In this document: positions 1-64,000 of the stretch, one piece after another
How the letters are laid out: each line of letters starts with the position of its first letter
Position numbering within the stretch: the stretch's first letter is position 1
Source of the DNA: Scyliorhinus canicula
Lineage: Eukaryota
Reading direction: 5' to 3'
Length of the DNA stretch: 64,000 nucleotides
Assembly: GCF_902713615.1 (NCBI RefSeq)
Contig: NC_052156.1
Location: 116,103,120 to 116,167,119, forward strand
Position numbers and translations under genes: made by a program
The notes under the pieces: model-generated
Databases searched by the model: none
Told to the model about the DNA's origin: nothing
The model's input: only the letters and a program-made list of their open reading frames with translations

Positions 1-600
1 AGATTAAAGGTACAGGGTAGCTACTCAGTGACAGAAGATAGAAACTGGGATTCCAGAAGGATCAGTTCGCAATTTATATTAATGATTTAGACGTTCGAAT
101 CAAAACCAACATTTCGATGTTCTCAAATATAATCAAATTGGTGAAGGGTGGGGAGTCAATCCTAAGGATAACTGCAGCAAGTTGCCAGAAGGCAAAAAAA
201 AACTTTCAGAATGGACATATAATTAGCAATTGAATTTCAACGCAGACAAGTGCAAGATATTGCGTTTTGATGAGAAAAATAAGGAGGCCACATATAACTT
301 GGAAGATACGAATCTAAATGGGATCGAGAAATCTTGCAGTACAAATACACAAATCACTAAAAGTAATGATGCAGGTCAAGTAGGCCAAACAAAAGGCAAA
401 CCAAACATTTGACTTTATTTCGAGAGGGATAGAATTGAGAAGTAAAAAAAGTCATGTTGAACTTGTGTCGAACCATGGTTAGACCACACTTGGAGTACTT
501 TGTGCTGTTTGGCTCACTTTGTTATAAAAAGTATATAGAGGCACTGGAGAGGGTGCAAAACAGATTTCAAAGGATGGTGCCAGAATTGCAATGAGGAGCT
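1..600 (+). mobile_element. CR1-type LINE RT fragment, degraded
   Basis: Remnants of GxPxGSV, FNADKCKIL and RPHLEY motifs. Confidence 0.8.
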
Positions 601-853
601 TGCAATACTACGGGGAATGGTTGTGGCAAATGGTATTGACGCACTTCAACTTGAGGGAAACTAAATAAGCGTAAGAGGCAGAAGGGACCAGAGAGTTCTG
701 CTGGCAGGGTCAGAGAGGGAAGAACGAATGGAGACTCGGGTGACATGGTCCAAATAACACCAATAGTTTGTTTCACTTTAATTCTATGCAATGTGGTGCC
801 ATATCAACCTCATTACTACCTTCATCCAAACATGGAGAAAAGAGCTCAATTTT

Positions 854-1160
854 GGGTGGCAGGGTGGCACAGTGGTTAGCACTGCTGCCTCACAGCGCCA
901 GGGACCCGGGTTGAATTCTGGCCTTGGGTGACTGTGTGGCGTTTGCACTTTCTCCCTGTGCAATCCTGGGTTTCCTCCGCATACTCCGGTTTCCTTCCAC
1001 AGTCCAAAGATGTGCAGGTTAGGTGGTTTTAACGTGCTAAATTGCCCCTTGGTATCCAAGGATGGGCCGGGGAGTGGGCCTAGGTAGGGTGCACCTTCAG
1101 AGGGTCGGTGCAGACTTGACGGGCCGAATGGACCCTTCTGCGCTGTAGGAATTCTGTGGT
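854..1160 (+). mobile_element. tRNA-derived V-SINE (HE1-like) with CR1-type tail
   Basis: A/B-box head GGTGGCACAGTGGTTAGC...GGGTTGAATTC, V-core GGTTTCCTCC...CCACAGTCCAAAGATGTGCAGG, tail GGGCCGAATGG...TTCTG. Confidence 0.9.
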
Positions 1161-1719
1161 TAAAGAGGTGAGGTGAGAGCGATTGGTATGATATTAGAGC
1201 AGCCTTCGATTGAGTGTGGCATCAAGGGGCCCTAGCAAAACTGGAATTGAAGGGAATCGGGGCAAAAACTCAGTAGTATGGAATCGCTAGTACTGGTGGT
1301 ATACCTGTGCCAGATGGACTTCAGCAATTTAAGAAGATGGCTCATTACCACGTTCTCAAGACCATATTTGGCCTTGTCATTGATGCATACATCCCAGCAA
1401 AGAATAAATAAAAATAAAAAATTCCCAGTGAGGAGACTTTCAGCCCATTAAATCACTGCGAGAGATGTGAATGGAAAATGTTTGATTCAGTTTTGGCTTA
1501 AATGCAGTTATCATTAGCATCTGTCAATGGGTGAATCATTTCAGTGAATACCATGATACCTGAAACTAATTTTATATTTAAACATTGGAAGATTGAGGCA
1601 AGAGAGGAAGAATATTATTAAATTTGTTTACACTGGGTTTGTCTTGCTGATACGTTAATTATTTGTTGGCTTATGAAGCATGTGAACATCTATATCGTAA
1701 TGTTATTAAAGTTTATAAG

Positions 1720-2340
1720 AATGAGAGGAGGTTGAATCTAGGCTCAATTATAATTAGTGGAGCATGGTTATCTCAGAGCACGATTGTCACAGAGGGTTGT
1801 GGGGCTGAGGGAGATTGCAGGGATATGGAGGGGCAAGGCCATGGAGTGGCTAAAAAAAAAACAAGGCTGAGAATTTTAAGATCAAAGGTTTGGTTATTTA
1901 GGAGGCAATGTCGATCGGCAAGGATCGGTTGGATGAATGGGACTTGCACGAGTTAGAAAGCGAGAGGCAAACCTTTGGATGACCTCCAGCCTATGGAGGG
2001 TAAAATGTGGGAGGCCAAACGAGTGCATTGAATAGTCAAGCCCAGAGGTAAAAAAGGCATGAAGGAGGGTTTCAGCAGCAGATGAGCAGATGCAGGGCTG
2101 GATTGAGGCGATTGTTACGGATGTGGCAGTAGATGTTCTTAGTAAGATGCAGAAATGTGATTGGAAGCACATTCTGGGTTCAGATATGATACCGACGTTA
2201 CTAACTGTTTGTTTTGGCTTCAAGTAGTTGCCATGACGAGGGATGGAGTCAGTGGCTAGGGAGTGGAATTTGTAGTGAGGCAAATAGCTTTGGCCTTCCC
2301 AATGTTTAATTGGAGAAACTTTGTGCTCATTTGGTGGTGG
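1720..2340 (-). mobile_element. L2-like LINE 3' fragment
   Basis: Minus ORF contains AAETLLHAFFTSGLDYS, a typical L2 ORF2 C-terminal motif. Confidence 0.7.
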
Positions 2341-2344
2341 ATGT

Positions 2345-2970
2345 TGATGGTGAGGCATTCAACAATGGTAATGCTGTTGAATGCCAAGGGGAGTTGCTAC
2401 GATTCTCACGCTGGAACTGGTCATTGCCTGGCACTTGTATGACATAAATGTTATTTGTCACTTACAAGTCCATGCGTGAATATGATGCAGGTCTTGCTGC
2501 TTACAGGCACAAGCTACTTCATCAAAGTGGAGTTGCAAAAGGTACTGAGCACTTTAACATCATCAGTGAGCATCCCCACCTCTGACCTTATGTGCAGGGA
2601 AGGTCATTGATGAAGGGGTTGAAGATGGTTAGGCCTAGAATGTTCCCCTGAGGACCCTTGAGTAATATTCTGGTGAAGAAATGATTGACCTCCACCAAAT
2701 GCAACCATGTTCCTTTGTGTTAGGTATGACCCCAACCAGTGGAGAGTTTCCCCCTTGATTCCAAATAAGTTCAACTTTACTAGGGTTCCTTGATGGCACA
2801 ATCTGTTGAATGCTGTTTTGATGTCAAGGGCAGTGTCACTCTCCCCTCATCTCTGGAATTCAGCTCTTTTGACCATGTGTGGACTAAGGGTGTAATGAAG
2901 TTTGGAGCTGTGCCCCTGACAGAACCCTGACTGAGCATTGGTGAGCAGGTTAATGGAGAGTAGGTGCTAT
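2345..2970 (-). mobile_element. RTEX-like non-LTR retrotransposon fragment (clade tentative)
   Basis: RT remnant LVKLNLFGIKGETLHWLGSYLTQR. Same family recurs at about 3960-4345, 33530-34690, 42230-43600, 44925-45780 and 51290-53215. Confidence 0.6.
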
Positions 2971-2974
2971 TAAA

Positions 2975-3955
2975 AAAATCTTCAGGTTGGCAGGCTATGA
3001 CAAGTGGGGTACCGCAAGGATCAGTGCTTGGACCAAAGCTATTAACAAACTATACTAATAATTTGGATGTGGGGATTCAATGTCATACTCGGAGGCTTTC
3101 AGACAACACAAAATGAGGTGGAAGTGTGAGTTGTGAGGAGGATGCAAAGGTGCCTCAAGGGGATTTGGAGAAAAATGGCAGATGGAATGCAATGTGGCGA
3201 AGTTTGACGTTATCCAGCTTGGTAGGAAACAGAAATACAAGGTGTATGTGTCTTAAATAGTGAGAGGCTGGTAAGTGTTAAACTTCAAAGGGATTTGGGT
3301 GACTTGTTCATGCATCACTGAAAGCTAACATACAAATAAGAAGGCAGATGGTATATTGGCATTTATTACAAGAGATTTGCATTTAGTAGTAAAAATGTCT
3401 TGCTGCTATTACATAGAGCCTTGGTAAGACCACACTTGGAGTATTGTGGGCACTTTTGGTCACCTTACATAAGGAAAGATATACTTGGAGAGTGCAACTT
3501 AAATCCTGGGATGGAGGGATTGTCCTATGAGGAAGGATTATATAGACTGGGTCTCTAATATTTGGAGTTTAGAAGAATGAGAATTGACCTTATTCAAACA
3601 TACAAAATTCTTACAGGACTCAACCGATGCAGGAAGTATGCTTCCCTTGGCTGGGTAGGCTAGAACCAGGGGACACTGTCTCAGAATAAGGGATAGGCCA
3701 TTTAGAAATTGAGATGAAGAGGGACTTCTTTACTGCGAGGGTGGTGAATCTTTGGATTTCTCTGTCCCAGAGGGCTGTGGAGGCTCGGTCATTCAGTATG
3801 TTCAGTTCTGCGATTGATAGATTTCTGCATAGTAGAAACAATAAGGGATATGAGAATAGTGCAGGAAAATGGTGTTAAAGTAGAAGATCAGCCTTGACTT
3901 CATTGAATGACGGAGTGTGTTCGATGGACTAAATGGCCCACTCCTGCTCCTATGT
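2975..3955 (+). mobile_element. CR1-type LINE 3' fragment
   Basis: GVPQGSVLGP and RPHLEY remnants, and a CR1 3' end (AATGGCC...CTCCTGCTCCTATG). Confidence 0.85.
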
Positions 3956-6807
3956 ACTTCCATCAGTTTGCTGATCGTTGTCAGTAAATTGATGGAATGT
4001 TAATTAGTCAAATGGAATTTGTCCTGATTTTTGTGGATCGCACATTTTGTCAGGCAGAAGCCAATGTTGCAGCGATTCTAGAAGGGCTTGGTCAAGAGTG
4101 TGGCTAGTTCAGAATCACAAGCAATCCAGTCAAGATATTTGTCAGACCTACAGCCTTCGTCATATCCAGTCCGCTCAGCTGTGCCTTGTTGTCACATGGA
4201 GTGAATCGAATTGGCTGAAGACTGGCTTCTGTGATGGTAGGGACCTCAAGCAGAGGCCTGATGCATCAGGCACTCAGCACTTTGAACTGAAGATGGTTGC
4301 AAATGCCTTGACCTTGTTTTTTGTGCTCACTGGGTGGGATATCTCTTATTAACTTGACACTATTAAACCGCCCTAAAGGTGGTTTTATCCTATAGATAAG
4401 TGGAGATGAAAAGCTGACACCAGCATATTCTTGATTGTCATTTCTATGATTCTGTAGTGTAAGGATGAAGCTGCATGTTTATGATCCTAGAAAAAAGCTA
4501 TGTGAACTGGGCACCAAGGTTGGTGACCCCTGAAGTATTTTTGATCAATTAAAATTGATGGACGAGGATCCCAGTGGAGTCTGCTGACCTCTGTGCCTCA
4601 CTTTTTGGATATGTGTCCCCAGCACTAATCTATGTGCCAAGAGTATGAATTTATTCAGTTCACCCTTTATGAGAAAATGTTTCTCAGACATCATACATTT
4701 ATCTTTGCACATACTTCAGCGTGCGTCAATTTGGGAATGAAGGCAGATTGGACCCCGGCCAGGTTTTCTACATTACTTTTGTGCTGTTTTGTGAACCTGT
4801 TTTAATAGCTGAGGACAAACATGGAGCACACCCAATAATAAACAGAACTTACAGATGATGGTGATGGTTCCTGTTGTAAGTTGATGGTCATAGTTCAGTA
4901 TTATTAAAGTATTTGTTGTCTTGGGTAGTTAGGTAATTTGGACCTTCTGAATTCTCCCTCCAGGTACCCGAACAGGCGCCGGAATCTGGTAACTAGGGGA
5001 TTTTAACAGTAACTTTATTGCAGTGTTAATGTAAGCCTACATGTGACAAAAATTATAATATTAACTGCTAGAAACTGTATACACAAGTACAGTAAAGGTC
5101 CAGGTTAAGTGCTGTCTTCCTGCTTGCTTCTACACATGGCTCTATTCAACACTAGGCTGACCCTTAGATGTGAGTGACGTGTTCTCTTACATTATTGTGT
5201 GGATGGTACTGTACTCAGTCCTCTGTTAGACCTTTATGTGACAGTCCCTTTTATACTATAGTTTCCGCTGAAGTTTTGACATGTTATTCATGGACAGACA
5301 AATCCTGGTTGTTGTACAATTATGTTTGGAGCCTATTCTCAGGAAGTCCACCTCTAAATTTCCTCCCCCTCCAGTACTTTCTCCTTCAAAAATGTCCCAA
5401 GTTTTTCAGTTCACCACCCCCCCCCCCCCAATCATTTTAATCTTTCTTTTCAGAGTTCAGTTCTGTTTTCCATAGATTTATTTGTGATGTGTATCGGTGT
5501 TTTTAAGTATTAAAGGCATTATGCAAATGCGAGTTGCAAATATTGATAAGAACTAAAGCATAACCTCTCTAAACAATGTTACTACTTTTGCAAGACCAAT
5601 TTTGTGGAAACATATAAGCGAGATATTTTTCTTTGAGTTGGCATTGAACCTGGTTATGTTTTGCCAACTTGAAAGCAAGTTGAAGTTGTGCCATAAATTC
5701 TCTTAAAGTACTGTTGTGTAGCAAAAGTTACTGTTGTGTGGTAAAAGTTATTTTACTTTCTGGTGTACACCTCCCTTGAGATACAGCCTCATTGATTGGT
5801 ATTTTAGGGCACTGTCTTCTAGATGACGGGATGTTCGGTGCTACCAACAGCACACCCCACCCGTGGGTTTCATGGTGGCAGGGTGCTGGATTCAATGGGG
5901 ATTTCTATTGACAGTGGTGGGATCGTAAGCTCCCGCTGCCGGCCAATGGCGGGCGGCCTCTCGCCGCCGAGAAACGGGGGGAGGCCAGAGAATCTCGTTC
6001 TTATTTTAGTACCTGTTGATTTTCACCAATTATTTGCTGGAGAAATTAAGAAAATGAGCCTGAAATGAATTTAAACGCAACATAACACAAACATTCAAAC
6101 TTTAGCGGCTGATTACTTCCACACTTACTACTAAATATGCAGCGACGAGGCCAATCAAAGGATACCCTTGTCCCTGTGACTTGTAAAGGGAAATAGTTAA
6201 AGAAACTTTGTGGGGAAGTGTTATTAGCCTTGACACGGGTCGCAGTAATTAAGTGATCATCAGAAAGAGCAGCATAAAATGTTGTCCTCGGAGAGAATCT
6301 AAATCCTTCACACTGATGCACCGAATAGGTTCTGGAACATTGTAGTGCTGGATTTATAAAGCAGCCATTGGGAACCTCTGAAAGTTACTGCTTATCATTC
6401 AGTTATAAGGTCAGAAGGGTGAACTCATTGAGACAGTTCTCCCCGATGTGGAGCCTCACTCGATGGGAATGCAGATTGAAGAGGGGGCGAGGAGTCAATG
6501 CAGCATGTTTGTTGAGGGTTTTCCAGCAATTGAAATCCACTGACCTCCCTGCCTCCTGCTCTTGAGTTTCTACACTACACGAGTGCAGCCTCGCTGAACT
6601 CCCAATCCAGAGAAAGAAAATCTAACTAAACTACAACCAGCTGAGCTAACGGATGGAAAGGACAAGGCATCAATAAGGGCAATCGGTATGAAAAAATAGC
6701 GTTTTCAGAAAAGTGAAGTTCTGTCACCATTATAACTGGTTGTGAAGGGAAGCAAGCTGGGTTATTGTCTTTCAGCCTAATGATTCCTTCAGTCATACCA
6801 TATAGAC

Positions 6808-7173
6808 CAGGGGTGGGCAAACTTTTCCGTGCAAGGGCCACATTCAGAAATTCTCAATTCACAAGGGGCCGCATAGTATATTAAGTAAAATAATTACTTC
6901 ACCCGGTTATGCTTCTGGGCGCCTCATATAGAACATAGAACAGTACAGCACAGAACAGGCCCTTCGGCCCTCGACGTTGTGCCGAGCAATGATCACCCTA
7001 CTCAAGTCAACGTAACCCAACAGCCCCCCCCCCCCAGTAACCTTAAAAAAAATTAAAAAAAAAAAAAAATTTTTTTTAAAAATTTTTTTTTTTTTTTTTA
7101 ATGACTTGGTGGGCCGCAGAAATACCTTTGGCGGGCCGCATGCGGCCCGCGGGCCGTAGTTTGCCCACCCCTG
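6808..7173. mobile_element. hAT/Charlie-type MITE with captured SINE tail (copy 1)
   Basis: Perfect 16-bp TIR CAGGGGTGGGCAAACT. 8-bp TSD ATATAGAC (6800-6807 and 7174-7181). Subterminal GCGGGCCGCATGCGGCCCGC palindrome. Confidence 0.95.
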
Positions 7174-8090
7174 ATATAGACAGACCAGTGAGAACACTCC
7201 ATATGAAGCAAAGTGCGAGAGAAGCTGGAAGGATTCTGAATACAGTGAAACAGTCCTGGATTATCCAAAAACAAGGAAGGAAATATCTCTAGAAACAATG
7301 TCCTAATTGTACCAATATTCTGTTCAGTAACATAAGCATATGGCACCATGTGGCTAGGGCCAAACGCACATTGTCCAGATGACAGCTTTGTGAGTGAGTG
7401 GAAAGAGTGTCACACCGGCTGGACTTCAGCAGGGATTATACATCTGCATAGACTTCAGTTTTTAATGTGTGTGTCAGCACTGATTCCATATTGATGGCAA
7501 TTCAGGGAAACTTGCTGGATGGGCGTAATGCTGGGTTTTGCACCCCATCCAATTTACTCTGCATTAAAGTCACTGGTGTTCTACCTCAGTCTGTAAGTTT
7601 CTTGCAGGGTAAATTGGGTTATAATTACAGTTAAGTGTCTCTCTGGCTTATTTGAGTAACTCACACTGGTGTTCAGTGCAGAGTTGAAGAGGGCACAATA
7701 GACAAAATATCCTTTTGTGAGACACAAATCCTGTACGCTCTTAATTCCTGTGATTTAATCATAAAAAAAGTAGTTTTGTTTTCATAAATAGCACTTTTGG
7801 CGCCAAGCTAAATGAGGGTTTCAGAATTCCTTTTGCAATTAAATTTTAAAGCTTTCTGCGGCTTGAACACGACTTTATAAGCAAAGGTTGTCAAAACTGT
7901 GTGTTTGGGGAACTTGGGCAATCTCTGAAGTGTTTCGTATTGGGGCAGTGCCTCATTAAGAGGTCAAGGGTTTGTTCTCTTACTTTCCTAAATTTCTCAT
8001 GCAATGTATGTACTGTTGTTAAATTTAAAATTCACCAGAACTGTCGACATCAACACTAATTAAAGACTTCTTTTTGATATAAACCATCAG

Positions 8091-8164
8091 AGTCAACCTA
8101 TCGCCACCAAGCAACTATTGATGATGAAGCAGTTTCTATGGAAATCTTAGACACAGCTGGCCAG
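8091..8164 (+). CDS. RERG: RERG internal coding exon (74 nt)
   Basis: Acceptor ...ccatcAG| and donor CAG|GTAAGT. Translates (E)[24 protein letters not shown], the RERG segment with the G3 DTAGQ motif. Ends in phase 0, compatible with the next exon. Confidence 0.95.
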
Positions 8165-8623
8165 GTAAGTTAGTAACACAGACCCTCTCTGATGTCTTCA
8201 TTAGACTTGTTACTGTACCCTATTTATTTACTTCCTTGACGATTTTCTCTTTTAATCTATTTTCTGCATGCACGCTTGAAAACTCGTCAGAAGAAGGTAT
8301 GGGATACTATCATGCATAGCTGCTAGTTATACTCCGAGGCCCATGTATGTGCACATGCATAGGTATTTACACATGCATGTACACTAGTATGCAGTCAGGT
8401 ACACACAAAGCAGAGCAGGTCTGTATAAATAGGGATGGGATTTGAAGTATGCACCCAGGTTCAAAGATGTGGCCCTTTTAGGATGCGGAGAACTACCCGA
8501 CCAAATTCACTCATCTGAAGAATTCATCAGCTTCAGTCTCTTCAGGGTCTCCCTGCGTGCTGGCTCCATGGTATTGGGTGCAAAGTTACGTGCTTGCAAA
8601 TAGTGTTTGTAGCCATATTTGAG

Positions 8624-8966
8624 GGGCGGGATTCTCCGAAATGGAGGCAGTGTCCGTACCGTTGTGAACGGCGTCGTGTTTCACGACGGCGGGAAACGGG
8701 CGTGGGCACTACCGATTTGGCGCTGGAGCGGTTCATGCCACTCCAGCCTCCCTTCCTGGCATCAACTGGGCGCCACGCCAACGCGCCGGCCCCGAAGCAA
8801 CATTGCATAGGGGTTCAGAGGCTGGTCGCGTAACCAAATAGGGACGGGGCTGGAGAGGCCGGCCCGCCGATCGGTGGGCCCCGATCATGGGCCAGACCCC
8901 CCCGCCTCCCGGTGTCGGAGCCCCCCCCCCCCACAGGCTCGGTGCGGGGCTCGGAGAATCCCGCCC
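8624..8966. mobile_element. PIF/Harbinger-type GC-rich MITE
   Basis: Perfect TIR GGGCGGGATTCTCCGA / TCGGAGAATCCCGCCC with 3-bp TSD GAG. Confidence 0.88.
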
Positions 8967-8974
8967 GAGATGTC

Positions 8975-9520
8975 TACTGCACTGCAACAACAACTTGTTT
9001 TTATGTAGAGCTTATATCATAGGAAAATGGTCCAGACGCACTTCACAATTCGATATCAGACAACAGTGATAGCCAATGAAGGTCATTTTCGGAGATTGAT
9101 TTAAAACAAAGTAGTCAAAGAGGCTGAGTCAGAACGGTTTGGGGAGGGTGTCCCAGAGCTCAAGATTTGCAAGGACGCCCCTGGCGGTGCCCAGTGGTGG
9201 AGAACGAGTAAGAGGTCAGAATTGGAGGAATGTAGTCTTCTCAGTGGGTTGTAGGGCTGGAGAAGGCTACAGATATGGAAATGTGGAAGCCAGGCAGGGA
9301 TTCAAACATCAGGATAAGAATGTTAAATTTAAGACATCAATGGGCCAGGAACCAAAGTGCTTCAGTGAGTGCAGAGACGATGGAGATAGGAAAACTGGAC
9401 TTGTCGTGAGATATGGGCAAAAGGTTTTGCATTAGCTCAAGACTGGAATTAGAAGAGTCTAACAAAAGCAAGGATGAGGTGGTCAGTATTATGGAGCTGG
9501 AAGTAAGTGGGCTTTGTGAC
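8975..9520 (-). mobile_element. Degraded L2-like LINE 3' fragment
   Basis: Resembles the 1720-2340 and 13950-14850 fragments. Confidence 0.5.
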
Positions 9521-10302
9521 GCCTGCTAGTGCAGAGTTTGATCTGCATGTTCCATAAGAGAAATATTCCTTTTAGGAAGTACAGTGAGGCTCAAGAGATG
9601 CATTTTCTTCATTATTCATGAGAACGTTGGGTTAATGGGGATTATATGCATCTTGTTTAATTATCTAATCTCTCTCTTTCTCTCTCTCACATCAAAACAA
9701 ATCACCAGAATTCATTATTGTCCTGCATGAAGACTGATGAGTTTCCCATAAAGAATGGGAACTTTAACAGTCCTTATCAAGTACACATTATTTATTTACT
9801 GCAATATACTGTAATCCTGACGCACAAACCCAGTCACATTTTTGCACTCAATTACTTCAAGGCCATTTTAAATCATGCGGAGATGTTTCTTTCAGTTTAA
9901 GAGTCTGAAATTTATCTTCCTTAACGTTAAGAGTGTCCTCGAAGGAGTGTCATTTTGTGTGGGTGGATAGCATGGAGCATGCACAACCGAAAGATAAGGA
10001 CTGCAGAGCAGCTCGGCATTCACTGAAATATTCTCTCATAAATGCTGTTAAATTAATGCAACCATTCTCAAGTGGTTTACCGGATGTAAAAACAACCGTT
10101 GTCATAGGTTTTAAATTATTGTGTGTTACACTTCATTTAAATCTGGAACCTGGTTGCCTTAAATCACTTCAGGAGAGATTACTTGCTTTGATACATGAGA
10201 AATGTTTACAGGTCTGTCACAATGGAATATCACATCCAAGGTATTCTTAGAGATTCTTGTTTGGTTTGGACTCAAACGTAAGTGATTTTCATTTCAATTA
10301 AG

Positions 10303-10815
10303 TCAATCATGGAGTTTTACAGCACAGAAAAAGGCCCTTCAGCCCATCTTGCCTGTTCTGGCCATCAAGCACCTATCTATTCTAATCCCATTTTCCAACA
10401 CTTGGTCCGTAGCCTTGTATACAATGACATTTTAAGTGCTCATCTAAATGCTTCTTAAATGTTGTGAGGGTTCCCACCTTTATCACCCTTTCAGACAATG
10501 AGTTCCAGATTCCTACCACTGTTTGTGTGAAAAGGTTTTCCCCAAATCCCCTCTACATCTCCTGCTCCTTGCCTTAAATTTATTTCCCCTGGTTATTAAC
10601 CCTCGACGAAGGGAAAGGTTCCTTCCTCTCTACTCTATCTATGTCCCTCATAGTTTTATACACATCGATTAAGTGCCCCCTCAGCCTTCTCTGCTCAATG
10701 GAAAACAACCCCAACCTAACCAGCCTCACTTCGTAGCTAAAAACCCTCCAGGCCAGGCCAGGCAACACCCTGGAGAATCTCCTCTGCACCCTCTCTAGTA
10801 CAATCACTTCCTTCC
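10303..10815 (-). mobile_element. CR1-type LINE 3' fragment
   Basis: LERVQRRFSRVLPG...RLGLFSIEQRRLRG on the minus strand, with CR1 tail at about 10303-10345. Confidence 0.88.
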
Positions 10816-10857
10816 ATTAACATGGAAAGAATGATTTTTCCTCTTCCGCAATTCCGA

Positions 10858-11192
10858 AGGTGGTGGCACAGTGGTTAGCACTCTGCTTCACAGAACCAGG
10901 GACCTGTGTTTGATCCCGACCTTGGGTGACTGTGTGGAGTTTGCACTTTCTTCCCGTGTCTGTGTGGGTTTCCTCCATGTGCTCTGGTTTCCTCCCACAG
11001 TCCAAAAATAGTTGGATTAGCCATGCTAAAATGCCCCTCAGTGTCCAAAGGTGTGCAGGTTAGATTACAGGAATGGGCCGGGGGAGTGGGCCTGAGATCC
11101 ACTCAGGCCCACACCCCCGGCCCATTCCTGTAATCTAACCTGCACACCTTTTGGGCCAAACAGCCTCCTGTAGGGATTCTATGATTCTATGA
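10858..11192 (+). mobile_element. HE1-like V-SINE with internal fold-back
   Basis: Head, V-core and (ATTCTATG)2 tail. Internal 50-bp inverted repeat at 11047-11151. Confidence 0.88.
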
Positions 11193-11449
11193 CTCCCGCT
11201 GGGCAAGGATCAATGGCCCTGGTACCTTGCCCAAGAAGCCACATTTCACTCCCGAGCTAGTGCAGTCTAAACTAAGCAAGTACACACTGGCTGTATGGAA
11301 CCTTGTGTCCTACCAGTTTGTATTATGAAGTAGTAGGCATACTGCTTGCCAGGATCTGTTCATTGGAATCAATTTTCGGCTTCATCACCAGGGGCACCCT
11401 ATTACCCTGCTGCTCAGTAGATTATTTGATTTTTTAAAAATGTATTCCT

Positions 11450-11758
11450 CCATGAGATGTGGAGCAGCATTTATTGCCCATCCCGGGGGGCATTTGAGAA
11501 TCAACCACATTGCTGTGGATCTGGAGTTACATATAGGTCAGACCAGGTAAAGATGACAGATTTCCTTTTCTAAAGGACAATGACCAGATGTTTTTTTTAT
11601 GACAATGGTTTCATGGTCAGCCTTAGACTTTTTTAATTCCAAAGTTTTTATTGAATTCAAGTTCCACCATCTGCCCTGGTGGGATTCGAACCCAAGAGCA
11701 TTACCCTGGGTATCTGGATTACTAGTTCAGTGACAATATCACTACCCCACTGCCTTCC
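11450..11758 (-). mobile_element. tRNA-derived SINE with RTEX-like LINE tail
   Basis: Minus-strand head with GGTTCGAATCCC B box. Tail GGGATGGGCAATAAATGCTG is shared with the LINE 3' ends at 33560 and 33910-33960. Partial second copy at about 54515-54735. Confidence 0.7.
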
Positions 11759-11884
11759 CTAGGAGTACCATCACAGCTACAATTGTCTCTGTCCTCACCC
11801 ACTGTCACTCGGCGTTTAGGCAAACAGAGCAGCCATTTTGTACCCAGCAAATCAAATGTGCTCTTGGCAGTGTTGTTTAAGGGA

Positions 11885-12055
11885 GGAATGTTAACCAGGC
11901 ATTTGGAAGAACTCCCTATTCTTTGAACGGTGACTCAAGATCTTTTGCATCCACCTGCCAGCAGGTAGACAGGGTCTTGTCTGCCAACTCAGCACAGCCT
12001 CAGTGCTGCACTTTAGAGTCAGCTGAGAATTTCTGTTCAAATCCTTGGGTTGATA
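11885..12055 (-). mobile_element. Old DeuSINE/SacSINE-like fragment
   Basis: Similar to fragments at about 13000-13190, 35275-35418, 39465-39522 and 41363-41510. Confidence 0.55.
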
Positions 12056-12072
12056 TGGGTAGCTTTCTCGCC

Positions 12073-12100
12073 GGGGGGGGGGGGGGGGGGGGGGGGGGGG
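12073..12100 (+). repeat. Poly-G run
   Basis: About 28 consecutive G. Similar runs near 36590, 49800, 54870 and 58740. Confidence 0.9.
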
Positions 12101-13445
12101 AGCAAGCACAGAGTCGTGCAAAAATCTCTGAAGCGATGTTAACCATGTTGATTTCACATGCAGGACGTGCTTGAACCATTTTCAGCCGTATACTATAGCA
12201 ATTGCATTTTAATGAGATAACCATGCTGCATTTAATTAGTCTCAACACCAATTGCAGGAGAGGTCTCGGTTTACTGGGAAAGGCATCTACATTTAGATCA
12301 GTGGCTGCATGTGCGCGTGATCTGTGCCATATTGTGCGAATTACTGCATCCTAGAAAATGTAAAATGCAGCTGTCTATTTAATTTCCTTTGCATCTTTCG
12401 AAATTCATGAAGCTTGCGCCACCTTAAAACTGTAAAAAAACACACACACACACTGTGGACTAGTGCTTTGATGAATGGAACAGAATGCCTTAATCTTGCT
12501 ATGATTTGTGTTTTTGGTTGAAAAATAATAATTGCACATTCTTCAAACCCTCATGCACTGAGAGACTTTCAGCTTGGAAAATATTCAAATTCTGTCTTGA
12601 TACAGCATAAATATAATTTTTAATGATTGTTCTAAAAGGGTAACTAGCGAAAAAGATGGGTTAAAGAGGATTCTTCTCCAATAACAAATGCCTGACACGC
12701 CACAGGAACGCAACCAATCTTTGCTATCGCTTTGTTCCTTCATACTGGTGCCATTGGCCCACACCCAATGTGACCTGTACAGTAGATTTCCCTGAGTATT
12801 GGGAAGGTTTTCTAAGCTCCCACGGTCACTTTTGTTTGGATGCCAGAGATGGATGCTACAGTTTTGTGGTGAATTTCAGGAGCGATTTTCTTTTCAAGTG
12901 TGGGGTAATTATTTTCCGTTTTTTCGTTTATTCCAACTTTGTGAGATGTGTTTGTCCCTTGAAATGGGAAAGAAAGACTTGCACTTACAGACCACCTTTC
13001 AAATCCTTTAAGACACTCGAAAATGCTTGGCAGTCGATTAAGTCGTTGTAATCGAGGCGGCCAGTTTGCTCATAGCAATGTCCGACAAAGAGTAATGAGA
13101 TAACATCGAGATAATCTGTTCATCGATGTTGTTGAAGGTTAACTATTGGCCAGGACCCTGGGAAGAATTCTCCTGTTCTTATTGCTGTGATTGTAGGACA
13201 TGAGGCTTTATGATTAATCCAACAACATTGTCTGTTTTTGAGTGTGAAATCCACCCGTCTCCAAATCTCTGTTAGAATAATATTCCTTTGTTAAGCAGGC
13301 CTGGTCTACAGTACAATAAGATACTGGGGACTCTTGAGGTGGACTAGTCAGTTGTCTTCTGGCACTTGTGCCATCTTCACAATGTAGTTCTTCTTAAAGG
13401 AGGGTTGGAAGCAGTTCTCCCGCCCACATCGCCAAATTATGTACA

Positions 13446-13782
13446 GGGCAGCATGGTGGCACAGTGGTTAGCACTGCTGCCTCACCGCTCCAGGGACCCG
13501 GGTTCAATTCAGGCCTCGGGTGACCTTGTGCAGTTTGCACTTTCTCCCCATGACTGCGTGGGTTTCCTCCGGGTGCTCCGGTTTCCTTCCACAGTCCAAA
13601 AATGTGAAGGTTGGGTGGGTTGGCCATGATAAATTGCCCCTTAGTGTCCAAAATGTGAGGTAGAGTTACTGGGTTACGGGGATAGGGTGGAGGTATGTGC
13701 TTAAGTAGGGTGCTCTTTCCAAGGGCCGGTGAAGACACGATGGGCCGAATGGTCTCCTTCTGCACTGTAGGGATTATATGAT
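13446..13782 (+). mobile_element. HE1-like V-SINE
   Basis: Full head, V-core and CR1-type tail. Confidence 0.92.
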
Positions 13783-13949
13783 AGTTTGATCTGGTCTAAA
13801 TCACAGCTCTCTTGAGTACATGGTAGAACCCAGATAGGTAAACTGAAAATTACAGCTTCATTTGGGACTGAAATCGGAGAAATGCAGAGTAGAAATCTGG
13901 AACCTGCTGTGTCAGAACATCTACAATGCTGGGCCAGACTGCTCCACAA

Positions 13950-14850
13950 CCTCGGTATTACATCTGACCCTGAGATAAGCTTCTAGCCAGATATCAGCAC
14001 CATCAGAAAACTGACAATTTCCATTTCTGTAATGTCACCTGACTGCACCCTTGTCTGCTGCTGCTGAAACCTTCATTCATGCCTTTGTACCTCTAGCCTT
14101 GACTAGTCCAAATCTCTCCTGGCTGGTCTCCCACTTCCTATGCTCCGAAAATTTGAGTTAGTCTGAATTACTGCGGACCTCACTCAAGCCAGGTCCCATT
14201 CACCTATCGCCCACTGACCTAAGCTGGCTCCCAGTCAAGCAGCATCTTGATCTTAACATTCTGATCTTTGTTTCCAAATCCCTCCATGGCCTTGTCCCCT
14301 CCCTATCTCGGTAATCACCTCCAGCCGCACAGCCCTCCGATCTCTGTAGTCATCTAATTCTCACCTCTTGACCATCCCTGTTTTTTATCAAAAACAGAAA
14401 ATACTGGACAATTTCAGTAGGTCTGATAGCATTTGTGGAGAGAGAAGGGAGCTAACATTCGAGTCTGAATGATTCTTTGTCAAAGCTTTGACAAAATGTC
14501 ATCCAAATTGGAAACGTTAGATCCCTTCTCTCTCCACAGATGTTATCAGACCTGCTGCGATTGTCCAGTGTTTTCTCTTTTTGTTTCAGATTCCAGCATC
14601 CACATGAATTTGCTTTTATCACATTGTTTTTAATCAGTTGCTTAGTTCCTGAGCTCTGAAATTCCCTCCCTACATTGCTCTGCCTGTCCGTTTCACCACC
14701 ACCTTTTACGATACTCCACGGGACCTATCTCTTTGACCAGACTTTTGGTTACCCAAACTAATATCTCTGTGTGACCTGTCTCTTATTGTGTCTCTCTGAA
14801 GTACTGAGGGGCGTTTTATTATGTTAAAGGCGCTACATAAAAATCCGTTG
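13950..14850 (+). mobile_element. L2-like LINE 3' fragment, interrupted at about 14390-14620
   Basis: GCTGCTGAAACCTTCATTCATGCCTTTG (AAETFIHAF) and an L2-like end AAAGGCGCTACATAAA. Confidence 0.7.
14390..14620. mobile_element. Palindromic Penelope-derived short element
   Basis: About 96-bp imperfect arms (14390-14485 and 14486-14582) centred on TTTGTCAAAG|CTTTGACAAA. Partial relatives at about 24095-24240 and 39525-39660 plus 41313-41360. Confidence 0.65.
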
Positions 14851-15146
14851 TCAATTTCCAAGACTGAGATCGGACAATTTTTGTTCGGTAGGAAGGGTTA
14901 TGGGAGAAAGGCAACTGAATTGAGCTGAGATGGGATCAAGTAGAATGGCTCTCAGCCTTCAATCACATTCCTTATAATTGAGTGAGGTTTGTAGGTTGCA
15001 GTATTCACAAAGGTTTGAGCTTTATGGAAATATGAGTTATTGTATGTACACCTGGAAATAAGTTTTCTGATAATTCAATAAAGCAGTCTGGAATAACTTG
15101 GCCAGCAAGAGTATATTGTTGTTACCAATTAATGTTCCAGAGATCA

Positions 15147-15840
15147 GGGGTGCAATCTACTGGCCACTTTCCGCCCGAATGGTAATGCAGCCGGTAAATG
15201 CTGGGAGATTCCTCTTTGGGGATCTATCCAGCTTGCCATACCTCCCGAGATCTAACCTAATCCCGTGAGACGTCGCAATCTAAATCCCGCCCATTGTGGA
15301 TGGAATCACAATTTTACAAATTTGCATATTAGAGTGAGACCGCTAGTCTCACTATAATAAGCTCTCCCACGATCTCCATGTGGGGTTGGGATCTATCCCC
15401 TTCGCCTCACAGACTGGTCAGGCACGTTTGTTGCTGCTCTCCACAAATGGAACGCCAATCGTGGGAGTCGCCCACTGGATTGGAGAACCCCAGGTGCGTG
15501 CGCTCTGGGCAGGGTGACAACCTATCACTGCTGGTGCCACCTCTATACCTTGGCACAGCCAGCCTGGTGCCCAGACAATGCCACCTGGGTGCCAGCCTGG
15601 CACTGCCAAGGTGTCCAGATGGCACTGCCAGGCTGGAAAGGGCACTGTCAGGGTGTCATGGTGGCGTTGCCAGGCCGGGATCGGGTCCAGGATCCCCTGC
15701 ATTGGTTCAGGGGAGGGGGAACCTGATGAGTGCATGGAAACACCCGGCTAGACGCGCATGTTCTGGGACACTGTTCCCACTCTGTTGGGTCGCATCCCAG
15801 GTTAATGGCATTTTGTTCTACCACTGGGTCTCTTAGTCAG
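15147..15840. mobile_element. Non-autonomous DNA transposon (probably Harbinger-type), about 0.8-kb family
   Basis: Shares GAGACGTCGC...ATCCYGCCCA and repeated TGCCAG/GGCA motifs with 27884-28702 and 39660-41312. Confidence 0.6.
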
Positions 15841-16410
15841 GTTTCCATTGAATGCATCTGTTGTTTAACGAAGGTTTACTAGACCTGGTTTGACTTGGGT
15901 CAACAGCAAGATTGGGGGGAGGGGGCAGTGGCGGCTGTATCTCCGCTCCCATTTTGCGCTGGTGAGGTTCGGTGTGTGTGTGTAGGGAGAGCGGTTTCCC
16001 TTGAGGGGGTGGGGTGTGTGTGACTGTGGGGGGTCTTCTGTTGGGGAGGTTCGGGGTGGGAGAGGGTGTTCTCTGGGACGGCGGGTCCTGTAGCCATGGG
16101 TTGGGGGCAGAGGGATGGGCGGAGGTGCATTTGAACATTTTTTACAGAACTTTTAAAAATGGCGCCTCAATCTACCATGGGGCCGAGGTTGCTTGCAGGT
16201 CAAGCTCACCAGCATGACATCGTGGATCCCACCCCTTCCATTACTTTTCTCTATGTGTTTGAAAATTTTTGTAGGAAAAGCTGGCACGGCAGCTAAAGAA
16301 TTAACTGGCAAAATGCATTTTATATTCTTTAGGTTGTGATTAACTGTGTGTATTCCTGTAAGTAAATTTGCAATCTTGTAGATGTCCTCACTTGCAATAT
16401 TGTTTTTCAG

Positions 16411-16818
16411 GAGGATGCCATTCAGAGGGAAAGTCACATGCGTTGGGCAGAGGGTTTTGTCTTAGTTTATGACATTACTGACAGGATTAGCTTTGAGGAA
16501 GTGATTTCACTGAAGAACTTCCTGGACGAAATCAAAAAGCCAAAAAACGTGACCCTGATTCTTGTGGGTAACAAGGCCGATCTGGACCACTCCAGGCAAG
16601 TCACCACGGAAGAAGGCGAGAAGGTGGCTACTGAAATGGCCTGTGCTTTTTACGAGTGTTCAGCTTGCACTGGAGAAGGCAACATAAATGAAGCGTTCTA
16701 TGAACTGTGCAGGGAGGTGAGGCGGCGTAAGATGATCCAAGGCAAGACAAGACGGAGAAGCTCGACGACCCATGTCAAGCAGGCCATCAACAAAATGTTG
16801 ACCAAAATAAGTAGCTAA
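16411..16818 (+). CDS. RERG: RERG terminal coding exon
   Basis: Acceptor tgtttttcAG|GAG. Translates [24 protein letters not shown]...LVGNKADL...[12 protein letters not shown]...[22 protein letters not shown], with G4 NKxD, G5 SA and the CAAX-less RERG C-terminus. Upstream exons were not found in the window. Confidence 0.97.
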
Positions 16819-16874
16819 ATATGTGGAGAGGAAAAGATTTTTCAAAACTCAAATAAAAAGTAGTATTACATTAC

Positions 16875-17132
16875 TGTTGAATCCGCGGTAAGCAAAACGC
16901 ATAGACGATAGTAGAAATTAACGAACAAGATTTATTACAATACTTTTCCAATACTTCTCCACTCCCCTAAGGGACTCTTCCCCGACCTACACCCAGGCCA
17001 GGGTTTTTTGTACAGCTGGGGCTCTCCTTGTTAAGGGGAAGTCCCGCCCCCTTAAAGGAGATGTTCATATTCTGGGGAGGCCATGGGAAACCTTATGGTC
17101 CTCTTCCCGGGACCTCCATTGGGGTTATAACA
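16875..17132 (-). mobile_element. Short solo LTR-like element in RERG 3' UTR
   Basis: TGTT...AACA ends, 5-bp TSD ATTAC/ATTGC, minus-strand AATAAA at about 16931. Related to 25511-25722. Confidence 0.65.
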
Positions 17133-17926
17133 ATTGCACAAAATAGGAAGTAAGCAGCTAAGGGTGATAGCTTTCCAACTTCAAATAGCTTCAAATCAGT
17201 CAAATGGACAAAACCCAGCAGTCTTCTGATCAATATGAATGGTGTACTGTAGCATTACGTACCACACTTCAGTGTGCACATCTGGCTGATAACTCTCACT
17301 TGCATAAAGGTCAACAGGACTTATTATTAATTCCCTTCCACACCCAAAATTCAAAACTAATTTGAAGCTGAAATAGTTTAAAAGTGTGAGGAAAAAATAA
17401 AATGACTTCAGGTTTTTAACTCTTCTGACGGGTATACTCCTTTTTATGTTTAATAAAAGGACCAGTTCCATTTTGAAGTGTTTGAGCAGGTTGAAAACAC
17501 AAGATATTGGTCTGCAGATAATGACCTGACTTATCAACAGACTAAGATCTTCAGACTTTTACTATAGTGGCTCAGCTGGTTGAGGTGGTGAATACCCCGG
17601 GGATGACATTGATCCCAGAATGCTTTGTGCTGAGTTAGTTGATCTCAGCCCATGTGACAGTAGGATTGCTGTAGTTGTCCTCAGCACCCCCCAAGGTTGG
17701 GGTGGAGAAAAAATAAAGTTTAATTCCCACTCCCAATTGCTATCCAGGATCCTTGCTGGAAGTGCATATGATGAGGACGGGCTTGGGTTTGCCTGTGAAA
17801 CGCCTGCCCCCCCCTGCTCCCCCATGGTCAAAATGGCTTCCAATGTTCTGGATACTGCCAGTTGGCAAAGCACTGGAGGAATACATCTCCAATGGATCAA
17901 TACCTTCCTTCCCCCTTGCCAGAGAT

Positions 17927-18159
17927 TTAAAAAAAAACAAAACATTTATAGTGTTCAATTCATTTTTTCCAATTTAAGGGGCAATTTTGCAGGGTCAATC
18001 CACCTACCCTGCACATCTTTGGGTTATGAGCGCGAAACCCACGCAAACACGGGGAGAATGTGCAAATTCTACACGGACAGTGACCTAGAGCCGGGATAGA
18101 ACCTGGGACCTCAGCGCCGTGAGGCAGCAATGCTAACCACTACACCACCGTGCTGCCCC
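17927..18159 (-). mobile_element. Short V-SINE, A-tailed subfamily
   Basis: Head TGCTGCCCC at the right end, CCCCTTAAATTGGAAAA tail on the minus strand, degenerate TSD. Confidence 0.85.
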
Positions 18160-20690
18160 ACACCCTGCACCGAGATAACACAGTAAGAACAGGGGGAAAA
18201 AGTGAAATAAAATGTCAATATACATAGTTATAGCATCGCTATATGTTCGAAGTGATGATGTAGTTCTGAATTGTAAATATATATACATATATATATATAT
18301 ATGCTGTTTTAAATTATCCAAATAAAATTGGATCTATTTGAATACTATGCAATTTAATTGGATCCCATTGTACTGCTGACCATTTATCATAGAGATTGCC
18401 GATAAATGCAATCAATGCTTTGCTTGGAAAAGCTGTCGGTCCCTTTTATTTAGGCTGTGTTTCTAATATTAAATCCAAGGTTGGCCGTCTCCTGTTGGTT
18501 GTTTACACAGCACCTTGTGCAATCTGCAGCAGCTTGTCATTCCTGGGACTGTAAATTGTTAATTGATGTTGTGGTTTGTCAAGCTATTAATTAAATTAAT
18601 TAGATCTGTCAATCAGTTATTAAAGTATCAAACAGCCTTTAAAAATTTAGAACCGTTTCCATATTCTGTACAAGCTTCCCATTTTTGTTTTTTTTTCCTC
18701 TCCTGGGAAGTAAATATGTTGCTTTTTTAAAAATAGATGCTCTTACAGTTTCTCTTCTAAGTTGTTTAAAAAAAGGTCCAACTAAATGTAGCAGTAGGAT
18801 AATTCACTTGTTAGATGCTACAATTTGAAAAATCAATACATTATAAATTAGTGATATTTGTGTTATACCCTGAAATGTTTGAGATATTTTGTTATGAGAT
18901 TGATTTATCTTCCTGTAGGTCACTCCTTAAACTGTACAACTACCCAGTCACTCCATAGTCTGCTAAGTGTTGAAAAACTGAGCAAAAGTACTAAAGAGGT
19001 CTCCTCATATAATTGCTGTCACTTTGCTGTTGTAACTTGCTTTTCCATGTAAAAATAAATCCTGAAATATTTGTTATTCTTTGAAATGTTTGATTAACTG
19101 CACCCTTGTACACACATTTCTGCATCCTGATCTGCCCCAACTTGACAAGTATGTGCTGGAGCTGGTAGGAGAGGCGGCGTTGGCATTTTGCAAGGTTGCA
19201 ATGCATAGAGCAAGCTGAGGGCATACATTTATACTTTTCACATCTCTACCTACGACACATCACAGCCATGCTAATTGTTTAGGCTGTGGATGAGCCTTTT
19301 GATGCATCAGGTCGGAAATATTGATAGCTGCGTTTCGCCCCCTGCTACCAATGAAGCTAGTTTCTGTCCACAACCCACCAGGTATTTGGCATCAATGTGC
19401 AGGCGAAGCAGATGTGTTGATTTGAACATTCTCATTTCTGTAGGCAGATTACTTTTTTCTACTGAAAGGTATTTCATCCTTAAGATTGCACATTTGTCAG
19501 AAATAGTCCTGGGTCTTGGCAATAAATCCCTCATTATGTTTTCACTTAGTTTCTTGGGAAATCTGGTGCATACTTACTTTGCAATGTAAAGTTTTATATC
19601 CTCTTAAAATAAAGTACAACTTAATGGAAATTTTAGTGACGTGATCAACTTCAGGATAGTGTGCAATGCAGACTCTGCTGTAACTTATAGAGTGGAACTT
19701 TTAGTAGGTGTGTCGGGTCAAATTTGCCATACATTTACAACTTGATCTCAGTCCAGTCTCTGCACTCTGTTTCATACCACAGAATTCACTTGCTAACTGC
19801 CAAAACTACCACTGACCTACAATAAAACTGTTTCGATACTGCCTACGAATGAGGTTGTCGATGTCAGGATAAGATCTTCATTAATAACTGGAAGTGAGAT
19901 GGGACATTTTTTAAAAACACAGGCTGCTGTTATGATCAGAAACGCACTGCCTGAAAGGATGGTAGAAGTAGATTCAATGGTCCTTTTCAAAAGGAAAGGG
20001 TGAAATTCTTTGAAGGGGGAAACGTCAGGATTATGGGGAAGGTGCTAGGGAATGGAACTGATTGGAAAGCACTTACAAAGAGCTGTCAAAGGAAGGATGG
20101 GCCAAGTGGCCAATGTCTGTAGTTTAAAAAAAAAGTCACAAAATGGATAATAGTCTTTATTAGTGTCACAAGTAGGTTTAACATTAACATCGCAATGAAA
20201 TTACTGTGAGCAGTATCCATTATTACGTGGGAGAAGGCGAGGGAATAGGGATGAGAAACATACCAGCCACGATTAAATGGCAGAGCAGACTCGCTAGGCC
20301 GAATAGCCTAATTCTGTTCCTATATCTTATGGTCTTACTATTAGGACATCACAGTGATACGAGCTCCCCACAAGATATAACCAGGTATTGCTGAATTATG
20401 AACTTGGTGATGTAGTGGGTTAGTAGCCTACCGTAGAGTTTTGATTGAAATTTCACTCTAGGTAGTGAGTCACTTCCTGTCGGGTGTTTGTGAATATGTT
20501 TGTGGGGTTTCTTTGCTTGTGCTCCAACTATTCTTGGTTTTCAAGTTTCAGACTACTTTCAAAGGAGATTCTTGGTTCTCCATGTCTCAGTGAATGTTTT
20601 TGCTTGCCCAGATATCCGGACAAATTGGTATAATTCCCAGAGTCAACAAGTGATCCCAATTGAGTATTCAGTGACAGCTTTGATCACATG

Positions 20691-21329
20691 GGCCGGGATT
20701 CTCCGACCCCGCACCGGGTCGGCGAATTGCCGGGAGGGGTGAGCAAGAGAATCGGGCCACGTCGCCCTGATGCTAGCTCGCCAATTCTCCACCGCCGATT
20801 TTCGGAAGCCTGCGGGATCGTTGAGGGCTGTTGAAAGCGGCCCCCGCCGATTCTCTGGGCCTCGACGGGCCGAGGGCCTGCCGGGTTCGGCCGAGTCCCG
20901 CCGGCGTGGGTTACGTATGGTCCCACCGGGCGGGACCTCGGAGTTCTGTCTGCGGGGGCCGTCCTGGTGCAGGGCGGGGGATCCAACCCCAGACGGGGCC
21001 TCCACAGTGGCAGGCCTGCGATCGGGGCCTACTGATAGGCGGGCGGGATAATTCCATGGGGGCCTATGTTCTTCCGCACCGGGCCCCTGTGGGGCACTAC
21101 CATATTGCCCGGGAGCTGGTGCGGAGACGGGAACCCATGCGCATGCGTGACCCCATGCCGGCTGTGGCGCACCGGCTTTCGGGTGCCGGAGCTGCGGAGA
21201 CCAGTCCAGCGCTGTACTAGCCCCTACAAAGGGTGGATAGCTACCAGGTGAGGCCCGTTGATGCCGGAGTGGCTCGCGCCACTTTTCACGCCGATGTCGG
21301 AAATTGTCGCAGGATTGGAGAATCCGGCC
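20691..21329. mobile_element. Harbinger-type GC-rich MITE
   Basis: TIR GGCCGGGATTCTCC / GGAGAATCCGGCC with 3-bp TSD ATG. Homologous to 38195-39436. Confidence 0.85.
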
Positions 21330-21487
21330 ATGATCTTCTTTTTGCCTTCTCTAGGGAGCAGGGTAACACTAGTTATCACAGGTAGACCGAGTGTGGTTTG
21401 GGCACATTTGGGAGTTTAGTGAGTGTGGAGTTTGGTGAAGAGGGGGATGAGACTAACTAGAAAAGAATAAGGTCCATAAAACACCAG

Positions 21488-21730
21488 GGACAGGATTCTC
21501 CGATTGCTGATGCCGAAATCGTGTTCGGCTGGAGAATCCATGTTTACACTAGAATCCGGAGCGGCGCCGTTTCTGTAATGCTCTGCCCTTCAAAAACGGT
21601 GTACTCTCCGAGGACGTCACCTGAGGTCCCTCCCCCGTTGCTCCGACCCTGATGGGCCGAGTCTCCGATGGCATTGCTCCCGTGTGCTCACACCATTCGG
21701 GGACCTCGCGTAGCGGCTGCGGACTGTGTC
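21488..21730. mobile_element. Truncated Harbinger-type MITE
   Basis: Starts GGACAGGATTCTCCG. Homologous to about 50850-51185. Confidence 0.6.
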
Positions 21731-22027
21731 AATAATAATCTTTATTGTCATAATTAGGCTTACATTAACACTGCAATGAAGTTACTGTGAAAAGTCACTA
21801 GTTTCCACATTCCGGCGCCCTTGGGTACACAGAGGGAGAATTCAGAATGTCCAAATTACCTAACAACACATCTTTTGCGATTTGTGGGAGGAAACTGGAG
21901 CACCTTGAGGAAACCCATGCAGACGCAGGGAGAACATGAAGACTCTGCACAGACAGTGATCCAAGACGGGAATCAAACCTGGGATCCTGGCGCTGTGAAG
22001 CAAAAATGCTAACCACTGTGCTACCGT
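21731..22027 (-). mobile_element. V-SINE with third tail type ending (ATT)n
   Basis: Same head and core, but tail GGCGCCGGAATGTGG...AACTTCATTGCAGTGTTAATGTAAGCCTA...AATAAAGATTATTATT. Also at 54216-54497, with fragments at 4913-5062, 20150-20205 and 24431-24468. Confidence 0.85.
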
Positions 22028-22455
22028 TTTGGCATCTCAGGGAATCAGAGGATATTGGGGAAGAGGCAGAGGGCTAGCAGGAAAGCAGAGTTCAACTGAA
22101 GGTCAGCCATGATTGCATTGAATCGAGGAGCAGGCTCAACAGCCCGTATGGCCTGCCCCTGCTCTTATTTCTTGTGTTCATGTATTCTCAAAGGCTTTAA
22201 TTGTCCCTGCCCCGTTTTCTGCCTTCCTCATAGTCCCCATTTGCTCCATTTTAAAATCTTAGTTTGATGTTTTTTCCTTCAATCCAATTTTTCAACAGGT
22301 TTCTTAAGAAAATAAGACTGTAAAACGTAGCCAAGCCCCCAGCATCCATTTTGCAAGTTAACGACTTTCATAAACTGTGGCTACCATTTGCTGAAAACTA
22401 ACTTCTTTAGATTGTTTCTTTTTGTTGCAGCCAATCAAAAGCAAGAGTAGAAAAG

Positions 22456-23066
22456 TGTTATGGTAGTGTCTCTTTAAGAAATGTTTTGTCTTCTCAAATG
22501 GCTGTAGTGATGTCATTGTGTGGGTGGAGCTGGGCTGTGGCTCTGGTTTTTACTTTCGTTTTGAGCTGGGAGCGGCTGTGGCTCTGAGTATTACTTTCGG
22601 GTTACACTGTTGGAAGGTGGATGCAGACAAAGAAGGTTTCTTTGGTCTCTCTCTGCATGTTAAAAGGTGTCCAGATCACTTGATAATTTAAAAGTGATAA
22701 CTGTTTTCTGGAAATAACTCAATTCTACTGTTTTGGGTAAAAGGGGTTTCCTGGTTTAGTGGATGATGTTATCAAATTGAAACAGTTGAAAGGGCAGTCA
22801 TTAAGGGATATATATATATATGAGTATTGTAGCTGTGTGGGGTATTTATGTTTGTAGTTGATAAAATGCTTACTGTATGTGTTTATAAAATGTTAACTGA
22901 ATTCGTAGAATAAACTTTGTTTTTGATTAAAAGTGCTTAAGGCCTCTGTTGAATAACACCTGAAAAGTAAGCCCTTGTGCTCCTCGTAACCAAAGCTAAT
23001 AAACAGTTGTAGGTCAGGCAGACTCCACGATATACTTTGGTATTCTCTAAACCCTGGCCCATAACA
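22456..23066 (+). mobile_element. Solo LTR, family A
   Basis: TGTTATGG...CCATAACA terminal inverted ends, perfect 4-bp TSD AAAG, internal AATAAA. Confidence 0.9.
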
Positions 23067-23164
23067 AAAGCAACATACCTGATCTTAGACTCCTTCTGTG
23101 CTGCGAGAGGTCAGCTTTTCTCGGAGAATTACAGAAAAATATAAGTATGGTACAGAGAAACATA

Positions 23165-23652
23165 CCGAGAAAATAAATCAGAAGGAGGCCATTTGGTCCT
23201 TCGCCCTCTTCCGCCATTCATTATGATCACGACTGAGCATCAAGTTCAATACCCTGATCCCGCCTTCCCCCCCATATCCCTTGATCCATTTAGTCTGTTA
23301 ATCTATAGCAAATTAATTATTGAATGTTTTCGCCTCAACTACTTCCTGTGGTAGTGAATTCCTCAGATTGCCCACTCTGTGGGTGAAGAGATTTCTCGTC
23401 ACCTCAGTCCTAAAAGGTTCAACAATTAACATCAAACTTTAACCCTTGTTCTAGACTCCCCCTCCATCAGGAAAATTCTTTCTGAATCTACCCGGTTTAA
23501 TCCTGTTAGAATTTTATACGTTTCTATGAGATCCCCCCCTCACTCTTCTAAACTCCAATGAATATAATCCTAACCGATTTAGTCTCTCCTCATATGACAG
23601 TCCCGCCATCCAAGGAATCAGCCTGGTAAATTTTTGCTGCACTCCCTCCATG
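23165..23652 (-). mobile_element. CR1-type LINE 3' fragment
   Basis: Minus-strand RFTRLI..MAGLSYEERLNRLGLYSLE and a CR1 3' end. Confidence 0.85.
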
Positions 23653-25510
23653 TCAAGATGATAGAAAATAATGAGTCGATCAGGTGATATTCTTTGATGT
23701 CATTATGTGTGACTCAACAGCAGGTGCCAGTTTTGGAAATGGTGTAAGCAACTTTGAATTGAATTGTCGTAATTCGCCTTCATTCAATTCAGAAAAAATC
23801 TTTGCTTACTGTAGGCAAGGAATTTGTATTCTACTATTTTAATTTTTACTTACATTTGCGTGAAAACTAAGGATATTCCACTGCACGTTTACGATTGATA
23901 TTGATCAACATGGCACATCTTAAGATAGTAAAAATCAGGTTGATTAGATCACTATACAGAATGCCATTGTCTGCTTTGGAACGTCCAGCTAAACTGGGAA
24001 CACTCAGATCCAGCTAAACCACAACCCTCCCCACTTTCCTGTCCCTCTGCCCCCATTACTTCTTCTAATCCCAGCCCTTCCCTTATCCACACAGTAAAAT
24101 AAAAGCAAAATACTGCAGATACTGGAAATCTGAAATAATAATGGAAAATGCTGGAAAAGCTCAGCAAGTGTGGCAGCACCCGTGAAGAGAAAAAACACAA
24201 GAGAGTTCATGATTCCAGTCTGTATGACTACTCTTCAGACCATTTTGATAGGTGGTGACGGTAAAATCAGACAAAACTGTAAATCCTCAGTAATTCTTAT
24301 GACTGAAAGTAGACACAAAACAAAAATGGGGGGGGAAATCAGAATTAAGTTGGATTTTAGATCATCTCTGCTAAAAACAAAAATCTAATAATCTGTGACA
24401 AAAATGTTGTCTTAAAGGAGTAGTGCTTCCTTGAAGCCTACTTGTGACAATAAGCGATTATTATTATTGTAAAAAAGTTACTTTATTGCTCAGCCTCTTA
24501 GATGTTTTAAGGCATTGTAATTTGTGGTTCTGAGCTCTATTGCAATCAAGTCACAAATTAATTGATGTGGGCCTGGTGGGAATACAGACTGATGAGTCAC
24601 AGTTAGCATTAAACCTGTTTTAAGTGTATTATCATTTCAATCTCCTGATTTGCTCCAAGAAATAAGTAATCAAGCCCAAAGAATTGTAACACTCAGACAA
24701 ATATATTCCGGCTAACAGATGGAGCTGCCATAATGAAGATTGCAGCAAAATTTATCTACGTGACTAGGCTGCCATTTTATAAGCTTATTCAAAATAAGAC
24801 AATAAAATGAAATTATTGGTCACTATATATTTTGTTTGAATCAATTTTATAATATTTAGCAATATGAATATTGTTACTGTTACTAGAGTGTAAGTTTCTG
24901 TGGCATACCTTGCTAATGAGATGAACATTTCTTTTAAGAGAAATTGGGTGAACATTTCAAAAGGAAAAATGTGAAAAGGCATTGAAAAAGAGCTTGGAAA
25001 TTGGGATTTAAATTGACAACACTTGATTAAAGAGAATAGTTGACAGAATGATTGACTGCACCCCCTCCCTCCCTCCCCCACTATAGATTAGAACAGATTA
25101 ACTCTGTAGTGAATGAGATTGGGGGGATCTTAGCCCCAAAGAACTGCTGAGTGGGCTGAAACTAAAACTTTTATAATTCTAAAACCTGGTCCCAACCAGC
25201 CTCCAACACACCTAATTCTAGTTTTAACAGAGGTGGGTGCATGAGTCAGATCTATTAAATAGGCGGCATGTCTCCATTATACTTAGAACTTTAATTTTAA
25301 CCCTTAGAGCTCAGGAATTCCACCAGACAATTGTATGGGAGAAGGGCTAGATCTATGAGTTGAATGCATTTACACTACTGCTTGTGGGCCTGGAGTAGCA
25401 GGAGAGATTTCCTCATGGCTCACAAATGAATCTAGAACCCATTTACACTTGCTGTGATTGGACTTTGTGATGTCTGATGAGCCCCACCTACACATGACTC
25501 CTATTCCCTC

Positions 25511-25722
25511 TGCAAAATCCAAAACAAGAGACACAGGGACACATGGTAGGATAGGAATAAACTAAGGTTTATTTCGGTATGCACAATAACTACAAAGCAA
25601 ACAACTCCTCTCCCCGAAGGTGAAGGGGAAACCCGGCCCCCAATAATGTGAGGATTCATACTCTGCGGTAAAGGCGGGAATCGTAATGAGCATAGTACGT
25701 GTCCCCCGAGGGGGTCTTAACA
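25511..25722 (-). mobile_element. Short solo LTR-like element
   Basis: TG...CA ends, TSD CCCTC/CTCTC, shares an AAGGGGAA...GCCCC...TTCATA block with 16875-17132. Confidence 0.5.
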
Positions 25723-25846
25723 CTCTCCTTCCCCACAATCTCTGAGTGGTCACTACCAACCCCCCCCCCCCCCCAATCTAAATACAGCAAGCCGGGTAAG
25801 GCATGTAATAATATTGCGTTTCAAAATCCAAGTTACCTCCTATATT

Positions 25847-27292
25847 TGGTTCCGACTCCATCTACAAGTTTGCTGACGATACAATTATAGTGGGCCGGAT
25901 CTCGAATAATGATGAGTCAGAATACAAGAGGAAGATAGAGAACCTAGTGGAGTGGTGTAGCGACAATAATCTATCCCTCAATGCCTGCAAAACTAAAGAG
26001 CTGGTCATTGACTTCCGGAAGCAAAGTACTGTACACACCCCTGTCAGCATCAATGGGGCCGAGGTGGAGATGGATAGCAGTTTCAAATTCCTAGGGGTAC
26101 ACATCTCCAAAAATCTGTCCTGGTCCACCCACATCGGTGCTATCACAAGACAGCACAACAGCGCCTATACTTAGAACATAGAACATAGAACAGTACAGCA
26201 CAGAACAGGCCCTTCGGCCCTCGACGTTGTGCCGAGCAATGATCACCCTACTCAAGTCAACGGATCCACCCTATACCAGTAAGTAACCCAACAGCCCCCC
26301 CCATTTTTTTTTTTTAATGACTTGGTGGGCCGCATAAAGACCTTTGGCGGGCCGTAGTTTGCCCACCCCTGTTCTAGAAAGAATGCATTTTCACCACTAT
26401 AAATTAACCATTTCCACAAGGGAGAATTCGGCATAATATTTCAGCCACTAATACTTGTTTTCGCCACACAGATATCTTGCACACACAAGTTACTTTGATA
26501 CCATTAAAGTTGCTACTTGTATTTTGAGACTGGCTAATCACAATATAACACAATAATCAGACTGTTTTGAAAACATATTTCCTCAGGGGGCAAAAACGTC
26601 ACAGATAAGTATTAAAAAAAAGAATTTGACCTATTTAAGTACACGAAACAGGTCATTGTAACCTATTTGAAACAAGTTTTCAATTATTGACATTTTAAAC
26701 ATTAACTTCCTTCAGAAACTAAGGAAATTCAGCATGGCCACATTAACTATTATCAACGTTTACAGATGCAGCATAGAAAGAATCCTATCTGGCTGCATCT
26801 CAGCCTGGTATGGCAACTGCTCGGCCCAAGACCGCAAGAAACTTCAGAGAGTCGTGAACACAGCCCATTCCAGCACACGAACCGCTTCCCATCCATTGAC
26901 TCCATCTACACCTCCCGCTGCCTGGGAAAAGCGGGCAGCATAACCAAAGATCCCGCCCACCCAGCTTACTCACTCTTCCAACTTCTTCCATCGGGCAGGA
27001 GATACAAAAGTCTGAGAACATGCACAAACAGACTCAAAAACGGCTTCTTCCCCACTGTCACCAGACTCCTAAATGACCCTCTTATGCACTGACCTCATTA
27101 ATACTACACCCCTGTATGCTTCACCCATTGCCGGTGTTTATGTGGTTACATTTTGTACCTTGTGTTGCCCTATTATGTATTTTCTTTTATTCTCTTTTCT
27201 TTTCATGTACTTAATGATCTGTTGAGCTGCTCTCAGAAAAATACTTTTCGCTGTACCTCGGTACACGTAACAATAAAAAAAATCCAATCCAA
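25847..27292 (+). mobile_element. Rex1/Babar LINE, 5'-truncated, split by insertion 26172-26704
   Basis: IYKFADDT...[26 protein letters not shown]...SFKFLGVHI, resuming LRKFSM...WYGNC. (TCCAA)n tail. Near-identical to 61865-64000. Confidence 0.92.
26172..26704 (-). mobile_element. Half hAT MITE plus about 330 bp of flanking DNA inserted in Rex LINE (probable retrotransposed transduction)
   Basis: (TAGAACA)3 tail, MITE right half to TIR end 26371, then TTCTAGAA and AT-rich unique DNA. ACTT duplicated at 26169-26172 and 26705-26708. Confidence 0.75.
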
Positions 27293-27883
27293 ATACCACA
27301 ACTGTTCTCATGAATGAACAAAGTGCTTTTTTAAAGGTCTTGCCATTGTTTTAGATTTTCAATGGTGCCAAAGAAAGCGTGTCTTCTTATTTGGAAAGGC
27401 AAGAATGAATTCTATTATCGAAGGTCATGTGAAGCTCTAGTAATAGGGCAAGTAGATTGAAGACATGGATAGTGGTCAGTTCTATGGGTTTTCTCAACTT
27501 CAGATAGCTATCATTGGATTGCATTGTGAACAGTTTAATTGTGTGGTTGAGGAGATAAACTCCGCATGAGGTTGGATACGAAGCAGGACGCCATAAAACA
27601 ACAGTCCAAAACGTTTAGATAGTACTGCAAATTATTTTTGTTTTGTGCTGTCCGATGATAAATTTTTTTCACTGTATTTTTTTAAGTAAAATTAATCACC
27701 AAGTGAGTCGATAAAAGAGGAATATTAATAGGATGCATTGCAGAGCTTGGAGCAGAAAAAAATTTATTGATGGAAAGTTGAGCCCAGAGATGTTTGAAGG
27801 CTATCTGAGAGGTGATTTGTTGGTGCTGCTTCGTTGCCACTGCTGTATTTTCCTCCTCTGCTTGAATTTCTCTGGCACATCTA

Positions 27884-28702
27884 GGGCACTCTTTACCCGC
27901 TGCATTCCACCAGAATTAAGACAGGATGCGGCTGGTAAATCCTGCAAGAGCCCCTTGAGATTCCCTATGGTTGTTTCGCCCAGCGAGACCTAATGAGATC
28001 TCACGAGACGTCGCGATCTGAATCCTGCCCACAATGGACAGAATCCAGATTTGCATAGATGTGTGCGGTTAAGCTCACTTAACTATTTCTATGCTGGATT
28101 TAAACAGCCCGTGGGATCTATCAGCCTTGCCGAGGAGCTCCCATCCATGCACCATTTAGCACTGGTCTCCACAATTGGGGACCAGGCAAAATGACACTGG
28201 GAAGGGTCTCCCAGGCAATCGGAGACCTCCAGGTGGTTGGCCTCTGGGCAAGATGGTACCCTGGCACTGCTGATGCCACCTGGGAACCTTGGCAGTGCCA
28301 GCCTGACAACATGGTGGTACTACCTGGACACTTAGGCAGTGCCAGGTTGCCCAGGTAGTGTTTTGCCCATGCTGGCGATAGGGCCTGGGGTGCCCTGCCG
28401 ATATGAGGTGGGATGCAGGGAGGTTCAAGGAACCCTAACAGGTGAGTTGGGTCATTGCAGGGATCTGGGTGTCACTTCAGGGGGGGGATGCGAGAAATGT
28501 TTCCCTGGTCTCCCCCCTGCACTGGCGAGCTGAATACCTCAGTGCAGGAAATGGGATTGAGTGCAACCTCGGCGATTCCTTGCGGAGGCCCGAAACATAA
28601 CTGAGTCCTGTTTGATAGCAGGATCACCGGGGTCGCTAATCGCCAGGAAACACCAAACTAAACCCACCCAAAACAGGATTCCTTTTTTTGTTAAATCAGA
28701 CC
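27884..28702. mobile_element. Non-autonomous DNA transposon, about 0.8-kb family
   Basis: Homologous to 15147-15840 and, inverted, to 39660-41312. Confidence 0.65.
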
Positions 28703-28811
28703 TGTAATGTTTACGGTTTAAAAACATTTAAAACTGGGGAGAAGGCCTCAGAAAGGTTACGTTCCTTGTTGAGATCCACGCACGCATGAGTGTGGCCTCA
28801 ACAGGGATCTT

Positions 28812-29116
28812 GGATTCAAGTTGCATTACATCCACCCCCCACCATCTGGCCTGGACTTGCAAAATCCTACCAACTGTTCTGGCTTGAGACAATTCACACC
28901 CCTTTAACCTGTGATTATCCCTCTCCCTGGATCTGTAATGATTTGATTACCTGCGAATGCTCGCATTCCAAGCATTGTCCAGCATCTCTGACTTTGTCTA
29001 TATAAATGTTTCTGGAACATACCTCTCCATTCACCTGAGGAAGGAGCTGCGCTCCGAAAGCTTGTGTTTGAAACAAACCTGTTGGACTTTAACCTGGTGT
29101 TGTAAGACTTCTTACT
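28812..29116 (+). mobile_element. Penelope-like element terminal repeat
   Basis: TATAAA at 29001, hammerhead motif, and AAACCTGTTGGACTTTAACCTGGTGTTGTAAGACTTCTTACT, which is shared with 61742-61862 (minus). Confidence 0.75.
29032..29066 (+). ncRNA. Minimal type I hammerhead ribozyme motif
   Basis: CAC-CUGAGGA-A-GGAGC(UGC)GCUCC-GAAA-GC-UU^GUG: core boxes, stem II, palindromic AGCU stem III, stem I CAC/GUG. Confidence 0.7.
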
Positions 29117-29830
29117 AAAATAAACTCAGTATGCATTTCTCTCTCTGAATGCAGATTGAAGTCAGTAAATTCTGAAGATTTACATTTCGAATGACTGGTG
29201 TAAACCATAGCATATCATGCATGTGAATATGAATTGTTGAAACAAATTAAAGGCAGCCATACACAAAATATCCACAGATAGTTGTTTAACAAATGAACAG
29301 AGTTATCCAGTGATAGGCCTGGGATCTGTGATTCCTAGGTTTTGGATGGGAGCGGGATCAAAGGTGCAAGACTGCTTGACAGAAAAAAAAGAGGAGGAAA
29401 AGAGAACCTGTGATACTGTGGAAAGCCTTTATTATTATCAAGGGGCAGCTGGGGGCAGCTGTGTGGGAGGCAAAAGTGTTGCAGAATTGTTTTATGAGGA
29501 ATGGCATGATGGCTCAGGCAACCTAAAAATGTGGCCATTGCGTTAAAAAGTAAAATGACCCTCAAGAAAGCAATAAAGTATAAATGCACAGACAGGAATT
29601 TAACCGAAAATGTGTCAGTTGTGTGAGACAGTATTAAAAGTTAAATCCAGGTTGCAATACCTAAATTGTAGGTGTATAAACGAAAGTGGGCATAATTGGT
29701 ACAGCAGCACATTTTACCATCTGACAAGGAGACATTTTAACTGCTGGTTTATGACCTGAAAAGTTTCATGAATGAAATGTTTTGTCCACACTTCTAATAA
29801 AGGAAGTGGGCAAATGAATGTGTACATATA

Positions 29831-29986
29831 TAGAACATAGAACATAGAACAGTACAGCACAGAACAGGCCCTTCGGCCCTCGATGTTGTGCCGAGCAATG
29901 ATCACCCTACTCAAACCCACGTATCCACCCTATACCCGTAACCCAACAACCCCCCTTAACCATACTTAACCCCTCCTTAACCTTAA
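29831..29986 (-). mobile_element. 5'-truncated SINE tail, (TTCTATG)n subfamily
   Basis: Matches the 3' part of the full SINE at 55537-55884 and the MITE-captured segment. Confidence 0.85.
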
Positions 29987-30216
29987 TATGTTAAAGACTT
30001 GTCGCTTAGAGTTGACACAAGGCCATGCTGAATCTGACTTAGTTAAATGAAAGAAGACCTGAGCTTCCCAGTTGGGTACTTGAGCTTCTGACTTTGTGGC
30101 GTGTCGGGTGTCTTCTGTCGAGCATGAGGAGCCACATAACGGCCTTGGTTTTCCAATTGCAACACTATTTGCAAATCACTTAAAATAAATGTGGTTACCA
30201 TCGGAATTACAATTAT

Positions 30217-30406
30217 AGGGCAATACGGTGGTGCATTGGTTAGCACTACTACCTCACAGCGCTGAGGACCCGGGTTCAATCCCGGCCCTGGGTCACTGTC
30301 CGTATGGAGTTTGCGCATTCTCCCCATGTCTGCGTGGGTCTCACCCCCACAACCCAAAAAGATGTCCAAGGTATGTGGACTGGTCACGCTAAATTGTCCC
30401 TTAATT
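30217..30406 (+). mobile_element. Short V-SINE, tail truncated
   Basis: Head and core ending at CCCTTAATTG, fused to a Gypsy fragment. Confidence 0.85.
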
Positions 30407-31540
30407 GTCTCCAGCGCAGATGCTCATGAATCGCACTCCGAGGACCATGGTTCCAGCCATCCATGTTCCAGACCTTGACAACCTCATGGTCATACAAAAG
30501 ATGCAGCAGTCATGGGCCCAACAGAAATCAGCTTACGACGCTCATGCCACGGATCTCCCCGAGCTGGTCCCAACCGATCATGTTCGTGTACAGTTGCCTG
30601 AAAGTGGCTGATCAGCCACAGCTGTGGTGGTCAAGCAAGTGGCCCCGAGATCGTTCCTCGTCCACATGGCTGATGGCTCCTTCCTACGATGCAACAGACG
30701 GGCGCTGGGCACAGTTCCACGCCCGCCACCTGACCGTGATGTCCCACCTCACACAATACTTCCTCCGGACGTGCCATACTGCGAGGCCACCGATCTACCA
30801 GCAATCCTGCCGACCCCTGCGACCACCGCACTGGCGGCGGTCCCACCTATCCAAGCGCAGGCGGCCCCTGATCCACCCTTGAGGCGGTCAACCAGAATTC
30901 GTCGCCCACCACAGAGACTACACTTATAGACTGAACTTTTGCACAATTTTGTTACCTCATCGTTTTGACCTCGTAAATATCGTATTTACCGTTTCATCTG
31001 CCCTATATCTGCACTAGCGACACCTGCCTATGTATATAAGTTCATTTTAGCACTTTCTGTATATAGTCGCGCACATATACACACCCACACACACACGCAC
31101 GTTAATATTTTTTATCTAAAAAACAAAAGGGGGGGAGATGTCATAATATACATCTATGTATATAATGGAGTGCAGACAGGCAGTGATTGACACACAGGAT
31201 GACCAGTAAGCACACAGAACAGAGCAGCCAATCACCAGACAGGACACTACCACTATAAAGCCAGAGGGCACCAGGTTTCCCGCTCTCTCTGGACCCAGCC
31301 ACTGAGGCAGTCAGAGTTCGTGAGCTGGCCAGTGCAAACACCATGTGGTAGCTAGTAAGTCTGGTCAGGCTAGTACTAGGTCTCCAGTCAAGTCAGTATA
31401 GTATCAACCCACAATTGAAAATGTATAATAGTTAAGACGTTAAATAAAATCGTGTTGCATCTTATCAAGTGTTGGAGGTCTGTCTCTCGCTACACTGCAT
31501 CAAGTGCAGTCCACATCGACCCAGCCTGCCCAACACATCA
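30405..31540 (+). mobile_element. Gypsy-type LTR retrotransposon 3' fragment (integrase C-terminus, PPT, 3' LTR 31139-31540)
   Basis: SPAQMLMNR...PRSFLV...LRRSTRIRRPP integrase tail. PPT AAAAGGGGGGGAGA directly before TGTCAT. LTR ends ACATCA and has TATA and AATAAA signals. Confidence 0.9.
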
Positions 31541-34182
31541 CAAAGCATTGCACCGCCGTTCCGCCCTACAATTGTAATTCCAATGGTAACCACATTTATT
31601 TTAAGTGATTTGCAAGTAGTGTTGCAATTGGAAAACCAAGGCTGATATTTGTCTCCTCATGAAGTTCCATTGAACATGAATATATCTGAATTTTTCCTCA
31701 AAGATAGTTTGGGGAAAATAATATGTTGCCTTCTGAGGATTGTGCCTTAAAGAAAAGTGTACACCCAGTTGTTCTAATAGTCAGGTGAAGTGTGAGGAAC
31801 ATAGTGGTGAACCATTCCTTGTTTATGTTGTTTCTAATGACTTGTGGACAACAATGCTATCACTAAACCAAGACTATTATCTTTTACTTACTTTAACAAA
31901 GCGAGGGGAGTCCAACGTGTTTTATAAAATACATTTATTTAGCAATATCTACACGAGGCCTGGTTACACCTCACCGGGTCCTCTATCCTTTCTAGTTGTC
32001 TCTTCAGTGCCCGACCATTTATACACGTGGTGGGTAAGCCACACCACCCACAGAAAGAGAGCTCACAGTTCCAGTGTGCACAGGGAAAAAAATCATCCCT
32101 TGCTGGATGAGCCCTGTGCAGGTTATTACGCTTACCCATACAGTTGAACAGTTAGGAATTTTTATGTTTATGGTGACTGACTGGCATATGGAGAATGTAG
32201 CATAACCATTATTTCATACTTTTACATGAAGCCAAGTTGTCCCAATTGGATTTAGTGAATCCAATCATACCTGCTGCTTTGTATGTCCACTTGTTTTGAA
32301 GTAAAATAGCTGAATGATTTGTATCTGGCCTCATCTTATCAAGTGTCATGTCAGGCAAGCTTGAATAATAATTGGAAAAAGCATACAAGGTTATGCACAA
32401 AAGTCACAACTCCCTGGTTCAAAGCATAAAGGGTGTAGGATTGTTATTCTATTGTATCAATGGATTTCAGCAGTGCAGGTGCATTTTTCAAAATTAGACC
32501 CTCAGACCACTCAGTAGAATGGCTGGCACTGTGGCATCAAACCAAACTCTAAACTTACAAGTGATCAATGTAGGTGCTCTGATTTAGAATTTATGAGCAA
32601 TGAGGTAAAGGTGTCCTTTTCAAACCTTTGGCCTACAAACCTTGAGCAAGACCACTTGACAATAGGAAACATTGGGTTATCTGGACTGTGAGGGGTACTG
32701 TTTGGAGGCCCCTGCAACAGAGAGTGGTGGAGAGAGGAAGTGTATGGCATTCACACAGAGCGGGTAGGAAGAGGTTAATAAGTTGTGGGAATCAATGAGT
32801 TGATACGCATTTTTCAGACTGACTTAGGAGAGGCCACTGAGCCTGCAGGTTCTTCGTAAGTAGCGGTTAAAGAAGCACTGGGGTGATAATTAGCCATGCT
32901 GTGTGACATTTAGCGCCACAGCATGAAGTCACATTAAGAAAGCCGTTGCAAGGGATGAAGGCTGAAAGGACTCCCTCAAATGGAAATGACAGCATGTTTC
33001 TCAGTCTGTCCCCTGCTCAGTCACAGTTTCAGAGCTTTCACTCATTTATGAAAATTGTCTGCAGCCATGCAATCTCCTCAGGATACCTGCAAGCAAAGGA
33101 CTTTGACCCACTGCTGTAAGAGCCTTTTGCAGAAACACAGTTTATTTTAAACACTGACCAAGTGAGAAGGGCTATCATTAATTCCTCTGTATATATTATA
33201 TTGTAATCCTCAACATTAAACCTGATGAATCACGCTCATTGGAATGAAAGCTGCAAAGGCAAAAAATGCATTTTCGTTAATGCACAAAAGCTGTACAGAT
33301 TATAATTGTAAACTTTTCTACAGTGATTAGATTTCCTTCAGTTGCTTTTGCCTTCTTTGAGAATATGATTGGAATTAAATATTTGCCAGATTTGATGCAA
33401 CGCTTAATGCAATAAAGTTTTAAATGTATGCAATGAATAAAAATGTGTTTATTTTCAAATCGATAAGAAGTTAAGAAATTAATACAGGGCCCAGATACCA
33501 TTTAGGGTACGTGAGTGCATTATTTCTTATATTTGCTCATAGGATTTCGGCAATGCTGCAAAAAACAGCATTTATCACCCATCCATAATTGGGAAGGCGG
33601 TGGTAATCTGCCTTCTTTAAACTGTTGTAGCCCTCAGGGTGTAGGCATGCTCACAGGAGAAAATTCCAGGACTTGCACCCAGCGATGATAAAGAATGGCG
33701 ATTATAGTTCCAGTGACAATAGTATGTGACTTGGAGGGGAACTTGCATGTGGTGCTGTTTCCTTGTTCCTCCAATTGCTAGAGGTCTATGGCCACTGAAC
33801 GCCGATACTAGTGAGGGTGAATATTTAACATGGTGGATTGTGTGCCAAGCAAGCAGGTTGCTCAGTCTTGGATGGAGTTGAGCCGCTCGAGTTTTTAAAA
33901 AAAATCCTTTTTAATGGGATGTGGGTGTCGCTGGTTAGGCCAGCGTTTATTGCCTATCCCAAGTTGCCCTTCAGAAGGTGGTGGTGAGCTGCCTTCTTGA
34001 ACCGCTGCAGTTCCTGACGTGTAGGTACACCCACAATGCTGTTAGGGAGGGAATTTCAGGATTATGACCCAGCGACAGTGAAGGAACGGCAAAATATTTC
34101 CAAGATGGGGCGGTGAGTGACTTGGAGGGGAACCTCCAGGTGGTGGGGTTTCCAGATATCTGCTGCTCTTGTCCTTCTAGAT

Positions 34183-34568
34183 CAGGGGTGGGCAAACTTT
34201 TCCGTGCAAGGGCCACATTCAGAAATTCACAATTCACAAAGGGCCGCATAGTATATTAAGTAAAATAATTACTTCACCCGGTTATGATTCTGGGCGCCTC
34301 ATATAGAACATAGAACAGTACAGCACAGAACAGGCCCTTCGGCACTCGACGTTGTGCCGTGCAATGATCACCCTACTCAAGTCAACGTATCCACCCTATA
34401 CCAGTAAGTAACCCAACAGCCCGCCCCCATTAACCTTAAAAAAAAATTTAAAAAAAAAAAAAAATTTTTAAAAAAAATTTTTTTTTTTTTTTTTAATGAC
34501 TTGGTGGGCCGCAGAAATACCTTTGGCGGGCCGCATGCGGCCCGCGGGCCGTAGTTTGCCCACCCCTG
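34183..34568. mobile_element. hAT/Charlie-type MITE with captured SINE tail (copy 2)
   Basis: Same 16-bp TIRs, perfect 8-bp TSD TTCTAGAT (34175-34182 and 34569-34576). Inserted in an RTEX-like LINE 3' end. Confidence 0.95.
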
Positions 34569-35752
34569 TTCTAGATGATAGTGGTCCTGGGTTTGGAAGG
34601 TACTGTCCAAGGGACCTGGGCTAATGGACCTACACCCATTTAGACAAGTGGAGATTATTCCAACACACTTGCGCCTTGTAGATGATGTATTGTTTAAAGA
34701 TAAGTTGTTTCCTTTCCTGACCAAAGTGCCAGTTTTCTCTCACAAGATTATGCTCTAAATGTGCTATAAATGTGCTATAATGATGTCCCCGATGTTGAAC
34801 ATCAGTGTCATAACCCTCACGACACCCGCAGGGATGACCCAATTGATCTCCCCATGGAGCACGTGGAGTACCTGCTTCGCAGGTGATGGGCGGAAGCGCA
34901 TCAGCTGGGGCTCGTAGAATAAACCCTTATAAAACGGCCAGGATTGGGACCGGCATGATTGGTAATCCCAGTTGGGATCTATGTGCTGTATGCCGTGTTG
35001 TGACCTTTTCTTTTGGCTGAAAATAATCCACCATTTTGATTCACCATTTCGGGTCTCCTGAGCTTCTATACTTGGGGATCCAAACGTGATTTGGATCTCG
35101 CAGGATTTCCTGTTCCCGAGGTTGATCCCACAGGCAGAAAACGGGAGCAGAAAATTCACGCCCCTGTCTTGTCACTGCTGATATCACCAATCATTACTTG
35201 TCTGATTCCCATTGCAATTACCTGGCCAACATTCCATCCTTTGCTGGAATGGCCATTACATTTATCTGGTACCCTTCAGAACCTCAGGATGTCCTGAAGC
35301 ACTTCACAGTCAATGGAATACTTTGAATATATATTCACTACTGCAACGTCCGGAACGATAGCTTCCAATTTGCACACAAGCAGGGCTCACAAATAGAAAT
35401 GAGTTAATCAGATAATCTGGACGGGTATCTCCGTCCAGCGATACCGGAATCGCAAAGCACAATTGGGCGGAGAATCGCATGTCAGCCGAAAATCGAGGCC
35501 GTACGAGGCTGGGTGCCGTACGGAATGCCATGCTCCAGTCCCTCAACAGTCGCGTGAGTGCGTTCCATACTGCATGTTGGTGTGGGCATGCAAATTGTAC
35601 AGTAAATGCTGTTGGTGTATCATTAACAGGCCGATGCAAGCATTCCCTGTACCTCCAGTGCAAGTCAGGACCACCGTGTAGCCCGGTGGACCTGGTTGGG
35701 CATGGGGGTAACTATCATATAAATATGTCTGCCTTTCACCCCGTACAGTAAA

Positions 35753-36590
35753 TGGATTTCGGTATACAACCAGGAGTGGTAAGCGTCTGCCTGGTTGCCG
35801 CAACCCTAGTGGACACCATGAGGCTGTATGAGCAGGAGCTGCTCAGGGAAGAACCTATTGAACAGGCGCCTGCTCCAGAGGAGCAGGGGCCAGCCAGTGA
35901 GGATGGAAAACCGGCCGTCCAACAGGCCAAGCAGGAGGTGGGAAGGCAGCACAGCATCAAGCTTTGTGCGCCTGTCATTTGAGGACCTACCGAACCAAAC
36001 TTATTGGCAAAGATTCCGGCTGAGCATGGAGACCATGTGACATCTCTGCCGCATCATGGAGCATCTGGAACCACAGGGGCATGGAGGAGGACACCCGATC
36101 TTAGTGGCTGTCAGGGTGACAGGCCCCCTAAACCTCTATGTGACAGAGTCCTTCTAAGGGCCGGGTGCGGACCTGTCTTGGATTGACCTTCATGTGCAGG
36201 TGCATCCGCGTCATTACCAAATGTTGAATACATAAACCTTCATGCCCAGGAACCGAATATGGACCGAGCACACCAGGTTGCCCGGGCAGTGGGATTCGCT
36301 GCCAGCACTGGGATTCCCAAGGTCCAGGGGGTGATCGCTACGAGCACCAGTGCATAAGGGGGTGTCCTTCAAAAACCGAAAGAGGTTGCACTCAATAAAC
36401 GTGCAGTTGGTGTGTGACCAGCTGCTCATCATGCACATCTGTGCCCAATACCCAGACAGCCTTCACAATGCCTTCATCCTGGCATGCTCGATGGTGCCTG
36501 ACACATGTGAAGGGCACCCCCTGGTGAGGCGTTGGTTCCTGGGCAACAGGGGTTATCCTCTGCGGTCGTGGCTGATGACGCCTATCCGGG
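35753..36590 (+). pseudogene. Harbinger DDE transposase pseudogene (HARBI1-like)
   Basis: Frameshifted pieces RFRLS, NRKRLHSINVQLVCD...ICAQYPDSLHNAFIL and WFLGNRGYPLRSWLMTP. Confidence 0.88.
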
Positions 36591-36759
36591 GGGGGGGGGG
36601 GGGGGGGGGGGGAGGCGGGACCGGGTAATGGAACGGTGTGCAGTGGTTAGCCTGGGGACCCTAACCCGTGCCCATCTCCAACACCCATTAGAGATATTGT
36701 GCCCTTGCCCCTATAACTAACCCCATGTGCTGCATCCATGCCAACTTAACTGGTGTCTA

Positions 36760-37962
36760 ATTTCCTCACCTTATGGGCCCTAATGCTCCATCTAGGTCGT
36801 TCCCCAGGCGATACATCAGGAGTGCAGGTGGCCTGCTGTGATTCGCACCCTGTGACCTGTGTCTCCTTTGGCAGCCTCTGAGCCACAGGCACAGCAGAAT
36901 TCATCGGGAGCTAACTTGATTCCCTGATGCCGACCTCCGCCTCGGCGACTGCTCGCTCTCCAGGCCTACTGATCAGGACCAACGTCCTCTGCTCTGCAGT
37001 GGTGAGGGGCCGCATATTCGGCGGGCCCCTCTGGTCTTCTCTTTCTCCCTGTGGTTGTGGGCTGCCTTCTCCTGGGGGCCGGGACAGACAATGCATAGTG
37101 TGAAACATTCAGACTTGGGCAGCAAAGGGAGTCTGCCGGTAGTGGCCTGTGTCTGCAGGGCATCCAACCATGGCAGGCAGGATGGGTGTCAGCATGTGGT
37201 ACACGATGGGGTGCACACAAACTTCTGGTGGGTGGAGGTCAGTCGTCCTCCAAGAAGTGGGGGGGGGGGGGGGGGCGGGAGCACTACTGGTGTGTGGGTT
37301 GGGAGTCGGTGCCAGGGGCAGGGTGGTGGAGGTGGCTCACCTGGCTGGCCTGGGGGTATAACATACTATCTCCCAGAGCTGCCTGCCGGTCCGACTGGTG
37401 GGAGCTACGTGAAGAGGGTGGGGGACAGGGTTATGGGTTTGGGTGTATGTGGGATGGGGTGGTGCCAAGGACACGGAGATGGTGACTCACCTGTGCTGCC
37501 CTGAGAAGATTGTGCAGCTTCTTCCCGCACGTCTGCCCAGTCCTGGCGATGGTGCCCCTGGCACGCATAGCCACTGCCACCTGCGCCCTCCCCGGTTTAC
37601 GTCCATGGGTGGCAGCCTCCTTGCCACCCTGGGGAACAAGTGTCCTGCCTCTCCTCAACATAATCTGGGGGCAGCACGGTGGCGCAGTGGTTAGCACTGC
37701 TGCCTCACACCGCTGAAGTCCCTGGTCCGATCCCGGCACTGGGTCACTGTCCGTGTAGAGTTTGCACATTCTCCCCGTGTTTGTGTGGGTTTCGCCCCCA
37801 CAACCCAAATATGCACTGAAGGTGGATTGGCCATGCTAAATTGCCCCTTAATTGGAAAAAAATGAATTGGGTACTCTAAATTTAAAAAGAAACATAATCA
37901 AGCGATGTCTTCAGCTGTGCATCTGCAAATCTTGGGACCGTTTTTCGGGGTGGCAACGTCAT
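36760..37962 (-). pseudogene. Harbinger Myb/SANT-like DNA-binding gene remnant
   Basis: ATG at 37962: MTLPPRKTVPRFADAQLKTSLDYV, then the SINE, then RTGQTCGKKLHNLLRAAQ|GT. Next exon EKAAHNHREKEKT...RPLTTAEQR. Confidence 0.75.
37667..37890 (+). mobile_element. Short V-SINE, A-tailed subfamily
   Basis: 9-bp TSD AACATAATC (37657-37665 and 37891-37899). Confidence 0.92.
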
Positions 37963-38194
37963 GACTGGAATGATGGTGTGTGGGGAATGTGACGCTTATA
38001 TGCGGCTGCAGCCTATCAGGCTCTCCAGTGTCAATCCCGACACCGACCAATCAGACGCTGGTGTTCCTTGGAATTGCATTAGTTCCACCTGGCACCGAGG
38101 TTAGCCCATTAACGTGTCCTGAATCACTCCAGGATAGGCACCGCTTTTGTCAACATAGAACTCTTGTGATCCAGTCCTGGCATCAGTACTTAAA

Positions 38195-39436
38195 GGCCGG
38201 GATTCTCTGATCCTGCGCCGGATCGGAGAATCGGCGGTGGGGGGGGGGGCCTCGAGAATCGCGACATGCCGGGCTGACGCCGGTCCGCCGATTTTCCGGT
38301 CGCCGGAGAATCGGCAACAATCGTGCCGGGGGGGGGGGGTCACCGCCGCACCGGTCGGGGGCCGTTAAAAATGCCCCCCCCCTCCCAGCAATTCTCCATG
38401 CCTCGACGGGCCGAGTGCCCACCGAATTCAACCGAGGCCCACCGGCATGGGTTCCGTACAGTCTGTATGGGGGGATCCGACTCCGGTGGGGGCCTCCACG
38501 GTGGCCAGGCCCGCGATCGGGGCCTACCATTGGCGGGCAGGCTAATTCCGTGGGAGGCCTATGTTCCTCCGTGCTGGTCCCCTGTAGGGCTCCGCCATAT
38601 TGCCCAGGGATCGGCGTGGTGTCATGTGAGAGTACCTTTAAGAAATTTGTGTTTACTACTGCAGTGATGTCAGAGAGTGGGTGGAGCTGGGCTGTCTGTC
38701 CGCATTTTAGTTTTGTTTCTCAGCAGCCTGCAGGGTGTGTTTTATTTTTGTTTTCAGTGTTGGAGCTGAAGCCAGACCAAGCAGGTGAACTGCCGGCCTC
38801 TCTGCCATCAAAAGACTATCTCTTGACCATTTGGTGAATTCAGAATTATAAATGTTCTCAGTAGTGAATGTAAACCTAATGTGCTTCTGTTGAAAGGTGT
38901 TTTCAGTCTTATGGATGTTAAAAGGAAAGCTTAAAGGTTTACTTAGTGTTGTAGTCTTTGGGGGTTGTATTTGAATTAATGGTTGTTAAGATATTGTAAA
39001 ACTATGTTTTAAAAGGGTTAACTTGAGTTCATAGAATAAACGTTGTTTTGCTTTAAAAAAATACATTTCCATTTCTGCTTTACCACACCTGTAGAGTGGG
39101 CCGTGTGCTTCCCATACCACAATCTAGTAAATATTGTGGGTGAGATGAACTCCATGATCCACTTTGGGGTTATCTAAACCCTGACCCATAACAGCGGAGA
39201 CAGCAACCCACGCACATGCGCGGACCCGCGCCAGCCATGGTGCACATGCGCAGACCTGCGCCGGCTGTGGCGCGTCGGCTTTCGAGCCACGGAGCAGCGG
39301 ACACCATTCCAATGCCATACTAGCCCCCTAGGAAGGGCTGAATGCCTGGGCCTGGAGGCCCTTTGATGCTGGAGTCATTCACACCACTTTTGACGCCGGC
39401 GTCAGAATTTGGCCGCGGGATTGGAGAATCCCGGCC
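38195..39436. mobile_element. Harbinger-type GC-rich MITE split by a solo LTR
   Basis: TIR GGCCGGGATTCTC / GAGAATCCCGGCC with TSD AAA. Confidence 0.88.
38620..39193 (+). mobile_element. Solo LTR, family A
   Basis: TGTCATG...CCATAACA, 4-bp TSD GTGG/GCGG (CpG decay). Homologous to 22456-23066. Confidence 0.88.
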
Positions 39437-39659
39437 AAAGTCTCTCAAATGGAGAATGCTGGCCTCTGTTTTTACTGCTGTTGTCTGAGGGATAAATGCT
39501 AACCCGGACATGAGGGAGAACTCATTGAAAAGCAGAATACTGCAGAAGATAGAAATCTGAAATAAAAACAGGAAGTGCTGGAAATTCTCAGCCAGTCTGG
39601 CAGTTTCAGGACGATGTCCTTCCATCAGAAACAAAGCGTTAACTTTGGATGTTTCCAAT

Positions 39660-41312
39660 GCGTTAGCACTAACCAAATTGCAACAGAGTCCCATGACGAG
39701 CGTGTTTAGCCACTATCTATCAGGACTTTGTTGCAATTTGAGGCTTCAGCGGGGAGCGCCCCGTCATGTCTTAGTTCCGTTTCCTGCACGGAGGAGCTCC
39801 GCTCATCGGAATTCCTCAGTGCAGGAAATGGCATTCCGATCTTGCGACATCCCGACACGACGCCCAAACCCCCGCAAAGCCCCAACTCACCTATGTGGAA
39901 GTCCTCGGCCCCCTGCACACGACCACATACCCCAGGCCCGAAATTCAACACAGGAGAATATGCCGGCCTGGCACCCTAGCAGTGCCCTGCCAGCTGGCAG
40001 TGCCACCTGGACACTTTGGCAGTGCCAGGGTGCCAGGCTGGTAGTATCAGGGTACCCAGGTTGCACCAGCACTTCCAGAGTGCCACCCGACCCAGAGGGC
40101 AACCATCTGGTTGTCTCCAATCCCCCCAAGTGCCGTCCCTTCTGGTCCCTATTTATGGGGATCAGCACTGAACAGCATTCGCCCGAGGCAAAGGGGTTTG
40201 ATCCACAGGGCCTTGGTAGACCAGGCGAGCACATACTAGAGTGAGACTAGCTGTCTCGCTTTAATATTGGATTGGATTTAGATTTGTTTATTGTTACGTG
40301 TACCAACACACAGTGAAAAGTATTTTTCTGCGAGCAGCTCAACAGATCATTAAGTACATGGGAAGGAAAGGGAATTAAAAGATAATACATAATAGGACAA
40401 CACAAGGTATACAATGTAACTGAATAATCACCGGCATTGGATGAAGCATACAGGGGTGTAGTGTTAATGAGGTTAGTCCATAAGAGGGTCATTTAGGAGT
40501 CTGGTGACAGTGGGGAAGAAGCTGTTTTTGAGTCTGTTCGTGCGTGTTCTCAGACTTCTGTATCTCCTGCCCGATGGAAGAAGATGGAAGAGTGAGTAAG
40601 CCAGGTGGGAGGGATCCTTGATTATGCTGCCTGCTTTCCCCAGGCAGCGGGAGGTGTAGATGGAGTCAATGGATGGGAGGCAGGTTCGTGTGATGGACTG
40701 GGCGGTATTCACGACTCTCTGAAGTTTCTTGCAGTCCTGGGCCAAGCAGTTGCCATACCAGACTGATGCAGCCAGATAGGATGCTTTCCATGGTGCATCT
40801 GTAAAAGTTGGTAAGAGTTAATGTGGACATGCCAAATTTTCTTAGTTTCCTGAGGAAGTATAGGCGCTGTATATGGACCAGGACAGATTTTTGGAGATGT
40901 GTACCCCTAGGAATTTGAAACTGCTATCCATCTCCACCTCGGCCCCGTTGATGCTGACAGGGGTGTGTACAGTACTTTGCTTCTGGAAGTCAATGACCAG
41001 CTCTTTAGTTTTGCTGGCATTGAGGGAGAGATTGTTGTCGCTGCACCACTCCACTAGGTTCTCTATCTCCCTCCTGTATTCTGATTTGTCGTTATTCGAG
41101 ATCCGGCCCACTATGGTCGTATTGTCAGCAAACTTATGCAGATTTCCCAGATAGTGATCCGCCCACAATGAGCAGGATTCAGATCTCAACGTCTCGTGAG
41201 ATCGCATTAGATCTCACAAGGCATGGCGAGGTGGGTAAATCCCGGAAGAGGGGTAGTCTGGTATCTACCCACGCACCACCATTTGGGTGCAACACGACCG
41301 GTAGATCGGCCC
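39660..41312. mobile_element. Non-autonomous DNA transposon (0.8-kb family) split by a Rex LINE
   Basis: Inverted homology to 27884-28702. The halves rejoin across 40266-41135. Confidence 0.65.
40266..41135 (-). mobile_element. Rex1/Babar LINE, 5'-truncated
   Basis: KFADNTTIVGRI...RLKNSFFP and (TCCAA)n tail. Confidence 0.92.
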
Positions 41313-41663
41313 TCTGATTTTATCTCCACAAATGCTGCTCGACCTGTTGAGTATTTTGTTGTATGAGGGAGAATTTCCTTGCTTTTCTTTGAATGGCACT
41401 ATGGGACCTTGCATGTTCAACTGAAAGAACAGACAGTGTCAGGATGATGTGCTCAAATCGCTGGAATGCAGCTTAAACCCCTTGGCGCAGAGGTAAGAGC
41501 CAAAGCTGACATCTTAAAAAACATATTAACTAATCATTCATGTCATGCAAGTTGGATTCCAATTTGACTCCATATCAATGATTACACTTTGAAAGTAATT
41601 CATTGGTGGTGAATGTCTTTGGATCTTCATCTTTGAGGATGTGATCAGAATTGATATGAATCA

Positions 41664-41888
41664 GGGCAGCACGGTGGCACAGTGGTTAGCATTGCTGCCT
41701 ACGGTGCTGAGGACCTGGGTTCGAATCCCGGCCCTGGGTCACTGTCTGTGTGGAGTTTGAACATTCTACCCGTGTCTGCGTGGGTTTCACCCCCACAACC
41801 AAAGATGTGCAGGGTAGGTGGATTGGCCATGCTAAATTGTCCCTTAATTGGAAAAAATAATTGGGTACTCTAAATTTATTTAAAAAAA
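41664..41888 (+). mobile_element. Short V-SINE, A-tailed subfamily
   Basis: 15-bp TSD AGAATTGATATGAAT (41647-41661 and 41889-41903). Confidence 0.93.
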
Positions 41889-42804
41889 AGAATTGATATG
41901 AATGAATGTTCATTTGTGATAAACACAGCATTTACCGATAATCATATTTCCCTATCAAACTGCTTTCTGTGAGACTGTATCAGCTAATTTACACAAAGGC
42001 TGTGAAACAGTGCCTAATCCTACATCTTTAGACACAGTACTGTGACCAAAGATGTGTTGGGCACGAACTACCGGCTTTTCAAGCCAGCAGGATATTCCGG
42101 TCGCATGCTTGCACACGGGTTTCCTGGTGACAAGGGGTGCAGTCACCGGGAAATCCCGTTGACAACGGCGGGATGGGTAACTCCCGGCCATTATCTTGTC
42201 ACTGTTTGTGGGACCTTGATGTGAATAAATTGTTAATTCTTTCATGGGGTGTGGGCGTTGCTGGCAAGACCAGTCATCTGTGCCCAACACTAATTGGCCT
42301 CGAGAAGGTGGTGAGCCATCTTCTTGTAATCCATCTTGTATAGGTACACCCACAGTGCTGTCAGGAAGGGAGTTGCAGGATTTTGATCCAGCGACAGTGA
42401 AGTAATTGTGATATAGTTCAGAATGGTGCGGGGTTTGGAGGGAATTTGCAGTTGGTAGTCTTTCCGTGTGTTTGCTGCCTTTGCCTTTCGAAGTGGTCGA
42501 GGTCGTGTGTTTGGAAGGTGCAGTTGGAGAAGCTTCGGTGAGTTGCTGTACAAGCTGTGAATCTTATAAATGGTGCACACTGCTGCTACTGTACATTGGT
42601 GGCAGACGGATTGAATGTTTAAGTTGGTGAATGAGGTGCCGACCCAGCTTTTCCTGGATGGCATCAAAATTCTTGACTGTTGTTGGAACTGCAAGTTGAG
42701 AGTATTCCTTCACAGACTTTCTTTTTTCTTGTTTTTTGTGGAAAGTCAATGGGGTGGAATGGGCCTAGGACACTACCCAGAGGAACTCATGCAGTGGATG
42801 TTCT

Positions 42805-43026
42805 TTTTTTAAAATTCAGAGTAGCCAATTATTTTTCTTTTCCAATTAAGGGGCAATTTTTAGCGTGGGCAATCCACCAGCACACCTTTGGGTTGTGGGG
42901 GTGAAACCCACGTAGACATGGGGAGAATGTGAAAACTCCACACGGACAGTGACCCAGGGCCGGGATTCGAACCTAGGTCCTCAGCGCCGCAGTCCCAGTG
43001 CTAACCACTGTGCCACATGCTGCTCC
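42805..43026 (-). mobile_element. Short V-SINE, A-tailed subfamily
   Basis: TSD CARTGGATGTTCT on both sides. Confidence 0.9.
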
Positions 43027-43192
43027 TATACAATGGATGTTCTGATGAGGTAATAATTCTCCAATGACCACAACCATCTTCCCTTGTTCTTGGTATGATT
43101 ACAACCAGTGGAGAGTGTTTCTCCTGATTCCCATTGACTTGAATTTTCCTGCGGCTCCTTGATGCCACACTTGGTCAAAAGTTGTCTTGATG

Positions 43193-43418
43193 GGGCAGCA
43201 CGGTAGCGCAGTGGTTAGCATTGCTGCCTCACGGCGCTGAGTCCCAGGTTCAATCCCGGCTCTGGGTCACTGTCCACGTGGAGTTTGCACATTCTCCCCG
43301 TGTTTGCGTGGGTTTTGGCCCCACAACCCAAAAAGATGTGCAGGTTAGGTGGATTGTCCATGCTAAATTGCCCCTTTATTGGAAAAAATGAATTGTGTAC
43401 TCTAAATTTTTTTTATTT
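43193..43418 (+). mobile_element. Short V-SINE, A-tailed subfamily
   Basis: 15-bp TSD AAAGTTRTCTTGATG (43178-43192 and 43419-43433). Confidence 0.92.
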
Positions 43419-43620
43419 AAAGTTATCTTGATGTCAAGGGCAATTACTCACCTCCTCTCTTGAGTTCAGCTATTTTGTCTATGTTTGAACCAAGACTTTC
43501 AGAAGGTCAGGAGCCAGGTGGCCCTGGCAGAACCCAAACTGAGTATCAGTGAACAGGTTATTACTGAGTACATGCTGCTTTATAACTCTTGGCATTACGG
43601 CAATGGTAGTGTGAGGGATA

Positions 43621-44919
43621 GATAGATAGATAGATAGATAGAGAAATACAGCACAGAACAGGCCCTTCGGCCCACGATGTTGCGCCGAACTTTTGTCCTA
43701 GGTTAATCATAGAATTTTGGACAATTTGTCATGGCCAATCCACCCAACCTGCACATCTTTGGACTGTGGGAGGAAACCGGAGTACCCGGAGGAAACCCAC
43801 GCAGTCACGGGGAGGATGTGCAGACTCCACACAGACAGTGACCCAAGTCGAAATCGAACTTGGGACCCTGGAGCTGTGAAGCAATTGTGCTATCCACAAT
43901 GCTACCGTGCTGCCCTTAAGAAGTTAACCTACACTCCCTTATTCTACCCTAATCCAAGTACCTATCCAATAGCCGCTTGAAGGTCCATAAATTTTCCGAC
44001 TCAACTACTACCACAGGCAGTGCATTCCATGCCCCCACTACTCTCTGGGTAAAGAACCTACCTCTGACATCCCCTCTATATCTTCCACCATTTATCTTAA
44101 ATTTATGTCCCCTTGTAATGGTGTGTTCCACCCGGGGAAAAAGTCTCTGACTGTCTACTCTATCTATTCCCCTGATCATCTTATAAACCTCTATCAAGTC
44201 GCCCCTCATCCTTCTCCGTTCTAATGAGAAAAGGCCTAGCACCCTCAACCTTTCCTCATATGACCTACTCTCCATTCCAGGCAACATCCTGGTAAATCTC
44301 CTTTGCACCTTTTCCAAAGCTTCCACATCCTTCCTAAAATGAGGTGACCAGAACTGCACACAGTACTCCAAATGTGGCCTGACCAAGGTTTTGTACAGCT
44401 GCATCATCACCTCACGGCTCTTAAATTCAATCCCTCTGCTAATGAACGCTAGCACACCATAGGCCTTCTTCACAGCTCTATCCACTTGAGTGGCAACTTT
44501 CAAAGAACAATGAACATAGACCCCAAGATCTCTCTGCTCCTCCACATTGCCAAGAACCCTACCATTAACCCTGTATTCCGCATTCAGATTTGTCCTTCCA
44601 AAATGGACAACCTCACACTTGTCAGGGTTAAACTCCATCTGCCACTTCTCAGCCCAGCTCTGCATTCTATCTATGTCTCTTTGAAGCCGACAACAGCCCT
44701 CCTCACTATCCACAACTCCACCAATCTTCGTATCATCTGCAAATTTACTGACCCACCCTTCAACTCCCTCATCCAAGTCGTTAATGAAAATCACAAACAG
44801 CAGAGGACCCAGAACTGATCCCTGCGGTACGCCACTGATAACTGGGCTCCAGGCTGAATATTTGCCATCCACCACAACTCTCTGTCTTCTATCGGTTAGC
44901 CAGTTTGTTATCCAACTGG
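43621..44919 (-). mobile_element. Young 5'-truncated CR1 LINE with a SINE in its 3' UTR
   Basis: Uninterrupted ORF, (CTAT)n tail, possible GGATA duplication (43616-43620 and 44918-44922). SINE at 43707-43915. Confidence 0.93.
43949..44875 (-). CDS. CR1 ORF2 reverse transcriptase C-terminal part (TE-encoded, 5'-truncated)
   Basis: 308 aa open frame with GVPQGSVLGP, KFADDTK, RDLGV and RPHLEYCVQFWSP. Confidence 0.9.
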   Translation of the reverse strand: MVDGKYSAWSPVISGVPQGSVLGPLLFVIFINDLDEGVEGWVSKFADDTKIGGVVDSEEGCCRLQRDIDRMQSWAEKWQMEFNPDKCEVVHFGRTNLNAEYRVNGRVLGNVEEQRDLGVYVHCSLKVATQVDRAVKKAYGVLAFISRGIEFKSREVMMQLYKTLVRPHLEYCVQFWSPHFRKDVEALEKVQRRFTRMLPGMESRSYEERLRVLGLFSLERRRMRGDLIEVYKMIRGIDRVDSQRLFPRVEHTITRGHKFKINGGRYRGDVRGRFFTQRVVGAWNALPVVVVESENLWTFKRLLDRYLD

Positions 44920-47900
44920 ATATGCTGAACTATTAAGTTACAGATTGTGGTTGAATACAGAACTACTGCTATGGCCCCTAAATATGGCTCCTGGGTGCCA
45001 TATTATAAGCTGTTGAATCTGTTTTGAATGTATCCCATTTATCATAATGGTGGTGCTACACAACATGATGGAGGGCACCCTGAGTGTGAAGACGGGTCTT
45101 GATCTTCACAAGGACTGCAAACTATACCGTCATGTACAGATGCATCATGGACGGGTAAATTTGTAATTTTTCACCCATCTACCATAGATCTAGTTTGGCA
45201 GATATATCCTTCAGGACTCAGCTAGCTGGGTCAATAGTTGTACCAAGGTAGTGGTATGTCACTCTTGTTGATGGGCATTGACGTCCTCTCCCAGAGTGCA
45301 TTCCATTCTCTTTCCACTCTCAGCGCTTCCTCCAAATGGCGTTCAACAGCCATGTTGTTGGGCCCATTCCTCCATGCGTACTGATTAATCAGCTGAGGCG
45401 TGGTAGGTGGCAATCAGTCGGAAATTCCTTTGCCCAAGTTTGACCTGATGCCATGTGACGTCATGGAGTCCGGAGTTGATGTTGAGGACTCTCAGGATAA
45501 CTCCCACCTGACTATGCACCACAGTGCTGCCGCCGCCTTTGGTGGGTCTGCCCAGTCACTGGGACAGGACACACCCAGACATGGTGGCGGCTGGAACATT
45601 GTCTGTAAGGTATAATTCCGTGAGTACGGCTATCTTAGGCTGTTGCTTGACTAGTCTGTGAGACAGTTCTCCCAATTTTGGCACAAGCGCCTAGGTGTTA
45701 GTAAGGGGGAGTTTGCAGAGATAGATGAGCTCTTTCTATTTCTGGTGCCTAAGCAGATGCCATGTCCTCCTTCCAGCAGTATTCCTTTTTGACTATTTGG
45801 TTATCTTTGTTTTGTTTTGCTATAACGTAAGTGATAGCACATCAGGAGTGCTAAATTGCTTTGAAATCCTAAGGTTCTGAAAGATGCTACATAAAATGTG
45901 AGCTCTTTCATACTGCATCGATTCCCTCGAAACCACTGCTGTTCCTTTTCAAACTGAGCACTGTCTTCCTCTCTCAGGCCAACTAGTCACTGTTACTGCT
46001 TTGCACCATGATGTCAAAGCAGAGACAGATAAATCACTTTCTTTCCTTACCAGGGTGTGTTCCTTTTCATTGGGAGTTGCCTGTTCCATCTACGAGGCTG
46101 TAACTTCTGCTGTTGTGGTCGACCTGCCTTCCATTTAGAAGCTTGCCTGAAGGTAAGGGTAATTCTCATTGTCTCTGCACTTCTCCAGGTCGGTGGGACT
46201 TATCATTGGCAATGCTACCTCCAATTAATTTTTCATGTCGGCAAAGAAATTGGCGTCATGAACCTCAAAGTCAACTGTGAGCAGTTTTAATGCTTAACAT
46301 TTCTCTGTTCTGACATGTTTTATTTGCCTGAACGTTTATCTCAAAGGGCCACTCACTTTTCCATCTAAAGTCTATTCTTGCCAGGACACGCACGAGATGG
46401 CTCTCTGCCATGTGTTACAATATATTTACACAGTCTGTGCTCAGATTATACTTACAGTGTCATTAGAACCCTTTGATCACATAACCGCCTTATAGCTCCT
46501 TCCTACCTTCTCTTATTTAGCCAGCTCATTGTTGAACTGGGCACATAGCCTTTTTGCAATTATAATGTTTTTCTTTGACTGTAAATTGTGCTGCACACAG
46601 CTGCCATCTTGATGCAGAGGACCATTTTATGTTTCCATTGGAGTGTTGGGAACTAATGGGTGTGGTTTTGGCAAGGGTACCCATATAAAGGAGCATTTCA
46701 TTGTCAAGGGAAACAGAACCTGTGTCAAGCCTTCAACATTTCTTCTGCTGGTGTCATGCCAGCCCGGCTTACAATCGATGCAATTAGATTGGTCCGATGG
46801 GGCTTAATACTAAATCAGGTGGCGGTGTATCGATAGAAAATATGGCTGGCTTTTCAATGTTTTTCCTTCACTCCTGTGTCCAGATAGTGGAGAATTCACA
46901 GATAACAAATGGAACTAATATAGGCACTGTGAAAAAGTAACTAGAATCTTCCAACAGGAGGATTTCATACGGTTGTTCCTTCTGAATGATATTATCAGAG
47001 TAATGATTCACATTTCATTTATGTATATATATAACACATCCAACTTGTTATGAGCTCTGTGGGGACTGTTAAAAAGAAATTCGAACTTCCAAGTGATAGC
47101 TGAACAGGTGGCCCTGATTTTCCGTCCCCATTCATGTCCGGCAGGATTTGACAGCGAGAGCGGAAAATATTGCGAGAAGACCAAAGTTGCATTTCACATC
47201 AATGTCAAAACAGGAAGTGATTGTCCCCTCCTACCCGTCTGAGACGTTGAACGTGGAAACTTCATTGTAATAAATTAGCATGTTCTTATCAGGCTCATAT
47301 GCCGGGATTATACCCCCACATCAAATAATGTGTCCACAGCAGCGTGAACTTTTCAATCCATTCATGAGCTCCCACCCAAATTATTGCATGGTGAACCACA
47401 GAGACTTTCGGCCTCTCGCTTCTCCCTCACTCCTGGACCCTGACAGACTGCCTGTGTCTGTGAGTTTACAGGAATAACTTAGAAAGCCTTTCACTCTCAG
47501 CTCCCAGCTCCATGGCAATGTGAATGACATGGGCCTTGTATCCAGGTAGAAATGTTGATTAGCTATTCTGGAGGCCCCAATTCTCTTTGATCTTGGAAGT
47601 AAGTGGACAGTTTAAAGTATGGCTATTTGCAATCCTACATTCTCAATATGTTTCTAGGACTTTGGAGAGCAGCAGTCAAACCACTTGAAACACAAATACG
47701 GCTGCCATTGTCTCTCAAGTGTGGACACCTTGCACCTTCTTTCCAGGAAACAACCCAGGCCTCCTTTTAATCTTTAATAGCTAAGTCATCCAGGACTGTT
47801 TTTCGACAGATTTCAGAACAAATCACATGGTCCCTTTAATTTTAAATTAAAGACACAGTTGTAAATCACAACAACCTCATATTTATAGCAAACTGTTGTA

Positions 47901-48294
47901 AAGAGTGCCATAGAGTGGTAAGAGGCAGAGCTACAGCTTTTGGTTTAAACTATTCCTTTTGAAGGCGTACAGTCGAGCCTAATTGCTTGTTTTGAAGAGG
48001 GAATGGATTGGAGGGCGACAAATTAGAGGGTAAATCAAAAGCCAGTTATTTGAAGTGTATAGCAGCTCTTCTTGTGATCTTCTTGTGGCTAAAGCCAGCT
48101 TCACATCCACTGACCAACACCCCAGCTTCTCGCTATAAATTGATGAAATGGAGACGTGGCATGCTGCTGTAACAGCAGTGATTAAGGTATTTGGTTGTGA
48201 ACACATTGGTTTATGCTGAGGACATGGTGAAGCATTTAATGTGGCTCTGGCTTTTTTCATGAGATGGACTGTTATAAAAACACATTTGCTTTCA

Positions 48295-49170
48295 CAGAAT
48301 TCAATCACAGAATTGCTACGGCACAGTAAGAGGCCATTTGGCCCATCGTGTCTGCACCACTTCTCAAAATGAGCAACTCCCCTCGTGCCATTGCCCCCCA
48401 TAACCCTGCTCATTCTTAATTTTCAGATAGCAGTATATTTCCCTTTTGAATGCTTCAACTGAACGTGCCTCCACACTTTGAGGCAGTGCATTCCAAACTC
48501 TGCCATTCACTGTGTGAAAAAGTTTTTTCCTCAGATCCCTTTTGCCCCTTATACTAATTACTTTAAATCTGTATCCTCTCGCTCTCAATCCGTTCACGAG
48601 TGGAGACAATTTCTCTCTATCTACTCTCACCAGACCCCTCATGATTTTTAATACTTTTATGGAAAACTGTCCTAACTTCTCCAATTTACCTATGTAACTA
48701 AAGTTTCTCTGGGACCATTCTTGTGAATCTTTTCTGCAGCCTCTTTAATGCCTTCACATCATTCCTAAAGTACAACATCTAGAACTAGAGTACTCCAGCT
48801 GAGGTAAAACTAGTGACTTATCGGGGCAGCACGGTGGCCGAGTGGTTAGCAATGCTGCCTCACAGCACTGAGGTCCCAGGTTCGATGCCAGCTCTGGGTC
48901 ACTGTCCGTGTGGAGTTTGCACATTCTCCCCGTGTCTGCATGGGTTTCGCCCCCACAACCCAAAAATGTGCAGAGTAGGTGGATTGGCCACACTAAATTG
49001 CCCCTTAATTGGAAAAAATAATCGGGTAATCTAAATTTAAAAAATAACTAGTGACTATTATAAATTCAACATAACTTCCTTGCAACTTGAATGATTCGCT
49101 CTTCACATCAGAAGACACATTCACTATAAATTACTACATGCATACACCTGCTCTTGCACTCTATGCCCCT
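48295..49170 (-). mobile_element. CR1-type LINE 3' fragment interrupted by a SINE
   Basis: KIMRGLVRVDREKL...WNALPQ and LVLPQLEY on the minus strand. Confidence 0.8.
48823..49045 (+). mobile_element. Short V-SINE, A-tailed subfamily
   Basis: 11-bp TSD AACTAGTGACT (48808-48818 and 49046-49056). Confidence 0.92.
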
Positions 49171-49296
49171 GGCCTGAGGTGTCATGACCCTCAGGTTAAA
49201 TCACCACCAGTCAGCTCTCTCTCAAAGGGATGAGTACCCTATGGTTCTCAGGGACTGGCGACAATTACATTTAGACTAGTCTAATTACTGGGAAAC

Positions 49297-49615
49297 AAGG
49301 CACGGTGTCATAGTGCCAGGGACCCAGGTTCGATTACGACTTTGGGTGACTGGCTGTGTAGAGTTTGCCCATTCTCCCCATGTCTGCGTGGGTTTCCTCC
49401 GGGTGCACCAGTTTCCTTCCACTGTCCAAAGATGTGCAGGTTAGGTGGATTGGCCATGCTAAAATTGCCTCTTAGTGCCCAAGGTTGTGCAGGTTAGATG
49501 GGGATACGGGATAGGACCTGGGAGTGAGCCTAGGTAGGATGCTCTTTCAGAGGGTTGTTGCAGACACAATGGGCTAAATGGCCTCCTTCTGCATTGTCAG
49601 GATTCAAGGATTCTA
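49297..49615 (+). mobile_element. HE1-like V-SINE
   Basis: Partly deleted head, V-core and CR1-type tail. Confidence 0.85.
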
Positions 49616-49707
49616 ATTGTTGTAATAAAGAGCCACAAGAATGGCCTGATTTATCAGGAAAAGTTGGAAAAACATGGATTCTTCAGCCTTCTAAGGAGGC
49701 TAAAAAA

Positions 49708-50301
49708 AGTCATGTGAGAGTGCCTCTAAGAATTGGATGTTTAAGAAATGTACCTTTAAGAAATTCAGCTGATCATATTACTGAAGTGATGTCACGGGGG
49801 GGGGGGGGGGGGGGGGGGGTGGAGCTGAGCCCGCTTCTGCTTTTTTTTGGGAGTTTTAGTTTCAGTTTGAAGAAAACTTGGGTGTGGCTGTGAGCTGCAT
49901 TGCTGGTGATCTCTGCCATGAAGGACTATCTCTTAATCCTTTGGTGAAATTGGAATTGTAAAAAGGTCTCAGTATTGAATATAAATCTAATGTGCTTCTG
50001 TTTGAAGGATTTGTGAAGTCTTTTGGATGTGTAAAGGAACAGTTTGCAGGATTGGGTAGTGTTGTATTATTTTCGGGGTTATCGTTGAAGTAAGGGGTGT
50101 TAAGAGATTAAATAAGAGTTTATTTAAAAGGTTAATTTGAGTTCATGGAATAAACATTGTTTTGTATTAAAAACCACGTGTTCATAATTGTAATAATACA
50201 CCTGGGGAACAAGCCGTGTGCTTCAAAAGCAACAATTCTGTTGGGGATTGGTTGAACTCCATGATACATTTTGTGGTTCTGAAAACGACTCTCCCATAAC
50301 A
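49708..50301 (+). mobile_element. Solo LTR, family A (diverged)
   Basis: (A)GTCATGTGAGAG...CCCATAACA, homologous to 38620-39193. Confidence 0.82.
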
Positions 50302-50380
50302 AAAGAAAACTTCAGAGAGACAGATGAAAAGCGGAGTGAAAAGGATTAGTCCTGTGTGTGACGTCTAGCTACAATCGTAT

Positions 50381-50568
50381 GGGGCTGGTTTAGCACAGTG
50401 GGCTAAATAGCTGGCTTGTAATGCAGGAACAACGCCAGCAGCGCGTGTTCAATTCCCATATCAGCCTCCCCGAACAGGCGCCGGAATGTGGCGACTAGGG
50501 GCTTTTCAGAGTAACTTCATTGAAGCCTACTTATGACCATAAGCGATTATTGTTATATTATTATTATT
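50381..50568 (+). mobile_element. Short SINE with a different tRNA head and the (ATT)n tail
   Basis: Head GGGGCTGGTTTAGCACAGTGG...GTTCAATTCCC joined directly to CCGAACAGGCGCCGGAATGTGGCGACTAGGGGCTTTTCA. No V-core. Confidence 0.8.
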
Positions 50569-51187
50569 AATTGTAGGCCAAGTGGCTTCAAAATGGAAAA
50601 AGGCAAGATTCAGAACCAACACTCGCAAAGCATTTCTCCATTATGAAGAATTCCTAATACCTAAGGGAATGAACATACAAGAAGATGATCGGGCATCAAC
50701 TCTGGAGTCATTCAATAATCAGTTAGATTTACATCGGAGGAAGCATGCATTTCCTAATATCATGTGCTCGATGAGCCAAATGATCCATCGTCAATATTTT
50801 CTATAGCGGAGAAACAAATGAAGTATTTTCAAAGATTAAACGATAAATGGGGCTAGATTGTCCGGTTGCCGAAGGCGAAATCGGATTCGATGAACGGCCA
50901 GAGAATCCAAGTTTCTGACCAAATCAGGGGAGGCGCCGTTTTCGCAATGCTCCGCCCCCTCAAAAGTGGCATACGCTAGGATTGCGACGTATCGATGGCC
51001 TCAGGACATTGCCTGAGGCCTGCCCCCTGATGTACCGCCCCAGCTGGCTGAGTTCCCGACGCCATGGGTCTCTCATGGTCTCATCCATCGGGAACTCAGT
51101 CCAGTGGCGCTATAGTCGGAGGAGGGCCAATCCATGGGCAGGGGGGACATAGGGACTGGGGGCACTGTGGGGGGTTGGTCTGGGGCA

Positions 51188-52630
51188 CGTTATCTAGGTG
51201 TTCCAGGGGTGAGTGCAGAGCCAGGGAGATGGTGTCTGCTCTGGACCTATTGCTGCGGTAGGCGAACTGTAGTGGATCAAGGCAATCCTTGATCCTTATT
51301 GCTGAGTAAGTGCTGCCTGACACCACCGTTGCTGACCCCTTCCGTCACTTTGCTGATGATCGAGAGTAGACTCATGTGCGGTAATTTGCTGTATTGGATT
51401 AGTCCTGTTTTTTGTGTACAGGACATACCGGAGCAAATTTCCACAGTGTCGGAGAGATGCCAGTGTTGTAGCTGTACTAGAACAACCTGGCTAAGAGTGT
51501 GGCATGTTCTGGAGCACAAGTCTTCAGAACTATTGCTGGAATATTGTCAGGTTCCATAGACCTTGCAGTATGCAGTACTTTCAGCTTGATATTACGTGGA
51601 GTGAATCATATTGGCTGAAGACTGACATATGTGATGCTGGGGTCCTCTGGAGGAGAGCAAGATGGATTAGCCTTATCTTTTGTACAGGTGAGTTGGGCTC
51701 CTCAACCATTGAGGATGGAGATATTTGTGGAGCCTCCTCCTCCAGTGAGTTGTTTAATTGTCCACCTGGATGTGACAGAACTGCAGAGCTTAGATCTGAC
51801 CTGTTTGTTGTGGAATTGTTTAACTCTGTCCATTACTTGTTGCTTATGTTGTTTGGCACTCAAGTAGTCTTGTGTTGTAGCTTCACCAGATTGATGCCTC
51901 ATTTTTCAGTATGCCTGATGCTGCTCCTGGCATTTCCTCCTGCACCCTTTGTTGAACCAGGTTTGATCTCCTGGCTTGGTGGCAATGCGAGAGTGGTAAA
52001 TATACCAGGCCATGAGATTACAGATTGTGGCTAAGTACAATTCTGCTACTGGTGGCCCACAGCACATCATGGAAGCCCTGTGTTGAGTTGCTAGATCTGT
52101 TCGAAGCCTATCCTATTTAGCACGGTGGCAGTGCCACACAACACGTGGAGTTCCCACACAGAGTACATTCTGCACGCTTGCCACCCTCAGTGCTTCCTCC
52201 AAGTGGTGTGTAATATGGAGCAGTACTGATTCATCAGCTGAGGAGGGGTGGTATGTGGTAATCAGCAGGAGATTTCCCTGCCTATGTTTGAATTGGTGCC
52301 GTGAGACATCGTGTCACGTCAATATTGAGGACTCCCAGGGCAATTCCTTCCCGAATATATGCTACTGTGCCACCACCTCTGCTGGATTTGTCTTGCTGGT
52401 GGGAAAGAACATGCCCAGGGATGGTGATGTCTAGGACGGTATATGTAAGGTATGATTCTGTGAGTATGACTATGTCTGGCTGTTGCTTGACCAGTCTGTG
52501 AGACAGCTCTCCCAATTTTGGCACAAGCCCCCAGGTGGTAGTTTGGAGGACTTTGCAGGGTCGACAGGGCTGGGTTTGCTGTTGTAATTTCCAGTGCCTG
52601 GGTCGCTACCGGGTTGTCCCCCTGGTTTAA
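51188..52630 (-). mobile_element. RTEX-like LINE fragments fused to a short Rex1/Babar RT fragment (51188-51284)
   Basis: Endonuclease remnant QQPDIVILTESYL, then SLLSIISKV...QHLLSN, then LDPLQFAYRSNRS. Confidence 0.7.
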
Positions 52631-53511
52631 TTTCTTGGTGTGTTCTTTGCAGCGTTTGAGCAAGTATCCAGGATGTAGAGCAGCATGTGAACAGCAGCCA
52701 GTGGTGCCTGCAGTATGTGTGTGTAGAATTGCAGCGGTGCGGCCCTCATGATTGATAAATGCTGAATCAATAAAGTAAATCTGTTTGCTGAGCCCCCGCC
52801 TGCACTTATCTTCAAATAAACCACACCTACGCCTAGTTTACCTGTCCTGTCTGTGAGATTGGTAAGTTTGAGTAAAGCAAACAAAGAAACACAATGCAAT
52901 GTCATAGGCTGAAACGAGGGCCAGGAAGATAAGGAGAGATAAGCCGGTCCACCATCTATAAGGTACAAATCAGGAATGTGATGAAATACTCTGCACTTGC
53001 CAGGGTGCGTGCAGCTCCAACAACACTCGAGAAGCTCCAGTACAGTTCAACAGCCTGCTTGGCCTGCAACCCATTCACCCACTTAAACATTTCCTCCCTC
53101 CACCATCAGTGTAGAGTGGCAGCAGTGTGCAGCCGCTGCACGATGCGCTGCAACCCAGCTCACCCAGACTCCTTCAATAGCATCTTCCAAACCTGTAACC
53201 CACTCACCTAGACGATCAAAGCCTGGATTCTCCATTGCGAGTTTGCCTCGCTACCACTTCTAGTGAGGATGGAGAATTTGGAGCGCCGTTCGCCAGTGGC
53301 AGGATTTTGTACGCTCGCCGCTTGTCAATGGGATTTCTCATTGAAACTATCCCACGCCGGTAGGAAACCCATGGGCGGGGTGCACTGCTGGTGGGATCAG
53401 AGAATCGTGCCATCAGCGAATGGCTGAAGGATTCATCCCGAAGGGTGGCAGATGCATAGGAATACCAACTCCAGGTTTTATTCCAACTCGCAAACCATCC
53501 TGTTTTATTAT

Positions 53512-54497
53512 ATAATCTCTACAGTGCAGAAGGAGGCCATTTGGCTCAGCAAGTCTGCACTGGCCCTTGGAAAGAGCACCTCACCTAGGCCCCCACACCC
53601 ATTCTACATCCGTAACCCTGTAATCCTCTAACCTTTTGTCACTAAAGGGCAATTTAGCATGACCAATCCACCCTACCCGCACATCTTTAGACTGGAGGAG
53701 GAAACTGAAGCACCTGGAGAAAACCCATGCAGTCACAGGGAGAATGTGCAGACTCCGCAGTCACCTGAGACCGGAATTGAACCGGAAGTGAGGCAGCAGT
53801 GTTAACCATTGTGCCACTGCGCCTACAGTACTACAGTTGACGAGGCCATTCGGCCCATGAGTCTGCACCAACCGTCTGAAAGAGCACCAATACTTAGACC
53901 CACGTACCTGCCCTCTCTCCGTAACTGCACCCAATCTTTTGGACACTAACCTGCACATCTTTGGACTGTGGGAGGAAACCAGAGCACCTGCAGGAAATCC
54001 ACACAGACACAAGGAGAATGTACAAACTCCAAACAGACAGTCACCCGAGGTGGGAATCGAACCCAGGTCTCCGGCACTGTGAGGCACCATTGCTAACCAC
54101 TGTCCCACCTTGCCCCACTGTGTCACCAAACTGTACACAGTATTCTCAATGCAGTCACTCCAATGCCCCGCACAGTTGTAGCAAGAGAACTGTGGGCAAC
54201 ACAGTAACACACTGCGGGTGGCACTGTGGCACAGTGGTTAGCACTGTTGTTTCACATCACCAGGGACACGGGTTCGATTCCCGGCTTGGGTCATTGTCTG
54301 TGCCGAATCTGAACGTTCCTCCTGTGTCTATGTCGGTTTCCTCCGGGTGCTCCCGAAAGACGTGTTTGTTAGGTGAATTGGACATTCTGAATTCTCCCTC
54401 AGTGTATCCGGACAGGGATGTGGCGACTAGGGGCTTTTCACAGTAACTTCATTTCAGTGTTAATGTAAGCCTACTTGTGACACTAATAAAGATTATA
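53512..54497. mobile_element. SINE cluster: two minus HE1-like copies (53512-53822, 53823-54117) and one plus (ATT)n-tail copy (54216-54497)
   Basis: Repeated head and V-core motifs. Confidence 0.85.
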
Positions 54498-55536
54498 CTT
54501 CTCTACCTTCATAAAATGAGAGCATTTACGAGTCAACCACTAGCTTGTTGTGAGTCTGGAATTACATATAGGCCAATCCAGGTAAGAGTTCAATCCCTAA
54601 AGGACATTACTGAACCAGGTGGGTATTTACAACATTTCATCGGCATCATTAGACATTTAATTCCAGATTTTTATTGAATTCAAATTTCAGTGGCCAGATT
54701 TGAACTTGGTTTCCACGGAGCATTACCCTGGATCTTAATCGCAACTACTTTGAAGAAGAAAAAGAGGTTGGGGTGGTGACAAAGGTTATTCGTACATTCA
54801 TTGTTTTGAAGAGGTTATAATGAACCTAATGGTCATGCATTGCTTAATGGCTCTGCCAGCGGGGGAGGGGGGGGGGGGAGGGGGGGGGGAGATCTCACCG
54901 GTGGAAAGAGATGGAAAATCCCACCCATTGCTGCCCAGATCCATGTCAATAACTTAACTTTGTATGCAACCTGGTCTCCCAAACATCACAGACATCAACA
55001 TGATAAGTTTGAGGGATAAGTATTACCCAGGAAGATTGACACATTTGGTGGCTCCCACTCAAGGTTGGTTTTTTCGGCCCTTCCCCAGTGGTATAGGCGT
55101 TTTTTTTTTTTAGGGCAAAAATGAGTGAGTGCCCAGGGAAGGTAAAACCCCTCTGGTGAATCTGGTATATGGATCAGAGGATGAGAAGTGCCATGAGAAA
55201 GAGAGAGCTGCATGAGCAAGAAAGTTTTCGTGGTGCGCCACAGGTGAAGATGGTGGAGGGGAAGGGGGCCAGTGCTGTCCGCCTAGTGGGTCGATGGAAC
55301 AGCTGGGGGAGTTTTTGTACGGCAAATTCCAACAGCAGAGGAAAGAGGCTTTGGAGGATTTGGCTAAGTTGGTGCTACTGCTCAGAGCTGCGATTGAGCG
55401 TGTGGAGCAGAGGCAGGAGGTTCAGGGCTTGATGATCCAGGAGGTGGTGGGGGAGCATAAGGAGCGGATGGCCTCGCTGGAGACAGAGTTGGGGATAGTG
55501 CTACACAGCCAGAAGAGGTTACGAGAGAAATTGGAG

Positions 55537-55884
55537 GACATAGAACATAGAACAGTACAGCACAGAACAGGCCCTTTGGCCCTCAATGTTGTGCCGAGCC
55601 ATGATCACCCTACTCAAACCCACGTATCCACCCTATACCCGTAACCCAACAACCCCCCCTTAACCTTACTTTTATTAGGACACTACGGGCAATTTAGCAT
55701 GGCCAATCCACCTCACCCGCACATCTTTGGACTGTGGGAGGAAACCGGAGCACCCGGAGGAAACCCACGCACACAGGGGGAGGACGTGCTGACTCCACAC
55801 AGACAGTGACCCAGCCGGGAATCGAACCTGGGACCCTGGAGCTGTGAAGCATTTATGCTAACCACCATGCTACCCTGCTGACCC
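55537..55884 (-). mobile_element. Full-length young V-SINE with (TTCTATG)n tail
   Basis: tRNA head at the right end, V-core, and tail GGGCCTGTTCTGTGCTGTACTG(TTCTATG)n. Source family of the MITE-captured segment. Confidence 0.93.
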
Positions 55885-57246
55885 AAAGGCCTGCTGCCTC
55901 AAGGACCTTGAGAACCACTCCAGGAGACAGAAAAGGAGAATCTTCGGGATGCCTGAGGGCAGTGAGGGAGCCCATCAGCTGAGGAAGCAAGCAGTAGTGA
56001 GGGAGACAGGTCATGTGAGAGACAAGAGAGGCAATCTGGTGACAGACCCGGAGGGGGTGAATGGGGCTTTTGAGGCCTTGCATAGCAGTCTGTACGAGTT
56101 GGAACCCCAGACAGGTGAGGAGGAGATGCGGCGGTTTCTAGATGGGTTGGAGTTTCCCAAGGTGGAGGAGAGGTGGCTCAGGGGCTGGGAGCCCCAACTG
56201 GATTGAAGGAGGTGATGAATGGCATGGGGGTGATGCAGTCAGGTAAGGCTCCGGGGCAGGATGGGTTCCCAGTAGAGTTTTATGATAAGTCTGGAGTGGA
56301 GCTGGGGCCACTGCTGGTGAGGACGTCAAATGAGGCCACTGCCGAAGGCTTCCATCTCCCTGATTTTAAAGAAGAATAAGGACCCGGAGCAGTGTGGATC
56401 GTACCGTCCGATATCGCTGCTGAATGTTGATGCGCTTGCATCACAAATTGAGTGTGCCGGAGGTGATAGGGGAGGACCAGGCAGGTGTTGTGAAGGGAAG
56501 GCAGTTGTCAGCGAATATGCGGAGGTTACTTAATGTGATTATATGATATCGTCGGTGGGGCAGGAGTTGGAGGTAGCGGTGGCGATGGAAGCGGAGAAAT
56601 CTTTTGGTCGATGGAGTGGGTGCATATGTTTGAAGTTCTGGGGCGGTTTGGGTTCAGGCAGGGTTTTGTGAATTGGGTCTGGCTGTTGTACAAGGAGTCA
56701 GTGGCGAGTGTGCAGATGAAACAGGTATGTTTAGGCGACATTGGCCTACACTATCAGACGAGACAGGGGTGCCTCTCTCCCTGTTACTTTTCACCTTGCA
56801 GATCAGGCCATTGGCAATGGTGCTTAGGGGGTCGAGGCCTTGGAGAGGGATTGAGGGTGGGGGAGGGTTGCCGAGCATATGGTTTTACTACATACAAATT
56901 ATTTTTTATTATATATTTCAGACCCAATGGGCAGCATTGGAGGAATTATGGATATTTTAGGGGAATTTTGTGGGTTTCAGGATATAAATTGAACATGGGA
57001 AAGAGTGAGGTGTTCCCAGTCAATGCCAGAGGGCAAGAATGGAAATTTAGGGGGGTTGCCGTTTAGGGTGGAGGGGAGGAGCTTTAGGTACTTAGGCATC
57101 CAGATGGCACAGAGGTGGGCCCAGTTGCATAGATTAAACATGATTCGATTGGTGAAGGGAAGCAAGGAGAATTTTAAAAGATGGGATGTGTTGCCGCTGT
57201 CACTGGCTGGGTGTGTGTAAACAGTGAAAATGATGATGCAGCCCAG

Positions 57247-57635
57247 TGATGTGTTAGGCAGGCTGGGTCGATGTGGACTGCACTTGATGCAGTGTAACGA
57301 GAGACAGACCTCCAACACTTGATAAGATGCAACACGGTTTTCTTTAACGTCTTAACTACTATACACGTTCAACTGTACTGACTTGACTGGAGACCAAGTA
57401 CTAGCCTGACCAGACTTACTAGCTACCACATGGTGTTTGCACTGGCCAGCTCACAAACTCTGACTGTCTCAGTGGCTGGGTCCCAAGAGAGCAGGAAACC
57501 TAGTGCCCTCTGGCTGTATAGTGGGAGTGTCTTGTCTGGTGATTGGCTGCCCTGTTCTATGTGCTTACTGGTCATCCTGTGTGTCAATCATTGCCTGTCT
57601 GCACCTCATTATATACATAGATGTATATTATGAAA
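57247..57635 (-). mobile_element. Solo LTR of the Gypsy element at 30405-31540
   Basis: Reverse-complement match to 31139-31540. 5-bp TSD CCCAG/CCTAG. The L1 frame (PRFLFVFQ) rejoins across it. Confidence 0.93.
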
Positions 57636-59674
57636 CCTAGGTTTTTGTTTGTGTTCCAGAACCTCCCGATCTTTATGCCCAAGTCTTTTTTAGGAATGTT
57701 AATGGTCTGATCTTGGGGTTTGTGTGGGCTGGGAAGGCCCCACGAGTACGGAGAACATTTTTAGAATGGAGGCGTGGGGAGAGGGGTTGGTGTTGCCGAA
57801 TTTGATAAATTATTATTGGGTGGTGAATACTGTGATGGTGAAGAAATGGGCTGTGGAGGGAGGTCGGTCTGGGGGGGGGGGGGGGGCGAGTGGAATCGGC
57901 GTCATGCAGGTGAACAGGTTTGAGGGCTTTGTTGTTGTTGCCTCTGTCATTCTTGCCAGCCAGATACTCTGTGAGCCCAGTGGTGGTGTGTCGGCTTAAA
58001 AGGTGTGGGGACAGTGTAGGCAGTATTTTGGGTTGGGGGGTATGTTGTTGAGGGCACAATCTGCGCCAACCATAAGTTTGTGCCGGCGGGGCTGGACGCG
58101 AGGATTTGGGGGTGACAGCAGGTGGGGATTGAGTATTTCAGGGACTTGCATACAGGGAGAAAATTCGCGGGGCTGGAGGAATTGTATGAGTTGCCCAAGG
58201 GGAATGGTTTTAGGTACCTGCAGGTGGGGAGAGAGGTGCTGACCTTCCCGACGTTGCCGCCTCTGGTGCTGCAGGGCATGTTGCTATCGGAGGATGAAAT
58301 ATGGGAGGGGAAGGTGTCGCACATTTATAAGGAATTGATGGAGACGGAGGGTGCTCAGGTGGAGGATATTAAGCACAAGTGGGAGGAGGAGCTGGGTGGG
58401 GAGGTGCTGCCTGGGATGGGGGCAGCGGTCTTGTGGAGAGTGAACGCGTCCTCATCAACTGCGAGGTTAAGCCTCATTCAGTTTAAAGTGGTGCATCGGG
58501 TCCACATGATTGGGGCGAGGATGAGCAGGATCTTTGTGGGGGTGGGGGATAGGTGTGGGCGGTGCATGAGAGGACTCGTGAATCACATGTTCTGGGCATG
58601 TCCAAGGCAGAGGGGGCACTGACAAGGATTCTCAGACATGATGTCTGAGGTGTTAAGTGTGGGGATAGTTCCGAGTCCGGAGGTGGCAATATTTGGTGTG
58701 TCAGAAGAACTGGAGGTCTGGGGGGCAGTGGGGTGGGGGGGGGGGGGGGGGGGGGGGGAGGCCGATGTATTGGCCTTTGCCTCTCTAATGGCCCGGGCAC
58801 GGGTTTTGTTGGGCTGGCGGGACAGAGCCGCCGAACGCAGAGGTATGGGTGAGCGACCTGGCAGACTTCCTGAGCTTAGGGAAGGTCATGTTCGCTCCAA
58901 GGGAGTCGGTAGAAGGGTTTGTCTGGAGGTGGAAACTGTTCATTGATTTCTTCAGGGAAAATTGAGGGGTCAGCAAAGTTGGAGGGGTGGGGGTGCAAGG
59001 GGATTAAAATGGGTAAAGCAGGACATGGTGGGGGAGTTGGTGTCGGGGTATTGGGGTTCAGTGGTTGTTTGTTGGGTTATTCTTCTGATATTTTGTATTC
59101 TGTGTTTAATATGTTCAGTGCCTTGAATAAAAATATTTTAAAAAAATATAGAGTCATAGGCTAAGCAGTTGAGACTTATAAATTGCAATTTGAGTTTTTA
59201 TGAGATATTGTATTGATTAATAACAGAATGGTGCAGCTACCACTAAATTTACCCACACTTCCTGAGTGCAGTATATGTTATATATAATTACACATACACA
59301 CACTATGTTATATTTCACAACAATGAACAGTGTCCTTAATTACTACTATTAGCACAGATGTTAGCATTTAACTGAGAAGAAGACAATCAGAATACCAAAA
59401 TTACTGGTCATCATTCAAGGAAAGTCTGGTCTGTTACACTTGTCTTTACTTTTACTTGCAATGTCTCTGTAATCATTTTGCATTCCCCGTTCAGTCATCA
59501 TGTAAGACTTGAGGTGGTTCCTTAATCTTCCTTTTAAGAAGAGGCAGTGGAGGAATGATGAGAATTAATGCAGCATCTGTTTTGACACACATTGCTTAGA
59601 TCTTCGTGCCTGCCTCATTCTTCATTCCCGCTTTGTTTTCTTTTGCCTCGCGGCTCATTCAAAGAATGTTACAG

Positions 59675-60600
59675 TTGAATGTTGTTGTTTATTGTGAGGA
59701 GAATTGATTACAAAAGCATCGGAGTTATGGTTCAGTTGTACGGGGTGCTGGCGAACCCACATCTGGAGTACTGCATACAGCATTGGTCTCCTTCTTTGAG
59801 TGAAGATGAAATTCATGGAAGGCACGTTGGCACAGTGGTTAGCACTTCTGCCTCACAGTGCCAGGGACCCGGGTTTAATTCTGGCCTTGGCTGATTGTCC
59901 GTGTGGAGTTTGCACCTTCCCCCGTGTTTGCATGGGTTTCCTCCGGTTGCTACGGTTTCCTCCCACAGTCCAAAAATATGCAGGTTAGGTGGGGTTATGA
60001 GGATAGGGTGGGGGAGTGGGACTCGGGAGGGTGCTCTTTTAGGGGGCTGGTGCAGACTCAATGGGCCAAATGGCCTCCTTCTGCACTGTCGGGATTCTAT
60101 GGTTCATTAGAAGCACTTCAGAGAAGGTTTACTTGACTAATACCAGGAATGGGTGGATTGGCTTATGAGGAAATGTTGGCGAGGTTATATTTGTATCCAG
60201 TAGTTTTGAAGAATAAGAGGGGGCTTGATCGAAATCTTTAAGAACATGAGGGATATAGATAGGGTGGATGTAGAGAATATGTTTCCTCTTGAGGGAGAAT
60301 CTGGAACTAGGTATCAGTGTTTAAAAATAAGGGGTCACCCATTTAAGACGGAGATGAGAGTTTTCTTGTCCTCTGAGGGCCGGGAGTCTCTGGAACTCTC
60401 TTCCTCTGAAGGCAGTGGAAGCAGAATCTTTGAATATTTATAAGGCAGAGCTGGATAGATTCTTGATCAACAAGAGGGTGAAAGGTTATCGGGGGTTGGC
60501 AGGAATATGGGGTTGAAGTTACAATCTGATCAGCCATGATTTTATTGAATGGTGGAGCAGGGTTGAGGGGCCGAGTGGCCTACTCCTGCTCCTAATTTGT
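59675..60600 (+). mobile_element. CR1-type LINE 3' fragment containing HE1-like SINE 59818-60102
   Basis: PHLEYCIQHWSP before the SINE and LEALQRRFT after it. CR1 3' end. Confidence 0.85.
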
Positions 60601-61741
60601 ACATTATGTAACTATTCCCATCAAGATGAGGGAATGTGTGAATATGCCTGCCAAAGGAATGTAAAAAAGTTCCTGAATAAGTGTAGTTGGGTAATATTTT
60701 GTCGGATGTCAGGACTGGGAATTGTTCCTTAGCACTCGTCTGTCAGAATAAAGCATGTGTCGGTTAGATAGAACATGGATCAGATGCAGCTTAAAGTTCC
60801 CTCTGCCCCGACAACTGCGCCAATTCTCATCTCTAAGGCCAGAACTTATTTCTCCAGCCTTAAACTGTCCATATCCCATGCTGGATACCTGAGCTGATTG
60901 TTAATTCTAGCTGTTATGGAAAGACTTGCGTTTGATCCTTGCGACCATTCCATCATATTTTACTGATTGCAAGGAGATACAGACATTTATCCCATTAGTC
61001 TGGCCTTCATTCGAGCAATAGATAATATTAGACAGCCGCTTTGATTTTTAATGTGAAAAATAAAATTACCCATGAAGTGGATAATTGATTCATAATGACT
61101 TCATAGTGCGGTGCGATAATTGGAATAATGTTTGTGATGCACGGCATGCTGGGAGAGCATCATTAAGTTGCTGGATTTTGGGGTGAAACCCATCTGCCTT
61201 AATAGAATAATTTAAGTGATGTGATGACTTTCCACTTTGTGGTAGGGAATGTTCCAACTTCTAAGGAAGGCTGCAATTGGTTTTGCTACACCATGATTTC
61301 CAGTGTCTGTCGTGGGGAGTGAGCAGTGCAGATGTTAGGCACGGGGAGGTTTTCATCCTGTGGTGCAGTGGTAAGCCTGTGGAAGCGTTAATCCAGTGGT
61401 CTTTACAACTGTATTACAACACCATTTTTACCCAGAGGAGTAATTTGAAAATCTACCCCTTCGCCTCTCGCCCAAAAATGAAAACCAAGACACAAATCTG
61501 AGTCCGAGAGAAAGTGCTGGAATGCACAGGCCCCCAACTCTTGTTTAAATACCCCAAACTACTTCTCTTCACTCAACCAAACTTCTATTTCTTATCTTTA
61601 TGTTGCCCCTTGGATGCTCCTGCAACACGCGTTTGAAAATCTATTCCATTGCCAAGCCTGTCTACTTCCACCTCCATAATATAGTCCACCTCTGTTCCTG
61701 CCTCTTCTCATTTGTTGCTAAAACCCATATCCATGCCTTTG

Positions 61742-61862
61742 TGTGGAGTTGCCGGCGTTGGACTGGGGTGAGCACAGTAAGAAGTCTTACAACACCAGGT
61801 TAAAGTCCAACAGGTTTGTTTCAGACACGAGCTTTCGGAGCACTGCTCCTTCCTCAGGTGGA
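61742..61862 (-). mobile_element. Penelope-like terminal fragment with hammerhead motif (61826-61860)
   Basis: Minus strand CAC-CUGAGGA-A-GGAGC(AGU)GCUCC-GAAA-GC-UC^GUG. Homologous to 29032-29116. Confidence 0.75.
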
Positions 61863-61864
61863 TG

Positions 61865-64000
61865 GATTGGATTGGATTGGATTTGTTTATTGTCACGTGT
61901 ACCGAGGTACAGTGAAAAGTATTTTTCTGCAAGCAGCTCAACAGATCATTAGAAAAGGGAATTAAACAAAATTCAAGAAAATACATGAGAATACATAATA
62001 GGGGAACACAAGATATACGATGTAACTACATAAGCATTGGCATCAGTTGAAGCATACAGGGTGTAGTGTTAATGAGGTCAGTAAATAAGAGGGTCATTTA
62101 GGAGTCTGGTGACAGTGGGGAAGAAGCTGTTTTTGAGTCTGTTCGTGCGTGTTCTCAGACTTCTGAATCTCCTGCCCGATGGAAGAAGTTGGAAGAGTGA
62201 GTAAGCCGGGTGGGAGGAATCCTTGATTATGCTGCCCGCTTTCCCCCGGCAGCAGGAGGTGTAGATGGAATCAATGGATGGGAGGCAGGTTCGTGTGATG
62301 GACTGGGCAGTATTCACGACTCTCTGAAGTTCCTTGCGATCCTGGGCCGAGCAGTTGCCATACCAGGCTGTGATGCAGCCCGATAGGATGCTTTCTATAG
62401 TGCATCTGTAAAAGTTGGTAAGGGTTAATGTGCACATGCCGAATTTCCTTAGTTTCCTGAGGAAGTATAGGCGCTGTTGTGCTTTCTTGGTGATAGCGTC
62501 AACGTGAGTGGACCAGGATAGATTTTTGGTGATGTGCACCCCTAGGAATTTGAAACTGCTAACCATCTCCACCTCGGCCCCGTTGATGCTGACAGGGGTG
62601 TGTACAGTACTTTGCTTCCTGAAGTCAATGACTAGCTCTTTAGTTTTGCTGGCATTGAGGGAGAGATTGTTGTCGTTACACCACTCCACTAGGTTCTCTA
62701 TCTCCCTCCTGTATTTGGACTCGTCGTTATTCGAGATCCGGCCCACTATGGTCGTATCGTCAGCAAACTTGTAGATGGAGTTGGAACCAAGTTTTGCCAC
62801 GCAGTCGTGTGTGTACAGGGAGTAGAGAAGGGGGCTAAGTACGCACCCTTGCGGGGCACCGGTATTGAGGACTATTGTGGAGGAGGTGTTGGTGTTCATT
62901 CTTACTGACTGTGGTCTGTTGGTCAGGAAGTCAAGGATCCAGTTTCAGAGTGGAGAGCCAAGTCCTAGGTTTTGGAGCTTTGATATGAGCTTGGCTGGGA
63001 TTATGGTGTTGAAGGCGGAGCTGTAGTCAATAAATAGGAGTCTGATGTAGGAGTCCTTGTTTTCGAGATGCTCTAGGGATGAGTGTAGGGCCAGGGAAAT
63101 GGCATCTGATGTGGACCGGTTGCGACGGTATGCGAATTGAAGTGGGTCAAGGCGTTCCGGGAGTATGGAGGTGATGCGCTTCATGATCAGCCTCTCGAAG
63201 CACTTCATTACAACTGACGTCAGGGCCACCGGGCGGTAGTCATTGAGGCATGTTGCCTGGTTCTTCTTTGGTACCGGTATGATGGTGGTCTTCTTGAAGC
63301 AGGTGGGGACCTCGGAGTGGGGTAGGGATAGGTTAAAGATGTCTGTGAATACCTCTGCCAGCTGGTATGTGCAGGCTCTGAGTGCACGACCAGGGATCCC
63401 ATCCGGGCCCATCGCCTTCCGTGGGTTCACTTTCAGGAAGGCCGATCTGACTTCGGAAACTGTGATGGTGGGTATGGGTGAATTATGGGCTGCTGGGGCA
63501 CTCGACAGCGGATTGTTGGTTACCTGCTCAAACCGAGCATAGAATGCACTAAGTTCATCGGGGAGGGGTGCGCTGCTGCCAGATACTGCTCGGCTTCGCT
63601 TTGTAGCCCGTTATGTTGTTTAGTCCTTGCCACAACTGCCGAGAGTCTGTCTGTGACTCTAGCTTAGTTTGATATTCTCTCTTGGCATCTCGGATGGCTT
63701 TGCGGAGGTCGTACCTGGATTTCTTGTATAGGACAGGGTCGTCTGCCTTGAACGCCTCAGATCTGTCCTTCAGTAGGGAGTCAATCTCGCGGTTGAGCCA
63801 TGGTTTCCGGTTGGGGAACGTACGTACTGCTTTCTTTGGCGCGCAGTCGTCTACACATTTGCTGATGAAGTCTGTGACAGTGGTGGCATACTCATTTAAG
63901 TTAGTCGCTGAGTTCTTAAATATGAACCAATCTACTGTCTCTAAGCAGTCACGTAAGAGCTCTTCTGTCTCCTCGGACCAGCACTGCACAACCTTCTTAG
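61865..64000 (-). mobile_element. Young Rex1/Babar LINE, running off the window end
   Basis: Three long frames (63555-63989, 62945-63430, 62078-62899) with [37 protein letters not shown] and KFADDT. (TCCAA)n tail. Confidence 0.95.

What the first reader, a model, noticed from the sequence alone, without database searches (positions are those of the whole stretch)
26169..26708. Dual-mode mobile element: a hAT MITE that also appears to retrotranspose and carry 5' flanking DNA
Seen: two complete MITE copies (6808-7173, 34183-34568) have TIRs and 8-bp TSDs. This third copy has no left half. It ends exactly at the embedded SINE tail, with 3 TAGAACA units versus 2 in both complete copies. It keeps the right TIR, then a hAT-type target site TTCTAGAA with no partner, then about 330 bp of unrelated AT-rich DNA. 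The whole block splits a Rex LINE cleanly (CTATACTT|...|ACTTCC, ACTT duplicated). It also lacks 18 nt across the GCGGGCCGCATGCGGCCCGC hairpin and lacks the A-runs. Established: CR1/L2-group RTs recognise their 3' tails in trans, vary the tail-repeat number by slippage, and leave short TSDs. Inference: a minus-strand transcript from another locus ran from flank through the TIR to the embedded tail and was inserted by target-primed reverse transcription. Each MITE copy would then be a portable retrotransposition signal able to transduce host sequence, linking class II and class I mobility.
Basis: partly seen in the sequence, partly recalled or inferred. Interest (0 to 1): 0.78.

Follow-up and report, generated by a model that had tools for sequence, protein, structure and literature searches.

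The report
Half transposon retrocopied via embedded SINE tail
A 532-base block in a catshark LINE fragment looks like a reverse-transcribed copy of a transcript, started at a SINE tail lodged inside a cut-and-paste transposon; it is a neat single event that follows from known retrotransposon biology, not proof of a two-mode element.

Summary
Two complete hAT MITEs (6808-7173, 34183-34568) carry the 3' ~130 bp of a SINE in reverse orientation. The third copy has only the SINE piece and the right arm.

- **Insert limits:** it starts exactly at the SINE tail, with 3 TAGAACA units against 2. It keeps the right TIR, then TTCTAGAA and 325 bp of unique AT-rich DNA.
- **Clean insertion:** two paralogous LINE copies in the window show that the 532-bp block (26173-26704) splits its host LINE cleanly, with ACTT duplicated.
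- **Target site:** in 121 related hAT ends from metagenome contigs, the 8 bp after the TIR have the consensus nTCTAGAn, and TTCTAGAA is the commonest octamer. The AT-rich DNA is therefore most likely the genomic flank of a donor MITE.

Best reading (about 0.68): a one-off retrocopy of a Pol II co-transcript, primed by a CR1-type reverse transcriptase at the embedded tail.

The donor locus could not be searched, because no tool holds this genome. Only one such copy is visible. The signal is the SINE tail; the MITE is its carrier. "Dual-mode element" is therefore untested.

Unchecked earlier scan notes on other DNA of this genome report the same MITE family (s1-249350) and a similar SINE-tail-primed retrocopy (s1-253625).

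The parts
26169..26172 (.). Left copy of the 4-bp target duplication ACTT (LINE sequence); T26172 could equally be the first base of a third full tail unit
   Evidence: the empty site in two paralogous LINE copies reads CTATACTTCCTC.
26173..26192 (-). Tail microsatellite. On the minus strand the insert ends ...TGTTCTA TGTTCTA TGTTCT-3', about 3 units; both complete MITEs have 2
26197..26233 (-). Predicted stem-loop (6 bp plus 5 bp, GAAG loop) just upstream of the tail, as in CR1/L2-type 3' ends
   Evidence: consensus fold of 5 copies. All pairs are invariant, so there is no covariation support.
26173..26303 (-). 3' ~130 bp of the SINE, MITE-borne variant (CAAGTCAACG and an extra AGTA, both shared with MITE1/MITE2 and absent from free SINE copies)
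   Evidence: 119/123 identical to MITE2, against 112/119 and 109/119 to the free copies.
26304..26371 (-). T13 run and the MITE right arm, ending in the right TIR GTTTGCCCACCCCTG; an 18-nt deletion between the GCGGGCCG direct repeats lies near 26354
26372..26379 (.). TTCTAGAA, an unpaired octamer that fits the hAT target site of this TIR family
   Evidence: T at position 4 in 113/121 and A at position 5 in 112/121; consensus nTCTAGAn; TTCTAGAA is the commonest octamer; 60/121 ends have a partner TIR and a matching 8-bp TSD.
26380..26704 (-). 325 bp of unique AT-rich DNA, read as the transduced 5' flank from the donor locus; it holds a T8 run in the minus sense (26612-26619), which argues against a Pol III template
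   Evidence: no Rfam match.
26705..26708 (.). Right copy of the 4-bp target duplication ACTT
25846..26168 (+). Host LINE fragment, left of the insertion (C-terminal end of the RT region)
   Evidence: RVT_1 E=0.0011, below the curated cut-off.
26709..27285 (+). Host LINE fragment, right of the insertion, up to its own 3' end (A8 TCCAATCCAAAT); this tail is unlike the SINE's, so this LINE is not the partner
6808..7173 (.). Complete composite hAT MITE 1, TSD ATATAGAC, embedded SINE piece 6928 to about 7040 with 2 tail units
34183..34568 (.). Complete composite hAT MITE 2, TSD TTCTAGAT, embedded SINE piece 34303 to about 34438 with 2 tail units
29831..29989 (-). Free, 5'-truncated SINE copy with 3 tail units; possible 4-bp ATAT duplication
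55535..55885 (-). Free full-length SINE copy (B-box GGTTCGATTCC in the head) with 2 tail units

Best explanation
The 532-bp block 26173-26704 is a single retrocopy. At another locus a composite hAT MITE, which carries the 3' end of a SINE in antisense orientation, sat at a TTCTAGAA target site. An RNA polymerase II transcript crossed about 325 bp of flank, the target site and the MITE's right TIR and arm, and reached the embedded SINE 3' domain (hairpin plus TTCTATG-type microsatellite). A CR1-type LINE reverse transcriptase bound that domain in trans. It nicked the plus strand of an old LINE copy after CTATACTT and primed on the tail repeats, with slippage or a 3-unit donor giving 3 units. 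It then copied the RNA back to its 5' end or to a truncation point, and second-strand cleavage 4 bp away produced the ACTT duplication. Shown here: the anatomy, the clean split, the duplication, the MITE origin of the SINE piece, and the target-site character of TTCTAGAA. Inferred: the RNA intermediate, initiation inside the RNA, the identity of the enzyme, and the existence of the donor.
For: - **Clean insertion.** The empty-site sequence from two paralogous LINE copies shows a clean insertion with ACTT duplicated.
- **End at the tail.** The left end coincides with the end of the SINE microsatellite. About 7 of roughly 380 possible breakpoints in the MITE would look like this.
- **Tail length varies.** Free copies of the same SINE end at the same motif with 2 or 3 units.
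- **MITE origin.** The SINE piece shares MITE-specific changes and is followed by the same T-run and right arm as in MITE1 and MITE2. The template was therefore MITE-bearing, not a free SINE.
- **Genuine hAT insertion site.** The TIR lies inside the insert and is followed by TTCTAGAA. Among 121 related ends this is the commonest post-TIR octamer and fits their consensus nTCTAGAn. 60 of those ends have a confirmed 8-bp TSD.
- **Tail architecture.** A hairpin is predicted a few nt upstream of the repeats. The 7-mer TTCTATG is the CR1 octamer ATTCTRTG minus one base (PMC8665684).
- **Precedent.** For the L2 element UnaL2 the 3' tail is the only cis element needed, works in trans, and the repeats undergo template slippage (PMC1636434).
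- **Not Pol III.** A T8 run in the minus sense of the flank argues against a Pol III unit.
Against: - No donor locus has been seen. No tool here holds this genome.
- There is only one such copy in 64 kb.
- In complete MITEs the tail is followed by about 120 nt of left arm in the RNA sense. Reverse transcription would have to start internally, or the donor RNA would have to end there.
- No LINE sharing this 3' end is present in the window.
- The hairpin has no covariation support.
- A 4-bp duplication is short.
- Nothing shows that the flank is transcribed.
Confidence: 0.68

Rival explanations
1. DNA-level patch. A double-strand break in the LINE was repaired by copying a stretch from an ectopic locus (synthesis-dependent or microhomology-mediated templated insertion), and the copied stretch happened to start at the SINE tail.
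For: Templated filler insertions of a few hundred bp are a known repair outcome (own knowledge). The block is contiguous genomic DNA crossing a MITE boundary, which any copying mechanism would give. One base (T26172) is shared between target and tail.
Against: It does not explain why one end falls exactly at the retrotransposition tail, which has roughly a 2% chance. It also does not explain the extra tail unit or the 4-bp target duplication.
Confidence: 0.12
2. The block is one copy of an established composite retroposon family. Its body is AT-rich head + TTCTAGAA + MITE right arm + SINE 3' domain, and it amplified many times from one master locus. The AT-rich part is then family sequence, not a one-off transduction.
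For: The same anatomy fits. New SINE-like families are known to arise when a LINE-type tail is joined to new 5' sequence (review PMC3747384).
Against: There is no second copy of 26380-26704 in the window. There is no Pol III-type head, and a T8 terminator lies in the RNA sense. There is no Rfam match.
Confidence: 0.1
3. Nested insertions followed by deletion. An AT-rich element inserted into the LINE, a MITE inserted into it at TTCTAGAA, and a later deletion removed the MITE's left half together with the left part of the AT-rich element.
For: Nested transposons and internal deletions are common in this window. One example is the 18-nt and roughly 20-nt internal deletions among the MITE copies.
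Against: The deletion would need one breakpoint exactly at the LINE/insert junction and the other exactly at the end of the SINE microsatellite, while leaving a perfect ACTT duplication. No other copy of the supposed AT-rich element was found.
Confidence: 0.06

Closest known systems
Trans-mobilisation through a shared LINE/SINE 3' tail (eel UnaL2/UnaSINE; stringent-type LINEs)
   Same: A 3' stem-loop plus a short tandem repeat is the only cis requirement. Any RNA carrying it is mobilised in trans, and the repeat number changes by template slippage (PMC1636434).
   Different: That system belongs to the L2 clade, has a 5-mer repeat and was shown by assay. Here there is a CR1-like 7-mer, a natural event, and a tail that lies inside a DNA transposon and probably inside the RNA.
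CR1 3' end (hairpin plus ATTCTRTG microsatellite) and CR1-mobilised SINEs
   Same: A hairpin is predicted just upstream of a TTCTATG repeat, and the copy number varies between insertions (PMC8665684).
   Different: The unit is a 7-mer rather than an 8-mer. No partner LINE was seen in the window.
Retro-DNAs of primates (Tang and Liang, PMC11195612)
   Same: DNA-transposon sequence without its TIR pair, inserted with the hallmarks of target-primed reverse transcription.
   Different: Those use L1, with poly(A) tails, long TSDs and TT/AAAA sites. Here there is no poly(A), the duplication is 4 bp, and priming is at a sequence-specific tail that a SINE had placed inside the MITE.
5' transduction by L1 and SVA (own knowledge)
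   Same: Upstream flank is co-transcribed with the element and carried to the new site.
   Different: There the transcript ends at the element's own poly(A). Here the carried unit is flank plus half a MITE, and the tail belongs to a truncated SINE.
Earlier scan note s1-253625 (same genome, other DNA; unchecked)
   Same: A block of host transcript reported to end exactly at a SINE's CR1-type tail.
   Different: The carrier there is an ordinary SINE copy in a gene, not a MITE. I did not check it.

Membership tests
hAT MITE (the two complete copies and the source of the half copy) | Terminal inverted repeats | tested here: met
   A perfect 15-nt pair, CAGGGGTGGGCAAAC / GTTTGCCCACCCCTG, in both complete copies. 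The half copy has the right one only.
hAT MITE (the two complete copies and the source of the half copy) | 8-bp target site duplication | tested here: met
   ATATAGAC and TTCTAGAT flank the two copies. 60 of 121 related ends in metagenome contigs have a partner TIR and a matching 8-mer.
hAT MITE (the two complete copies and the source of the half copy) | Target consensus of nTnnnnAn type | tested here: met
   The measured consensus is nTCTAGAn, with a central TA in about 93%. All three octamers in the window fit it.
hAT MITE (the two complete copies and the source of the half copy) | Autonomous hAT transposase partner with the same ends | not tested
   None was looked for.
CR1-type (stringent) retroposon 3' tail | Terminal microsatellite related to ATTCTRTG, with a variable number of units | tested here: met
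   TTCTATG units: 2 in MITE1, MITE2 and the free copy at 55535; 3 in the half copy and the free copy at 29831.
CR1-type (stringent) retroposon 3' tail | Hairpin directly upstream of the microsatellite | tested here: inconclusive
   Predicted in all 5 copies, but every pair is invariant, so there is no covariation.
CR1-type (stringent) retroposon 3' tail | Autonomous LINE sharing the same 3' end | tested here: inconclusive
   None is present in this 64-kb window. The host LINE has a different tail. The genome could not be searched.
Target-primed retrocopy | Precise insertion relative to an empty site, with a short target duplication | tested here: met
   Two paralogous empty sites; ACTT is duplicated.
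Target-primed retrocopy | 3' end at the sequence recognised by the reverse transcriptase | tested here: met
   The insert ends in the SINE microsatellite.
Target-primed retrocopy | Donor locus holding the same sequence contiguously | not testable with these tools
   No match in the window. Protein-route and metagenome look-ups were blank, and those collections do not hold this genome.
Retro-DNA in the sense of PMC11195612 | Poly(A) tail and L1-type insertion site | tested here: not met
   There is no A-tail at either end, and the target is CTATACTT|CC. It works like a retro-DNA but is not an L1-made one.
   There is one half copy among three MITE-derived loci in the window. A genome-wide census was not possible.

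The most novel reading that the evidence does not exclude
The composite MITE family acts as a dispersed set of entry sites for a CR1-type reverse transcriptase. Because cut-and-paste spread has placed intact SINE tails at many transcribed sites, half-MITE-plus-flank retrocopies arise again and again. A DNA transposon would then be systematically seeding retro-transduction of host sequence in a genome whose LINEs otherwise make few retrocopies.
Probability: 0.25. Interest if true: 0.62.

Novelty: new variant of a known kind. Interest (0 to 1): 0.42.

Why it matters
Sequence-specific ("stringent") LINEs are thought to make few retrocopies of host RNA, because they need their own 3' tail. If SINE tails embedded in other repeats or in transcripts can serve as start sites inside the RNA, then host and transposon sequence can be duplicated without poly(A). 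A MITE that carries such a tail would multiply those start sites by a second route. This single locus is a clean natural example of the first step. It does not show that the process is frequent, or that the MITE gains anything from it.

Tried and rejected
- **Donor search inside the window:** no second copy of 26372-26704.
- **Earlier scan notes searched by sequence:** blank.
- **Exact look-up of a 60-aa ORF spanning flank, TIR and SINE piece (26255-26434, minus):** not on record. The word search with the same ORF found no candidates.
- **Exact look-up of a 108-aa ORF in the LINE just right of the insert:** tried to find other assemblies of this locus and possible empty alleles; not on record.
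- **Metagenome scan with a 29-mer of the flank:** no match, as expected, because that collection does not hold shark genomes.
- **Rfam:** nothing on the whole window at gathering scores, and nothing on 26100-26800 at E<=1.
- **ARAGORN:** finds no tRNA in the window. The tRNA origin of the SINE head therefore rests only on a visible B-box.
- **Paralogous empty sites for the two free SINE copies:** none found, so their duplication lengths stay uncertain.
- **The 18-nt hairpin deletion in ordinary cut-and-paste relatives:** the relatives are too varied upstream of the shared 23-mer to say whether it recurs.
- **Rejected readings:**
  - One-ended or aberrant hAT transposition, because the TIR lies inside the insert.
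  - L1-type priming, because there is no A-tail.
  - An assembly artefact, because the split is clean and carries a duplication.

Full report
**1. What is in the sequence**

The window holds two complete copies of one short transposon.
- MITE1 is 6808-7173, flanked by ATATAGAC on both sides.
- MITE2 is 34183-34568, flanked by TTCTAGAT on both sides.
- Both have perfect 15-nt inverted ends, CAGGGGTGGGCAAAC / GTTTGCCCACCCCTG.

Their middle is not transposon sequence. It is the last ~130 bp of a SINE in reverse orientation.
- A full copy of that SINE lies at 55535-55885 on the minus strand. Its head has a consensus B-box, GGTTCGATTCC.
- A 5'-truncated free copy lies at 29831-29989.
- About twenty further copies of the SINE head, with other tails, are scattered through the window.
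- Read on the minus strand, the SINE ends in TGTTCTA repeats. The full free copy has 2 units and the truncated one has 3.

**2. The third copy**

ACTT at 26169-26172 and ACTT at 26705-26708 bracket a 532-bp insert, 26173-26704. Two other copies of the same LINE in the window, at about 62.45 kb and 40.85 kb on the minus strand, read CGCCTATACTTCCTCAGG without interruption. The host LINE is therefore split cleanly and four bases are duplicated. By chance such an overlap would occur about once in 256.

The insert contains, in order:
- the SINE tail with 3 units, where both MITEs have 2;
- the SINE piece;
- a T13 run;
- the MITE right arm and right TIR, ending at 26371;
- TTCTAGAA (26372-26379);
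- 325 bp of unique DNA at 31.7% GC, among the lowest 1.3% of windows of that size here.

There is no left arm anywhere nearby.

The SINE piece carries the changes that mark the MITE-borne version: CAAGTCAACG instead of CAAACCCACG, and an extra AGTA. It is closer to MITE2 (119/123) than to the free copies (112/119 and 109/119). The template therefore was a MITE, not a free SINE.

- The 18-nt gap is real. It lies between two 8-nt direct repeats, GCGGGCCG, and removes half of a 20-nt palindrome.
- The long A/T runs of the complete copies are absent.

Either feature could come from replication slippage at the donor or from a jump of the reverse transcriptase. One copy cannot tell these apart.

**3. 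Is TTCTAGAA a real hAT target site?**

This could be tested independently.
- The contigs share nothing with the window except the MITE arms. MITE2 positions 1-75 and 324-386 are covered; 81-300 are never covered and 301-320 by only two relatives.
- They are therefore related hAT MITEs in other, unidentified hosts, without the SINE piece. None looked human.
- In 121 such ends, the 8 bp after the TIR have T at position 4 in 113 cases and A at position 5 in 112.
- The overall consensus is nTCTAGAn, and TTCTAGAA is the single commonest octamer.
- In 60 of the 121 ends, a partner TIR with the same 8-mer lies 200-750 bp away, most often about 330 bp.

The octamer next to the half copy is therefore what this transposon family leaves at a genuine insertion. 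It follows that 26380-26704 is, with high likelihood, genomic DNA that lay beside a MITE at another locus.

**4. Mechanism**

The simplest account of all these facts is one target-primed reverse transcription event.
- A minus-sense transcript crossed flank, target site, TIR and right arm, and reached the embedded SINE 3' domain.
- The transcript was probably made by polymerase II, because the flank holds a T8 run in that sense.
- The SINE 3' domain has the architecture of a CR1/L2-type tail. A stem-loop is predicted at 26197-26233, a few bases upstream of the repeats. All its pairs are invariant, so there is no covariation support.
- The unit TTCTATG is the CR1 octamer ATTCTRTG less one base (PMC8665684).
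- For the eel L2 element UnaL2, the tail is the only cis element needed. It works in trans, and the repeats undergo template slippage (PMC1636434).
- The plus strand was nicked after CTATACTT, cDNA began on the repeats, and a staggered second cut gave ACTT.

The steps divide as follows.
- **Shown:** the anatomy.
- **Inferred:** the RNA intermediate, the enzyme, and the start of reverse transcription inside the RNA.

That last inference is needed because in complete MITEs the tail is followed by the ~120-nt left arm. From memory, UnaL2 and R2 can start at their tail even when extra sequence follows it. I could not confirm this in the papers I read.

**5. Rivals**

| Rival | Main weakness | Odds |
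|---|---|---|
| Repair patch copied from another locus | Leaves unexplained the end at the tail, the extra tail unit and the duplication | 0.12 |
| Established composite retroposon family | No second copy here, no Pol III head, no Rfam match | 0.10 |
| Nested insertions followed by a deletion | Needs two breakpoints to fall exactly on meaningful boundaries | 0.06 |

**6. What could not be done**

The decisive test is to find the donor locus and count half copies across the genome. It was out of reach, because no tool holds this genome.
- Exact and word-based protein look-ups with ORFs from the region were blank.
- A 29-mer of the flank is absent from metagenome contigs.

**7. Comparison with what is known**

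- DNA-transposon sequence copied by retrotransposition has been described in primates as 'retro-DNAs' made by L1, with poly(A) tails (PMC11195612). This case lacks poly(A) and an L1-type site. It resembles that class in outcome, not in machinery.
- The rule that a LINE tail suffices for mobilisation in trans is established.
- Reviews list shark V-SINEs (HE1) with a CR1-like partner, HER1. I could not compare sequences.
- Unchecked earlier notes of this scan call the genome a catshark. They record the same SINE-capturing MITE family on another piece (s1-249350). They also record a block of HORMAD1 transcript ending at a SINE's CR1-type tail (s1-253625).
- If that last note holds, embedded SINE tails in general act this way in this genome, and not MITEs in particular.

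**8. Verdict**

The retrocopy reading of this one block is well supported, at about 0.68. The wider claim of a dual-mode element that routinely transduces host DNA is untested and rests on one event. The active signal is the SINE tail, and the MITE is its carrier. I rate it a new variant of a known kind, of moderate interest.

Noticed in passing
L001-L120 (metagenome contigs), e.g. L026:1083-1414, L031:587-920: At least 120 JGI metagenome contigs from several projects hold hAT MITEs of about 310-360 bp. They share both arms of the catshark MITE (MITE2 positions 1-75 and 324-386), including an exact 23-mer at the end, and have 8-bp TSDs with a central TA. They share nothing else with the window, so they come from other, unidentified eukaryotic hosts. 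This TIR family is far more widely spread than one shark genome.
   Followed up: partly
window 6928-7100 and 34303-34495: Between the SINE piece and the right arm, both complete MITEs carry 75-80 bp of alternating A and T runs that the half copy lacks (T13 only). MITE1 also lacks about 20 bp (TCCACCCTATACCAGTAAGTA) that are present in MITE2 and in the half copy.
   Followed up: partly
window 62790-61975 and 41135-40356 (minus strand): Two further copies of the host LINE, 86-94% identical to the interrupted one. The copy at about 40.9 kb has its own ~28-bp deletion just left of the site. The family's 3' end at 27285 reads AATAAAAAAAATCCAATCCAAAT, unlike the SINE tail.
   Followed up: partly
window 43630-43915 (minus strand): A SINE of the same head family whose 3' domain is related (86% over 59 nt) but ends in (TATC)n, seen as (GATA)n on the plus strand, instead of TTCTATG units. 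This could be a different tail subfamily, or a microsatellite that grew at the end.
   Followed up: no
window 55400-55534 and 55886-56000: By eye, the DNA on both sides of the full-length SINE copy reads like decayed coding sequence of another retroelement. No target duplication could be recognised.
   Followed up: no
window, about 20 sites (e.g. 13446-13715, 49308-49480, 21839-22025): Roughly twenty diverged copies (70-88% identity) of the SINE head and core, so this SINE superfamily makes up a visible share of the window. ARAGORN recognises none of them as tRNA.
   Followed up: no
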